A DNA stretch of 64,000 nt from Patescibacteria group bacterium (GCA_041650895.1 JBAZKF010000002.1:7967-71966), one strand, 5' to 3'. Positions 1 to 64,000 are shown, counted from the first letter of the stretch. The notes: generated by a model not told the origin, from the letters alone. Translations and numbers: made by a program.

Positions 1-1
1 G

Positions 2-1660
2 GTGGTCTCGCCCCTGTATTATAAACAATTATTTGATTTATTGACTTTGCCGGCGGAGAAAACTGATATTTTTCCCGGCATTGTTTGGGTTCTTGTTATT
101 ATTGCCGTTATTTCTTTGGTCCGTTGGTTATTGAAGCGAATTAATGTTTTTTCCGCCAATCATTTTGAGGCTAAGGTAATAACCGAGCTGAATAATTCTT
201 GCTTTGAATATCTGCATAGGAATTCCTTCAGTTATTTTAATAATAATTTCGTTGGTTCGTTGACTAAGAAAGTCAAATGGTTCGTCTCTTCTTATGAGAG
301 TATTGCTGACCGCATAATTTGGAGTTTTGCCCCTCTGGTCGTTATGCTTGTTTTTATCACTATTGTTTTATTCGGCGTTAATACTTGGTTGGGCATATTG
401 GTTATCGTCTGGTTGGTGGTTTTTCTGGCCATCAATTGGTTTTTTACTAAATTCAAACTCAAGTATGATATCAAGCGAGCGGAATTAGACACTAAGAGCA
501 CCGGCATCTTGGCTGATACCATTACCAATAACGCCAATGTTAAATTATTCAACGGCTATAAGCGCGAGGTCAAAGCTTATGCTCAAGCCAATGAAGAATT
601 GCGTCGGGCTAAGGTTTGGGCTTGGGATTTGGGCGCAGTATTTGATTCGGTTCAGGGGTTTTTAGTAAACGGCCTGCAAATCGGCATCTTGGCCTATGCT
701 GTTTACTTGTGGTACCATGGCGAATTCACTATTGGTGATTTTGTTTTGGTTCAGTCTTACTTTAATAGCATTACCGATCGTATTTGGGATTTCGGCAATA
801 ATATCAGGCGTATTTACGAAAATCTTTCCGATGCCGAGGAAATGACTATTGTTTTGGATACGCCTCATGAGATAGTGGATATTCCCAAAGCTAGAAAATT
901 GCAGGTTGACAAGGGGCAGATTATTTTTGATCATGTGTCTTTCGGTTATAGTGATGGCGCCGGAGTGCTTAAAGATTTTGATTTGCATATAGCGGCGCAT
1001 CAACGTCTGGCAGTGATTGGGCCGTCCGGCTCAGGCAAATCAACTATTGCCAAGCTGATTTTACGTATGCATGACATTAACGGCGGCGAGATTCTAATTG
1101 ATGGTCAAAATATTTTTCGCGTAATGCAGGAAAGCTTGTGGCAGAATGTCTCATTAGTGCCTCAAGAGCCCATGTTGTTCCATCGTTCGCTTATGGAAAA
1201 CATCCGCTATGGCCGGCCGGAAGCGACTGATGCCGAGGCGATAAAGGCGGCTAAGGCCGCGCATTGCCATGAATTTATCGCTAAAATGCCCCAAGGTTAT
1301 GAAACTTTAGTGGGGGAACGCGGGATTAAACTGTCCGGCGGTGAACGCCAGCGCGTTGCCATTGCCCGAGCCATCTTAAAAGATGCTCCAATTTTGGTAA
1401 TGGATGAAGCCACTTCCTCGCTGGATTCGGAATCGGAAATGTTTATCCAAGATGCTTTGAGTAAATTAATGAAGAATAAGACTGTGATTGTCATTGCGCA
1501 TCGCTTATCTACTATTCGTAAAATGGACAGGATTATTGTAATTGAAAATGGTCGGATCATTGAAGATGGCAGTCATGATGATTTATTAAAAAAATCCCAT
1601 GGGGTTTATGGCAAGCTGTGGGGCCTGCAAGCCGGCGGTTTCATCGGCGGTAACGATTAA
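2..1660 (+). CDS. ABC transporter, fused permease/ATP-binding protein (MsbA-like exporter), 5' end truncated by window edge
   Basis: Several TM helices followed by Walker A GPSGSGKST, ABC signature LSGGERQRVAIARA and Walker B ILVMDEATS; the ORF runs off the window start. Confidence 0.85.
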   Translation: MVSPLYYKQLFDLLTLPAEKTDIFPGIVWVLVIIAVISLVRWLLKRINVFSANHFEAKVITELNNSCFEYLHRNSFSYFNNNFVGSLTKKVKWFVSSYESIADRIIWSFAPLVVMLVFITIVLFGVNTWLGILVIVWLVVFLAINWFFTKFKLKYDIKRAELDTKSTGILADTITNNANVKLFNGYKREVKAYAQANEELRRAKVWAWDLGAVFDSVQGFLVNGLQIGILAYAVYLWYHGEFTIGDFVLVQSYFNSITDRIWDFGNNIRRIYENLSDAEEMTIVLDTPHEIVDIPKARKLQVDKGQIIFDHVSFGYSDGAGVLKDFDLHIAAHQRLAVIGPSGSGKSTIAKLILRMHDINGGEILIDGQNIFRVMQESLWQNVSLVPQEPMLFHRSLMENIRYGRPEATDAEAIKAAKAAHCHEFIAKMPQGYETLVGERGIKLSGGERQRVAIARAILKDAPILVMDEATSSLDSESEMFIQDALSKLMKNKTVIVIAHRLSTIRKMDRIIVIENGRIIEDGSHDDLLKKSHGVYGKLWGLQAGGFIGGND

Positions 1661-1695
1661 AGGCGTTATGACTAATTGAAATCATTATTTTTCAT

Positions 1696-1735
1696 CCCAT
1701 TCGCTGAATTGCGATTGGGATGTTTTTATTTTTAA
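1696..1735 (+). terminator. Rho-independent terminator after the ABC exporter
   Basis: CCCATTCGC-tgaatt-GCGATTGGG hairpin (9 bp stem, 1 mismatch) followed by a T-rich run tgtttttatttttaaat. Confidence 0.5.
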
Positions 1736-1773
1736 ATATTTTTTTGATTGATTTTGAGAAGCAAGTTGTTTTG

Positions 1774-1782
1774 TGTTATAAT
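1774..1782 (+). promoter_or_regulatory. Extended -10 element TGtTATAAT upstream of the P-type ATPase
   Basis: TGTTATAAT is seen 37 nt upstream of the ATG at 1819; the same extended -10 recurs at 4583, 18921 and on the minus strand at 31538. Confidence 0.35.
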
Positions 1783-1818
1783 ATAGGCAGACAATATTAT
1801 TACAAAACATTTTTTATC

Positions 1819-4572
1819 ATGAAGAGCAAGAACAAAAAATCTAAAACTGTTTTACAGCCGTCGACGAAAGTTGAAAAGGGGATTGATGGTTATTTAACTG
1901 ATGATAATTGGCATAATCTGGAAGCGAAGGCTTGTTTTAAGCTTTTGAATTCAGCTATTGACGGATTATCGGCTGAAGAGGCGCAAAAACGATTGGATCA
2001 GTTTGGCAAGAATGAGTTGAGTCGGGCCAAATCAGCTTCATCTTTGATGATTTTTTTGTCTCAATTTAAATCACCCTTGGTTTATATTTTACTTGTCGCT
2101 GTCGTTATTTCTGTTCTATTGCAAAAATGGCCCGATGCCGTAGTTATTGCGGTAGTAGTGGGTATCAATGCCTGGTTCGGCTGGTTTCAAGAAAATAAAG
2201 CCAATCGGGCGTTGGAAAAATTGCGAGCTATGGTTGTTTATTATGCTACGGTTTTTCGCGATGGACGGCCATTAGTGTTGCCAGCTACCGGGCTTGTCCC
2301 TGGTGATGTCGTCGCTTTAAAAAGCGGGGATAAAGTTCCGGCTGATTGCCGTCTACTGGAGATTTTTGATTTGCAGACCTCGGAAGCAACCTTAACCGGT
2401 GAATCGAATCCCGTAAGCAAAGAAATAAAAAAATTAAATCAGCAGACAACTCTGGCCGACAGAAAGAATATGGTTTATTTGGGTACGACTGTGGCGCGAG
2501 GCAAGGGGCTGGCTGTTGTTTGCGCTACCGGTGGTAGAACGGAGTTTGGGAAAATTGGTAAAATGCTAGAGGGGATCAAGGAAGAAAAGACATTGCTTTT
2601 TAAACAATTGGAGCAATTCAGTCGCTTATTAGCTTTGGCAGTCGTTGTTATCTGTTTGATTATATTGGTTATGGGATTGTTCAGGGGATACGGAATCGGG
2701 CAGATGCTTATTATTGCTGCCGCTCTTGCCGTCGCCGCCATTCCTGAGGGATTACTGATTTCTTTGACTATTGTTTCTGCTTTGGGTATGCAACGGATTT
2801 TACAGCACCATGCTTTAGTACGTCATTTGTCGGCCACAGAGACCCTGGGTCGTATCTCAGTGATTCTAACGGATAAGACCGGAACTCTAACCGAGGGACG
2901 CATGAAAGTAGCCCGTTTGCTTACAGCTGAAAGAGAGTTTTCTATTACACCGCTTCAAGAGTCGTTGGAGGGAGGGGATGAAGCTAAAGAACTGGCATTA
3001 TTAGCTAAAATTTCCCTATTATGCAGTTCTGCTCGGATTGTTAATCCGGAAGCCGCATTAGCCGAGTTACAGATTATAGCCGATCCCACTGAACAGGCAC
3101 TGGTTTTGTCCGGCTTGGCCGCCGGTTTCAATAAAGAGGAATTGGATAGCGAATATCCTAAAATGGCGGAAATACCCTTTGATTCTTCGCGTAAGTATAT
3201 GGCCACCTTGCATCGGCATAAAATTGACGGGCATAGTCATATCTTTGCTAAAGGTGCGCCGGAAAAGATTTTGCCTTTTTGCAACCGAGTCCTGATCGGC
3301 GGAGATAAACGGAAAATGTCTCCAGAGCAGACGAAACTTCTGAAGGTCAAAGTTGAAGAATTAGCCAAAGAAGGTTTACGTATCTTGGCTTTGGCCTATG
3401 ATACAGCCAATCATTTTAATCGGTTGGATGAAAAATTACATGATCTGGTTTTTGTCGGCTTTGTCGCTCTAAAAGATCCCCTGCGGGCAAATGCCGCTAA
3501 GGCTGTGATTGATTGTCGCAATGCCGGTATTAGGACGGTTATTGTAACTGGCGATCATAAAATTACAGCGCAGGCGATTTACGCTGAATTGGGATTGGGG
3601 CGAGGTCGGATTTTGACTGGTGAAGGAGTGGATAAATTGACTGAAGTGCAATTGATGCGGCAATTGCCGGAGATTGATGTTTATGCTCGGGTGGAGCCGC
3701 GGCATAAGTTACGCTTAGTTAACGCTTGGCGCAATTTTGGGAAGGTAGTGGCGATGACCGGCGATGGCATTAATGATGCGCCCGCCCTAAAAGCCGCTGA
3801 TGTGGGCATTGCTTTAGGTGGTGGCACTGACGTGGCCAAGGAAGCCGCTGATGTGGTTTTACTGAATAATGGTTTTGACGTGATAGTGGAAGCGATCAAG
3901 GAGGGGAGGAACATTTTTGATAATATAAAAAAAGTCACTCTATATCTTTTTTTAGGCAGTTTTTCAGAAATTATTTTGTTGGTCGGAGCTTTATTTTTAG
4001 GATTACCCTTACCGTTAATCGCCATACAAATGTTGTGGATTAATTTAATTGATCATGGCTTGCCTAACTTGACTTTGGCGGCTGAAGCCGGCAATGGCGA
4101 TGCGATGGCCTATCCTCCAGCCCCGCGAGAACAGCCGATTTTGGATAATAAAATGAAGTGGATGATTATTGTAGCGGCGTTGATGACTGATGTTTTACTT
4201 TTATTGATTTATATTGTTCTAGAGATGCAAGGAGCGCCCTTGGCTCATATCAGGACGATAATTTTGGCTACTTTGAGCGCTGACGCCCTGCTTTACGCTT
4301 TCAGTTTGCGCAGTTTGTATCAGCCGGTTTGGCGGCAAAATCCTTTGGGCAATCAACCGTTGTTTTGGAGCGTCGTCGTATCTTTTGTTCTGTTATTTGT
4401 TGTTATTTATACGCCGTTTTTTTCCAGTATCTTCGGATTAACCCCATTAGATCTTAATGATTGGCTGATAATTATGCCCTTAGCTGTCTTCAAGTTAATT
4501 ATGGTGGAGATTATGAAAGATTTATTATTTCACCGAGAACCAAATGGCAACATCATTAAGTTTGCGGCTTAG
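1819..4572 (+). CDS. P2-type cation-transporting ATPase (Ca2+/Mg2+ type)
   Basis: DKTGTLT phosphorylation motif, PEGL motif (IPEGLLISLT), TGDGINDAPAL hinge, 8-10 predicted TM helices; start taken at internal Met MKSKNKK because the 1720 ATG lies inside the upstream terminator. Confidence 0.9.
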   Translation: MKSKNKKSKTVLQPSTKVEKGIDGYLTDDNWHNLEAKACFKLLNSAIDGLSAEEAQKRLDQFGKNELSRAKSASSLMIFLSQFKSPLVYILLVAVVISVLLQKWPDAVVIAVVVGINAWFGWFQENKANRALEKLRAMVVYYATVFRDGRPLVLPATGLVPGDVVALKSGDKVPADCRLLEIFDLQTSEATLTGESNPVSKEIKKLNQQTTLADRKNMVYLGTTVARGKGLAVVCATGGRTEFGKIGKMLEGIKEEKTLLFKQLEQFSRLLALAVVVICLIILVMGLFRGYGIGQMLIIAAALAVAAIPEGLLISLTIVSALGMQRILQHHALVRHLSATETLGRISVILTDKTGTLTEGRMKVARLLTAEREFSITPLQESLEGGDEAKELALLAKISLLCSSARIVNPEAALAELQIIADPTEQALVLSGLAAGFNKEELDSEYPKMAEIPFDSSRKYMATLHRHKIDGHSHIFAKGAPEKILPFCNRVLIGGDKRKMSPEQTKLLKVKVEELAKEGLRILALAYDTANHFNRLDEKLHDLVFVGFVALKDPLRANAAKAVIDCRNAGIRTVIVTGDHKITAQAIYAELGLGRGRILTGEGVDKLTEVQLMRQLPEIDVYARVEPRHKLRLVNAWRNFGKVVAMTGDGINDAPALKAADVGIALGGGTDVAKEAADVVLLNNGFDVIVEAIKEGRNIFDNIKKVTLYLFLGSFSEIILLVGALFLGLPLPLIAIQMLWINLIDHGLPNLTLAAEAGNGDAMAYPPAPREQPILDNKMKWMIIVAALMTDVLLLLIYIVLEMQGAPLAHIRTIILATLSADALLYAFSLRSLYQPVWRQNPLGNQPLFWSVVVSFVLLFVVIYTPFFSSIFGLTPLDLNDWLIIMPLAVFKLIMVEIMKDLLFHREPNGNIIKFAA

Positions 4573-4595
4573 AAGAGCTTTATGTTATAATAACT

Positions 4596-5030
4596 ATGTC
4601 GTTAGAAAATTCTGAAGCAAAACAAAAATTGTTTTTTAGATTTTTGTCGATTGTCGGCATCGTTATTATTTTACTTTTAGTTGTTTCTTTAATTCGCGAG
4701 GTAATTAATCGGAATAAGATTTCTTCGCGGATTAGTGATTTACAAACTCAAACTGATGATTTGAGAAGGCAGAATGACGATTTGCAATATAGGATAGATA
4801 ATTGGAATTCCACCAGCGAGTTGGAAACCAGCGCTCGCATTCAGTTGGGATTAAAGAAAGCAGGGGAGAAAGCTTTTGTAGTCATGCGGCCGGAGAATCT
4901 TGGTGTTTCAACCACTTCAATCGAGGAAGTAGTTATCAGGGATAATCAGGATTTATTGGAGTTGGTTGAAAATTCCAGTCAAGTTAAAGAATCAAATCCG
5001 GAGAAATGGTGGAGATATTTTTTTAACTAA
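4596..5030 (+). CDS. ftsB: Septum formation initiator FtsB/DivIC-like protein
   Basis: Short N-terminus, one TM helix, coiled-coil segment (DLQTQTDDLRRQNDDLQYRID) and C-terminal ELETSARIQLGLKKAGEKAFVV typical of the FtsB/DivIC family. Confidence 0.6.
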   Translation: MSLENSEAKQKLFFRFLSIVGIVIILLLVVSLIREVINRNKISSRISDLQTQTDDLRRQNDDLQYRIDNWNSTSELETSARIQLGLKKAGEKAFVVMRPENLGVSTTSIEEVVIRDNQDLLELVENSSQVKESNPEKWWRYFFN

Positions 5031-5058
5031 TCTTAACAAATATTCTTTATAATATTAT

Positions 5059-6618
5059 ATGCCTAAAAAATCTAACCTTTCCCCGGCAAAAAAGGCGCAA
5101 CTGAAGCAAGAAATAATGACTGCTTTAGAACCCAAGACCAGCCGGGCATCCAGTGAAAAAAATCCCACATCGGAGTCGGCGCCGACCAAAGCATTTGTTC
5201 TGGGGTCAATTAAGCCTAAGCCGATTTACCAAGTTAAGAGCGGGTTAGCTCAAATTAAAGCGACAGCAAAGCCTGTCTCGCCGATTGGCAGTCAGCCGGC
5301 AATAACAGCAGAAAAGATCCTGGCAGGTCAAACAGCATCCGTAAAAGCCAAGCCACTGTCCAAGGCCAAAGCCCAGAACGTCGTAATCGCAAAAACAAAA
5401 ATCAAACCGGCCAAAATAAAGAGAAATCCAGCTAAGTCGATTAAGCGAAAATCAAAAATCAAGCCAATAAAGCCGGCAGAGCCGGTAAGTGCTGTTTCTG
5501 CCATAAAAACTCCGGCTATTGCAAAAATTGTTACCAAGCCGGAAAAACACGCTTTTTCTTTCGGACCGCGTGTCGCCCCCGATTTATCTTGGGCTAAACC
5601 GAAGAAAGAAGAATCGTTAGAAAGCTTATTTAAACGTCCAGTGTCGCGATCAATGCAACCGGCTAAGGAGAAAGCCTTCTCAGTCGGCAAGGATGCGAGG
5701 AAAAAATCCCATCGCTGGATCAAATTATTAGTTTTTTTCCTTTTAGCCGTTGTTCTAGTAACAATTATTGATTTAATCGGCATTTATCGTTTCGGTTTTA
5801 ATGATTCAGTCAGCGTCGAGGCGGCTAAAGTTTTGCATTTGCCGGCAGGCAATGTGGACGGTCAGATGATTTCCTTGAGTGATTATTACAGTGATGCCAA
5901 ACTGTTAGACGCCGCCTTAGCCCAGAAGCGTGAAGGTTTGGATGTGTCATTATGGACTCAAGAAAATGACAAGATCTTTTATCGTTTAGCAGTAGAAGAA
6001 TTAATGGCTAAGGAACTCAAACGTTATAACAAATCAATTACCGATAAGGAATTAAATGAGAATTTGGACGCTCTGATTGCCCAAGCCGGATCGCGTGAAC
6101 AGGCCGAATCCATGGTACAAAGTAACTGGAATCTCACCCTGGAGCAATTTAAGGATAAAATCCTTAAACCGGTGATGATGCGGGAGTATCTGCGTGAGGC
6201 CATAGTAGGCGACGAGTCTTTACCGATAAGCCAAACGGCCAAGCAAGAAGCGGAGCAGGTGTTGAAATTAGCTTTAACCACGACCACTGCCACTACTACT
6301 GATTTTGCCGCCTTAGCCAAACAATATACCGATGATGAAGCGGGAGTGAATACGGGCGGAGAATTTGGCTGGGTGGTCAGAGGCCAACTTGATCCTCAAT
6401 GGGAGGACGTTTTATTCGGCGTCGCCACTAATACGGTTTATAAGCAATTGGTTAAAAGCCGCTACGGCTATCATATAATTAAAATTGAAGGCAAACTGAT
6501 AGACAAGACGACCGGCAAGGAAAGTATCAATTTGCGTCATATTTTGATTGAAGTCAATGTTGACCAGTATATCAAGAGTTTATTAGATAAAGCCAAGGTC
6601 GTTAGATATATCAAATAA
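5059..6618 (+). CDS. PpiC/parvulin-type peptidyl-prolyl isomerase (PrsA/SurA-like) with Lys/Ala/Pro-rich N-terminal low-complexity region and central TM helix
   Basis: C-terminal parvulin signature GGEFGWVVRGQLDPQWEDVLF...YGYHIIKIEG; TM helix LLVFFLLAVVLVTIIDLIGIY; N-terminal ~180 aa rich in K/A/P repeats. Confidence 0.65.
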   Translation: MPKKSNLSPAKKAQLKQEIMTALEPKTSRASSEKNPTSESAPTKAFVLGSIKPKPIYQVKSGLAQIKATAKPVSPIGSQPAITAEKILAGQTASVKAKPLSKAKAQNVVIAKTKIKPAKIKRNPAKSIKRKSKIKPIKPAEPVSAVSAIKTPAIAKIVTKPEKHAFSFGPRVAPDLSWAKPKKEESLESLFKRPVSRSMQPAKEKAFSVGKDARKKSHRWIKLLVFFLLAVVLVTIIDLIGIYRFGFNDSVSVEAAKVLHLPAGNVDGQMISLSDYYSDAKLLDAALAQKREGLDVSLWTQENDKIFYRLAVEELMAKELKRYNKSITDKELNENLDALIAQAGSREQAESMVQSNWNLTLEQFKDKILKPVMMREYLREAIVGDESLPISQTAKQEAEQVLKLALTTTTATTTDFAALAKQYTDDEAGVNTGGEFGWVVRGQLDPQWEDVLFGVATNTVYKQLVKSRYGYHIIKIEGKLIDKTTGKESINLRHILIEVNVDQYIKSLLDKAKVVRYIK

Positions 6619-6640
6619 AAAAGAAACGCCCGATCAGGCG
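6616..6640 (-). terminator. Putative terminator downstream of the minus-strand tRNA pair
   Basis: On the minus strand a CGCC-tgatcg-GGCG hairpin is followed by tttcttttttatttga; the stem is short (4-6 bp). Confidence 0.3.
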
Positions 6641-6662
6641 AATCTTATTCAATCTTTATCTA

Positions 6663-6735
6663 AGCCAAGAGGGAGATTCGAACTCCCGACCCACGGTTTA
6701 CGATACCGTTGCTCTACCAACTGAGCTATCTTGGC
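6663..6735 (-). tRNA. tRNA-Thr (anticodon CGU)
   Basis: Reverse complement folds as a cloverleaf: acceptor GCCAAGA/TCTTGGC, D-arm GCTC-AGTTGGTA-GAGC, anticodon arm ACGGT-ATCGTAA-ACCGT (anticodon CGT), T-arm GGGAG-TTCGAAT-CTCCC; no encoded CCA. Confidence 0.8.
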
Positions 6736-6754
6736 AAATTTATTTTTTATTTTT

Positions 6755-6825
6755 AGCGGGTAACGAGAATCGAACTCGTGCCTCAACCTTGGGAAGGTCA
6801 CATTCTACCACTAAACCATACCCGC
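6755..6825 (-). tRNA. tRNA-Gly (anticodon CCC)
   Basis: Reverse complement GCGGGTA...TACCCGC acceptor, D-arm GTTT-AGTGGTA-GAAT, anticodon loop TTCCCAA (CCC), T-arm ACGAG-TTCGATT-CTCGT; resembles bacterial tRNA-Gly(CCC). Confidence 0.8.
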
Positions 6826-6867
6826 AATAACAATATTATTATAGCAAATTTACTTAAAAAATCAACT

Positions 6868-7695
6868 ATGGGAAAAATCGGAAATCATTGTTTTAGCCGG
6901 AGGGAAGGATTACTTTTTATTTTATTGATTGTCAGTTGCACCGTGTTTGGTTTAACCTGTCACTTTGCCCAAGCCGAGGATTTGACCGTAATTGATTTAA
7001 TACCGGCTGTCAGAAAAAGCAATTATATCGTTAAGTCGCCGGACGGCGTTTTGACTTTCCAGGTGGCTAAGGGCACTAGTACGGCGAGCGTCTCTTTTAA
7101 ACTATTATCTTTGGTTTCGCAAACAGCTATCGCTAGCTCGACTTACGTTTTGCCGGAAAAAACCGAAGCAGCGTCAGACATTTATTTTTTGGATATTTCC
7201 ACTTCCTCCGATTGGAGTTTTATACCGCGAGTAATAATGTCGTATCCGGGCGATAGCAACTTACGTAATATTTATTATTGGAATGATGCTGATAATCAAT
7301 TCAGGAAGCTTGATTCAATTAAAGATTTAAAGAAATATACGGCTACCGCCGATATTGCTTTTCCCGGCAAGTTGATTTTTGTTCTGCTTAAAGAAGTGGA
7401 ATCAGTCGGACGCGCTTCCTGGTACGTGCATCCCAAATATCGTCAGGAGTTGATGGCCGCTTCCACTCAGTTTTCTTGGGGCGCTAAGGTGCTCGTGACT
7501 AATTTAGCCAATGGCAAGCAGGTCGTAGTAACAATTAAGGATTGGGGGCCGGATCCGGCCGTTCATCCCGATCGGGTAATTGACTTGGGTAAAGAAGCTT
7601 TCAAGAAAATTGCTTCTACCAGAATGGGAGTTATTGATGTGAAGGTTGAACCGTACCAAAATCCGACTGCAACCGTAGCAGTCAATAAACAATAA
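6868..7695 (+). CDS. RlpA-like double-psi beta-barrel (DPBB) domain protein with signal/anchor
   Basis: C-terminal SWYVHPKYRQ...KVLVTNLANGKQVVVTIKDWGPDP...RVIDLGKEAF matches the RlpA/DPBB pattern; N-terminal hydrophobic segment; start chosen downstream of the tRNA overlap. Confidence 0.7.
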   Translation: MGKIGNHCFSRREGLLFILLIVSCTVFGLTCHFAQAEDLTVIDLIPAVRKSNYIVKSPDGVLTFQVAKGTSTASVSFKLLSLVSQTAIASSTYVLPEKTEAASDIYFLDISTSSDWSFIPRVIMSYPGDSNLRNIYYWNDADNQFRKLDSIKDLKKYTATADIAFPGKLIFVLLKEVESVGRASWYVHPKYRQELMAASTQFSWGAKVLVTNLANGKQVVVTIKDWGPDPAVHPDRVIDLGKEAFKKIASTRMGVIDVKVEPYQNPTATVAVNKQ

Positions 7696-7741
7696 TACGG
7701 TTTTGTCTTGTGTCGAAAACTGATAACCAAAATTAATTTCC

Positions 7742-8422
7742 ATGATCCATCTTGTAGACGTCTCAAAAAAATTTCCACCTACCACTGAAGCGCTCAAAAG
7801 TGCCAATATTCATATTGAACCAGGAGAATTTGTTTCTATTGTCGGTCAATCCGGCTCGGGCAAGACTACTATAGTCCGTCTGCTTATTGCCGAACTCCCG
7901 CCCGATAGCGGTCAGGTGGTAATCGGCGGTTGGGATATCACTAATATTAAAAAGCGCAATATATCGTCATTGCGTCGGCAAATCGGCGTGGTGTTTCAAG
8001 ATTTCAAGCTGTTACCCAAGAAAACTGTTTTTGAAAATGTGGCTTTCGCTTTGCAAGTCGCCGGCGCCACTAAGAGCCGTATTCAGACGGTGGTGCCGCA
8101 GGTTTTGTCCATTGTTGACCTGCAGGACAAATTGGCGCGTTATCCGTATGAATTATCCGGCGGAGAAAAACAACGCGTGGCTATCGCTCGCGCCTTGATC
8201 CATCGTCCCAAAGTGCTTTTAGCCGATGAACCGACAGGCAATCTGGACGCCCTAAATACCAAAGATATTATTGATCTGCTATTAAAAATCAATGAATTCG
8301 GCACCACGGTTGTGATGGTGACCCACAATAAAGAAATTGTTAATTCCCTTAAACGACGCGTTATTACTTTGGACGACGGCCTAGTGGTCGGAGATCAAAA
8401 AGTAGGGAAATACGTAATTTAA
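7742..8422 (+). CDS. ftsE: Cell division ATP-binding protein FtsE
   Basis: 226 aa ABC ATPase with Walker A GQSGSGKTT, signature LSGGEKQRVAIARAL and Walker B LLADEPTGNLD; immediately followed by an FtsX-like gene. Confidence 0.8.
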   Translation: MIHLVDVSKKFPPTTEALKSANIHIEPGEFVSIVGQSGSGKTTIVRLLIAELPPDSGQVVIGGWDITNIKKRNISSLRRQIGVVFQDFKLLPKKTVFENVAFALQVAGATKSRIQTVVPQVLSIVDLQDKLARYPYELSGGEKQRVAIARALIHRPKVLLADEPTGNLDALNTKDIIDLLLKINEFGTTVVMVTHNKEIVNSLKRRVITLDDGLVVGDQKVGKYVI

Positions 8423-8425
8423 TTT

Positions 8426-9343
8426 ATGTTTCTTCTGACTTTAAATCGCTCTATTCTCTTTGCTCTGCAATCTTTTTGGCGTAATATCTGGCTATCTTTA
8501 GCTACGGTTTTTGTTATCTTTTTGACTTTGATTTCGGTTAATTTGCTTTTGGTAGTTAATGTTATTTCCGACTCAGCCATCGTGGCAGTCAAAGATCGTA
8601 TTGATGTTTCGGTTTATTTTAGACCGGAGGTTAGGGAAAGCAAAGTCGCCGAAGTCAAATCTCATTTGGAGGGGTTGCCTCAGGTTAAAAGCATTATTTA
8701 TCGTTCGTCCGAAGATAATTTGGAGGCGTTTAAAGAAAAGCATGCCGGTGACGTCAAAATCCAAGAAACGCTTAAGGAGTTATCCACTAATCCCATGAGC
8801 GCCACCCTGGTAATCAAAGCCAAGGATCTCAAGGATTATCCGGAAATCCTGAAAGCGATTGATGACCCGTCTTTCGCTGGATTGATCGAGGAAAAAAATT
8901 ATGATGATAATCAATTGGTTATTTCGCGCATCAACGGCATCGCCGATACGGTGCGCCGCGCCGCTTATTTTGTTATCGGCATTTTTGCCCTTATTTCTAT
9001 TTTGATAATTTTTAATACGGTTCGCGTGGCCATTTTTACTCATCAGAACGAAATCGGCATTATGAAATTGGTTGGGGCTTCCAATTGGTTTATCCGTTCG
9101 CCCTTTGTCCTGGAGAGCGTTATTGCCGGAATTGTCGCAGTCTTTATTACTATAATCTTTTTCTACCCCTTACTATCAGTATTACAACCGTATGTTTCCA
9201 GTTTTTTTGTCGGCGCCACTTTTGATTTGACCGGTTATTTTAATACTTATTTTGTTTATATTTTCGGTACGGAATTGCTGGCCATAACCGCAGTAAATAT
9301 TATTTCTTCTTCAATCGCTATCGGTAAGTATTTAAACGTCTGA
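8426..9343 (+). CDS. ftsX: Cell division permease-like protein FtsX
   Basis: 305 aa; TM1, a large extracytoplasmic loop, then three C-terminal TM helices (FtsX topology); 4 nt downstream of ftsE. Confidence 0.75.
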   Translation: MFLLTLNRSILFALQSFWRNIWLSLATVFVIFLTLISVNLLLVVNVISDSAIVAVKDRIDVSVYFRPEVRESKVAEVKSHLEGLPQVKSIIYRSSEDNLEAFKEKHAGDVKIQETLKELSTNPMSATLVIKAKDLKDYPEILKAIDDPSFAGLIEEKNYDDNQLVISRINGIADTVRRAAYFVIGIFALISILIIFNTVRVAIFTHQNEIGIMKLVGASNWFIRSPFVLESVIAGIVAVFITIIFFYPLLSVLQPYVSSFFVGATFDLTGYFNTYFVYIFGTELLAITAVNIISSSIAIGKYLNV

Positions 9344-9368
9344 ATTCAGCCGAGGTTCAGTCGTATTG

Positions 9369-9397
9369 CTGTCGGAATTTTTCGACAGTTTTTTATT
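9369..9397 (+). terminator. Rho-independent terminator after ftsX
   Basis: CTGTCG-gaattttt-CGACAG hairpin followed by ttttttattt. Confidence 0.6.
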
Positions 9398-9425
9398 TGA
9401 CAGGCGGGATTTTTTATGTTAGGAT
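9397..9425 (+). promoter_or_regulatory. Sigma70-like promoter (TTGACA-N17-TAGGAT)
   Basis: Consensus -35 TTGACA at 9397-9402, 17-nt spacer, -10 TAGGAT at 9420-9425; sits between the ftsX terminator and a small ORF with a strong RBS. Confidence 0.45.
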
Positions 9426-9482
9426 GATTTGAACTGTACATTTATAGTTTTAAGGGTAACAATCGGAATAAGGAGAAAATCA

Positions 9483-9614
9483 ATGAGTTTGTATAAATGG
9501 TGGTCTAAGCTTATTGCCGCTTACAGTGGTAGCGGTCTTAGCTACGTACCGTGTATTGAGTCAGGCCGGCAAAGGCGGAGAGCGGCTAAGCGCCATAAGC
9601 ATGGGGATAGTTAA
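9483..9614 (+). CDS. Small hypothetical protein (43 aa, basic C-terminus)
   Basis: ATG preceded by AAGGAGAAAATCA (SD 8 nt upstream); MSLYKWWSKLIAAYSGSGLSYVPCIESGRQRRRAAKRHKHGDS; promoter-like element upstream. Confidence 0.35.
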   Translation: MSLYKWWSKLIAAYSGSGLSYVPCIESGRQRRRAAKRHKHGDS

Positions 9615-9642
9615 TATGTGGCCGGTAGTTTGTAAGCTGATT

Positions 9643-9837
9643 ATGGAGCTTCTATGCATTTTGTTCGCGCTTTTTGTCTTTGTCTTTTTTGTCGGTATCA
9701 AAGTCAAATGCGCGGAATGCCATACCGAATTTTACAGTTATTTATCGCGTTGCCCGTCCTGCGGTCTGAAGGCAGGCGATTTGCCCGAGGAAACACCGCC
9801 TCCTCCGTCCGATAAAGCGGAACAGCGAGGCGAATAA
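9643..9837 (+). CDS. Small membrane protein with C-terminal zinc-ribbon (CxxC...CxxC)
   Basis: One TM helix (LLCILFALFVFVFFVGI) followed by CAECH...CPSCG and a Pro-rich acidic tail; start Met uncertain. Confidence 0.35.
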   Translation: MELLCILFALFVFVFFVGIKVKCAECHTEFYSYLSRCPSCGLKAGDLPEETPPPPSDKAEQRGE

Positions 9838-9856
9838 TAGCAATAGCACTTTATTG

Positions 9857-9886
9857 GGATCAGTTTGACTGGTCCTTTTGTTTTTC
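9857..9886 (+). terminator. Rho-independent terminator
   Basis: GGATCAGT-ttg-ACTGGTCC hairpin followed by ttttgtttttctt. Confidence 0.5.
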
Positions 9887-9921
9887 TTGAATTTTAGCCA
9901 AGATTTTTGTATAATTATGGC

Positions 9922-10974
9922 ATGAACGATAATGATTTCATCATTTATTTTGGCGCTATTTTGCTGTCTTTCTTGTTGGCTGTCGGCCTGACTCCGTTAG
10001 TCAAACTGGTGGCCCGGCGTTTTGATATTATGGATAAACCGCAGACAGCCGAACGCAAGATCCATCATAATCCGGTGCCTTTTATGGGCGGTTGGGCGAT
10101 ATTTTTGTCGGTTTTTGTCGGCGTTTTTGTTTTTCAATTTTTTAATTTGGCGGATTTTTCTTTAATTAATGACCGCCTGTTATGGGGGATTTTTATTTCT
10201 TGCTTAATATTGATGATCGGTGGCACAATTGACGACAAATACAGTCTCAAACCGGAACAGCAGATATTTTTCCCCATTATCGCTGTTGTTGTTGTCTTAT
10301 TGTCGGGGTTGCATATAACTTTTATCACTAACCCCTTAAGCCAATCCGGAGCCATTCTGTTTATCGGTAAATATCTGGGCATAGCCATTGTATTCTTTTG
10401 GCTTTTGGGCATGGCTTATACTACTAAATTTTTGGACGGTTTGGACGGTTTGGTGGCCGGTATTGCCACTATCGCCGCCTTATTTATATTCTTAGTTTCT
10501 CTGCGTTGGGATACGGCTTTATCGGCGACAGGCATTTGGGCTTTGTTGCTTTTGGGGGCATCGCTTGGTTTTTTGATTTATAATTGGCGTCCGGCTTCAA
10601 TTTTTTTGGGCGAAGGAGGATCTGTATTTATCGGTTTTTTGTTGGGTATTTTATCCATCGTTTCCGGTTCTAAAATTATTACCACATTACTGGTGATGGG
10701 TTTGCCGGCCTTGGATGTTTTATTGGTGATTGTCCGTCGCTTGATTTCCGGCAAATCGCCGTTTGCCGGCGATCGCAATCATTTGCATTATCGTTTGCTT
10801 AATTTAGGTTTGTCGCACACCCAGGCGGTTTGGCTTCTGTGGCTGATCGCTTTGGCTTTTGGTTCGTTAGGCATTATTTCTACCAGTTACGGCAAAATGA
10901 TTTTAATCATCTGCTTGATGCTGGTGATGGCTATAATTTCCACCGCTTTATGGGTCAAGTCAAAAAAATCTTAG
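9922..10974 (+). CDS. Glycosyltransferase family 4 polyprenyl-phosphate sugar-1-phosphate transferase (WecA/TagO-like; MraY paralog)
   Basis: Multi-TM protein with the MraY/WecA motif KFLDGLDGLVAG; a separate mraY sits in the dcw cluster at 44484; ATG at 9922 preferred over the TTG at 9907. Confidence 0.75.
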   Translation: MNDNDFIIYFGAILLSFLLAVGLTPLVKLVARRFDIMDKPQTAERKIHHNPVPFMGGWAIFLSVFVGVFVFQFFNLADFSLINDRLLWGIFISCLILMIGGTIDDKYSLKPEQQIFFPIIAVVVVLLSGLHITFITNPLSQSGAILFIGKYLGIAIVFFWLLGMAYTTKFLDGLDGLVAGIATIAALFIFLVSLRWDTALSATGIWALLLLGASLGFLIYNWRPASIFLGEGGSVFIGFLLGILSIVSGSKIITTLLVMGLPALDVLLVIVRRLISGKSPFAGDRNHLHYRLLNLGLSHTQAVWLLWLIALAFGSLGIISTSYGKMILIICLMLVMAIISTALWVKSKKS

Positions 10975-11393
10975 CCGGTTCATTTCTATTTGCCATTGGC
11001 CTTGTTTTAGCCGGTTGCGTGTTTGATTCTCCTGACAAATCTTTGACTCTCGGCGGACATGAAATTAAAGTGGAGATAGTAGATACTGCCGTTAGTCGAG
11101 TTAATGGTTTATCCGGGCGCGAATCTTTGTGCGCTTCTTGCGGTATGTTGTTTGTTTATGACAATTCCGCCAAGCGCGCCTTTTGGATGAAGAATATGAA
11201 TTTCCCCCTGGATATTATCTGGTTGAATGATAATAGGGCTGTGGGTTTCAGCGAGGCGCTGGAGCCGGAAGGGGAGGAACCGTCAAGAACCTACGCTTCG
11301 CCCGAACCAGTTGATATGGTTCTTGAGGTTAATGCCGGCTTCGTCGCCAAAAATGGGATTAAAGCAGGCGATCCAGTTCAATTAGGCAATTGA
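10950..11393 (+). CDS. DUF192-family lipoprotein
   Basis: Lipoprotein signal (LVLAGC), then RVNGLSGRESL...GMLFVYDNSAKRAFWMKNMNFPLDIIWL typical of DUF192/COG1430; start at internal Met to avoid overlap with the upstream gene. Confidence 0.6.
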   Translation: MGQVKKILAGSFLFAIGLVLAGCVFDSPDKSLTLGGHEIKVEIVDTAVSRVNGLSGRESLCASCGMLFVYDNSAKRAFWMKNMNFPLDIIWLNDNRAVGFSEALEPEGEEPSRTYASPEPVDMVLEVNAGFVAKNGIKAGDPVQLGN

Positions 11394-11429
11394 TGATTGA
11401 TTATAATTTGCTCTCAATAGAAAAATACT

Positions 11430-12845
11430 ATGTTAAAGATTTACAACACCTTAACTAAGTCGCAGGAAGAATTCAAACCGCTCAAGAATAAACAGGTCGC
11501 TTTTTATCAATGCGGGCCGACCGTTTATTGGATTCAGCATATCGGCAATATGCGCGCCATGGTACTGGCCGACTTGATTTGTCGGTCGCTGGTTTATCTT
11601 GGCTATAAAGTGAAGTTTGCCCGGAACTATACTGATGTCGGTCACTTGACCAGTGACGAGGACGAGGGCGAGGACAAGATGATTAAAGCGTCTAAGCGCG
11701 AAGGACTAACGCCGGAGCAGATAGCCGATAAGTATATCGCGCAGTTTGAAACTGATGTGACTGACTTGAATTGCTTGCCTCCTGATTATAAACCACGAGC
11801 TACGGAATATATTAAGCAAATGCAAAAAATGGTGCAAGTGTTTTTGGATAAGGATTATGCTTACGCCACTGATTTGGCAATTTATTTTGATATTACCAAG
11901 GCCCGGGATTATACCAGGTTGTCCGGTCAGAAATTGGAAGAAAATCAGGCTGAAGCCGGTAGGGGCGAAGTGGGTGATTCGGGGAAGAAAAATTCGGCGG
12001 ATTTTGCCGTGTGGTTTTTTAAGGCGGGCGCGCACCAAAATGCCTTGCAGACTTGGCCGTACAAATTTAGTGTTCAAGATAAAATAATAGAGGGTGAGGG
12101 GTTTCCCGGTTGGCATCTGGAATGTTCGGCCATGAACTACAAGATTTTTGGTTCGACGATTGATTTGCATATGGGCGGTATCGAGCATGTGCCCGTGCAT
12201 CATACCAACGAGATTGCCCAAAGCGAAGCTTTTTCCGGCAAAAAATTTGTGGATTATTGGTTGCATAACGAGCATCTTAATGTTGATGGCGGCAAGATGA
12301 GCAAATCTGACGGCACGGCCTATTCGGTAGCCGATGTCAAAGCCAAAGGCTATGATCCGCTGGCCTTGCGTTATTTTTTCTTAGGCGCACATTATCGCAG
12401 TAAGCAGAATTTTACCTGGGAGGCGCTTGATGCCGCTCAATCCGCTTTGAATAATCTTCGCACGCAATTATTGTCATTCCGACCGAGCCGGCCGGACGGC
12501 GGGCGAGTGGATAAACCGCTTAAAAACAGATTCATCGCCGCTTTGGAAGACGATTTTAATATTCCTCAAGCCTTAGCGTTGGTTTGGGAAATACTCAAGG
12601 ACGACCTGCCTGATGCGGAAAAACATGCAACGATAATTGACTTTGATCAAGTTTTAGGTTTGGATTTATCGCAACTTAAAGCGGAAGAAATTCCCGCTGA
12701 AATAAAAACTCTCGCCGAGGCGCGTTGGCAGGCTCGACAAAGTAAAAATTGGGCAGAATCTGATCGTTTGCGTGACGAGTTATTGCAAGCTGGTTGGCAA
12801 ATGGAAGACGGCAAGAATGATTATAAGTTAAAAAAATCTAAATAA
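11430..12845 (+). CDS. cysS: Cysteine--tRNA ligase
   Basis: Class I aaRS HIGH-like motif (HIGNMRA), KMSKS motif, 471 aa with the CysRS anticodon-binding domain pattern. Confidence 0.95.
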   Translation: MLKIYNTLTKSQEEFKPLKNKQVAFYQCGPTVYWIQHIGNMRAMVLADLICRSLVYLGYKVKFARNYTDVGHLTSDEDEGEDKMIKASKREGLTPEQIADKYIAQFETDVTDLNCLPPDYKPRATEYIKQMQKMVQVFLDKDYAYATDLAIYFDITKARDYTRLSGQKLEENQAEAGRGEVGDSGKKNSADFAVWFFKAGAHQNALQTWPYKFSVQDKIIEGEGFPGWHLECSAMNYKIFGSTIDLHMGGIEHVPVHHTNEIAQSEAFSGKKFVDYWLHNEHLNVDGGKMSKSDGTAYSVADVKAKGYDPLALRYFFLGAHYRSKQNFTWEALDAAQSALNNLRTQLLSFRPSRPDGGRVDKPLKNRFIAALEDDFNIPQALALVWEILKDDLPDAEKHATIIDFDQVLGLDLSQLKAEEIPAEIKTLAEARWQARQSKNWAESDRLRDELLQAGWQMEDGKNDYKLKKSK

Positions 12846-12889
12846 AAAACACGGCTAAATCGTCGTGTTTGGTTAAAGTGCCTTCTAGC

Positions 12890-13105
12890 TTAACTTTTTC
12901 TTTTTCTCTTAATAGTTCTTTTAGCGGCTAACAGTGAATCACCGCGAAAACCAAGGAGCCTCAAACCGAAAATTATATTGCCATGGATTATATCTTCAAT
13001 ACTTCTAAAAGGGGTGACAGGCTCCCCAAAAAATCCCCTTTTATTATAGCAGTAATCAAGCCAGGTTTTTTCGCCATGCAAATTGATGAATTCTTCCTTA
13101 GTCAT
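12890..13105 (-). CDS. Hypothetical small protein (71 aa) with basic C-terminus (KRTIKRKRKS)
   Basis: Strong RBS GAAAGGAGG 6 nt upstream of the ATG (minus strand); no recognisable domain. Confidence 0.4.
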   Translation of the reverse strand: MTKEEFINLHGEKTWLDYCYNKRGFFGEPVTPFRSIEDIIHGNIIFGLRLLGFRGDSLLAAKRTIKRKRKS

Positions 13106-13170
13106 CAGTAGCCTCCTTTCCGTAGCGTTTTTAAAATTCAATTAATCCTTTCCTTGAATCAAATAATGTT

Positions 13171-13620
13171 TCAAGACCTCTTCACTCCTAATTCAGTAAG
13201 TATTCTCCAGAGATCGGCGGCAGATAAGAATATTTGCTCACCCCTCAACGATCGGGAATTAATTGATAGGGAATAAGCCGGCTGTGACCTGCCATCGACT
13301 ACTTCTAAGGTGTTTCTAATGAATCCGGCAATAATAGCTGTATCGCCAAAAAATCCCCCCTCAATTCCCTTATTGGCTCGGACAAATTGGAATTCAATTT
13401 TCCAATTACCGCCGGCAGTCTCCGCTTCCTTACCGACATTATTTCCTGTAGTGGCAATAAATTGCCGTACAGGAGCTTCTTCGTAGGTTACCTCCCACAT
13501 TAAGACAGATGGTTCGGCTTCGCACCATGCTTCAAATTTTCTAAATAACATGCTTCCCGATACGGTATTGTTAGTGACTTCAACCTTAGTAAAAGCTCTT
13601 TTGGAGATCTTGGAGTTCAT
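13171..13620 (-). CDS. Hypothetical protein (149 aa), no recognisable domain
   Basis: RBS GGGAGG upstream of the ATG at 13620 (minus strand); soluble, Gly-rich central region; co-oriented with the 71-aa gene. Confidence 0.5.
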   Translation of the reverse strand: MNSKISKRAFTKVEVTNNTVSGSMLFRKFEAWCEAEPSVLMWEVTYEEAPVRQFIATTGNNVGKEAETAGGNWKIEFQFVRANKGIEGGFFGDTAIIAGFIRNTLEVVDGRSQPAYSLSINSRSLRGEQIFLSAADLWRILTELGVKRS

Positions 13621-14134
13621 TATTAACCTCCCTTCGCTTATTCTTATTATCGGTTAGTGTTTATTCCAAGTTTTTTAAGTTTTAAGGTTCTTTTTGCTGA
13701 TTATTCAGTTTACTTAATAATAGTGAAAAAGTCAAGCCTGCGGTTAGCGGTAATTTTTGTCAATCTGCCTTATTAATCTTGCCAGCAATGCTGGCATGTT
13801 TTGGTATTTTAGTTCTGATTTACAGGTTATTTTTATCTTCTTTTATGCCCATAATTATTGCGCCCGCCACTATCAGGATAATTAAAATTATAATTATGAT
13901 ATTTATCATATTTTGCAAGTTAAAAAGTAATAGTTGACGCCGAATTATATTTTACAGAGAAAAGCGAATCTGGGAAAAACTCGAGCTGAGAGTTTTTCCG
14001 CATACTTGGTGTTAAACGATCCAAGCCCTGCCTACGTTATATGTTTTCAAAAGAAAAAGGCAGAGCGAGAGCGCAGCGTGGCTTTAGCGTATTTTTGAGA
14101 TTTTTTACATCGATTAAAGAAAAATTTCTATTCA

Positions 14135-15256
14135 TTAATAAGTCTCTTTTAGATACTCCTCTAACTTTTCCAATGCTTCTGGCATGTTTTTACGGGCAAA
14201 ACCAATTCTAAAGTAATTACCTTTGAAGTCATAAACTTTGGAGGGGAGCAACATTACTCCTTTCTTTTCAACAAGATCAAGGCAGAAGTCTGAAATATCA
14301 ATATTTGCTTTTAACGTCGGAAAGCCAATCGGCCCAGCCTTTGGTCTATGCCACTCAAAAAGTTTTGCGTGTTTGGCAAAAAATTCATCCAGTATTTTGA
14401 GATTGTTTTCAATAATCCCTATGTTTCTTTTGAGAATTTTATCTTTTGCTCTCAAAGCCATAATAGCCAAAATTTCACTCGGCGCGCTACTGCAAATAGT
14501 TGTGTAATCTTTGTAAGTAGCAAAACTTTTGAGTAAATCAGAATTTTTTGTAGTCAGCCAGCCAATTCTCAACCCAGCTAAAGCAAAACTTTTTGACATC
14601 CCGAATAGAGAAATGGCGTTATCATATAGGTCGCATGCTGATGAAGTCCGATTGGCTTGATCGTGTTCAAGAAATCTGTACATTTCATCAGAAAACACGA
14701 TGATATTTTTTTGCCTTGCTAAATCAATAATCTCTTTCAATTCTTTTTCTTGTAATGCTACTCCCGTTGGATTATGGGGAAAGTTTATGACGATGAGTTT
14801 TGTGTCATCTCTAATCAGGCTTTTGAGGTCGTCAATATCGAAAATCCAACCATTTTCATTTTTCGGTGTCCATTTTGATACTTTGCAACCGAGAGAATTC
14901 GCGATTTCATACAAAGATTGATAGCCCGGAAATGTGGTAACAACATGATCGTCTTTTTTAAGGAGATTATTCATGGCAATAAAAATTCCTTCTTCTGGTG
15001 TTATCACTAACACCTGTTCAGGTTTGATGTTTTGATGAAGCTTGGCAATCTCCTTGCGCAAAAGTGGATGTCCTTGAGATTCTGTGTAGCCGAGCTTGAG
15101 TTCGTTCCATAGTTTGAGCGAATTCTCGTCAGCCATTGCCAGAAGTTCTTTTTGGGTAAGAGCTTCGCAATCAGAACAAGACAATAAATAAGGAGCTGAA
15201 AACTCATATTTTGCGAAGTATCTTTCTAATTTGAATGGTTGGATTTTCATTATCAT
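14135..15256 (-). CDS. PLP-dependent aminotransferase, class I/II fold
   Basis: FPHNPTG motif, PLP-lysine context SKSFALAGLRIGW, 373 aa; AT-rich codon usage (A/T-ending codons) distinct from neighbouring core genes. Confidence 0.85.
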   Translation of the reverse strand: MIMKIQPFKLERYFAKYEFSAPYLLSCSDCEALTQKELLAMADENSLKLWNELKLGYTESQGHPLLRKEIAKLHQNIKPEQVLVITPEEGIFIAMNNLLKKDDHVVTTFPGYQSLYEIANSLGCKVSKWTPKNENGWIFDIDDLKSLIRDDTKLIVINFPHNPTGVALQEKELKEIIDLARQKNIIVFSDEMYRFLEHDQANRTSSACDLYDNAISLFGMSKSFALAGLRIGWLTTKNSDLLKSFATYKDYTTICSSAPSEILAIMALRAKDKILKRNIGIIENNLKILDEFFAKHAKLFEWHRPKAGPIGFPTLKANIDISDFCLDLVEKKGVMLLPSKVYDFKGNYFRIGFARKNMPEALEKLEEYLKETY

Positions 15257-15417
15257 AAAGTCAGAGGAGTGTATATAAAAATTTTTCTTAATTTCATATA
15301 ACTAGTGATTATACGAATTGTTTTCGCATAATATGTATATATTGATTATTTTACGAATAGTTGATATAATCAATTAGTATATAATAGTATATAAATTATA
15401 ACCTTTTTGTCTTATTT

Positions 15418-16233
15418 ATGCAAAATTATTTGGATAAAACAATAATTGAGCTAAAAATCAGGAATTATAGTCAAAAAACCATCAAGAGTTATATCCATTA
15501 TTTGGGTGACTTTCTAAATTTTGTTAATAGTGATCCTGTAGCGGTAAATTCTGCTAAAATTAAAGAATTTATTTTACTTAAGCAGGGGAGCGGCTATTCC
15601 TCCCAGACAGTTAATTTGTGCCTTAATGCCATTAAGTTTTTTTATCGCGAAATTCTAAAAAAACCTCAATATATTGATTTGAAATTAGCCAAAAAAAATA
15701 AGCGGTTGCCGGTGGTCTTGAGTCGGGGGGAAATAGATTTAATGATAAATAATACTGATAATGAAAAACATAAGTTGATCTTAGCTCTGGCATATGGCGC
15801 CGGTCTTAGGGTTAGCGAGGCGGTTAATTTAAAAATCAAAGACGTTTTTCTTGATGAATTGACGATTAAAGTGGATCAGGGCAAGGGCAGGAAAGACCGC
15901 CTGACGATTATGCCGGAAAAAATTAAAGGTAAATTGGCCGCACTTATCGGCAATCGCTCAGGCAACGAGTATCTGTTTGAGAGCGAACGCGGCGGCAAAT
16001 TGGCGGAAAGAACTTTGCAGGCGATTTTTGCTAAAGTGCTTGAAAAATCAAACATCAAGAAAGAAGCCACCTTTCATAGTTTGCGTCATAGTTTCGCCAC
16101 TCATTTGTTAGAAAACAGCACCGATGTCCGTTATGTGCAAGAACTTTTAGGGCATCAGAATATTCGCACTACGCAGATCTACACTCATGTTACTAATCCA
16201 AGTATTAGGAATATCAAGAGTCCCTTGGTATAA
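15418..16233 (+). CDS. Site-specific tyrosine recombinase (XerD/integrase family)
   Basis: Catalytic residues in GLRVSE (Arg), HSLRHSFATHLL (His-x-x-Arg), LGHQNIRTTQIYTHV (His, Tyr); 271 aa; AT-rich upstream region with short repeats. Confidence 0.85.
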   Translation: MQNYLDKTIIELKIRNYSQKTIKSYIHYLGDFLNFVNSDPVAVNSAKIKEFILLKQGSGYSSQTVNLCLNAIKFFYREILKKPQYIDLKLAKKNKRLPVVLSRGEIDLMINNTDNEKHKLILALAYGAGLRVSEAVNLKIKDVFLDELTIKVDQGKGRKDRLTIMPEKIKGKLAALIGNRSGNEYLFESERGGKLAERTLQAIFAKVLEKSNIKKEATFHSLRHSFATHLLENSTDVRYVQELLGHQNIRTTQIYTHVTNPSIRNIKSPLV

Positions 16234-16257
16234 CGCAAAAAATAATTAATTTAAAAA

Positions 16258-18819
16258 ATGACTGAAGATAAAATTATCATTCGCAATGCGCGAGTGCACA
16301 ACTTAAAGAATATCTCGTTGGAAATACCGCATAACAAACTGACGGTAATGACCGGCGTATCCGGCAGCGGCAAGTCGTCGTTGGCTTTTGATACGATTTT
16401 TGCCGAAGGTCAAAGGCGTTATATTGAATCGCTATCGCCTTATGCTCGGCAGTTTTTGGGTCAGATGAAGCCGGCTGATGTGGATGAAATTATCGGTTTG
16501 GCGCCGGCCATCAGCATTGACCAAAAAGCCTTGTCGCATAATCCTCGCTCTACTGTTGGCACTTTGACTGAGATTTACGATTATTTGCGTGTCCTATACG
16601 CTCGCTTAGGTGAAGTATTTTGCCCTGTTTGTGGCACCAAGATCGCTAAAATGTCTTTAGATGAAATGATAGAAATCATCAAGAATAAAGCCGAAGAATC
16701 AGGCACGGACAACGTTAGGATTTTGTCGCCAGTGGTGGTGGATAGAAAAGGTGAATACTATCAGATGCTTTATGACTTTCTGGCCTTAGGCTTCAGTGAA
16801 GCGCGCGTTGACGGCAAGATTTATCCGTTACGCGAGCGTATTAATCTGGCTAAAAATAAAAAACACTCCATTGATGTCGTTATTGACAAGGTCAGGATAG
16901 CGGATGAGTCGCGCCTGACTGAGGCCGTGGAAAGCGCTCTGGATCATGCTAAGGGTTTGGTGCGCGTGATGTTTGATCAGAAAGATGAAGAATCAATAGA
17001 AATCCTATTGTCTTCCAATTGGACCTGTCCCAATGACGGTTTTGCTTTTCCCGAAGTAGAACCGCGCCTGTTTTCGTTCAATAGCCCGCATGGCGCTTGT
17101 CCCGAATGCCACGGCTTGGGCCGGAAGGAAAAATGGGTGGAGAGGGAAAGGACCGATGAAGATGATGATGGCAATAAATACGAACGTATAGTGGAGGAGT
17201 GCCTGACTTGCCACGGTTTGCGTTTAAATGAAAACGCCTTGTCGGTGCGGGTTAACAGCAAGAACATCGCCGAGACCTCGGCTTTATCGCTGGATAAGGC
17301 CCATAAGTTTTTTTCCGAGTATTACAATAAGATGAGTGAACGGCAGAAAACCATCGGCGAGACCGTAGTCTATGAAATCAGCGCTCGCTTGGATTTTTTG
17401 CTTAAGGTCGGTTTGAATTATTTGACATTGGATCGCGAGGCGGAAACATTGTCCGGCGGTGAGGCTCAGAGAATCCGTCTGGCCTCCCAGATCGGCTCGC
17501 ATTTGTCGCATACTTTATATGTACTTGATGAGCCGACTATCGGCTTGCACGAAAGGGATACGGAAAAACTGATCGAAACCCTAAAATCATTAAAAGATCA
17601 AAATAATACCGTTATCGTAGTGGAACATGACGAGCGGACGATCATGGCTTCGGATTATCTGGTAGACTTGGGGCCTTTGGCCGGACGCCATGGCGGGGAA
17701 GTGTCGGCTATCGGAGAAACCAAAAAATTACTCAAAGGCAAAGATTACCCTGATTCTTTGACGCTACAATATTTACGCGGTGAAAAAGAAATCAATCTGG
17801 ATCGCAGTCGCCGGATCAAGGAAGCGGAAGCGATTAAGGTCATCGGCGCCAAGATCAATAATTTGAAAAATATTGATGTGGAGTTTCCTTTGCGGAAATT
17901 AATTGTCATTACCGGCGTCTCCGGTAGTGGCAAATCAACTTTGCTCTATGACGCCTTATATGAAAATTTATTGAAAATCAAGCACGGCTTTCGGAAAGAA
18001 ATCAGGGGTGTGGCCAAAATTATCGGCAGTGAATATGTTAATAAAGTAATCATTGTTAATCAGTCGCCCATCGGCCGGACGCCACGGAGCAATCCCGCCA
18101 CTTATACCGGAATTTTTACCCCGATTCGCGAATTTTTTGCCCAACTGCCGGCCAGCCGCGAGCGCGCTTATACTGCTTCGCGTTTTTCTTTCAATCGCCC
18201 GGGCGGACGTTGCGAGTCCTGCAATGGCGCCGGATTCAATCTAATTGAAATGCATTTTTTGCCGGCTGTACTGGTGGAATGCGAGGTTTGTCGCGGCAAG
18301 AGATTCAACCGCGAGACATTGCAAGTCAAATATAAGAACAAAAACATCGCCGAAGTTTTGCAACTGACGATTGATGAGGCGATTGATTATTTTGACGGCC
18401 AGTATCTGATTACCGATAAATTGAAAGTTTTGCAAGAAGTCGGCCTGGGTTATTTGCAGTTGGGCCAATCGGCCACCACCCTTTCTGGCGGGGAAGCGCA
18501 GAGAATTAAACTGGCTCGCGAATTGACGCACACCTTGGGCGCTAAGACTCTGTATTTGTTGGACGAGCCCTCGGTCGGTTTGCATTATCATGATATAGAG
18601 CTGTTGCTTAAAGCTTTGAATAAGCTGATTGATAAAGGCAATAGTGTGGTTTTGATTGAACATAATATGCATATCATCAAAGAAGCGGACTGGGTGATTG
18701 ACCTGGGTCCGGAAGGCGGGGATAATGGCGGTAAAGTTGTGGCCAAGGGTACGCCGGAACAGCTCACCGGCGCGAAAAACTGTTTGACCGGGGATTATTT
18801 AAGGAAGTATTTGAAATAA
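16258..18819 (+). CDS. uvrA: Excinuclease ABC subunit A (UvrA), short form with reduced insertion domain
   Basis: Two ABC modules ([18 protein letters not shown]; LSGGEAQRI twice) and zinc-finger CxxC pairs; 853 aa against the ~940 aa norm, with only ~30 aa between CPECHGLG and CLTCHG where the insertion domain sits. Confidence 0.9.
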
Positions 18820-18988
18820 GTTTATTCATTTATCATCTTGGCATTACTTGCAATATTTAGTTTGAATTAGTTATTTTAATGGCAGTTGTTTTTGGACGTT
18901 ATTAAATTTTACGTTTTTTTGTTATAATATAAACAGCTGCAGTTCCTGATTGTTTTCATGACATTAAAAGGCGCAGCCTAAAAAAATT

Positions 18989-19666
18989 ATGAAAAACATC
19001 GTAACCTTAACTATAATTTTTTTGTGCGTTCTAATGATCGGCTTTGGAGTTTATCAAAAATTCAAACCAACGGATTTGACCGTTGCCGGCACTGGACAGC
19101 AACCCGTCGCAACCACTCCTGCTTCGGCAGTAACGGCGCCGGCAGTCGGATCGCCGGCAATTAATCAGCCGGTCGCGACAGCGTCCGCCCTTGATCCAGG
19201 CGCGCCGACGCCGGCCGAAGTCAAACGCTATTACCCCGATCAGAGTCTTACTCAGACATTGGCCGGCAGTTCCGGTTCGGCCTCCGCTCCGGCTGACAGC
19301 AAATTTGTGATCACTCCGCAACTGATTGCCAAAATGCATCTGGTTGATAAGTATAAGCCTGGCATTTGTTATGGTTCAGCCATAACCATACCGGAAGTAG
19401 CGATTCAGAGTATGATCACGGACAATAAGTCTTTGGCTGAATTCTTACGGCAAAAATATTCACTTAAGACTGATTTGGAAGTTTATAATAAAATTAAACA
19501 GCTTAACGGCGTCATGTTGACGGAAACCGCCAGCAGTAAATACGATTTTCGTTTTATGGATGGGCAATGTTGCACTGAAACGCTTTATCTGGGCACGGTG
19601 CAAGTTTCCGGCAGTACAGCGACTGATATTATCACCTCGCAAGAAAGCCATACCGAGCAATGTTAA
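18989..19666 (+). CDS. Membrane-anchored secreted protein with Pro/Ala-rich linker and Cys-containing C-terminal domain
   Basis: N-terminal TM helix, low-complexity PVATTPASAVTAPAVGSPA linker, C-terminal domain with GICYG/GQCC/EQC cysteines. Confidence 0.45.
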   Translation: MKNIVTLTIIFLCVLMIGFGVYQKFKPTDLTVAGTGQQPVATTPASAVTAPAVGSPAINQPVATASALDPGAPTPAEVKRYYPDQSLTQTLAGSSGSASAPADSKFVITPQLIAKMHLVDKYKPGICYGSAITIPEVAIQSMITDNKSLAEFLRQKYSLKTDLEVYNKIKQLNGVMLTETASSKYDFRFMDGQCCTETLYLGTVQVSGSTATDIITSQESHTEQC

Positions 19667-19670
19667 ACTT

Positions 19671-20519
19671 ATGAAGAAAAATATTTTAAATTTTTATGTT
19701 TTTGTTTTCGGCATTATCGGCTTGATGATTTTTGGTTTGGCCGGTTGTGGCAGACAGGCACTGCCGGCCACAACAGCCTCTCCGACGGCACTGCCGGCAA
19801 CGGCTGTTTCGGCTAGTCCGAATCTTCTCGTCCCAGCGAATCAAAGTGTCCAGCCCGCCGTTCAACCTGTCACTCAGCCGCCCGCAACTAAACCGACTCA
19901 AACCGAAACGATTGCTACGCCGGCTCAGTCAATGCCTAGGAGTTACCAGTTGGACGTCAGCTTTGCCCAGCAAGCCCCTTTCGCCAATTGGGATGCTTTA
20001 CATGAAGAGGCCTGCGAGGAAGCATCCATGATTATGGCGGATAAGTTTTATAAGACTCAGCCCCTGGATGAAAGCATTATGGAGGAGGAAATACAGAAAT
20101 TAATTAAATGGGAGTCAGGCAAAGGTTATCAGCTTGATTTGACTGCTGAGGAAACCGTTTCCGTATTGCAATTGTATTTCGGCTTAAAGGCCGAGCTCGT
20201 CTCCGAGGTGACGGTTGAACGCATTAAAACGGAAATTTTTAAGGGACGCTTGGTTATAATCCCGGCCGCCGGGCGTTTACTGGGCAATCCAAACTTCAAA
20301 TCTCCCGGTCCGATTTATCATATGTTAGTGATCAAGGGCTGGACCGGCAGCGAATTTGTCACCAATGATCCCGGCACTCGAAAGGGCGACGGTTATCGTT
20401 ATAATTATGCTACATTATTAAACGCCGTGCACGACTGGAATCCGATTTTAGCTGACGGCGGCATGACTGATACAGAAATGGCCCAAGGAAGAAAAGTAAT
20501 GATTGCTGTCAGTAGGTAA
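19671..20519 (+). CDS. Lipoprotein with Pro/Thr/Ala-rich linker and C39-like peptidase-fold domain (tentative)
   Basis: Lipobox LAGC; linker ALPATTASPTALPATAV...; C-terminal Q...NWDALHEEACEEASMIMADKFY and HMLVIKGW resemble Peptidase_C39-like Cys/His arrangements; start at internal Met MKKNIL. Confidence 0.45.
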   Translation: MKKNILNFYVFVFGIIGLMIFGLAGCGRQALPATTASPTALPATAVSASPNLLVPANQSVQPAVQPVTQPPATKPTQTETIATPAQSMPRSYQLDVSFAQQAPFANWDALHEEACEEASMIMADKFYKTQPLDESIMEEEIQKLIKWESGKGYQLDLTAEETVSVLQLYFGLKAELVSEVTVERIKTEIFKGRLVIIPAAGRLLGNPNFKSPGPIYHMLVIKGWTGSEFVTNDPGTRKGDGYRYNYATLLNAVHDWNPILADGGMTDTEMAQGRKVMIAVSR

Positions 20520-20536
20520 TTATCCCTAACCGGCTC

Positions 20537-20565
20537 TTGACAGCCGGTTTTTGTATTGGTATAAT
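20537..20565 (+). promoter_or_regulatory. Consensus sigma70 promoter TTGACA-N17-TATAAT (extended TGgTATAAT) upstream of iscR
   Basis: -35 TTGACA 20537-20542, 17-nt spacer, -10 TATAAT 20560-20565 preceded by TG; flanked by short inverted repeats CGGCT/AGCCG and GGTAT/ATACC. Confidence 0.6.
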
Positions 20566-20593
20566 ACTAATACCAAGTAATTTAGTAGGAGTT

Positions 20594-20983
20594 ATGTTGT
20601 TTACCACCAAAACCGAATACGGTCTGAAGGCCCTGGTAATTTTGGCCAAAAATAAATCAAAAGCCCTGGTATCGCTGGCGGAAATCAGCCGGCAGACGGG
20701 CATTTCCTTGTCTTACCTGGAGCAGATTTTTGCCAAACTGAAACGGGCTAAACTGATTAGGAGCATTAAAGGCGCTGAAGGGGGATATGCTTTAACTCGG
20801 CCGGCCAAGGAGATTGACTTGCTTTCGGTGATTGAGGCGTTAGAAGGCGATTTGGCCATATTCTATTGCATGGCTGACGGCGGCTGTTCCTCTCGCGGTT
20901 GCTTGACTAAGAAGGTTTGGGCGGAGGTACAGGGCGGTGTGGTTAAGATATTGAAGAAATACAAGTTAAGCAATTTAGTATAA
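20594..20983 (+). CDS. iscR: Rrf2-family transcriptional regulator (IscR-like)
   Basis: N-terminal wHTH of the Rrf2 family (TEYGLKALVILA...ISLSYLEQIFAKL) and a cysteine cluster CMADGGCSSRGC consistent with Fe-S ligation; first gene of the isc operon. Confidence 0.75.
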   Translation: MLFTTKTEYGLKALVILAKNKSKALVSLAEISRQTGISLSYLEQIFAKLKRAKLIRSIKGAEGGYALTRPAKEIDLLSVIEALEGDLAIFYCMADGGCSSRGCLTKKVWAEVQGGVVKILKKYKLSNLV

Positions 20984-21034
20984 GGTTTTGAAATAAAATT
21001 AATTCTTAATTATTAATTTGTAAACGATTATCAT

Positions 21035-21415
21035 ATGTATACAGAAAAAGTCATGGATCATTTCTCTCATCCGCGCAATCAGGGCGTCATCAAGGACGCC
21101 GACGGCATCGGTCAAGTCGGCAATCCGGTTTGCGGTGATGTGATGAAAGTTTATATCAAAGTAGAGCCTGATAAAAAAGGCGAAGACGCCATTGGGGATA
21201 TTAAGTTTGAAACTCTCGGTTGCGGCGCCGCGATTGCCACCTCGTCTATGTTGACTGAGATGGTCAAGGGTAAAACCATTGCCGAAGCCCTGAAAGTCGG
21301 CAAGTTGGATATTGCCAATGAGTTGGGTGGCTTGCCCGAAGCCAAGTTACATTGTTCTATTTTGGCTCACGATGCTTTGGCGGCGGCGGTTAAAGATTAC
21401 GAAAGCAAGAAATAA
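21035..21415 (+). CDS. iscU: Fe-S cluster assembly scaffold IscU
   Basis: Three conserved Cys in VCGDVM, LGCGAA and LHCSILA contexts; 126 aa; spacing fits IscU rather than SufU. Confidence 0.75.
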   Translation: MYTEKVMDHFSHPRNQGVIKDADGIGQVGNPVCGDVMKVYIKVEPDKKGEDAIGDIKFETLGCGAAIATSSMLTEMVKGKTIAEALKVGKLDIANELGGLPEAKLHCSILAHDALAAAVKDYESKK

Positions 21416-21426
21416 TAAATTATAAT

Positions 21427-21654
21427 ATGTTAGAACAAAAAATCAAAACAGTGTTGGATGAGGTCAGACCGCATTTGCAAATGGACGGCGGTGATGTGGA
21501 GTTTGTTTCTTTTGATGAAGAATCAGGCAAATTAACAGTGCGTCTGCAAGGCGCTTGCCACAGCTGTCCCATGTCGGCGATTACTTTGAAAGAGGGAATC
21601 GGCAAAGTGGTGATGGAACGCGTGCCTGAGGTCAAAGAAATTGAAAATGTTTAA
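21427..21654 (+). CDS. NifU C-terminal-domain (Nfu-like) Fe-S carrier protein
   Basis: 75 aa with CHSCPMS (CxxC) in the Nfu/NifU C-terminal domain context. Confidence 0.65.
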   Translation: MLEQKIKTVLDEVRPHLQMDGGDVEFVSFDEESGKLTVRLQGACHSCPMSAITLKEGIGKVVMERVPEVKEIENV

Positions 21655-21704
21655 CTTTTGCTTTTAATCTAAGCCATTAGCCAAGTACTATAGGTTATAA
21701 ATTT

Positions 21705-22913
21705 ATGCCTCAAAAACAAATCTATCTTGATTATGCCGCGACTGCGCCGGTTGATCCGAAAGTCGCCAGGGCCATGGCGCCATATTTTAGCATCAATTTT
21801 GGCAATGCCAGTTCCTTGCATCAAGCCGGAATTTCTGCCGCTAAAGCCGTTGATTCTGCCAGAGCCACAGTGGCTAAGTTTTTGAATTGCTTGGCTGACG
21901 AGGTTTATTTTACTTCCGGCGCGACCGAGAGCGATAATTTGGCTGTTCTGGGAGTAATCAAAGGCGTGCTGTCCCAGGGATTTGTTGAAAAGTCAGGCCG
22001 GAAACCCCACGTAATCGTCTCGGCCATTGAACACGATGCCATCTTAGAGCCGGCCAAACATTTGGAAAAAGCCGGCGTGGAAGTGACTTTTTTGACGGTT
22101 GGTGAAAATGGAATAATTGATCCGCTGGAATTGCAAAAGGCCATTAAAGACAATACGATTTTTGTTTCCCTTATGCTGGCCAATAATGAAATCGGTGTAA
22201 TCCAGCCGATAGAGGAGATCGGTCGGATAATCAGCGAGTTAAATGAGAAGCGTCGACAGAAGATTTATTTCCATACCGATGCTACTCAGGCTCCGGCTTA
22301 TCTTGATTGTGATGTGGCTAAACTGCGGGTTGACTTGCTTTCTTTTTCCGCTCATAAGATTTATGGCCCTAAAGGAATGGGAGTATTGTTTGTTAAGAAG
22401 GGCACGCCATTAAAACCATTGTTTTATGGCGGCGGCCAGCAAGGCCAAGTCCGTTCCGGCACTTATAACGTTCCGGGTATCGTCGGCTTAGGCAAAGCTG
22501 TTGAGCTTATCGCTGACAAAAAGATTAGAGTTAAGGAAATTAAGGAAATAAAGAAGCTAAGGGATTATCTGCTGAAGAGTTTGCCGAAGAAAATTAAAAA
22601 GTGCCGAGTTACCGGAGACCCGGTTAAGCGTTTACCCAATAACGCCAGTTTTGTAATTGAGGGCGTGGAAGGGGAGAGCGTCTTATTGATGTTGTCGCAA
22701 AAAGGCATTTGCGTTTCTACGGGCTCGGCCTGTTCGTCCGGATCACTGGAACCCAGCCATGTGCTTCTGGCTATTAGTTTGCGACCGGAGGTTGCCCATG
22801 GCTCACTCAGGGTTACTTTGGGCCGTTATTCCAAAAAGGCTGACATTGACGCTTTACTCAAAGAGTTGCCGCCGATTGTGGACAAGCTCCGCGCCATGTC
22901 GCCGTTAAAATAG
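21705..22913 (+). CDS. iscS: Cysteine desulfurase (IscS/NifS, class V aminotransferase)
   Basis: PLP-lysine motif SFSAHKIYGPKGMGVL and active-site Cys loop STGSACSSGSLEPSHVL; 402 aa. Confidence 0.9.
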   Translation: MPQKQIYLDYAATAPVDPKVARAMAPYFSINFGNASSLHQAGISAAKAVDSARATVAKFLNCLADEVYFTSGATESDNLAVLGVIKGVLSQGFVEKSGRKPHVIVSAIEHDAILEPAKHLEKAGVEVTFLTVGENGIIDPLELQKAIKDNTIFVSLMLANNEIGVIQPIEEIGRIISELNEKRRQKIYFHTDATQAPAYLDCDVAKLRVDLLSFSAHKIYGPKGMGVLFVKKGTPLKPLFYGGGQQGQVRSGTYNVPGIVGLGKAVELIADKKIRVKEIKEIKKLRDYLLKSLPKKIKKCRVTGDPVKRLPNNASFVIEGVEGESVLLMLSQKGICVSTGSACSSGSLEPSHVLLAISLRPEVAHGSLRVTLGRYSKKADIDALLKELPPIVDKLRAMSPLK

Positions 22914-22969
22914 CCTTAAAGTAGCCCGTTATATTTAATATGTAGCCTATTTTAGCTAAGATAAAAGAA

Positions 22970-23000
22970 AAAAAGACGCCGGAATTTCGGCGTCTTTTTG
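22970..23000. terminator. Bidirectional rho-independent terminator between iscS and the convergent pilus-locus gene
   Basis: GACGCCG-gaattt-CGGCGTC 7-bp perfect stem flanked by an A5 tract upstream and a T5 tract downstream. Confidence 0.7.
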
Positions 23001-23044
23001 TGCGATTTATATGTCCCCCGGCTGATAATCTGTTTGATTAATTT

Positions 23045-23539
23045 TTAATTCTTAATGGTAGTGGTAGTTTTGGTGGTGGAAGAAGCCGCAGTAGAAGAAA
23101 CAGTACTGGTGTTAATCAGGTTATTAATAACAGTTAAAGACCAAGAATCATTTGATGGTCGTAGAGGCGGATCAATTTGCGAAAAAACAAAAGGGTTTTT
23201 GAAGGGCCAAACAGCCGGCGTAGAAGTTTTGCGGCATAACAGTTCTTTGATTTGGTTTAAGGAATTGCCATTGATTTGGACTTCTATAACTTTGCTTTTT
23301 AATCCGGCTAACATATCCATTTGGGTCGCTGTCTGGTAGACCTCTTGATACAAGAAAGACATGACAGCAAACAGAATAATAATAATAGCGACTATGGTCA
23401 GGGGGTACATTAATCTGGCCAGCCAGAACCAATCCAACTTGATTTTGTTGGTTTTGGCTTTATTTGAAACCGGCAGACCAGCTTCTCCTGTTTCAGTCTT
23501 TACTTGGGTTATATTTTTTATTTTTTCCATTAAGCCCAT
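23045..23539 (-). CDS. Hypothetical bitopic membrane protein, last gene of the pilMNO operon, Ser/Thr-rich C-terminus
   Basis: One TM helix (LTIVAIIIILFAVMSFL), extracytoplasmic domain, C-terminal NTSTVSSTAASSTTKTTTT tail; immediately downstream of pilO. Confidence 0.4.
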   Translation of the reverse strand: MGLMEKIKNITQVKTETGEAGLPVSNKAKTNKIKLDWFWLARLMYPLTIVAIIIILFAVMSFLYQEVYQTATQMDMLAGLKSKVIEVQINGNSLNQIKELLCRKTSTPAVWPFKNPFVFSQIDPPLRPSNDSWSLTVINNLINTSTVSSTAASSTTKTTTTIKN

Positions 23540-23540
23540 A

Positions 23541-24092
23541 TTATTTGGTGGTGGCGATTTTGTTTTCTTGCCGATAGATATTGCCGCTGACGGCGGCGGC
23601 TACTAAGCCGTCGTTTTGCGCCGTTAAGCTTAAGACGTCAATTATAAAATAAGTTTCTCGCCGTTCCAGTTCATTCAGAGCCGTCAAAACACTTTCAAAT
23701 TTTCCGGAAATGATAAGTTCGATTGGCAGACGGGTAACTTCCGGAGAAAGAGCTTTGCCGGTGAAGTCAGGTTTAATGTCTATGATCAAACTGTTTTTGG
23801 CAGCCAAATTATCTAGATAGTTAAGAAATTCCAATTCTTGTCCCGGTTTGATATAAACCTGGCGCAACCTGGGCATTATTTTTTCTACAGCATCGGTTTC
23901 TTCTTTTATTTTATTGGCGTTAAGGCCCATGGCCAGCTTTTTTTCCAGATCTTGGCGTTCCTTGAGTATTTCTTGGCGGATGGTGATGATCTTGTTGGCT
24001 GTGGGATAAATAATAACAATAATCAAAGTCGTCCCAGCCAAGAATAGGACAAACGCCCAAATTATTTTTTTGTTTATTTTGATTCGGGACAT
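23541..24092 (-). CDS. pilO: Type IV pilus assembly protein PilO-like
   Basis: 183 aa, N-terminal TM helix, coiled-coil and C-terminal domain; sits in a pilM-pilN-pilO arrangement with overlapping stops and starts. Confidence 0.55.
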   Translation of the reverse strand: MSRIKINKKIIWAFVLFLAGTTLIIVIIYPTANKIITIRQEILKERQDLEKKLAMGLNANKIKEETDAVEKIMPRLRQVYIKPGQELEFLNYLDNLAAKNSLIIDIKPDFTGKALSPEVTRLPIELIISGKFESVLTALNELERRETYFIIDVLSLTAQNDGLVAAAVSGNIYRQENKIATTK

Positions 24093-24643
24093 ACGTTAGT
24101 AGGTGTTAACGCCTGATAGTTGACATTGGCCTTGATACTGAAAGCGTTGTTTTCTTTGGGCACCAGGGCGGACAAAGGAATTTCGGCATCGCTAAGCCAA
24201 TCGGCTTTGTCTAAATAACTTTTGAATTTCATCAGATTATCCCGAGTTTTGGTACTGCCGGAGAATTCTATTCGGCTTTCTTGGCGGAAGAAGCGCAAAC
24301 TGCTGATGGCGACGTTGGCCGGTAGGGTATAAGAGATGGCTGAAATGATCGGGGTTACCGGTTGGTAGTTTTTTTGTATGCCTAAGGAGGCGTTGATCTC
24401 CTGATTCAAGGCATTAATTTTTTTGGCGACCAATTGGTTGGAATAGATATTGGCGGCATTCTGGGTGATCATTTCATTTAGTTGCTGTTCTAAGAAATAA
24501 CGTGAGACTAAAAGCAAAATACTGATAATAGCGGCGAATAAAAACAGCAAAGTCAACGACTCCTGGACGGCTTGGTAGAGACGGCTGTTTTTTAATTGGT
24601 CTTTTTGCTTGGGCGGGACCAAGTTAAGCCTGATTGTGATCAT
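24074..24643 (-). CDS. pilN: Type IV pilus assembly protein PilN-like
   Basis: N-terminal IRLNLVPPKQK (PilN LNLLP-like motif), single TM helix, periplasmic domain; overlaps pilM and pilO. Confidence 0.6.
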   Translation of the reverse strand: MITIRLNLVPPKQKDQLKNSRLYQAVQESLTLLFLFAAIISILLLVSRYFLEQQLNEMITQNAANIYSNQLVAKKINALNQEINASLGIQKNYQPVTPIISAISYTLPANVAISSLRFFRQESRIEFSGSTKTRDNLMKFKSYLDKADWLSDAEIPLSALVPKENNAFSIKANVNYQALTPTNVCPESK

Positions 24644-25700
24644 AAAAAGTTTTGGGAGACAAACCCCTTAGTGCTAGGCCGATGGCCGGAACAAAAGATT
24701 GGTATTTCTCGGCCGTGAAGTAATGAGGGTCGGGGTTGACGATGTTTTTGAATGGTTCGGCGATAACGACCGGAGTATTGAGGCGGTTTTGGATTTCCCG
24801 ATTCAAGCCGGTTAATCCGGATAATCCGCCACAGAGCTGAATCTGTTCAATCAGGCCAGGAGAAGAGAAATTATTTTGGTAGAAATCAACGGCGTGAAGT
24901 ATTTGGGTCGCTAATTCGTCAATCAGTGGTGTGAGCAGTTCCAGGACGGCACCATGGCACTTGTCTCGGCTTAGGCCGCAAATAATCTTGGCCTGCTCGG
25001 CTTTTTCCAGATCCAACTCTAATGATTCGGCGATATATTGATCAATCTGTTTGCCCGATAGAGCCAGGGTGACGTTGAATTTGACATCAGCTCCTTCGCA
25101 AAGGATTAAACTGCTACGATTAGCTCCCAAATCAGCGATAATTTGTGGCCGAATATCGCTAGCGTTTTCAATCAGTAGTCTAGCGATGGCAATGGCTTCG
25201 ATTTCGAACACGACTGGCAAGATACCCAGACTGTTAAGGGCGGAAGAATATGAATCAACCAAAGCTCGCGGGGCGGCTCCGACTAATATAGTGTAGACTC
25301 CTTCCTGGTTTTTGATGACTTGCCAATCATAATAAATTTCTTCCAGTGCCAGAGGCAGGCTTTGCGGTAAGAGCTCTTCAATTTTAGGTAAGAGTTCTTC
25401 CTCGTTGGTGGCGGCGATTTCCAGAGTTTTTAGGAAGGTGCCGGCTTGAGGTAGGGCTACGACGGCTTCATTGCTTAATCCGCCCAGCCCGCGCTTGGTG
25501 CCAACGAGTTGTTTTAGTGTTTGGACAAAATATTGGCTATTGACAACATTTCCGCTCACCACGGTTTGCGGCGGCAGTTTAACTTCGTTGAACAATTGGA
25601 TTTTGATTTTTTTGCCGAAACGCTTAAGCTGGATCAGTCGCAAGAAATGGTCAGAGACATCCAAGCCGAAAGCTAATTCGTTAGTGGAAAAAAAAGACAT
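24624..25700 (-). CDS. pilM: Type IV pilus assembly ATPase-fold protein PilM
   Basis: 358 aa actin-like fold (FGLDVSDHFLRLIQLK... ; GGLSGLTGL) typical of PilM, followed by pilN. Confidence 0.8.
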   Translation of the reverse strand: MSFFSTNELAFGLDVSDHFLRLIQLKRFGKKIKIQLFNEVKLPPQTVVSGNVVNSQYFVQTLKQLVGTKRGLGGLSNEAVVALPQAGTFLKTLEIAATNEEELLPKIEELLPQSLPLALEEIYYDWQVIKNQEGVYTILVGAAPRALVDSYSSALNSLGILPVVFEIEAIAIARLLIENASDIRPQIIADLGANRSSLILCEGADVKFNVTLALSGKQIDQYIAESLELDLEKAEQAKIICGLSRDKCHGAVLELLTPLIDELATQILHAVDFYQNNFSSPGLIEQIQLCGGLSGLTGLNREIQNRLNTPVVIAEPFKNIVNPDPHYFTAEKYQSFVPAIGLALRGLSPKTFYDHNQA

Positions 25701-25904
25701 GGTTAATTAATTACGAGCTTGTTTATCGGCAAGCAGGTTTCAAATTGCTAATTACTAATTAAAATAATATTGTATTAATTATAACATTTTTTTGATAATT
25801 ATAATAATTCATTGTTGATAATCAATATAATTTTTCAAGAATACTGCAATCAGCAGTATTAGCAGTTAGATTTATAATTCGTAATTTTTAATTCGTAATT
25901 GGTT

Positions 25905-27173
25905 TTAGTATTCTTCCTCCCAGTGTTCAACGGTTACGATCGGCGAGAATTGCGGGTCGCCCAAAGTATAATTGACGACGCTGTTGTCATAGACAATAGT
26001 CATGGCTTGCCAGATACTGGTCAGAGTGATTTTGCGCGAGACCAAGCCGCCGGTTACGGCAATACTGTATGGTAAACTTAGGATATTTATTTTATCATTG
26101 GCATAAATCAGTCCATTACCGGAAAAACTGTCTAAACAAAGTTCAAAGCTAATATTCCTTTTACTTAAAATTCCGGCCGGAGTAGTGGAGCCGACGCGGT
26201 TAATGGTAATGTGGCTGCGGCCGCAGTTAAGTCCCCAACAACATAACAGAGTGTTGGCGCCTAATTCAATATCGCCGTCGGCGATTAAGACGCCGTTAAT
26301 GATTAAATTATTGTTGCCTCGGATAGAAACATCGCCGGTAACATAAGTGATGCCGTTTAAAGTCAGGGTACCGCCTCGGTTGTTCCAGAGCAGGGTGTCA
26401 AATTGGCTGGCGGTATAGATGTTATTAGCTCGAGCCTTATAAGAATCGGGATCGCTGGGGTTATCAAAGGATACTGCCGGCATAGCCAGCGGGTCAGGTT
26501 CCGGCGGGTTGATGTTATGGGAATGGATTTCCGTGGCGTTAAGCATGGATTTACTGCCGATATTTATATTACCGACAGCCTGGACTTGCTTATCGGCATT
26601 AATAGTGCTCCAGAAATTAATGATAACATTCAGGTTGGAGAAAAAACCGCCGTTAACAATTGCCAGGTTGGATCCGGACATGTCAATATTACCGTCGGCG
26701 TATTCGCCATTGTTGCCGACCAAACTCTCGCCCAGAGCTTTGTAGATCAGGGTTTTAATGACCCGCCGGGAAGAACCGCCGCTTAGGGCCAAGGTACTGG
26801 TAACGTTTACTTCCCCGCGACCGCGGGAACTGTTTTTGATATTGATGGCGTAACTGCCGTTATCATATAGAGCCGCGGGCCGAGTATAGGTTATATTCCA
26901 ATCATCAGTGCCTTCAAACTGGCTTTTCCAAGTGGCGTCGTTTTTGATTCGCCAAACCGCTTCGGCCACGCCGCTTTCCGCCAAATAATAGTTTTGGACC
27001 GAGGCCGCTTGACTGTTAGCGATATGCAATTCGGTCAGAACAAAGGAAGCGACAAATATACCCAACGATAACAGCAGTAGCATGACAAAAATCGAGGTTA
27101 CCAAAACAAACCCACTGGAGCAATGGTGATTGATTCGCTGACTGGCAGATTTAAGATTAAATATTTTTTTCAT
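25905..27173 (-). CDS. PilX-like large minor pilin / pilus-associated protein with beta-strand-rich C-terminal region
   Basis: N-terminal SSGFVLVTSIFVMLLLLSLGIFVASFVL resembles the PilX_N pseudopilin anchor (no Glu5); 422 aa; the C-terminus is rich in NG/GN repeats suggestive of a beta-helix; translationally coupled to the upstream pilin-like gene. Confidence 0.45.
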   Translation of the reverse strand: MKKIFNLKSASQRINHHCSSGFVLVTSIFVMLLLLSLGIFVASFVLTELHIANSQAASVQNYYLAESGVAEAVWRIKNDATWKSQFEGTDDWNITYTRPAALYDNGSYAINIKNSSRGRGEVNVTSTLALSGGSSRRVIKTLIYKALGESLVGNNGEYADGNIDMSGSNLAIVNGGFFSNLNVIINFWSTINADKQVQAVGNINIGSKSMLNATEIHSHNINPPEPDPLAMPAVSFDNPSDPDSYKARANNIYTASQFDTLLWNNRGGTLTLNGITYVTGDVSIRGNNNLIINGVLIADGDIELGANTLLCCWGLNCGRSHITINRVGSTTPAGILSKRNISFELCLDSFSGNGLIYANDKINILSLPYSIAVTGGLVSRKITLTSIWQAMTIVYDNSVVNYTLGDPQFSPIVTVEHWEEEY

Positions 27174-27814
27174 AAGTTCCGGCCGAATACCGCCGTGTAT
27201 ATCACTTGGCTGGTGTTATCTTTAGATAAGTAAAGATTGATATTTATCAGCTTGTTTCCCCAGAATTCAACGTCATCAACGAACTCGCCGATGATTTTGT
27301 CTTCCGTGGTTGTCGCCAAGGGGGGATTATGAGGCTCGTCCACGTCAGTATCCGTATCCAAGACGTAGTAAGTGGTGGAAGCCGGGAAATAATAGACGAT
27401 AACTTGCCGTTTGAGCGTGTTGTCTTCCTGGTAATAGCGGATGTAATGCTTATAAGAAATATCATGACCGTCCAGGAACTTTATTTCGTTGGGCAGAGCT
27501 TCGGGATCAGAGGTGTCAGTAGGTAGAACATTAGATAAGCGTTGGGCTTGGCGGATTTCTCGCACCAGGCGATCCAGCATGACTCGGCCGTTTTGGGTCA
27601 GTTCAGCCGTAACGTCGGTTTGGCTGTAAGCGTTCTGGCTAATAACATAAGTGGAAGTAATCAATAAAAAAATTATTATGGCGATCGTTATTGATACCAC
27701 AATTTCTACAATTGTAAAACCGGAATTGTCAGTTGGAAGTTGGCGCATTATTTTTCGCTGATTAAAAAGATTAATGGGAAGGTTATTTCTTTGCCCAAAT
27801 AAGGGGACAGCCAA
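27170..27814 (-). CDS. Type IV pilin-like minor pilin (PilW-like)
   Basis: Prepilin motif NSG|FTIVEIVVSITIAIIIFLL (Gly-1, Phe+1, Glu+5); alternative start at MRQLP. Confidence 0.55.
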   Translation of the reverse strand: MAVPLFGQRNNLPINLFNQRKIMRQLPTDNSGFTIVEIVVSITIAIIIFLLITSTYVISQNAYSQTDVTAELTQNGRVMLDRLVREIRQAQRLSNVLPTDTSDPEALPNEIKFLDGHDISYKHYIRYYQEDNTLKRQVIVYYFPASTTYYVLDTDTDVDEPHNPPLATTTEDKIIGEFVDDVEFWGNKLININLYLSKDNTSQVIYTAVFGRNL

Positions 27815-28179
27815 TAGATCGTAATGGAAATTTTTTTTAATCCGACATCAATAGCCGAGTTGTTTAGATTGCCGTCAACATAATTTACCGTTGTCTGCCT
27901 CTCGTATTTGTAAAAAGGGTTGGCCGGATCGCTGGCTAAACGATGCCTGGCTTCAATTATGCCGGTATTGATCCCGTTGTAATCCAAAGAGTATATTGTT
28001 TCAGCTTGGGCTTGGGCCAAATTGGCTGCTACTGTGGTCTGTTCGGCGATGCGTGACATTTTTAGGGCTAAGGGGAAAATTTGGATAATGCCCAAAATTG
28101 CCATAGCCAGAACGGCGATAGCCAGGATAGCTTCTAAAATAGAAATACCTGATTTATTTAGAGAAAGAGATTTGGGCAT
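27748..28179 (-). CDS. Type IV pilin-like minor pilin (PilV-like)
   Basis: N-terminal KSG|ISILEAILAIAVLAMAILGI prepilin-like leader and hydrophobic helix with Glu+5. Confidence 0.5.
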   Translation of the reverse strand: MPKSLSLNKSGISILEAILAIAVLAMAILGIIQIFPLALKMSRIAEQTTVAANLAQAQAETIYSLDYNGINTGIIEARHRLASDPANPFYKYERQTTVNYVDGNLNNSAIDVGLKKISITIYWLSPYLGKEITFPLIFLISEK

Positions 28180-28645
28180 AACCTGAGGGTTTTATATCAA
28201 TCGTGGCACGACGGCCGTTAGAATTGGACAGGATGACATTGCCCGAGGAAACAGCCGCTCCCGTGGCATTAAAAATGGCGGTTGAAGAGGCTAAGGTGGT
28301 TGACTCCAGTATAATCGGGCTTTTGATGATGCGGGATTTTATTAGTAATCCGGTAGAATCGTTTTCTACGGTGTAGAGGTTTTGGTTGATGTCAAAAACC
28401 AACCGGTAGTTGGCTTGAGTGGTAACGGCTTGCTGTTGGGCGTAACGCAAATCAGAAGTCAAATCGCGCGCCGCGCCTTGCAACTGTAGGCTGACAGTGA
28501 AACTTTGATAGTAAGGCAAACCGACCCCGGTAATAATGCCAAGCAGAGCGATTACCACTACCAATTCCAATAAAGAAAAGCCGGCCAGATTGGACCGGAC
28601 GGCTAAAGAACCGGTAGGGCAGGATTTTTTTTCTAGTTTACTCAT
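28154..28645 (-). CDS. Type IV pilin / pseudopilin (FimT/GspH-like)
   Basis: Classical prepilin signature LAG|FSLLELVVVIALLGII; internal Met start preferred. Confidence 0.65.
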   Translation of the reverse strand: MSKLEKKSCPTGSLAVRSNLAGFSLLELVVVIALLGIITGVGLPYYQSFTVSLQLQGAARDLTSDLRYAQQQAVTTQANYRLVFDINQNLYTVENDSTGLLIKSRIIKSPIILESTTLASSTAIFNATGAAVSSGNVILSNSNGRRATIDIKPSGYAQISFSK

Positions 28646-28707
28646 ATTGCATAATGTGCCCGTCATCTTCGCGTTCGGGCGATGATGCGGGAGTATAGGG
28701 GGCTGGG

Positions 28708-29775
28708 TTAGAATTGCGAGGTCATGGAATAGATTGGCAGAATAATGGCGATAGCCAAACCGCCGACACCGAAACCCATTAAGATCATTAGTAACGGCTC
28801 GATTATGGTCGGTAGCGATTCCATGGTTTGTTCCACTTCCTCCTGATAAAATTCCGCCAGGTTTTTTAATACCGCATCCAGCGAACCGGTTTCTTCTCCG
28901 ACCGCCACCATTTGGATGATAATAACCGGAAAAACTTTGTATTGTTTAAAAACGTCAGCCAGTTTGATGCCCTTTTTTATTTTCTCTGACGCCTCCATCA
29001 GCGCTTGCCGGTAAACCGCGTTGGACATTATCCTGGCGGTAATTTTTAAGCTGTCAGGAATGGGGATATCGGTTTGGATCAGGGAGCTTAAAGCCGAGGA
29101 CATTCTGGCGATGTTGATTTTGACGGAAATCGGGCCGACGATGGGCGTTCTAAGTATCAGTTGATGCCACATCAGGCGTAATGGCCCGGAACGGGTGAGG
29201 CGCCAGAAGAGAATAAAAATCAGAATAATTAGCGGTCCCAGGATTAAGCCATTGGTTGTAACAAAGTTGCTGATGGTTATGAGTATTTTGGTGGGCAAGG
29301 GCAAGCCGGCTTCAAGATCTTTAAACATCAAGGTAATGTTGGGCAGGACATAAATCATGACAAAAATGCTTAGGGCGATCATGGCGCAGACGATGATGAT
29401 CGGGTAGATCATGGCGTTTTTAATTTTGCTTTTGATGGTGTGATCTTTTTTGAGCTGGATGTATAGATTATTCAGTACGCCTTCCAGATTACCAGAGGCT
29501 TCGCCGGCGGCAATCATATTGACGAACATTTCTCCGAAATCGCGCTGATAGGGCAACAAAGCGTCGGCAAAGCTTTTGCCCCCGCGGATTTGCTGTTGTA
29601 TTTCACCCAGAACCGTTTTCAATTTGGCGCTCTTGCCTTGCTCTGAGAGAATATTTAAGGCGTCAGCCAACGGCAGGCCGGCTTTGATCATAACAAACAG
29701 GTTTTGCAACATGAAGATTTTCGCCGTTTCCGGCACGCGTTGCAGATTGATGAACATTTGATTTAAGTTCGCCAT
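28708..29775 (-). CDS. pilC: Type IV pilus assembly platform protein PilC (GspF family)
   Basis: 355 aa with two GspF-type repeats and three TM helices; directly downstream of pilB. Confidence 0.85.
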   Translation of the reverse strand: MANLNQMFINLQRVPETAKIFMLQNLFVMIKAGLPLADALNILSEQGKSAKLKTVLGEIQQQIRGGKSFADALLPYQRDFGEMFVNMIAAGEASGNLEGVLNNLYIQLKKDHTIKSKIKNAMIYPIIIVCAMIALSIFVMIYVLPNITLMFKDLEAGLPLPTKILITISNFVTTNGLILGPLIILIFILFWRLTRSGPLRLMWHQLILRTPIVGPISVKINIARMSSALSSLIQTDIPIPDSLKITARIMSNAVYRQALMEASEKIKKGIKLADVFKQYKVFPVIIIQMVAVGEETGSLDAVLKNLAEFYQEEVEQTMESLPTIIEPLLMILMGFGVGGLAIAIILPIYSMTSQF

Positions 29776-29784
29776 AGGTGTTTG

Positions 29785-31503
29785 TTATTCTTTGGTTACC
29801 CTCAGCACTTCCTCAATGGAAGTGACGCCTGTTTTAGCCTTGATAAAGCCGTCCAGCATGATTGTTGCCATGCCGTTTTCAATTGCGGCTTTCTGTAATT
29901 CATCACGTGTCGCTTTGCTTAGGATCATGGCCGATATCTTGTCGCTTATCTCCAATGTTTCATAAATGCCGATGCGTCCTTTGTAACCGGAATTATCGCA
30001 TTGTTGGCAGCCGCGGCCACGGAAAAACAAAGTATCTTTGAGTTTTTGTTTCTTGCCTAGCATGCCCAAATTCGACAGGCTTTTTTCCACCTCGCTTAGA
30101 TTGAATTCCTTTTCCAATTCCATAACGCCTTTTTTGTCCAAGTTGTAGCTTTCAATGCAGTTTTTACAGATTTTTCGGACCAGGCGTTGGGCGATAATCA
30201 AGTTCAGGGTTGAAGAAATTAAAAATGTCGGCACATTCATATCAGTCAAGCGGGGGATGGAAGTAGCCGCGTCATTGGTGTGCAGGGTGGATAAGACCAA
30301 ATGGCCGGTCATGGCGGCATTTATGGCGATGTCGGCGGTTTCATTATCACGGATTTCTCCGACCAGGATGATATTCGGATCTTGGCGCAAGAAAGAACGC
30401 AAAGCCGCAGCAAAAGTGAAGCCGATTTTGGGCTGGACCTGGCATTGGTTGATGCCGGGCATTTTGTATTCAATCGGGTCTTCAACCGTGGAAATATTTA
30501 CTTCCGGCTTATTCAAAACTTGCAACATGGTGTACAGGGTGGTGGTTTTGCCGGAACCGGTCGGACCGGTAACCAAAATCATGCCATGCGGTTTGGCGAT
30601 GTTGCGTTTAACTACATCTAATGATTGAGGTTGAAAGCCTAGCTGTTCCAAAGTCATTTGCTGAGCCGTATCGGGTAGGAGGCGCAAGACGGCTTTTTCG
30701 CCGTCAAAAGTCGGAACAATGGAGACACGGAAAGAGACTTGGTAGTCTTGGCTTTTTATTTTGAAACGGCCGTCTTGGGGTAGGCGGTGTTCGTCTAATT
30801 TTAAGTTAGACAGGATTTTGATTCTGGCGATAATGCCGGCGTGGGCGGTCTTGGGCAGGGTCATGACTTTGCGTAACATACCGTCAATGCGGTAGCGTAC
30901 GGCTACGTCCTGGTCGGACGGTTCAATGTGGATGTCCGAGGCCTTTTCCAGAATGGCGTATTCCAGTAGCGTGTCTACGATGCGTACCACCGGCAGATCT
31001 TGGGCCAAGGATTTGAGATTCTCCGGCTTTTCTTCGCTTCCTTCTTCTTCAATTGTTTTAATATCGGCCGATAGCCCTTTGTGGTATTGCTTGAGAGCAT
31101 CTTTAATGTTGTCCGGGGAAGTCAGATGAAGCAGAACCTCTAAACCGGTCTTTTTAGCCAAAAAGTCAAACAGTTCAATGTTAGAAATATCTAACGTAGC
31201 GACTTTGAGTTCTTTGGTGGTCTTGTCAAAAGCTATTGTTTTGTGGGCGCTGGCCGTCACCTCGGGAATAGTAAAGAGGATATCCTTGCGGATGGTTTGG
31301 TTTTTGAGGTCAATATAGGGCAGATCGTAATATTTGGCCGCCGATTCGTATAACAAGTTGGGGGCGATGATTTTTTTATCAACCAAAAAATCCTCCAGCT
31401 TTTTATTGGCTTGTCTGGCTTTGTCGGAGTATTCTTTGATTTGCTTGGTTTCTAAAATTTTGCTTTGAAGCAAAATTTCTTCCAAATCTTTTTGGTTAAG
31501 CAT
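29785..31503 (-). CDS. pilB: Type IV pilus assembly ATPase PilB (GspE family)
   Basis: Walker A GPTGSGKTTTLY, Asp/His boxes, C-terminal tetracysteine CxxC...CxxC (CKNC...CQQC), N-terminal GspII_E-like domain; 572 aa. Confidence 0.9.
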   Translation of the reverse strand: MLNQKDLEEILLQSKILETKQIKEYSDKARQANKKLEDFLVDKKIIAPNLLYESAAKYYDLPYIDLKNQTIRKDILFTIPEVTASAHKTIAFDKTTKELKVATLDISNIELFDFLAKKTGLEVLLHLTSPDNIKDALKQYHKGLSADIKTIEEEGSEEKPENLKSLAQDLPVVRIVDTLLEYAILEKASDIHIEPSDQDVAVRYRIDGMLRKVMTLPKTAHAGIIARIKILSNLKLDEHRLPQDGRFKIKSQDYQVSFRVSIVPTFDGEKAVLRLLPDTAQQMTLEQLGFQPQSLDVVKRNIAKPHGMILVTGPTGSGKTTTLYTMLQVLNKPEVNISTVEDPIEYKMPGINQCQVQPKIGFTFAAALRSFLRQDPNIILVGEIRDNETADIAINAAMTGHLVLSTLHTNDAATSIPRLTDMNVPTFLISSTLNLIIAQRLVRKICKNCIESYNLDKKGVMELEKEFNLSEVEKSLSNLGMLGKKQKLKDTLFFRGRGCQQCDNSGYKGRIGIYETLEISDKISAMILSKATRDELQKAAIENGMATIMLDGFIKAKTGVTSIEEVLRVTKE

Positions 31504-31537
31504 AGTTTGTCACCTTCCAGGTGGATTAGCTAATGTT

Positions 31538-31546
31538 ATTATAACA
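31538..31546 (-). promoter_or_regulatory. Extended -10 element TGtTATAAT upstream of pilB
   Basis: Minus-strand reading of this stretch gives TGTTATAAT ~35 nt upstream of the pilB ATG, after an upstream terminator. Confidence 0.35.
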
Positions 31547-31560
31547 TAAAATCATAAGAA

Positions 31561-31601
31561 GAACAAAATAAAACTCCGCGTCAGCAAATCGCTGCGCGGA
31601 G
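31561..31601 (-). terminator. Rho-independent terminator upstream of pilB (ends the upstream minus-strand transcript)
   Basis: CTCCGCG-(14 nt loop with inner CAGC/GCTG)-CGCGGAG hairpin followed, on the minus strand, by ttttattttgttc. Confidence 0.55.
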
Positions 31602-31612
31602 CAAGTAAGGTT

Positions 31613-31801
31613 CTAATAGGTAGGTATTTCAGTAAGTTTGCCATTATCGTCTAAGATCAATGTGGAACTTTTAATGTCGTCATCAAACCGTTCGACTTGA
31701 TCCTCAGCGTAATTATTCGCTTCTTCCATTGTATTGAAGAAAAAAGTCGATGCGCTGCCATCGCCGTTTTTTCGGATAAAAACAAAAAGTTCAACTTTCA
31801 T
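31613..31801 (-). CDS. Small acidic hypothetical protein (62 aa)
   Basis: RBS AAGGAG upstream of the ATG (minus strand); no known domain. Confidence 0.35.
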   Translation of the reverse strand: MKVELFVFIRKNGDGSASTFFFNTMEEANNYAEDQVERFDDDIKSSTLILDDNGKLTEIPTY

Positions 31802-31851
31802 TTTTTTCTCCTTATAATTTTGGTGTAGGCCTTTTTACCTGTTACAGACAG

Positions 31852-32307
31852 CTATCGTTCCACTATAAATTCTTCAACCGTTTCCGCACCAGTCCAAAAA
31901 GATTTTTTGACAACAAATAGCGGCGCGGGGAATGGTTCTTGACGTGTAATTAATCTGAAAGCGTCATTCGGCGTTTTGACGGTAGTAATAAATTCGCCGT
32001 CTTTGTATTGGTATTGGTTTATAACCCGATAAACGACATTGGATTCGAGCTTACCCATCCCTGCTGGTTTACCGATAAATGTCGTTGCCCCAAAAAAGAA
32101 AAAAATTACTACAGTCAGCGTCATGAACACAATAGTAAGAATCTTAGCATTTTTTTCCAATTGAGCGAGGATCGCCGCGATGACAAACGTAATGATTCCT
32201 AACAACAGTAAAATATCCACAATGTCTCCTTTTTTGTCTCGCCGTATTCTTGGCGTAGACAGGTTGATCTGAGTTGTAACGTCCAAGCCTTGAATTATTT
32301 GTCCCAA
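31852..32307 (-). CDS. Hypothetical membrane protein
   Basis: Two predicted TM helices then a soluble domain; 23 nt downstream of the GT4 gene, likely co-transcribed. Confidence 0.4.
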   Translation of the reverse strand: MGQIIQGLDVTTQINLSTPRIRRDKKGDIVDILLLLGIITFVIAAILAQLEKNAKILTIVFMTLTVVIFFFFGATTFIGKPAGMGKLESNVVYRVINQYQYKDGEFITTVKTPNDAFRLITRQEPFPAPLFVVKKSFWTGAETVEEFIVER

Positions 32308-32330
32308 AATAAACCGCCCCGGCTTAATCT

Positions 32331-33491
32331 TTAGCCGTTATGCTTATATTTGGCAGTTAATAATTCAAGTTGTTTTTCTTTGATCAGTTCGCGATACAGG
32401 ATGGAAGTCTGTTGCGTGATATCTTGCCAATCATATTCAGTGGTCGCGCGTTTTTGAGCTAAGTCGGCGAAGTGTTTTATTTCTAATGGATTAGCTAAAG
32501 CGAATTCCAGTTGTCTGGCCAGGCTCTCCCAGGATTTGTTGATGAATTCTAAGGCTAAGCTTTCAGCCGGTTCTTGATTTTCCTCAATATTAGAAATAAT
32601 AGCCGGAACGCCATAAGCCATGGCTTCCAGTAAAGCAATAGACAAACCCTCGGCTTCCGAAGGCTGGACGAATAAGTAAGCATTTTTAAATATAGCCGTT
32701 AATTCGTTGCCTGACTTTAGTCCGGCCAAAATAATATTGGGGTTATTTTTGGCTAGATTTTTGATTTTGGCCACGTAGGCATCAGTGTTGGCACCATCCC
32801 CGATAATGACTAATTTTTTGTCAGTCGCAATGGAATTGTAAGCTTTGATCAAAGTGTGGATGCCTTTATGGGGCACCAGGCGGGAAACGGCGATAATGTA
32901 TTCGCCGGCGACTAAGCCGTTTTTGATCAAGTTATATTGTTCATCTTCCGGTGGCATTACGGCCACGCCATTAGGAATATACCGGCATTCCTTATCAAAG
33001 CGGTAAAGGCAATATTTTTTTAAGATGTTGGAGATGACGATGGTTTTATGAGGGAAGGTAACGGCAGTCCATTCGCCGATGGCTAAAATCAAACGGGCGA
33101 AGCGGCCCCATTTCTGATGGGTGCGATCAATACAATGGAAGGTAACGATTACTTTGGTGCGCGGTTTTAAGAGTCGAGGAATAAAAGATAAAAGCGAAGG
33201 GCCGACGCCGTGGTAATGAATGATGTCATAGTTCTGAAATAAGGCATGAATAGTAGCGATAAAGGTGTGAGTGATGGCATCTAAGTGTTTAGTAGCCAAA
33301 GAGGGGAGTTGGATGATTTTGACTCCGCGGTAATCATACTCTTTACAGTTGTCACCGGTATAGCTCGGTCGACCATAAACGGTAACGTTAAAACCCTGCT
33401 CAACCAGTCTGGTGGAGAGTTCCTCAACATGTTTTTCGATTCCACCCTGGCGGGTAGGAATGCCTTTTTGACCGATAAAAGCTATACGCAT
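32331..33491 (-). CDS. Glycosyltransferase family 4 (GT-B, group 1)
   Basis: C-terminal EAEGLSIALLEAMAYGVPAI (the E-x7-E GT4 motif), 386 aa. Confidence 0.8.
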   Translation of the reverse strand: MRIAFIGQKGIPTRQGGIEKHVEELSTRLVEQGFNVTVYGRPSYTGDNCKEYDYRGVKIIQLPSLATKHLDAITHTFIATIHALFQNYDIIHYHGVGPSLLSFIPRLLKPRTKVIVTFHCIDRTHQKWGRFARLILAIGEWTAVTFPHKTIVISNILKKYCLYRFDKECRYIPNGVAVMPPEDEQYNLIKNGLVAGEYIIAVSRLVPHKGIHTLIKAYNSIATDKKLVIIGDGANTDAYVAKIKNLAKNNPNIILAGLKSGNELTAIFKNAYLFVQPSEAEGLSIALLEAMAYGVPAIISNIEENQEPAESLALEFINKSWESLARQLEFALANPLEIKHFADLAQKRATTEYDWQDITQQTSILYRELIKEKQLELLTAKYKHNG

Positions 33492-33511
33492 AGGTTTCTT
33501 TAGGATATGTA

Positions 33512-33540
33512 ATTATATCAAATATAAAGTGTTTTGTCAA
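33512..33540 (-). promoter_or_regulatory. Consensus sigma70 promoter (TTGACA-N17-TATAAT on the minus strand) for the GT4 gene
   Basis: Plus-strand attata (33512-33517) and tgtcaa (33535-33540) read as TATAAT and TTGACA on the minus strand with a 17-nt spacer; ~20 nt upstream of the ATG at 33491. Confidence 0.55.
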
Positions 33541-33639
33541 TAGCTAAAACAAAGGTGATTATTGTTTAAATTTAGGTAAAAGTAAGAGGCGGCGGAACAT
33601 GAGAGTTCCGCCGCCCGGTAGTCAAAGGTACTTTATGCT

Positions 33640-35175
33640 TTATGCTGGGATTTCCAGTTCGAAGGCTCCGTCCACTATTGGGACGAAAGCGCCCTGCCAG
33701 ACTACTCTGACCAGATCGGCGTCAGCGTATTGAATCCCGTTTGGATGCTGAGAGTTAATCGGAACATCGCCGATTAACACGAAACGCAAGTTTGGGGCAC
33801 GGAATTTACTCAACTCAATGGTTGAAATGGAATCATCCACCGGCGCCCAATCCTGGTCAATCCAAGGTGCTCCGCCGGCGATGAAGTAGTACTCCACGCC
33901 GACTTGATTGACGTCATGATTGAAAAGCGTAGGAAACAAGGATGGCGGACAGAACATTCGAGCAGTCAGACTGGAATCGGAATTCTGGCTGATCACCAAA
34001 TAGGCTAGCGGCTCATCGCTTACTACCAGCACTCGCTGAACGGCGACGGTTTGATTACCGGCCGCATCGCTGACTTGATAATTGATGACGTAATGCCCAA
34101 AACCGCCGGTATCAATATCGGCCACCTCGCTGTTGCCGCCTTGACCGTCATATTGGTAGGTATGGCGAATGACAGCGCCGGTCAGATCGCCATCAACATC
34201 GTCGCTGGCCGAGTAAGGTGTTCCTGCAAAGCCGGGGTCGCCGATTTGGAAGAATACTGTTTCACCGTAAAGCGACAAGTCAATCACTGGTGGCGTCGTA
34301 TCCGTGCCGTCCGATACCGATAAAAAGGCATGATCGGTCTCGGCAGTGCCATAGGCGTTACTGATAACGAAATAGTAGCTCCAGCCGTCATCAGTCAAGG
34401 TAACTGCCGCGGATAAGCCGAATTCCAATGGCAATTGGTCAAGGGGGCCGGATTGCGTTCCAATCTCTTCAATCGTTGCGCCCTTGGATCGGTATGAGCG
34501 GTAAGCGAAGGGCGGTGAGCCCAACACTTGGCAATTGAAGGAAGCGATCGTTCCCGCAATCGCATTTACCGCTTGGGGTTGTTGAGTTACTTGCGGTATG
34601 CAAGTATTGACTGTTAAAAAAGCACTGTTACTGATTGCTTCTCCGGCCCCATTACTCACAACGCAAAAGTACGTCCGAGCGTCAGTCATGAGGGGGTACT
34701 GGATTTCAAAAGTCGGCAGAGTAGCGCCATCAATCGGCGGCTCTAAGACACTTTTTTCCTCGCAATCCTCTCCACCCTTGCATTTTTCTTTTTTATACCA
34801 CTGGTAATGCAGATTTTCACCGGTGGTGACAACGGTAAAAGAGGCCTTATTAAACCCCTCACTAACCGTTGCCGATTTTGGGTGTTCAATAATCGTCGGC
34901 GGCGCTTCCTCGCCTTCGCCTTCACCCTCGCCTTCACCCTCGCCTTCACCCTCGCCTTCAGCGGGGTTCCCCACGCAGAAACCGTCTTCGGTTCCGGCGC
35001 CTGGGCAGGCGTAGTAACTGCCGATATTAAAGATCTGGATCACGCGCAGAAGTTCCGACAGGGAAATCGCGTTGTCCTGATTGACGTCGGCCGAGTGATA
35101 CGGGCCGGTGGCGAAGGCCGGCAATGGCAACATAACAATCATAGTGAGGATTAGGGGAAGAGCATACTTTTTCAT
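33640..35175 (-). CDS. Secreted surface protein with (GE)n linker, Ig-like domains and DUF5011-like domain
   Basis: Signal peptide; dockerin/EF-hand-like DVNQDNAISLSELLRV; EGEGEGEGEGEGEGEGEE linker; Ig-like strands (HYQWYKKE..., YFCVVSNGAGEAISNSAFLTV); GDPGFAGTPYSASDDVDGDLTG resembles the DUF5011 PGATA-D-DGD motif. Confidence 0.6.
   Translation of the reverse strand: MKKYALPLILTMIVMLPLPAFATGPYHSADVNQDNAISLSELLRVIQIFNIGSYYACPGAGTEDGFCVGNPAEGEGEGEGEGEGEGEGEEAPPTIIEHPKSATVSEGFNKASFTVVTTGENLHYQWYKKEKCKGGEDCEEKSVLEPPIDGATLPTFEIQYPLMTDARTYFCVVSNGAGEAISNSAFLTVNTCIPQVTQQPQAVNAIAGTIASFNCQVLGSPPFAYRSYRSKGATIEEIGTQSGPLDQLPLEFGLSAAVTLTDDGWSYYFVISNAYGTAETDHAFLSVSDGTDTTPPVIDLSLYGETVFFQIGDPGFAGTPYSASDDVDGDLTGAVIRHTYQYDGQGGNSEVADIDTGGFGHYVINYQVSDAAGNQTVAVQRVLVVSDEPLAYLVISQNSDSSLTARMFCPPSLFPTLFNHDVNQVGVEYYFIAGGAPWIDQDWAPVDDSISTIELSKFRAPNLRFVLIGDVPINSQHPNGIQYADADLVRVVWQGAFVPIVDGAFELEIPA
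34906..34962. repeat. Tandem 12-nt/6-nt repeat (ctcgccttcacc)n encoding the (GE)n linker
   Basis: Seen directly: cctcgccttcgccttcaccctcgccttcaccctcgccttcaccctcgccttcagc; in-frame within the Ig-like gene. Confidence 0.7.
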
Positions 35176-35267
35176 CTCTAGGTTCTCCTTGCCTTGCGGC
35201 TTTGTCTGTTGTTTTTTTGTTTTTAAGGGACTTTTAATCTAAGCAGTGTTGCTCAAACTAATATATA

Positions 35268-35296
35268 ATTATAGCAAATTACTATAATATTGTCAA
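35268..35296 (-). promoter_or_regulatory. Consensus sigma70 promoter TTGACA-N17-TATAAT (minus strand) for Ig-like protein 1
   Basis: Minus-strand reading gives TTGACAatattatagtaatttgcTATAAT; ~85 nt upstream of the ATG at 35175. Confidence 0.6.
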
Positions 35297-35396
35297 TAGC
35301 TAATAATTATTTTATCTAATTTTAGATAAAAAAAGAGTGGCAACGGGTTTAATCGTGGCCACTCCGTGGTGGAAAGTGCTACTGACTTAGACGGTC

Positions 35397-36770
35397 TTAG
35401 ACGGTGGCTTGGAAAGCCCAATTGCCGTTCCCGTCATTGACGAGCGGTATGGTCGCTCCGTCTAGGGTAACCGTTACCGTGTCATTGGCGACGAATCCGC
35501 CACTGGAAGCGTTGGTGACCACCGAGAACCGGATGGTTCGGCTGACACCGACTCGAAACTTGGCGACGGTTCCATTGGCTATCCCCGCGGACGAAACAGA
35601 GAAACATTCCCGTTCAATCCAGGGACTGCTGGGCTGGTAGAGTTCCAGTCCAATAAGTCCGTTGGCCGGCGCGTTCGTGGCCGAAAAATACAGGTAACTG
35701 CCATTCCACGTCAAGGCGATTTTCAAATCGCTGGTGGGAGCGACACTGCCAACAATGATCGTCCGCGTAACCGACGCCTGATTGCCGCTGTTGTCGCTAG
35801 CGGAGTAGGTGACATAGTAAGTTCCGGTAATCGTCGTATTGACGCTGCCGGACACCATGATTTTGTAGATGGGACCGTCTACAGCGTCTATGGCCGTGGC
35901 CCCAGGATCAATCCAGGAACCGCCCACCGACAAATAGATCGTGGAAGCGCCGTTAAGCGTAATGACCGGCGGCGTGATGTCGCCGGTTGAACCGCCGGTA
36001 ACGGTCAGAATGGCCGGATTGGAATAAACCGATCCCTGGCTATTCCAGACCTTGCAGCGATAGGCGCCCTCGTTGATTTCTCCGACGGAGTAAATCGTCA
36101 GACTTGCCGAATTGACTCCGCCCGAATACTGGTTGGGCGTGATATCAATCCCGTTATCCTGCCAGCAGTATTTCAGATTACCGCCGGTGGCGCCAACCGT
36201 GAATTGTACTTGCTGGCCGATATTGGCCGACAAAGAATCGGGCTGATCGGTGATAACGGGAGCAGTTTCGCCCTCGCCTTCTCCTTCGCCCTCGCCGGAC
36301 CAATCGGTTGCCATCAGGCAGGACTTTTGCGCCGTCCAAGTCGTAATGCCGACGCCCTCGCTATTGCGATAGCCGACGCCGGCATCAAAGATCAGGCCGA
36401 AGCGCGAACCGTCCAGAGTCATCTTAACGCTGGCACGATTGGAACCCTTCTGCCAGACTCGCGGGGCCGAAGTTTCGGGATCGGCGCCGGTCTTGCTGAT
36501 CGTCCAGTCGAACGGGATTGTCCTACCGCTACCAAAAACGGTGTCCACATTCCATATGGCATAGTCCGCCTCGACGTAATCAATGGGCATATTGGCCTCA
36601 TTGGTCAAATCGACGGACCCCAAGTAGTAATCCTCATCTCGCGCGTCATCCGCGCGGACGTAGAAGTCGCCGGAAACGATCAGTTTATCCGGCATACAAC
36701 CGGTGAGACCGATGGCCGACAGGGCCAGCAAAGCAACCAGAAACAATGATACCTTACGCATGGGACGCAT
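35397..36770 (-). CDS. Secreted lipoprotein with (GE)n linker, Ig-like domain and DUF5011-like domain (paralog of 33640-35175)
   Basis: Lipobox LTGC after the MRPMRKVSLFLVALLALSAIG signal; GEGEGEGEGE linker; Ig-like YRCKVWNSQGSVYSNPAILTV; IDPGATAIDAVDG DUF5011-like motif; start at AAGGAG-proximal Met. Confidence 0.6.
   Translation of the reverse strand: MRPMRKVSLFLVALLALSAIGLTGCMPDKLIVSGDFYVRADDARDEDYYLGSVDLTNEANMPIDYVEADYAIWNVDTVFGSGRTIPFDWTISKTGADPETSAPRVWQKGSNRASVKMTLDGSRFGLIFDAGVGYRNSEGVGITTWTAQKSCLMATDWSGEGEGEGEGETAPVITDQPDSLSANIGQQVQFTVGATGGNLKYCWQDNGIDITPNQYSGGVNSASLTIYSVGEINEGAYRCKVWNSQGSVYSNPAILTVTGGSTGDITPPVITLNGASTIYLSVGGSWIDPGATAIDAVDGPIYKIMVSGSVNTTITGTYYVTYSASDNSGNQASVTRTIIVGSVAPTSDLKIALTWNGSYLYFSATNAPANGLIGLELYQPSSPWIERECFSVSSAGIANGTVAKFRVGVSRTIRFSVVTNASSGGFVANDTVTVTLDGATIPLVNDGNGNWAFQATV
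36287..36316. repeat. Short GC-rich hexanucleotide tandem repeat encoding the (GE)n linker
   Basis: ttcgccctcgccttctccttcgccctcgcc, in-frame in the second Ig-like gene. Confidence 0.6.
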
Positions 36771-36956
36771 GGGCTTAACTCCTTTTTGTTTTCCCGCCTT
36801 AGCGGTACGAATTTGCCCTAAGATTGGGGGCGACAACATTGCCGCTTACCCGTTTACTTGAGTTAGCGGCACACAGTGTCGCCTTCTCCTTTTCCAAGCT
36901 TACTCCCTATTTTCAACGTTCTTGCATCAATTAGGACTGTCCTAACTTGATATATC

Positions 36957-36985
36957 AGTATAGCAAACAATAGTACAAATGTCAA
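36957..36985 (-). promoter_or_regulatory. Sigma70 promoter TTGACA-N17-TATACT (minus strand) for Ig-like protein 2
   Basis: Plus-strand agtata...tgtcaa reads as TTGACA-17-TATACT on the minus strand; the flanking sequence closely matches the promoter at 35268. Confidence 0.5.
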
Positions 36986-37009
36986 TAGCTTGATATATAA
37001 CATCTAAAT

Positions 37010-38161
37010 TTACTTACTTTTTACTATGCCACTCTCAGGTTCTTCAGCCGTGGCTGTAGTGATATCCTTTACGTCCCTTTTTACCGTTTCCTCCGTGAAC
37101 GAATCAGTAGCGGTCAATTTGATGTTATCAACTAGGGTTGCCGTTTGGCCGACCTGGCTTTGCCAAGGAATGATTTCCACTTCCAGCGAGGCGCCGACGA
37201 TAGAATAGAAACTGGTAGGTGCTGTTACGTGATCAAGGTGCCAAGTGACCATTCTGTTATTGGGATTATAGCTGATACCTTCTTCACTTAAGGCACTGGA
37301 ACGGCCGGTGAATCGGACATTGTCTGGCAAATGGCCGGTGACTAATAAATTTTTGACGTTATTATAGTTAGTGTTGGCGGTGAAGAAAATCCAATAGCTG
37401 GTTGCTGAGCCGACCAGAGGAGGGTTGGATCCGACGCCGAGCTGTTCCCCCTCAACTGATTGATAGCGGCTGAAGGCCTCCAGTTCAATATCGCTTCTAA
37501 TTTTTTGGATTGATTTATCGCTGACTACATCCTGTTCTTTAAGACTGTCTTCGGAGTAAAACAGTACTTCGGCGTAAGAAGCGACAATGGGTTGGGTTTG
37601 GTTGGCTGTTTGCTGAACAAAATTCTTGTTCAATGTAAAAGAGTAGGTGACCTCTTGTTCAGCGTTAGGTTTCAGTTCTATTAAAGCCGGAGCTTGTTCC
37701 GAAGTAAAGGTGAGTTTGTTTTCTCCGGAATAAAGTTCGCTGTCAATATGCAGATTGACAGTAATATTCTTGGCTGAGGCGCGTCCGATGTTTTTGACTT
37801 TAACGCGATAAATCAGCTTAGCGCCAGGGCTGACAACGTCGTCTCCGGTTTTCAAGGCGACTGCCAATTTCGGTTGAGAGAAAGCCGAGGTTAGAAAAGC
37901 TGAGATGTCGTTGGTATATTGAGGCGGATTGAGCCAGATATAGACATTAAAAACAGTAATAAGGATAACCGCCAGAACCAACAGGCTGTCAATGATAATA
38001 TGCCACAGCCAGTTGTTATTTTTTTGCGGGTGATAAAATTTATGGAATCTTTTTTTAGCCGGCATCAGGAAAATATTAAGCGTACCGATGGTAATTCGGG
38101 TTGCTGGGCGGGGTTTTTTTTCGACCGGCTTTGATTCAACTTTGATTATTTCTTCTGACAT
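37010..38161 (-). CDS. Membrane-anchored protein with DUF11/CARDB-like beta-sandwich domain
   Basis: N-terminal TM helix; KLIYRVKVKNIGRASAKNITVNLHIDS resembles the conserved-repeat (DUF11/CARDB) domain; 383 aa. Confidence 0.45.
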   Translation of the reverse strand: MSEEIIKVESKPVEKKPRPATRITIGTLNIFLMPAKKRFHKFYHPQKNNNWLWHIIIDSLLVLAVILITVFNVYIWLNPPQYTNDISAFLTSAFSQPKLAVALKTGDDVVSPGAKLIYRVKVKNIGRASAKNITVNLHIDSELYSGENKLTFTSEQAPALIELKPNAEQEVTYSFTLNKNFVQQTANQTQPIVASYAEVLFYSEDSLKEQDVVSDKSIQKIRSDIELEAFSRYQSVEGEQLGVGSNPPLVGSATSYWIFFTANTNYNNVKNLLVTGHLPDNVRFTGRSSALSEEGISYNPNNRMVTWHLDHVTAPTSFYSIVGASLEVEIIPWQSQVGQTATLVDNIKLTATDSFTEETVKRDVKDITTATAEEPESGIVKSK

Positions 38162-38162
38162 A

Positions 38163-41100
38163 TTATTTATTGGTCATGAATACATTAGTGGTTAAAGCGA
38201 TAATCTCGTCTAGGCCGTCGCCATCAACATCGGCTGCGGTTACTTTGACGCCGGTGCGTTTGTTTGCGTCAAAACCGAACCATTGGCTGATGATTTTATT
38301 ATTACTGTTCCAGATTCGGATATGTGGTCCGCCGGTCTGGCCGGCGCCGGTGATTATTTCATCCCGGCTGTCGCCGTTAATGTCCCCGGTTGCTACATTC
38401 ACCCCTCCTCGGAAATTATTGGCATAAGCGAAAAATTCTCTTTTCAGATTGCCGTTTAAATCGAACACTTTGACGTGAGGACCGCCGCCGAATCCGGCGC
38501 CGACAATAAGCTCGCTGCGGCCGTCGCCGTCAACATCGCCGGCCGCTACATTGGCACCTAAAGAAGGCCACCGGCTGCCGTAAGCATTGAAGGGCTTGCC
38601 CGCGTCGCTTAAATTCCAATCATAAAACTTAATCAGATTGGATCCGCCCTTTTCCGGGCTAACCGCTAGCCAGTATTTGTTGTCTTCCATTTTGACTGGT
38701 GCCAGGCTTAGACCGCCGACAAACCGATCGCCGTAAGGATAAATTGTCTTGACTCCTAAGCCGCGCTTGTCGTATAAAGTGATGGAATTCAGGCCCGCGA
38801 CTATAGTCTCTCTTTCACCGTCATTATTCAAATCCAGTTTGAGGATTTTGTTGCTACCTTTGAAATTATTGTCGTAGGAAAAAAAGCCATTGCGTTTGAC
38901 TTTGCCCTGGCCGTCAAAAATCCTGGCAAACGAACCATTGATATAAGTCGCATCCGTAATAGTGTTAAGCGGGCGCATCATGATTATACCATCGCCGGCA
39001 GCTAGAGTCAGGCGATTGATGATGGCGCCGTCATTAGTTAGTTTGTCTTGAGTGCCTCGCAGTTTTTCGTATTCACCGTCGAAATAAATCGTTTGCGGTT
39101 TGTCCGTGGAATTGACGACTACTGTACCGAATTCAAAATCCCTCTGCCAGACTCCAGCTTTCCACTGTTTGGAGTTCCGATCCAATAAGTTGTAAGGGTC
39201 GGAAACGGGCTGGCCTATTTGGGCGTCATACTCGTCATACCACCAGAGCTGTTCGCGCAGGTTGGTGCCGTAGCCGAAGGCGTAGTAACCGTCAAACATC
39301 AAAGACGAAGTCAGACCGTAGCGCATGGACTGGTAGTCATAGCGGTTGCCGGTGTTAGCCGTATTGGATTCAATTATATTCAGGCGCGGGGCATAGCCGT
39401 TATCATTAACTTCATTATAGCTCTTGAGTGATCCGGACCAACCGCCTTGCCAGTAGTCGGGAAAGGACTCAAACATTCGGCCATTGATCAGTTGGTGGTA
39501 GGCGCCGTCGCCGTTGCCGATAATCAAATATTGAGAGCCGAAACGGTCGCGTAATTTTTGAAAAAAATCGCGGTAGTAATTTTGCCATTGCCAGTCAATT
39601 TCTGCTGTCGGCCGCTGTCGGCCATTGTTGTCAATGTCAGTATTCTTATTGAACCAGGTCACATTTTGCCAGACGTTATCAAAGAATAAGCCGTCCCATA
39701 AACCAGTGGACAGGATCTTATTCTGATAAAAGTCGGCCAGGTAGTCGGCGTAGGTTTTGCCGGTTTCATCTTTGGTGCCTAGATTCATCATGACATTGCC
39801 CGGCCAGAAAACTATGCTGTCGCCGGATATGGTCTTAAGCCGCCAAGCTGATTTATTGCCTTGGGCCAGTTCATGCCATAAACCCGAACCGGAAGGTTCC
39901 ACTTGGTTTAATCGTTCCACCGGCATTTCATTAGCCGTAGTGTAAGCCAAAATAACCGCTTTGGGATTGAGTCGTTTGATTTCTTTGATGGCTGAAGCGC
40001 TATTGGTTTGCGCTTGCATATCCAGAACGATTATATCCCACTTGGCCAATTGTTTGGCGTCATCCAGAGTGATCGGATTTTTCCAATACAAATTAGCCAG
40101 ACGGGGATAATCATGCTGAGGCGTAATAAAAGCCCGGCTGCGATTTACATCAATGTAGTAAATCGGCCAAATAATCAGTAAAGCGCAAATAGCCAGGATT
40201 ATTGAGAGAGCAATTTTTTTGATTTTTCGTTTGGCGGCGCTGCCCGGTTTAATTAATTGATTATAAATCTCCTCTAATTGCTTGTAGTGTCTTTCCGGGG
40301 AGTACTCCTTGGCCTTGACTTGGCCCGCCTGTCCCAGTTTTCGGCGCAGTTTGTCGTCGCGTAAAAGCAAAGACATTTTTTCTTTGAGTTCGCCGATATC
40401 GGCTGCGGCAAATAATAAACCGGTTTGTCCGTCCTCTATTAGTTCCGGGATGGCGCCGACTTTGGAAGCGATAACAGCTTTCCCTAGCGCTAGTGATTCC
40501 AAGACGGTTAGCCCGAAAGTTTCATGGACGCGGGAAGCAAAGACCACGGCTAAAGAATTACCGATTAAGTCCAGCAGTTCCTGTCCTTGTTTAAAACCTA
40601 TCAGTTCAATGCGATTCTCCGCCTTGAATTCTTTAATTAGTCGGTGTAAATTTTCTTCTTCCGGGCCACTGCCGGCGATTTTCAGTTTTAAGCCGTTTTC
40701 CGGCAAAGCGGCAAAAGCGCGAATGATGTCATCCGTGCCCTTGCTTTCATCTAAGCGACCGAAACTAAAAAAATATTTTTCAGTATTTTTTTGAACACTA
40801 AAAGTGTTCAGTTTGATGAAGTGGGGGACGATAATTATTTTTTTCGCTTTGTAGCCGGCCTTAATCAGTTCATCCTTAACGAACTGTGAGGGGGCGATAA
40901 AAATATCGATACAATGGTTGTAAACTCCGATTGAGCGATGGAAAGCAAATTCCAGCTTTAATAGCCAGTCAATAATAAAAGAGTCTTTGTGTCGCTTTTT
41001 GATGCCGTCGGCGCGCAAGGTGTAGCCCGGGGTTACCAGTTTGAAATCATGTACAGTCATGACCGTAGGCAAACCGTATTCTTTGATGCCGGCCAAAACC

Positions 41101-41429
41101 GCCGGTGATAGTTGGTGATAGATATTGTGGATATGGGCTAATTCCGGTCGTTCTTTTTTGATTAGTTTTTTGATCTTATAGCGGGATAACGGAGACCAGA
41201 AAATCCTGAAAATCAATAAAAGGGCCTTAAAATTTAATCGGCCCAAATCCAGGTCAGTGACAAAGTATTTCTCCTGGTCGTTCTTGATGTTTTTAGAATT
41301 TTTTTGGGAAAAATAAATTACCTCATGGCCATGGGCCATCAGCAAATTAGATAGGGCGAAAAGGTAAGTCTCCGCTCCACCCTTGGGGTATAAGAATTTG
41401 TTGACTTGCAAGATTTTCATAATTGTCAT
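38163..41429 (-). CDS. Multidomain envelope protein: N-terminal GT4 glycosyltransferase, TM helix, glycoside-hydrolase-like TIM-barrel region, C-terminal FG-GAP/VCBS repeats
   Basis: GT4 motifs in the first ~400 aa (FGRLDESKG; E-x7-E region), TM helix LSIILAICALLIIWPIYYI, central region with WDIIVLDMQ / GLWDGLFFDN / IIGNGDGAYH, then three FG-GAP-like repeats (DVDGDGRSELIVGAGFGGGPHV; DINGDSRDEIITGAGQTGGPHI; DVDGDGLDEIIAL). Confidence 0.65.
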   Translation of the reverse strand: MTIMKILQVNKFLYPKGGAETYLFALSNLLMAHGHEVIYFSQKNSKNIKNDQEKYFVTDLDLGRLNFKALLLIFRIFWSPLSRYKIKKLIKKERPELAHIHNIYHQLSPAVLAGIKEYGLPTVMTVHDFKLVTPGYTLRADGIKKRHKDSFIIDWLLKLEFAFHRSIGVYNHCIDIFIAPSQFVKDELIKAGYKAKKIIIVPHFIKLNTFSVQKNTEKYFFSFGRLDESKGTDDIIRAFAALPENGLKLKIAGSGPEEENLHRLIKEFKAENRIELIGFKQGQELLDLIGNSLAVVFASRVHETFGLTVLESLALGKAVIASKVGAIPELIEDGQTGLLFAAADIGELKEKMSLLLRDDKLRRKLGQAGQVKAKEYSPERHYKQLEEIYNQLIKPGSAAKRKIKKIALSIILAICALLIIWPIYYIDVNRSRAFITPQHDYPRLANLYWKNPITLDDAKQLAKWDIIVLDMQAQTNSASAIKEIKRLNPKAVILAYTTANEMPVERLNQVEPSGSGLWHELAQGNKSAWRLKTISGDSIVFWPGNVMMNLGTKDETGKTYADYLADFYQNKILSTGLWDGLFFDNVWQNVTWFNKNTDIDNNGRQRPTAEIDWQWQNYYRDFFQKLRDRFGSQYLIIGNGDGAYHQLINGRMFESFPDYWQGGWSGSLKSYNEVNDNGYAPRLNIIESNTANTGNRYDYQSMRYGLTSSLMFDGYYAFGYGTNLREQLWWYDEYDAQIGQPVSDPYNLLDRNSKQWKAGVWQRDFEFGTVVVNSTDKPQTIYFDGEYEKLRGTQDKLTNDGAIINRLTLAAGDGIIMMRPLNTITDATYINGSFARIFDGQGKVKRNGFFSYDNNFKGSNKILKLDLNNDGERETIVAGLNSITLYDKRGLGVKTIYPYGDRFVGGLSLAPVKMEDNKYWLAVSPEKGGSNLIKFYDWNLSDAGKPFNAYGSRWPSLGANVAAGDVDGDGRSELIVGAGFGGGPHVKVFDLNGNLKREFFAYANNFRGGVNVATGDINGDSRDEIITGAGQTGGPHIRIWNSNNKIISQWFGFDANKRTGVKVTAADVDGDGLDEIIALTTNVFMTNK

Positions 41430-42928
41430 TGGGCGGTTTCTATTTGTGTTTGTTCGGGTTGTTTAACAGTTTTATTGATAATCGTCGCTGAACGCAATAG
41501 GCCTAGCAGTATCCAAAGCCAAATACCCATTAAATTAGTTTCTAAATACGGCTGGAAGCAGCTGGCAAACAGGAAGATCAAAATGGCAACAGCAACGCCC
41601 AAATAATAAGGAATCAAATCAAAGTTGGTGTAAGCCGGACGCCAGGCGGAAATGAAAACCGTCAGGATGAATAAGGCGAAAACAATCAGTCCCACCAAGC
41701 CCATTTGCACTATAATAGCCAGTGGCGAGTTATGGATATTTCTGATTTCTTCAAAATTCTGATAGTCGCCCGTATCAATCAAGATTGTATGGCCGAAACC
41801 GATACCCCAAATGGGGTTGGCTTGCCAAACTTGTTGGGCGTCTTTCCAGAGATCCAGTCGCCAGGAAGCGGAGGTGTCTTCGCTTAAGTCCCTCAATGAC
41901 AGTAACCGTTCACTAATATTGCGGACATTGCCGGCGGCAGTTTCCGTGGCCGGATTAAAGTAGGCAAGGTTAGCCGCTAAGACGGCGGCTAGGACTAGTG
42001 ATACGACTAGCAATCCGGCCTTGATCGCTTGGCGGGAAATGAATTTTTTGTTTTGATAGGGCATTAAAATGAATAAAGCGGCGATGCCGATAATCGCGGC
42101 CAGCCACAAATGGCGCATTAAAGAAACGATGATGCCCATGGACCATAAGGCGAAAACCAAGAGCCCCAACCACTGGTTGCGCAGGCGGTTAAAAGCTAAA
42201 AGTGGCACACCAATCATCATAGCAATCAATAAATAGAAAGCATGAGTGCCGGCCAAGTAGCGTACTCCGGCTGTGGACAGGGGAGTAAATTCAGTCCATA
42301 ATCCTGCACCGCGGACAAAACCGATCAACAGGAAGGCGATCAAAATAACACCATTAAGCATAATCAGTTGGCTGACTTGTTTTAATCTTTTGGGTGATTG
42401 CACCACTAAGACGGTAAAGAAATACAGCAGGGGATAAAAAAAGTAATTTTTGAAGGAGCTGAAAGCCACTTCAAATTTTGCGTTGATATCAAACAGGGAG
42501 CGGAAAAGATAAACCGCGACCAGTAGCATGAAGCAGGCCAGAAGGGTTTCCGGCCAGCCCCAGATAAACCGGCGTTTTTTTTGCAGGATAAAATGCCGAA
42601 CAGCTAAAGCGGCAAAAGACAGCACCATGACAATATCCAGTAAGTAGAATTTATAAATTTCGCGGTCAATGACTAGTCCGGTCAGAGTGAAGAAACGTTC
42701 AAATAGCATAGTCAGGGTGATAAGCAAACAAAAACCCAGAAAGTAATGATTAGGCAGGATAAAAAGCGCGGCGATGGCGGCAAACAGCAAATAAAACAAG
42801 GGCGAAGGACCGTAAGCGATGATCGCGATAATTAATGCGCCTAAATAAACGTACGCCAGAAGATTAATAGCTGATTTTCTGGCTTGCGAGTATTTGCCAA
42901 TTTGGTTTTTGATTTTGTTTTTAATCAT
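41426..42928 (-). CDS. O-antigen ligase/polymerase-like (Wzy/WaaL family) integral membrane protein
   Basis: 500 aa with ~12 TM helices and a larger loop in the C-terminal half, typical of Wzy_C proteins; 4-nt overlap with the downstream giant gene. Confidence 0.55.
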   Translation of the reverse strand: MIKNKIKNQIGKYSQARKSAINLLAYVYLGALIIAIIAYGPSPLFYLLFAAIAALFILPNHYFLGFCLLITLTMLFERFFTLTGLVIDREIYKFYLLDIVMVLSFAALAVRHFILQKKRRFIWGWPETLLACFMLLVAVYLFRSLFDINAKFEVAFSSFKNYFFYPLLYFFTVLVVQSPKRLKQVSQLIMLNGVILIAFLLIGFVRGAGLWTEFTPLSTAGVRYLAGTHAFYLLIAMMIGVPLLAFNRLRNQWLGLLVFALWSMGIIVSLMRHLWLAAIIGIAALFILMPYQNKKFISRQAIKAGLLVVSLVLAAVLAANLAYFNPATETAAGNVRNISERLLSLRDLSEDTSASWRLDLWKDAQQVWQANPIWGIGFGHTILIDTGDYQNFEEIRNIHNSPLAIIVQMGLVGLIVFALFILTVFISAWRPAYTNFDLIPYYLGVAVAILIFLFASCFQPYLETNLMGIWLWILLGLLRSATIINKTVKQPEQTQIETAQ

Positions 42929-42972
42929 AGTCCTGGCAAAAGGCCGCTTACCAAAAGTAAACGGCCTTGATC

Positions 42973-43785
42973 TTATAATTGATTATTGTTGTAGTAGTCC
43001 TTCAGCCATTCATTGCTGGTGGCGGGGGGAGTAAAAGAGTTTCCGGGCCGTTGCGGCAAATCGTTTTTTTGTTCCTTAGTCGGTTCTTCCCTAGCCGGTT
43101 CTATCGCCGGTAGTGATTGTCCGCTGTTAATCGGCTCGGTGGCGACAGGCGGGTAAAGATATTTTTTCTTGGGAGCAGATTCAAATAAGCGGTGGTTGGG
43201 AAAAATAACAATGAAAGTAAAACCTAAAAGCAAACCGACGATAACTCCCAGAGCAGAGTCCTCAATGATTTTGGTTAGAGACCAGCTTTCAAAAATAGCC
43301 GGCTGGTCAATCATTTTTATAGTAGCACGATCAGCGGAACCGTCATAGTTGCCGTGATTATTGATAATCACCATGGCAATAGCATTCGCTAGGGCATTGG
43401 TTTTCATTTTGTCATTGCCATAAACATCAATGACCATCATTCCCTTATTATCCAAAACCTTGGTTTTGACGGTTTTTTTCCATTGGCGCAAACGGCTTTC
43501 ACTGCCGTAACCCAGGTCGTCCTTGATGCCTGAAGAAGCATAGACTGTGCTGATGAAGGAATCGGAATAGACTACCTCACCCATGATGCCGGTGATGTAA
43601 TTGGCAGTTTTGCTGGCAGTGTAGGTATCAATATTGGCCTGATTAAAAACAGTCAACAATTTGAAAGTTGATTTGTATCTGGGGGTAGTCCAAACACTGA
43701 CAGAGAAGGCGATTAAGCCGGCCAGTATAGCTAGTAAACCGACGGTTAAGATGTTTTTTAGCTGAAAAAGCTTGTAATTAGACAT
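42973..43785 (-). CDS. Polysaccharide chain-length determinant (Wzz)-like protein
   Basis: N-terminal TM helix, extracytoplasmic domain, second TM helix near the C-terminus (GVIVGLLLGFTFIVIF), then a Pro-rich cytoplasmic tail: Wzz topology. Confidence 0.45.
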   Translation of the reverse strand: MSNYKLFQLKNILTVGLLAILAGLIAFSVSVWTTPRYKSTFKLLTVFNQANIDTYTASKTANYITGIMGEVVYSDSFISTVYASSGIKDDLGYGSESRLRQWKKTVKTKVLDNKGMMVIDVYGNDKMKTNALANAIAMVIINNHGNYDGSADRATIKMIDQPAIFESWSLTKIIEDSALGVIVGLLLGFTFIVIFPNHRLFESAPKKKYLYPPVATEPINSGQSLPAIEPAREEPTKEQKNDLPQRPGNSFTPPATSNEWLKDYYNNNQL

Positions 43786-43837
43786 AATTTTGCTAAAATT
43801 GGATAATTTTTGGTTATGGACTTTAGTTAATATATAA

Positions 43838-43865
43838 TTATATCACTTAGTTAATAATTTGTCAA
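43838..43865 (-). promoter_or_regulatory. Sigma70 promoter TTGACA-N16-TATAAT (minus strand) for the wzz-wzy-GT-FG-GAP operon
   Basis: Plus-strand attata (43838-43843) and tgtcaa (43860-43865); ~50 nt upstream of the wzz-like ATG at 43785. Confidence 0.45.
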
Positions 43866-43910
43866 TACCTATTGATTTTTAGTGATTGACAATGACAGAT
43901 TATTTATGTT

Positions 43911-43939
43911 TTGGCAACGTGGACTTTAAGCGCTATAAC
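43911..43939 (+). promoter_or_regulatory. Sigma70-like promoter TTGGCA-N17-TATAAC for the divergent small membrane protein gene
   Basis: TTGGCA 43911-43916, 17-nt spacer, TATAAC, then a second GCTATAAT box 5 nt later. Confidence 0.4.
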
Positions 43940-43997
43940 CGCTATAATTAAATTAGCACTTCTTGGGGATAATTTACATACCTTGATATTTTTTTGA

Positions 43998-44378
43998 ATG
44001 AATATCATCTTTTTGAAATTACGGCAATTAGTTGAAGAAAGCCCAGCCAAAAGAGATCGCCTGGTTTCTGGCGTATTCGTAGCGGCTGCGGTTTTTGATT
44101 TGCTGTCTTTGGCGGCCATACTTTTGTATTTCTGGCGTTTTAAGGAATTTGTAGTTCTGCAATATAATATTTATTTCGGCATCTCTTCTTTCGGTTCTTG
44201 GCAATATTTACTGTTTCTGCCTTTGTTGGGTTGGTTGATTTGTCTGGTGAATTTTTTGCTGGCGCTTAAAGTTTATCTGCGTGATCGGAAGCTGAGTTAT
44301 TTTTTGTCTTTTGCCGCTCTGGCTTCGTCCTTGATTATTGCCACTCAGATCGGACTGCTGGTTTATATGAATTTATAA
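43998..44378 (+). CDS. Hypothetical small membrane protein (4 TM)
   Basis: 126 aa, highly hydrophobic with four predicted TM helices. Confidence 0.4.
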   Translation: MNIIFLKLRQLVEESPAKRDRLVSGVFVAAAVFDLLSLAAILLYFWRFKEFVVLQYNIYFGISSFGSWQYLLFLPLLGWLICLVNFLLALKVYLRDRKLSYFLSFAALASSLIIATQIGLLVYMNL

Positions 44379-44413
44379 AATAATACTACTTAATATTTTA
44401 ATATTCGCCATTT

Positions 44414-44459
44414 CTGAATTTTTTGCTTCGCCCCTTACGGTCCTAAGGCAAAAATTCAG
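44414..44459. other. Nested stem-loop (12-bp outer stem CTGAATTTTTGC/GCAAAAATTCAG with inner CCTTA/TAAGG hairpin) upstream of mraY
   Basis: Perfect inverted repeat seen directly; no strong T-tract follows on either strand. Confidence 0.4.
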
Positions 44460-44483
44460 GAATCCATAATTTATTTATAAACT

Positions 44484-45536
44484 ATGAGTTTTGATTTCAT
44501 CGTTATTAAGATTTTTTCTCTGACTTTTATTTCTTTCGCCATGGCCATGGCTTGGACGCCGTTATTGACTCATTTCCTATATAAATACAAGTTGGGCAAA
44601 CAGATCAGAGATAGTTCCAAAGCGCCGATTTTTTCCGCGTTGCATCAGAAAAAATCCGGCACGCCGACGATGGGCGGAATTTTGGTCTGGGTAACAGTAT
44701 TGGTTTTGTCTTTGATAATTTTTTATCTGTCGTTATGGTTTGACAGTTTTTTTTCATTCTTGAATTTTTTAACCCGGCCGCAGACTCTTTTGCCTTTAGG
44801 GTGCTTAGTGTCAGCTGCTTTGGTGGGGTTGTTTGATGATTATTTAAATGTCAGGAAGATCGGTCCTTACGGTGGCGGGTTGTCGGTTAAGCATCGCTTG
44901 GCGGTTTATACCCTTATTGCTATGGCGGCTGCATTTTGGTTTTATTTTCGTCTTGATTGGGATTTGATCCGCGTGCCTTTCATGGGTAATTTTAATTTAG
45001 GTTGGTGGTTCATTCCTTTGGTCGTTTTTGTAATTGTCGGTACGGCGTTTTCGGTTAATGAGATTGATGGTCTGGATGGCCTGGCCGGCGGCACACTACT
45101 AATCGCTTATACGGCTTTCGGCGTTATTGCTTTTGCCCAGGGCAAGTATGACCTAGCGGCTTTCTGCGGTGTAATCGTCGGCGCTCTGACTGCTTTTCTG
45201 TGGTTTAACATTACGCCCGCCAGATTTTTTATGGGCGATACCGGCGCTATGTCGTTGGGCGTCACCTTGGCGGTGATTTCTATTTTGACTAAGTCCGTTT
45301 TGTTATTGCCGATCATCGGTTGTTTGTTTGTGATTGAAGCTTTGTCGGTAATCGTTCAAGTTTTGTCCAAGAGGTTACGAGGTAAGAAGGTGTTCTTGTC
45401 CACACCTATTCATCATCATTTTGAAGCTAAGGGCTGGCCGGAAGCCAAGGTAGTTATGAGGTTCTGGGTAGTCTCTGGCGTTTTTGCTATTATCGGATTG
45501 GTTTTATTCTTGTTGGATAAAGGCGCGTGGCACTAG
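44484..45536 (+). CDS. mraY: Phospho-N-acetylmuramoyl-pentapeptide transferase MraY
   Basis: Multi-TM GT4-family enzyme with the NEIDGLDGLAGG motif; first gene of a mraY-murD-ftsW-murG-murC-murB block. Confidence 0.85.
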   Translation: MSFDFIVIKIFSLTFISFAMAMAWTPLLTHFLYKYKLGKQIRDSSKAPIFSALHQKKSGTPTMGGILVWVTVLVLSLIIFYLSLWFDSFFSFLNFLTRPQTLLPLGCLVSAALVGLFDDYLNVRKIGPYGGGLSVKHRLAVYTLIAMAAAFWFYFRLDWDLIRVPFMGNFNLGWWFIPLVVFVIVGTAFSVNEIDGLDGLAGGTLLIAYTAFGVIAFAQGKYDLAAFCGVIVGALTAFLWFNITPARFFMGDTGAMSLGVTLAVISILTKSVLLLPIIGCLFVIEALSVIVQVLSKRLRGKKVFLSTPIHHHFEAKGWPEAKVVMRFWVVSGVFAIIGLVLFLLDKGAWH

Positions 45537-45578
45537 GTGTTACAATTGCTTTACGAAGGATCATCACTATAATTTATA

Positions 45579-53896: not shown

Positions 53897-56638
53897 ATGT
53901 CTTTTTTTACCAGAATATTCGGCGATCCTAATAAAAAAGTATTAGCCGATTTTCAACAAACAATTGATGCCATTAATGCCTTGGAGCCGAAGATCTCGGC
54001 TTTATCCGATGAGGATTTAAAGGCTCAGACTACTAAATTGAAAGCTGAACTGGCCAAGGATAAGGCCTTGGATGATATTTTGCCCGAGGCCTTCGCTACT
54101 ATCCGCGAAGCGGCCAAGCGCGTTATCGGCCAGCGGCATTTTGACGTTCAATTAATGGGCGGTATCGCCTTGCATCAGGGACATATTGCGGAAATGCGGA
54201 CTGGTGAAGGCAAGACTTTGACTGCCACTGCGCCGATGTATTTGAACGCTTTGGCCGGACGGGGCGCGCATCTGGTTACTGTCAATGATTATTTGGCGCG
54301 CATTCATGCTGATTGGATGGGGCAGATTTATGATTTTTTGGGGCTCTCGGTCAGTTGTATCCAACAGCAGAATACTTCTTATAAATTTGATAAACAGCAT
54401 CAGCGCCAAGAAGGCGACCCGGTTTTGGATGTGCAGAATCTGGTTCCTTGCACCCGTCGTGAAGCTTATGCTTGCGATATCTTATACGGCACCAATAATG
54501 AGTTCGGTTTTGATTACTTGCGCGATAACATGGTAACGCGGGCGGAGGACATGGTTCAGCGTGATCTATTCTACGCCATTGTAGATGAGGTGGATTCGAT
54601 CTTAATCGACGAAGCTCGAACGCCGTTGATTATTTCGGCGCCGGATATGGAATCAACAGACAAGTATTTTCAATTTTCGCAAATTGTTAAGACTCTGGCG
54701 GATAAGGATGATTATACTATTGATGAGAAACAGCGCGCCGCCACCTTGACTGAAGCGGGCATTGCTAAGGTAGAAAAATCTTTGGGCGTAGAAAATATTT
54801 ATACTGATCGTGGCATTGCCGACGTGCATCACATTGAGCAAGCGTTAAAAGCCCAGGCCTTGTTTAAACGCGATAAGGATTATGTGGTTAAGGACGGCGA
54901 AATTATTATTATTGACGAGTTCACTGGCCGTATGATGTTTGGCCGCCGCTACAGCGAAGGCTTGCACCAGGCCATTGAAGCCAAGGAAGGCGTTAAAGTC
55001 CAAAAGGAAAGCGTCACTTTGGCTACTATTTCTTTTCAGAATTATTTCCGTTTATATACTAAATTGTCCGGTATGACCGGTACGGCCGCTACGGAAGCCG
55101 AGGAGTTTTCTAAGATTTATAATTTAGAAGTTACAACCATTCCGACTAACCGTCCGATGGTCAGGAAGGATTTGAATGATCGTATTTATAAAAATGAGCA
55201 AGGCAAATACAACGCTTTGATTGAAGAAGTCAGGGTCAGATACAAAAACGGCCAGCCGGTTTTAATCGGTACGGTTTCCATTGAGAAGAATGAGCTGTTG
55301 TCCGAGTTGTTTGATCGCGCCGACATTCCGTGCCAAATCCTAAACGCCAAACATCATGAAAAGGAGGCGCATATTATCGCACAAGCCGGTCGGGCCGGTG
55401 CTGTGACTATTGCCACTAACATGGCCGGCCGAGGCGTGGATATTATTTTGGGCGGTTATCCTTTTAACCAAGAAGAGTATGAAAAAGTAGTTGCCGCCGG
55501 TGGTTTGTGCGTGATCGGCACGGAGCGCCATGAATCCCGCCGCATTGACAACCAGTTACGCGGCCGCGCCGGACGCCAAGGCGACCCCGGTTCCTCGCTG
55601 TTTTTCATTTCTATGGACGATGATTTGATGCGCATCTTCGGTTCGGAGCGAATGAAAAAAATGATGACGACTTTGGGTGTGCCGGATGATATGCCGATTG
55701 AAAACGGCATGATCAGCAAATCCATTGAACAGGCACAGAAAAAAGTGGAAACGCATAATTTTGACATTCGCAAACATTTAGTGGAATATGACGATGTCAT
55801 GAACAAACAACGCGAAACTATTTATCGCAAACGCCGGCAGATTTTGGCCGGGGAGGGTACCAAGGAGTCGGCTCTTAGTGCCATTGAGAGGGAAATTGAT
55901 GCAATTGTGGCGTTGGCTACCCAGGATAATGACGAAAGCCAATGGAAGTTAGAAGAAATTTATGAAGCAGTCAGCTTGATCTTCCGCGTTAAATCGGAGG
56001 CGCGTAAAAATTTGGAAGAATTACGGCGGGAAGCGGGGGATAATCAAGAAGACCAGATGTCCCGCGAGATGATTTCCGGTTATTTGAAAAAGTTGGCCGT
56101 GGAAGAATATAACGAATTGGAAGCTAAGATCAATATGTTACCGGTGGATGAGGGGCAGTTGCCGGCCATGCGCCAAGTGGAGCGCGGCATGTTTTTGCGC
56201 GTTATTGATACTTTATGGATTGAGCATTTGGATACGATGCAATATCTGCGCACCGGCATTGGTTTGCGCGGCTACGGCCAGCGCGATCCCTTAGTGGAAT
56301 ACAAAAAGGAATCCCTGCGTATGTTTAAGGAGTTGATGGCGATGATTGACCACCAGTTGGCTTATAGTATTTATAAAATCGGTTTTGTGTCGCCGGAGGA
56401 GATGAATCAAACGGAGAGTCGGCCCAAGAGTGTCCAGCTTAAGGGCGCCAGTGATCAATCGTCCTTGAAGTCACCGATGGAAAATGATTCCGGATTAGCA
56501 GAACGTCAAGCTGATAAAATCTTAAAAGACAGCGCCCATTATAATGGCGAGAAAGTCGGCCGTAACGATTCCTGCCCTTGCGGGGCGACTTATCCGGATG
56601 GCAAGCCGAAAAAGTATAAGGACTGCCATGGGAAATAA
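53897..56638 (+). CDS. secA: Preprotein translocase ATPase SecA
   Basis: 913 aa; DEAD-like motor (MRTGEGKT Walker A; DEVDSILIDEART), preprotein cross-linking and scaffold domains, C-terminal zinc finger CPCG...CHG. Confidence 0.95.
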   Translation: MSFFTRIFGDPNKKVLADFQQTIDAINALEPKISALSDEDLKAQTTKLKAELAKDKALDDILPEAFATIREAAKRVIGQRHFDVQLMGGIALHQGHIAEMRTGEGKTLTATAPMYLNALAGRGAHLVTVNDYLARIHADWMGQIYDFLGLSVSCIQQQNTSYKFDKQHQRQEGDPVLDVQNLVPCTRREAYACDILYGTNNEFGFDYLRDNMVTRAEDMVQRDLFYAIVDEVDSILIDEARTPLIISAPDMESTDKYFQFSQIVKTLADKDDYTIDEKQRAATLTEAGIAKVEKSLGVENIYTDRGIADVHHIEQALKAQALFKRDKDYVVKDGEIIIIDEFTGRMMFGRRYSEGLHQAIEAKEGVKVQKESVTLATISFQNYFRLYTKLSGMTGTAATEAEEFSKIYNLEVTTIPTNRPMVRKDLNDRIYKNEQGKYNALIEEVRVRYKNGQPVLIGTVSIEKNELLSELFDRADIPCQILNAKHHEKEAHIIAQAGRAGAVTIATNMAGRGVDIILGGYPFNQEEYEKVVAAGGLCVIGTERHESRRIDNQLRGRAGRQGDPGSSLFFISMDDDLMRIFGSERMKKMMTTLGVPDDMPIENGMISKSIEQAQKKVETHNFDIRKHLVEYDDVMNKQRETIYRKRRQILAGEGTKESALSAIEREIDAIVALATQDNDESQWKLEEIYEAVSLIFRVKSEARKNLEELRREAGDNQEDQMSREMISGYLKKLAVEEYNELEAKINMLPVDEGQLPAMRQVERGMFLRVIDTLWIEHLDTMQYLRTGIGLRGYGQRDPLVEYKKESLRMFKELMAMIDHQLAYSIYKIGFVSPEEMNQTESRPKSVQLKGASDQSSLKSPMENDSGLAERQADKILKDSAHYNGEKVGRNDSCPCGATYPDGKPKKYKDCHGK

Positions 56639-56666
56639 ATAATCGTTTATTATTAATCATAATAAT

Positions 56667-56984
56667 ATGCCAGAAATATATGGCATCAATTTTGATGGCG
56701 AGGTTACGCCGTTAATGGTTAGAGACGCGATGATTCGGTGTTTTTACGACGCCCATTGCGCTGATACGGGCTTAGAGGGGGACCAGGAAAGTAATCGGGT
56801 GTATTGTCGGGATACCGTAGTCAAAGCCTTTCATGATGCAGGTGAGGATTTTGATCATCCTACTAAAACCGGAATCATTAAAGCGATGTCTCAGCTTCGG
56901 GAGTTTTCCAAAAATTTCCGCGATCCGTCAATAATTGAAAAGCATGCGGCGCAGATTTCTCAATTAGTGGAGCGCATAAAGTAA
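56667..56984 (+). CDS. Hypothetical small cytoplasmic protein (105 aa)
   Basis: ORF with good coding periodicity, closely following secA; no known motif. Confidence 0.4.
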   Translation: MPEIYGINFDGEVTPLMVRDAMIRCFYDAHCADTGLEGDQESNRVYCRDTVVKAFHDAGEDFDHPTKTGIIKAMSQLREFSKNFRDPSIIEKHAAQISQLVERIK

Positions 56985-57040
56985 TAATCAAAATTGGCTG
57001 GTTAGTGGTTAGAAATTTAAATTATTATGGAAAATGAAAA

Positions 57041-57076
57041 CCGCCACGGTGTAAAACCGGGCGGTTGTTTGTTTGT
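57041..57076. terminator. Bidirectional rho-independent terminator
   Basis: CCGCC-a-CGGT-gtaaa-ACCG-g-GCGG hairpin followed by ttgtttgtttgt on the plus strand and tttcattttcc on the minus strand; sits between convergent genes. Confidence 0.55.
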
Positions 57077-57094
57077 ACGTTTATATTACCATGT

Positions 57095-57352
57095 TCACGA
57101 GTCTCGCCAACCAAACACCGCCAGTCCCGATAATAGCAGTGGTAACACAGGAAATAGCACCATCCAGATTGAATTATGCTGGATATAAAGTGCTGTTAAC
57201 CCATGGTGTGAAGTAATAAAATTATACCACTTCCATTGGCCTACTATGTCATAGAGCCAAGGATTACACCAGATGTCCAATTTCATGACAGTAAACAATA
57301 AGGCCATTAACGCGATCCACGCACCCATCCAAATCTTAATCCGGTTTTTCAT
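57095..57352 (-). CDS. Small hypothetical membrane protein (85 aa, 2 TM)
   Basis: Hydrophobic ORF just downstream of the 164-aa membrane protein gene. Confidence 0.35.
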   Translation of the reverse strand: MKNRIKIWMGAWIALMALLFTVMKLDIWCNPWLYDIVGQWKWYNFITSHHGLTALYIQHNSIWMVLFPVLPLLLSGLAVFGWRDS

Positions 57353-57368
57353 TGTTATTCTCCTTCGC

Positions 57369-57863
57369 TCAATCGTTTTCAGATTTAGAGGTAGCGGGAA
57401 CTGTGGCTATCTCGGTGTCGCAGGACACAAGGTAGATGAAAATCCATAAAGAACCCAGGTATAGCCAACAATTGTAGATTAGTATTGGGTTACCTAAGTA
57501 GCTAATTGACAGCATTTCTAATAGAGCCAATGATGGCACCAACAGTAAAAACAGCCCGGCCATTATTCTCAGATAAAACCAGTCGTCGGCTCTTTTCGGA
57601 GGATTAGTGTCATCCGATGAAATTTTGTTCAAAGCTATCCGCTCCATCCAATAAATTTCGGCTATTAGCAGAGAAAAAACCACAATAAAAAATGAAGAGT
57701 ATAGCTTGTAATCACTGGCATCGACAACCAAAAAAATCATCACAGTCGATAGGAACAGTACAACCCTCGCCCAGAAGTAATTATTTTTTCCTGTTAATCG
57801 GGTTAGGGCTTTACTGTTACGCTCAAATAATCCCAGTAACCATTGGTCGACTTTAAAGAACAT
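57369..57863 (-). CDS. Hypothetical integral membrane protein (164 aa, ~4 TM)
   Basis: Four predicted TM helices; has its own consensus promoter upstream. Confidence 0.45.
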   Translation of the reverse strand: MFFKVDQWLLGLFERNSKALTRLTGKNNYFWARVVLFLSTVMIFLVVDASDYKLYSSFFIVVFSLLIAEIYWMERIALNKISSDDTNPPKRADDWFYLRIMAGLFLLLVPSLALLEMLSISYLGNPILIYNCWLYLGSLWIFIYLVSCDTEIATVPATSKSEND

Positions 57864-57932
57864 CGCTTTCTCCCTTGTTTATTTTTCACCTAATTTCAGC
57901 AAATTCATATCCGTTATCAAATGATTCATATC

Positions 57933-57961
57933 ATTATAGCACACTTTAATTTTTTTGTCAA
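57933..57961 (-). promoter_or_regulatory. Consensus sigma70 promoter TTGACA-N17-TATAAT (minus strand)
   Basis: Plus-strand attata (57933-57938) and tgtcaa (57956-57961) read as a perfect TTGACA-17-TATAAT on the minus strand, ~65 nt upstream of the ATG at 57863. Confidence 0.55.
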
Positions 57962-58071
57962 TCCAATATTTTAATATTATCCAATCGCGGTTATTGACAT
58001 CGTTTAAAGATTTGTTTAAGATGTTATAATTAATAGAACTTTGGAAAAACAATCATGAGAGGAGATATGCC

Positions 58072-58539
58072 ATGATACTTGAGGATTTGAATGGTTTTCT
58101 TAATTTTAGACCAATGTTTAATGTTGTGGGTTGTTATTTGGTGCGGCAAGGCCACATTTTGATGTTGAAAAGGCACCCCGATAAACCTCAAGGCGGATTG
58201 TGGTGCGTACCCGGCGGCAAAATAAAACATGCGGAAAGTGTCGGGGAAGCGGCAACTCGCGAATTTAAAGAAGAAACCGGTTGTGATTTGCCACAAGACC
58301 TGAACTGTCGGATTTTCTGCTCTTTACCCGAGGCTGTTCGCTATCCGGGTTATGACTTTCTTTATTTCATGCTTAAGGTGGAATTACCCTTAAATTACGA
58401 TTTAAATCAAATCATCCTTAACCCGGCGGAGCATATTGAGTATAGTTGGGTACCGCTTTGGGATATTATGGGGCAACGGCAAGTTTTGCCGTTAGTGCCG
58501 GATGAAGAAGAGTGTTTGCGTCGGTTGTTTAAATGGTAA
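58072..58539 (+). CDS. NUDIX hydrolase
   Basis: Nudix box GGKIKHAESVGEAATREFKEETG (G-x5-E-x7-REUxEExGU). Confidence 0.8.
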   Translation: MILEDLNGFLNFRPMFNVVGCYLVRQGHILMLKRHPDKPQGGLWCVPGGKIKHAESVGEAATREFKEETGCDLPQDLNCRIFCSLPEAVRYPGYDFLYFMLKVELPLNYDLNQIILNPAEHIEYSWVPLWDIMGQRQVLPLVPDEEECLRRLFKW

Positions 58540-58624
58540 CTCGGTTTTGACATTTATAGTCGCGATTCTCGCGACTTTTATTTTTAACTGAAAGATGCTA
58601 AACTGACGATATAAAAATAATTTT

Positions 58625-59485
58625 ATGCCTGAACTGCCAGAGGTGCAAACCATTGTCAGCGAACTGAATGAGAAGATAAAATATAAGACGATTAAAAACG
58701 TCCAAGTGTTTAAATATAAATCAGTCCGGCCGATGAACAAAAAATTTGTTCAGTCAATTAAGGGCCGGAAAATTTTGGGCGTGGCTCGTCGCGCCAAAAT
58801 GATTATAATCAATCTCAGCGGCGATAAGCATCTTTTGATTCATCTCAAGATGACCGGGCAGCTGGTTTTTCGCGATCGTCGCGGTAAGGGTTTGTCTGGC
58901 GGCCACCCCATTGCTTTCCAGGGTGAATTGCCGACCAAGTTTACCAGAGCGGCGTTTGAATTCGCTGATAAAAGCCATTTATTTTTTAATGATATCCGCC
59001 GTTTTGGCTGGATCAAGTTCGCTGATCGGAAATTATACGAAAATGAAACAGCTAAGTATGGTTTAGAACCGCTGTCTAAGGATTTCACTTTCTCAGCCTT
59101 TAAGGAAAAATTAAAACGTTATCCCAACCGCAAAATTAAACAGGTATTAATGGATCAGACGCTGATTGCCGGCGTAGGCAATATTTATGCCGATGAAATT
59201 TGTTTTGCAGCTCGCGTCTTACCGGCTCGGCCGACTAATAAGCTGACAGAACAAGAAATTAAGGATTTGTTTAAGGCCATACCTCGCATCCTTAAATTAT
59301 CCATCAGTAAAAAAGGCACTTCCGCCGATACTTATGTCACCACTTCGGGCGCCGAGGGCGGAATGATGAAATACCTGAAAGTTTATGGACGAGCCGGGGA
59401 AAAATGCCGGCGTTGCGGCGGAGCGGTACATAAGATCAAGTTAGGCGGCCGTGGCACTCATTTCTGTCCTATTTGCCAAAAATAA
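58625..59485 (+). CDS. fpg: Formamidopyrimidine-DNA glycosylase (Fpg/MutM; Fpg/Nei family)
   Basis: N-terminal catalytic MPELPEV, H2TH region, C-terminal zinc finger CRRCGG...CPICQ; 286 aa. Confidence 0.85.
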   Translation: MPELPEVQTIVSELNEKIKYKTIKNVQVFKYKSVRPMNKKFVQSIKGRKILGVARRAKMIIINLSGDKHLLIHLKMTGQLVFRDRRGKGLSGGHPIAFQGELPTKFTRAAFEFADKSHLFFNDIRRFGWIKFADRKLYENETAKYGLEPLSKDFTFSAFKEKLKRYPNRKIKQVLMDQTLIAGVGNIYADEICFAARVLPARPTNKLTEQEIKDLFKAIPRILKLSISKKGTSADTYVTTSGAEGGMMKYLKVYGRAGEKCRRCGGAVHKIKLGGRGTHFCPICQK

Positions 59486-59489
59486 AACA

Positions 59490-59512
59490 CACCCGATAAG
59501 GATGTGTTGAGA
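59490..59512. terminator. Hairpin between convergent genes (putative terminator for the minus-strand gene)
   Basis: AACACA-cccgataagga-TGTGTT hairpin; on the minus strand it is followed by ttattttt. Confidence 0.4.
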
Positions 59513-59527
59513 TGTGTGCGATGAGTT

Positions 59528-60301
59528 TTATTCGTGGCGGTGTTCCAGGTAATACATGATATTTTTTAGTATCAATAGAATCTCATCATAGTTTAAATCC
59601 ATTATTTTCTCTTTGCTTTTTTCTCCGTTTGTGGCAGTAAAGATTCTTTCAGTCTCTTGATCTAGCAGCGCCAGTGGACAGCCGGCAGATTTAAGTCCGC
59701 CGTCTATGCGGGCTCTTAGCAATTCCGTTTCTACAGCCTCAATGAAACCTAGTAATTCCTCGCATTGAATGAGTCGCTTTTGATCCGAATAAAATTTTTC
59801 TTTGGTTTGCTCGTGTTCTTTTATGCGGCGCTCTTTAGCCTGTCGCCTTCTTTTTTCTTCTGCCGCAACTTTTTCCGGATTAGCCCCTTCATCCGACGAA
59901 CCGTCAGTGAATATATTCCCGATCAATCCAGCTTCAATATAGGTAGGCAGTAAATCTGTTTTGTGATTAGAGATGAGAGAATGCAGTAATAGTTTGATCG
60001 CCCGATAGATCATGGTGCTTAGCGTGGCGTTTCTATTGATATACGTGGTTAGGCCCATAGCATCATTATCAAGAGTGATCATTAACCTATGTTCAGGCAA
60101 CTCCGGAGGTGTTGGCACAACCTTGTTGTCCGGCGATTGTTTCGGCTCAGTGCAATGTTCCCGGCTCATTTTCAGGGCTCCTTCCTGTTTTAGGCGAATT
60201 CTTAGCAGGTGAATCTTAGCCTGCCTTTTTTTTCGTCTTTTGCTACTCGGCGCAACATCTTTTTTCGGTTTTTTCTGATTTTTTTGGCGCAGGCCTTGCA
60301 A
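59528..60301 (-). CDS. Hypothetical protein with Lys/Arg-rich N-terminal and coiled-coil-like regions
   Basis: 257-aa ORF; N-terminal KKPKKDVAPSSKRRKKRQAK; internal EEKRRRQAKERRIKEHEQTKEK; no known motif; start Met uncertain. Confidence 0.4.
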   Translation of the reverse strand: MQGLRQKNQKKPKKDVAPSSKRRKKRQAKIHLLRIRLKQEGALKMSREHCTEPKQSPDNKVVPTPPELPEHRLMITLDNDAMGLTTYINRNATLSTMIYRAIKLLLHSLISNHKTDLLPTYIEAGLIGNIFTDGSSDEGANPEKVAAEEKRRRQAKERRIKEHEQTKEKFYSDQKRLIQCEELLGFIEAVETELLRARIDGGLKSAGCPLALLDQETERIFTATNGEKSKEKIMDLNYDEILLILKNIMYYLEHRHE

Positions 60302-60489
60302 ACGGCGAAATGTTTGTCTTTCTCGGTAATGGATTTTTTACAAAGCCGGCAATAGCAGAATAGATGTACTGCCAACCTGCCTTTCTTTTTTTTGCTTATT
60401 AATTCACAGCAAGTGCCGCAAAGGCCCAATTCGCGATCAGTAATCACTTGGTGCATGCCGCATAAAGCACATTCTCTGACTAAGGCCAT
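60202..60489 (-). CDS. Small double zinc-ribbon protein (four CxxC pairs), Lys-rich
   Basis: 95 aa with CALC, CGTC, CRLC, CKAC; overlaps the downstream K/R-rich gene by 100 nt in another frame. Confidence 0.45.
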   Translation of the reverse strand: MALVRECALCGMHQVITDRELGLCGTCCELISKKKKGRLAVHLFCYCRLCKKSITEKDKHFAVCKACAKKIRKNRKKMLRRVAKDEKKGRLRFTC

Positions 60490-60588
60490 GACTTGTCCTC
60501 CTTATGGTTTTTCGGTTTTAAAGTCCTATTGATTTGCTTAGCTTATATTAATATGATACCTTAATAATGTCAAGACCGCGGGGTAGAA

Positions 60589-61020
60589 TTAAACTGTAGC
60601 GAGCAGGGCATAAAGAATTAGCGCCAAAACAACGCCGAAGATCAAACCGACAGCCGCTTCCAGTACAGTATGTCCGATACGTTCGCGTATTAGTACTTCC
60701 GGATTTTCCGGAAAAACTTCTTTGGCCAAGATATTAGTTAGAGTGGCGTTTTTGCCGATTTCCCGTCTGAAGCCGACAGCATCGCGCAACACTACGGCCA
60801 CTAAGATCAGAGCCACGGCAAAGACAGCGGAATCCAATCCCTCACGGAGCGCTACGACTGTGGCCAGAGCGGAAACAAAGGCCGTGTGGGAAGACGGCAT
60901 ACCGCCGTAATCGGCAAACATATGGCGCCAATTGAGATTATGGTTGATGCCGTCAATGCTTAATTTGACGACTTGCGCGATAAGCGCGGCCAGAACCGGA
61001 ATGATGATTAGTAAGTACAT
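60589..61020 (-). CDS. Divergent PAP2-family (DUF212) membrane protein
   Basis: YGGMPSSHTAFVSALATVVAL motif characteristic of the divergent PAP2/acid phosphatase-like family; 143 aa, 4 TM. Confidence 0.65.
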   Translation of the reverse strand: MYLLIIIPVLAALIAQVVKLSIDGINHNLNWRHMFADYGGMPSSHTAFVSALATVVALREGLDSAVFAVALILVAVVLRDAVGFRREIGKNATLTNILAKEVFPENPEVLIRERIGHTVLEAAVGLIFGVVLALILYALLATV

Positions 61021-61050
61021 AGAATTGATAATTATTAAATTTTTTATCTT

Positions 61051-61869
61051 ATGAATTATTTATGGGCGATCTTGGCCGGCTTAGTCCAGGGCGTGGCGGA
61101 ATTTCTGCCTATCTCCAGCTCCGGCCACTTGGTTATTTTGCATGATATTTTGAGGTTTAATCTGCCGGATAATCTTACTTTTGATATCGTGCTCCATCTG
61201 GGGACATTCCTGTCGCTTTTGGTATTTTTTTGGCGTGATATCCTCCGTTTGATCCGGGGATTTTTTTCCAGCTTGGCCAAATGGAATTTTCGCGGCGACA
61301 GTAACCAGCGTTTAGCCTGGCTGATTATCATCGGTACGATTCCTGCCGTGCTGGTCGGTTATTTTTTTGATGATTTTATTGAACAAGTATTTCATGAAGG
61401 CAGATTCGCCGCCCTGATCGTAGCCATTATGCTGATAGTTGTCGCTATCTTGTTTTGGCTGTTGGAGAAATACGCCAAGCGCTTGCGGACAGCCGAATCG
61501 CTTAAGTGGTGGGAGTCGTTGGTTATCGGCGCGGGTCAGGCTATCGCTTTGATTCCCGGCACTTCTCGATCCGGCATTACCATCTGCGCCGGTCTGATGC
61601 TGAAACTGACTCGGGAACAGGCGGCTAGGTTTTCTTTTTTATTATCTATGCCTGTTGTTCTGGGCGCCGGGGTTAAATCATTATTACAGATTGAATCGCT
61701 AACTGTTGCTGAATGGCCTTTGTTGGCTGTCGGTTTTTTGGCCGCCGCCATCAGCGGTTATTTTGCCATTAAGTTTTTGTTGAAATATTTGATTGATCAT
61801 TCGCTCGGCGTTTTCGCTTGGTATCGAGTGATTTTGGCCGTCTTGATTTTGCTTTGGTTGTTTTTATAA
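61051..61869 (+). CDS. uppP: Undecaprenyl-diphosphate phosphatase UppP (BacA)
   Basis: N-terminal GVAEFLPISSSGHLVI and PGTSRSGITI motifs of the UppP family; 272 aa, 8 TM. Confidence 0.9.
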   Translation: MNYLWAILAGLVQGVAEFLPISSSGHLVILHDILRFNLPDNLTFDIVLHLGTFLSLLVFFWRDILRLIRGFFSSLAKWNFRGDSNQRLAWLIIIGTIPAVLVGYFFDDFIEQVFHEGRFAALIVAIMLIVVAILFWLLEKYAKRLRTAESLKWWESLVIGAGQAIALIPGTSRSGITICAGLMLKLTREQAARFSFLLSMPVVLGAGVKSLLQIESLTVAEWPLLAVGFLAAAISGYFAIKFLLKYLIDHSLGVFAWYRVILAVLILLWLFL

Positions 61870-62641
61870 TCGTAACCTTTTTTGCTTTGCTTACCTTTAC
61901 CTTCGGCTGATTTAATTTGGCTGAAGGTTTTTGGATATTTTTTTTGTTGTTCGACGGCGGTTGTAAAAAAGTTAAAAGCAACAGTACGACAATAATGATA
62001 ATCAGGCAATTGAGCCACCAGCGACAGAAATTTATCGCGACTAAAACTTGTTCAATAGGCCAACCGCGCGATACGGGAAAATAATTGTCCACGCCTGCGG
62101 TATCGGGCAGAGCCAGTTCGTTGGCTCCCATTACGCGCGAGCCGAATAATTGGACAACCACGGAAGTGGGTCGGTCTTTGAATTCGCCCTGCAGGCTGGC
62201 TACGCCGATTTCCTGGTATTCCCGGCGTTCCAAGTTTTGGCGATGGCCAGCGCTTTTGAGCCAGGCCTCGAACACGTCTTGGCTGTTATTGAAATCAATC
62301 GCTAAGTTTTCACCGACGTAGAAGTATTTGTAGTCAACATCCTTAACCCAGTCGGAGAACTTTCTGCCATCCGGCGAGACATGGCCAAAATATTGCTTGG
62401 CCAAAATGTCTTTAGCGCGATCAATGGCCGCCTGGGTTAGGCGAGGATTGACGCTCAGGTCATTAAGCCCTAGACTTTGGCGGTAAGTGTTGGTTAATTG
62501 GATTATTTCTTCGGTCGCCGCCGGATTCTCCTCGGCTTGGACGGTTTTGCCCAGCTGTATTATTCCGTTCAAAGCCAAACAGCTAACGCCGATGGTAATC
62601 GCCGCTCCAAGCAGGATTAATTGTTTTTTGTTCGCCTTCAT
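61769..62641 (-). CDS. CAP-domain (SCP/PR-1, YkwD-like) secreted protein with C-terminal TM anchor and Lys-rich tail
   Basis: Signal peptide; CAP motifs GHVSPDG, YVGENLA, GHRQNL; C-terminal TM helix then KVKVSKAKKVTIIKTTKAKSRRPK tail, which overlaps the uppP 3' end convergently. Confidence 0.6.
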   Translation of the reverse strand: MKANKKQLILLGAAITIGVSCLALNGIIQLGKTVQAEENPAATEEIIQLTNTYRQSLGLNDLSVNPRLTQAAIDRAKDILAKQYFGHVSPDGRKFSDWVKDVDYKYFYVGENLAIDFNNSQDVFEAWLKSAGHRQNLERREYQEIGVASLQGEFKDRPTSVVVQLFGSRVMGANELALPDTAGVDNYFPVSRGWPIEQVLVAINFCRWWLNCLIIIIVVLLLLTFLQPPSNNKKNIQKPSAKLNQPKVKVSKAKKVTIIKTTKAKSRRPKSLDTKRKRRANDQSNISTKT

Positions 62642-62741
62642 TTAAGATAATTATACCATAATCGCCGGTTCAAGACGAAGTCCTTGGACTTGGCTGATTA
62701 TTTCTGCTACAATATCAGATATTATTAATCAGCTATTTACT

Positions 62742-64000: not shown

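Follow-up and report, generated by a model that had tools for sequence, protein, structure and literature searches.

What kind of locus is the AT-rich interval between cysS and uvrA in Candidatus Buchananbacteria (Patescibacteria): a small element that arrived with its own integrase, or a fixed chromosomal site at which foreign genes accumulate? The interval lies in a 64,000-nt stretch of DNA (hereafter the window) and was originally predicted to be a discrete integrated element with a tyrosine recombinase (Int), an aminotransferase (AT), and two uncharacterized proteins (p149 and p71) of possible defense function. In a computational analysis that compared ~40 loci, we found all of the predicted features (Table 1), including the ribosome-binding sites of the 71-aa and 149-aa ORFs, the 515-bp gap (13621-14134) with its 29-codon ORF, a hairpin lying a few nucleotides from its predicted position, and two short direct repeats upstream of Int, TTATACGAATTGTT and TTTTACGAATAGTT, which belong to a conserved site.

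Table 1. Features of the cysS-uvrA interval in window coordinates; a slash within a sequence marks a break point.
Feature	Position	Strand	Description
CysS	11430-12845	+	Flanking core gene
p71, 71-aa protein with basic C-terminus	12890-13105	-	AAGGAGG upstream; 83 aa if from upstream TTG
p149, 149-aa protein	13171-13620	-	GGGAGG upstream; narrow, fast-evolving family
29-aa hydrophobic mini-ORF	13820-13909	-	Opens older cargo block common to sister lineage
3′ tail of AT unit	13915-14134	-	Window-specific segment versus L006: 13915-15282
Hairpin, arms GGAAAAACTC and GAGTTTTTCC	13973-13999		Within AT tail
AT, 373-aa class I/II PLP enzyme	14135-15256	-	Pfam Aminotran_1_2, E 9e-43; Int-proximal first cargo position
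Junction TTTCATATAAC/TAGTG, cargo-side and recombinase-side arms	15291-15307		AAC-NN-GTx dyad 15300-15307; break point 15302/15303
25-bp palindrome ATTATACGAA-TTGTT-TTCGCATAAT	15308-15332		Two inverted TTATRCGAA half-sites
Int promoter TTGATT-17-TATAAT	15342-15370	+	10/12 match with TG extension
Third half-site TTTTACGAAT	15349-15358		Within promoter spacer
Int, 271-aa tyrosine recombinase	15418-16233	+	Phage_integrase and Phage_int_SAM_4
UvrA	16258-18819	+	Flanking core gene, directly 3′ of Int

The predicted drop in GC between cysS and uvrA is real, but modest and uneven. GC per kb across 13-16 kb is 0.345-0.378, against 0.438 for the window. The genes for p71, AT, and Int (GC 0.369, 0.369, and 0.375) lie below the window gene mean of 0.445 (sd 0.039) and thus have z of about -1.8 to -2.0, whereas the 149-aa gene is ordinary for the window (0.433, z -0.3) and two other window genes (4596-5030 and 52021-52272) are equally low. 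GC is lowest, at 0.23-0.28, in the Int promoter region. An accessory, horizontally supplied character of the interval, as had been predicted, is supported by the relatives: cysS and uvrA are neighbors only 0.37-0.55 kb apart in three of them (L009, L011, and L012), and the other relatives carry different minus-strand gene sets on the Int 5′ side.

We found that Int and uvrA are 3 to 24 bp apart in six lineages (L006, L179, L039, L014, L033, and L107), and that in other lineages the same recombinase lies directly upstream of def-fmt, miaA, tgt, trmD, or prs. The dS of Int relative to the closest relative, L006, is 0.81 (UvrA, 0.82; CysS, 0.71), and its dN/dS of 0.078 indicates purifying selection. 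Gene order and substitution rates show Int to be a resident chromosomal gene under selective constraint. The originally proposed entry of a small mobile islet into the gap, complete with an integrase and cargo of its own, would account for the lower GC, for the relatives in which the two core genes adjoin, and for the presence of an integrase. That proposal is already largely refuted, and we give it next to no credence: a search of the islet borders for flanking att-like direct or inverted repeats found none, Int keeps its place beside uvrA and matches the flanking core genes in dS, and it stays while the cargo changes; L007 has lost Int and kept cargo. The missing boundary repeats, the fixed Int, and its core-like dS also separate the locus from classical integrative elements and genomic islands. 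The original prediction held that conserved synteny would make the recombinase an ordinary chromosomal gene and the segment not mobile; because Int is syntenic and resident, this applies to the recombinase, but not to the adjoining cargo, which turns over at a defined site. Int is the single tyrosine recombinase in the window, and no tRNA or known RNA family was found near the islet. A phage origin of Int was considered and rejected, because viral contigs carry only distant relatives (<=34% identity, full-length).

The catalytic residues of Int are intact (R in LRVSE, K in GKGRKDR, HxxR at 220-223, H246, and Y255), and sequence comparison places it in an IntI/XerA-like "candidate phyla" clade, most similar to integron integrases and XerA. 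It scores 230 bits with the NCBIfam model XerA_Arch, above the cutoff of 220, and 211 bits with the integron integrase model TIGR02249, below the cutoff of 265. The best PDB match by sequence is VchIntIA, an integron integrase (158.6 bits in two pieces); Int residues 172-195 align across VchIntIA 176-242, and alignment with IntI1 196-250 leaves ~42 gap positions. Int accordingly lacks the IntI-specific insertion around patch III. This domain (~40 residues) is needed by canonical integron integrases for attC recombination, and an integrase with such a special extra domain is taken as the defining mark of integrons. Its absence counts against the integron-like reading favored below. Over 5600 close relatives of Int, of ~270 aa, occur in Patescibacteria. 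Int almost certainly belongs to the same clade as the "Cand" subgroup of simple tyrosine recombinases, which are Xer-related and confined to candidate phyla; the work on that subgroup suggested an Xer-like housekeeping role, assigned neither a site nor a cargo association, and underlies the view that the family takes the place of Xer in candidate phyla (PMC8138268). With this view and so many family members, Int probably has a housekeeping function, at least partly, which weighs against the integron-like reading.

Upstream of Int lies a conserved site. The junction motif is found ~96-142 nt upstream of Int in ~33 of 36 relatives, and ~116 nt upstream in the window; on the minus (cargo-coding) strand it reads CTA/GTTATATGAAAT, similar to a GTTRRRY core site. 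The adjoining palindrome is unique in the window (chance expectation, 0.03), is kept in L006, L007, L014, L092, L102, and L119, and occurs with variants in most relatives; its TTATRCGAA half-sites are presumed to be Int-binding sites. The arrangement of promoter and third half-site is also conserved, even at an orphan site in L061, and junction, palindrome, and third half-site together are kept at ~100-120 nt from Int. A site profile built from 29 other loci, with the window and L006 left out, gave one match in the 64 kb (15291-15333, E 2.5e-6) and detected the L006 site (E 6e-5), with no match in the loci of distant recombinases (0.45 Mb). When the window was searched for extra copies of the palindrome, half-site, cassette-start motif, and hairpin loops, only the Int-proximal site was found. 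We dropped a reading of the palindrome as a LexA/SOS box, since it accompanies Int whatever gene is downstream, and relatives that have no Int also have no such palindrome upstream of uvrA.

Three pairs of near-identical contigs all diverge exactly at the nucleotide equivalent to this junction. L179 and L006, both from the sister lineage of the window, are 100.000% identical over 5600 nt and 99.94% identical over 7934 nt; their sole difference is a 1175-nt insert in L179, with two ORFs and a complex hairpin element (attC-like hairpins), located exactly at CATAAC/TAGCG. L101 and L121 share 96-97% identity over 8.9 kb on the Int side and are unrelated outward from the same nucleotide, and between L090 and L091 identity falls from 100% on the Int side to 31% on the other. 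An ordinary variable intergenic region, the product of illegitimate recombination and deletions and not of a dedicated mechanism, would leave the motif as the promoter or operator of Int only; the third half-site in the promoter spacer fits autoregulation, and the window has one site, decayed boundaries, and no repeats. Such an origin is nonetheless improbable, because the break points of three independent pairs coincide, to the nucleotide, at one conserved position and because two contigs (L106 and L061) begin exactly at the junction.

With moderate confidence, we interpret the region as a cargo array that belongs to a sedentary platform for capturing genes, similar to an integron. Int would be the enzyme: expressed from its own promoter, it would probably bind the three TTATRCGAA half-sites in or just upstream of that promoter and exchange strands at the AAC/T junction (window 15302/15303), with single-stranded hairpins as the putative partner sites. 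Incoming DNA would be inserted beside Int and transcribed away from it. Strand exchange at the junction would place each insertion next to Int, and therefore the newest unit nearest Int and older ones further out. The AT unit (~13915-15302) would be the newest acquisition, and the block comprising the mini-ORF, p149, and p71, which is common to sister lineages and has decayed boundaries, would be older. The cargo genes of the window all lie on the minus strand, opposite Int, as do those of L006, L007, L014, L039, and L179, and the nearest upstream gene is divergent from Int in ~14-15 of 17 further Int loci.

Alternatively, Int could be the chromosome-dimer resolvase (Xer) and the palindrome its dif, as in XerS/difSL, the variable genes being IMEX-like elements that exploit Xer or an unrelated hotspot. 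Int passes the NCBIfam XerA model and resembles XerA/dif of Archaea and XerS/difSL of streptococci in being a simple two-domain recombinase (~270-290 aa in those systems) with intact catalytic residues and no arm-binding domain. The xerS/difSL system has a palindromic core-type site immediately beside the recombinase gene; the palindrome here likewise adjoins Int and has the 10-5-10 shape of a core site. The near-universal presence of the family in Patescibacteria, its treatment as an Xer substitute, and the residence of Int in housekeeping operons under purifying selection all suit such a role. We nevertheless consider this explanation unlikely. The site is not at a terminus-like switch in GC skew: cumulative skew rises monotonically through the 64-kb window (+0.095 left and +0.088 right of the site, with no sign change), a switch is also absent at the sites in L006 and L033, and none is consistent among 20 other loci. 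The scars lie beside the palindrome, amid flanks prone to cargo turnover, with the three exact break points 5-7 nt beyond its left arm and not in the spacer, where insertion of IMEX at dif would put them. The locus shares with IMEX and integrase-linked defense islands the use of a host recombinase and its cognate site as an entry point for foreign genes, and restriction-modification and other defense genes gather at such Int loci, but GTT/AAC boxes and hairpins mark the limits of the inserted units in place of duplicated dif-like sites, and a unit is often just one small ORF with hairpins at its ends. Int may conceivably serve in both capacities, as Xer and in capture.

The capture reading can be followed through the units themselves, beginning with AT. 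AT probably belongs to the PRK07324 / PDB 3OP7 family of class I/II PLP enzymes: it has the SKS lysine motif, matches PDB 3OP7 (E 2e-67), and scores best among NCBIfam models with PRK07324 (320 bits, below that model's own cutoff of 476), followed by GntC (275) and VioD (217). Its relatives number more than 7999, the named ones mostly from Bacteroidota at 65-75% identity. Window positions 14064-15258 are 88.1% identical in nucleotide sequence to a contig with TonB-receptor and beta-lactamase neighbors and a GC of 0.325, and the dS of AT to this Bacteroidota-type locus (0.58) is lower than that of the host genes relative to L006 (0.71-0.82). By these measures, AT is shown to be a recent cross-phylum import, apparently from a low-GC, Bacteroidota-type source. 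The Bacteroidota-type locus has no cassette features, which speaks against the integron-like interpretation.

The tail of the unit includes 71 nt (14064-14134), with a truncated 32-aa ORF, that moved together with AT. Beyond these, it carries an R''-like box, CATATAAC, on the minus strand (plus-strand 14037-14044), an inverted copy of the junction 8-mer, and it ends in TTTTTAAC at 13915. As single-stranded DNA the tail folds with -19.9 kcal/mol (z -3.1) into three small hairpins and no single long palindrome; L179 holds an intact counterpart. We read the tail as a putative decayed attC-like region. An intact attC-like hairpin is absent from the window, which has one copy of the site, and the right half of the junction dyad is GTG in the window and GCG in L006, not GTT; these points, too, count against an integron-like reading.

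In the older block, the mini-ORF has a 29-aa counterpart in the sister genome (76% identity; dN/dS 0.27 over 29 codons) and is called as a 29-aa gene in L179. For p149 we found six relatives in 5.8e9 proteins and 12 representatives in 1.84e9; with dN/dS of 0.12-0.15 and 66-68% amino acid identity where CysS and UvrA have 86-96%, its family is narrow and fast-evolving. Divergent counterparts of p71 adjoin p149 in L006 (96 aa) and L007 (62 aa). Neither protein belongs to a family in Pfam, NCBIfam, PHROGs, or PADLOC, so that both are uncharacterized, as predicted, and the suggested defense role of the window's own cargo gains no support; a weak PHROG match of p71 (E 0.004) was treated as noise. 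A fold search with the AF2 model of p149 (pLDDT 70; helix-4 strands-helix) gave no significant match, and the single-sequence AF2 model of p71 (pLDDT 55) was unusable.

At other Int loci the cargo is typical accessory or defense material: type III and HpaII restriction-modification systems, an OLD/AbiEii-like ATPase, and HNH, GNAT, HIT, and NUDIX proteins. The units in L179 start with GTTGTGC, GTTATATGAAAT, or GTTATGTGAAAT, and one of them ends in an attC-shaped bulged palindrome (CATATAAC...GTTATGTG at L179:5586-5712, dG -26, z -3.8). L113:117-245 is a GCCTAAC...GTTAGGC palindrome, and in L105 identical 155-nt structured elements (single-stranded fold, z -11) lie on either side of a single ORF. 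Strict type i/ii hairpins number nine distinct cases in 0.30 Mb of Int loci (from 11 overlapping regex matches, 3 of them nested extensions of others); every one is on the same strand and on the cargo side, and 1.34 Mb of uvrA-anchored loci contain none. The heterogeneity of the hairpin sites, which comprise three types plus palindromes of classic polarity, again weighs against an integron-like reading. A generic scan for AAC...GTT palindromes was discarded as unspecific (6 cargo-side and 13 other-side matches).

Hairpin-bounded units might instead be moved by HUH enzymes of the IS200/IS605 or REP/RAYT kind that target TAAC, leaving Int a bystander with the target in its promoter region. Insertion 3′ of a short specific sequence with no target duplication would be expected of such enzymes, as would sub-terminal hairpins and the stable DNA mini-hairpin loops of d(GCGAAGC) type present in the units. 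Yet the cargo examined contains no HUH transposase, the target and the Int-type half-sites are conserved with Int over ~35 lineages, the half-site recurs within the complex hairpin elements, and the hairpins are confined to Int loci, which together make this mechanism very improbable.

The favored platform is closest to integrons, in which the recombinase gene and a co-oriented array of cargo genes are likewise transcribed away from each other, with an insertion point ~100-140 nt from the recombinase start (~140 nt in R100 intI1-attI1-aadA1). The site corresponds to attI in that the junction lies 116 nt upstream of Int and received the L179 insertion exactly there; read along the strand that codes for the cargo, (C)ATAAAAACGA/GTTAGGC is similar to CCCTAAAACAAAG/TTA, the simple site of attI1. 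Boxes similar to GTTRRRY/RYYYAAC bound the units in both, bulged imperfect palindromes end at least some units here too (L179 and L113), the newest unit would adjoin the recombinase, and small unknown proteins, GNATs, and defense genes make up the cargo. Unlike an integron integrase, Int has no IntI insertion and scores below the TIGR02249 cutoff. Many of the partner hairpins also run in the opposite polarity (GTT...AAC), or have conserved loops or an architecture of three hairpins, and the predicted accessory binding sites form a palindrome that overlaps the promoter of Int itself. Our search of the literature on integrons and recombinase-linked islands in Patescibacteria (Candidate Phyla Radiation) found no description of this arrangement and no report of integrons.

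More tentatively, such platforms could be phylum-wide in Patescibacteria, each with a minimal IntI/XerA-type recombinase free of the "essential" IntI domain, an attI-like site by its own promoter, and structured single-strand hairpins as partners. They could then represent a living relative of the transition from Xer to integrons and a main route by which these tiny genomes gain defense and accessory genes, including across phyla as with AT. Xer-like recombinases are abundant in the Candidate Phyla Radiation and have so far been assumed to be housekeeping enzymes; if fixed-site gene capture is true, it would provide a concrete mechanism for horizontal gene flow in Patescibacteria and for the reported restriction-modification islands, and Int, being small and poor in domains, would lend itself to studies of the origin of integron recombination from Xer-type enzymes. 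For the window, a platform would explain the AT-rich patch and mark the aminotransferase as a recent import.

The site also affects sequence recovery, and the distribution of contig ends favors the capture reading. Nearly half of the metagenome contigs (19 of 39) stop within ~520 nt of the Int 5′ side, versus six at the 3′ side. Assemblies that systematically break here bear on the completeness of metagenome-assembled genomes and on the recovery of accessory genes.

The stretch belongs to a 101-kb metagenome contig (ENA ERZ27247363 k141_1831822), whose host we judged from the closest genomes to be Candidatus Buchananbacteria (Patescibacteria). The features originally predicted between cysS and uvrA, and their low GC, were borne out: GC is 0.345–0.378 over 13–16 kb and 0.438 over the whole window. 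The proposed compositional deviation held in part, with three of the four interval genes at a gene-level GC z of about −2; the 149-aa protein (p149) is the exception, and GC as low is also seen in two unrelated genes outside the interval. No tRNAs, Rfam families or flanking repeats were detected at the interval, and the search for att-like direct repeats at its boundaries was negative. The convergent cysS and p71 (71-aa protein) genes are 44 bp apart, and the short hairpin between them is probably a terminator shared by both. UvrA has just 853 aa in the window and its relatives, compared with ~940 aa in typical bacteria, and may lack a domain. The window has one more compositional outlier, two adjoining high-GC genes (GC 0.52–0.56, z +2 to +3) that encode Ig-like-domain surface proteins.

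Features of the window and structured elements of related loci (L numbers; coordinates are those of each locus)
Feature	Position	Strand	Remark
cysS	11430-12845	+	
Hairpin AAACACG...CGTGTTT	12847-12869		
p71, 71-aa ORF	12890-13105	-	
p149, 149-aa ORF	13171-13620	-	
Gap			515 bp, between p149 and AT; holds mini-ORF and hairpin
Mini-ORF	13820-13909	-	29 codons, hydrophobic
Hairpin in gap	13973-13999		
32-aa ORF	14037-14135	-	
AT, class I/II PLP enzyme	14135-15256	-	
Spacer			161 bp, very AT-rich, between AT and Int
Junction	15302|15303		
Palindrome	15308-15332		
Third half-site	15349-15358		
Int, 271-aa tyrosine recombinase	15418-16233	+	stop 24 bp before uvrA
uvrA	16258-18819	+	
High-GC gene pair	33640-36839		
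Variable-stem long hairpins, loop GAGGGGTYAGGGGTGAAT	L014 3813-3863; L087 5588-5638; L090 1393-1510; L095 1295-1347; L100 ~673-735; L102 260-310; L112 359-480, ~6380-6440; L113 325-379		
GC-rich three-hairpin elements	L105 228-388, 970-1123; L120 2054-2240; L099 3280-3466; L179 6590-6775		155-190 nt

Int is the sole tyrosine recombinase in the window, and its catalytic residues are intact. Its best NCBIfam match is XerA_Arch, "site-specific tyrosine recombinase/integron integrase" (230 bits; cutoff 220); it scores 211 bits against the integron integrase model TIGR02249, under the cutoff of 265, and far under the cutoffs for XerC and XerD. The best relatives in the PDB are VchIntIA (158.6 bits, in two pieces), XerA (147 and 145 bits) and XerD (85 bits). 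Int is 30% identical to IntI1 end to end, with a gap of ~42 residues at the IntI1 additional domain. Its clade numbers over 5600 proteins of ~270 aa in Patescibacteria, many of them encoded on 1–2 kb contigs, and is almost certainly the "Cand" subgroup that Smyshlyaev et al. regarded as a Xer substitute (PMC8138268).

Relatives recovered through UvrA keep the order FtsX-GT4-DUF192-CysS-x-UvrA-p225-C39-Rrf2-NifU, where x is variable: it is empty in L009, L011 and L012 (0.37–0.55 kb) and longer in L008 (1.4 kb), L006 (2.8 kb), the window (3.4 kb) and L007 (5.7 kb). In the three empty loci cysS and uvrA are adjacent without cargo, as a mobile segment would suggest, but Int itself is resident. It lies 3–24 bp upstream of uvrA in L006, L179, L039, L014, L033 and L107. 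Because its dS between the window and L006 (0.81; dN/dS 0.078) is close to those of UvrA (0.82) and CysS (0.71), we conclude that Int was vertically inherited together with the flanking genes. In other lineages it is followed by def-fmt, miaA (twice), a miaB-like gene, tgt, trmD, prs or an ABC transporter; since these direct neighbors are housekeeping genes, the module is embedded in core operons. The originally proposed islet, integrated by its own integrase, is contradicted by the resident Int and the lack of att repeats. The module can also adjoin an rRNA operon: at locus L120 (3216–5944), trmD comes next after Int, and a 16S rRNA gene lies 1.2 kb downstream of the recombinase gene.

The cargo genes all lie on the strand opposite to Int (window, L006, L007, L014, L039 and L179). 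An Int-distal block of the mini-ORF, p149 and a p71-like gene is common to the window, L006 and L179, and partly to L007. The Int-proximal genes differ between relatives: the window carries the aminotransferase AT, L006 a 102-aa membrane protein, L007 HIT, GNAT and metallophosphoesterase genes with two unknowns, L014 methyltransferases, and L039 DUF5680 and GNAT. L007 (5681–5916 and 9856–10000) has cleanly lost the Int ORF upstream of uvrA yet retains the Int upstream region; within its array, a second copy of the upstream site and promoter is joined to an internal cysS fragment equivalent to window 12383–12496 (88.6% identity). This arrangement looks like the scar of a duplication or deletion involving the site.

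Three independent near-identical contig pairs diverge at the same nucleotide, which we term the junction (marked by a vertical bar in sequences). L179 matches L006, both of the window's sister lineage, at 100.000% over 5600 nt and 99.94% over 7934 nt, and carries 1175 additional nt inserted at ...GATTTCACATAAC|TAGCGCTTATGCGAA... and ending ...GATTTTGCAGAAC|. L101 and L121 are 96–97% identical for 8.9 kb on the Int side and unrelated on the other; L090 and L091 are 100% and 31% identical on the two sides. In L120, a 187-nt structured element lies exactly between the junction and a left flank that L120 has in common with L090. Contigs L106 and L061 start at the junction or a few nucleotides from it, and 19 of 39 contigs, including some of 50–75 kb, end within ~520 nt of the 5′ side of Int, compared with 6 for the 3′ side, as expected of a population with alternative flanks. 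We infer that the junction is a place of recombination. Variability without any dedicated mechanism would hardly produce three break points that are exact to the nucleotide.

The junction is part of a conserved site. In the window, TTTCATATAAC|TAGTG is followed by the palindrome ATTATACGAA-TTGTT-TTCGCATAAT, which occurs once in the window (0.03 expected by chance), and by a third half-site inside the spacer of the Int promoter TTGATT-17-TATAAT. The short direct repeats predicted upstream of the recombinase are present and belong to this site. Among 39 metagenome loci with Int relatives of at least 50% identity, the consensus TTTYRCnTAAC|TCGTTTTTATGCGAAnTGTTTTCGYATAA was found in nearly all with sequence available, ~96–142 nt upstream of the Int start codon. 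A profile built from 29 junctions, leaving out the window and L006, has one match in the window (15291–15333, E 2.5e-6), and also matches L006 (E 6e-5) and the L007 relic; it has no match in the loci of distant recombinases (0.45 Mb). No further site copies or hairpin types were found in the window. A Moraniibacteriota contig (L061 1–120) opens exactly at AAC|TCGTTTTTATGCGAAC, with promoter and third half-site, followed by rpsF-ssb-rpsR-efp instead of an Int ORF; the site is an orphan, and the contig start is one more assembly break at the junction.

A pure Xer/dif system exploited by mobile elements would fit the protein family and the palindrome. We consider it unlikely, given the absence of any GC-skew switch and break points that fall beside rather than inside the palindrome; Int may also serve a dual role, as Xer/dif and in gene capture. 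Our favored reading, which we hold to be probable, is an integron-like gene-capture platform at cysS–uvrA.

Cassette-like units were found in relatives. On the cargo strand, the insert of L179 begins with a hairpin and a three-way structured element, followed by GTTGTGCGAC..., a 112-aa ORF, ...CACACAAC..., GTAAC|GTTATATGAAAT..., a 100-aa ORF, and ...CATATAAC-ACGTTTTAG...CTAAAACGG-TAAC|GTTATGTGAAAT..., ahead of the 102-aa ORF of L006. The last inter-ORF segment folds into a single long bulged palindrome closed by CATATAAC/GTTATGTG (dG −26 kcal/mol, z −3.8; none of 200 shuffles folded as well), shaped like the attC site of integrons. L113 (117–245) contains CGCCTAAC...GTTAGGCG with a TATGCGAA half-site inside, and L105 has a single 137-aa ORF between two identical 155-nt elements (ssDNA fold −65.8 kcal/mol, z −11.2). 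The three-hairpin elements abut the junction, carry GCGAAGC/GCGTAGC in their loops and repeat the TATGCGAA half-site in their arms; they behave like cassettes without an ORF.

Two simpler hairpin types, GTTTTC-GGAGCGATAGCGGA-GAAAAC|ACCTTAT and a long stem whose loop GAGGGGTYAGGGGTGAAT is invariant, directly adjoin unrelated cargo ORFs; both types keep to the same strand and to the cargo side. The latter type lies directly 3′ of the ORFs, is followed by AAAAC|TCCTTATT and has no Rfam match. Scanning 0.30 Mb of Int loci with a strict hairpin pattern turned up 9 distinct hairpins; the scan of 1.34 Mb of uvrA-anchored loci found none. The hairpin loops often hold d(GCGAAGC)-type motifs, which form unusually stable DNA mini-hairpins; this hints at single-stranded substrates. 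HUH-type single-strand transposition could mimic insertion after ...TAAC, but the cargo examined showed no HUH-type enzyme, and the structured elements repeatedly contain Int-type half-sites. Taken together, HUH-type transposition, the integrated islet and mechanism-free variability seem improbable to us.

The integrons described so far from Bacteria and Archaea in the papers searched all possess the IntI domain (PMC9668308, PMC9024848); horizontal transfer and restriction-modification islands have been described in Patescibacteria, with no recombinase mechanism named (PMC12455944). The literature searched, of partial coverage, holds no prior description of this arrangement of Int, site and cargo.

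In the window, AT occupies the junction-adjacent position. Its segment (14064–15258) shares 88.1% DNA identity with contigs that carry AT between a beta-lactamase and a TonB-dependent receptor (contig GC 0.325), a context typical of Bacteroidota. Because dS between the two AT copies (0.58) is below the host core divergence from L006, which lacks AT, AT must have been acquired after the split from L006. The unit starts with GTTATATGAAAT, a motif shared with L006, L179, L039, L014 and L105; CATATAAC, 91 nt past the AT stop, is the inverse of the start box and identical to the L179 R″ box. The remaining 120 nt of the tail fold modestly (z −3.1), and no clear R′ box was seen there. Our interpretation is that the window's platform combines a single recent unit with an older block whose boundaries have decayed. 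On the Bacteroidota-type contigs AT is followed by an overlapping 59-aa ORF (L171 3965–4144); the window keeps only about its first 24 codons, as the 32-aa ORF, and this truncation shows where the transferred DNA ends on the left.

AT probably belongs to the PRK07324/PDB 3OP7 family, with GntC and VioD more distant; its weak DndA/SspA-model matches (E about 1e-5) are consistent with shared PLP-enzyme ancestry. The defence function suggested for the cargo found no backing, as no defence-system model matched p149 or p71. With a dN/dS of 0.12–0.15, p149 is a genuine gene kept under purifying selection. It belongs to a very narrow family, with 12 cluster representatives among 1.84 billion. Its predicted fold, a helix, a four-stranded sheet and a helix, had no specific structural match. 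Protein P0252 (887 aa) contains 13 repeats matching p149 profile residues 98–129, which suggests that the C-terminal beta-hairpin of p149 is a repeatable module. Restriction-modification systems (type III and HpaII), an OLD/AbiEii-like ATPase and an HNH nuclease do occur on related platforms.
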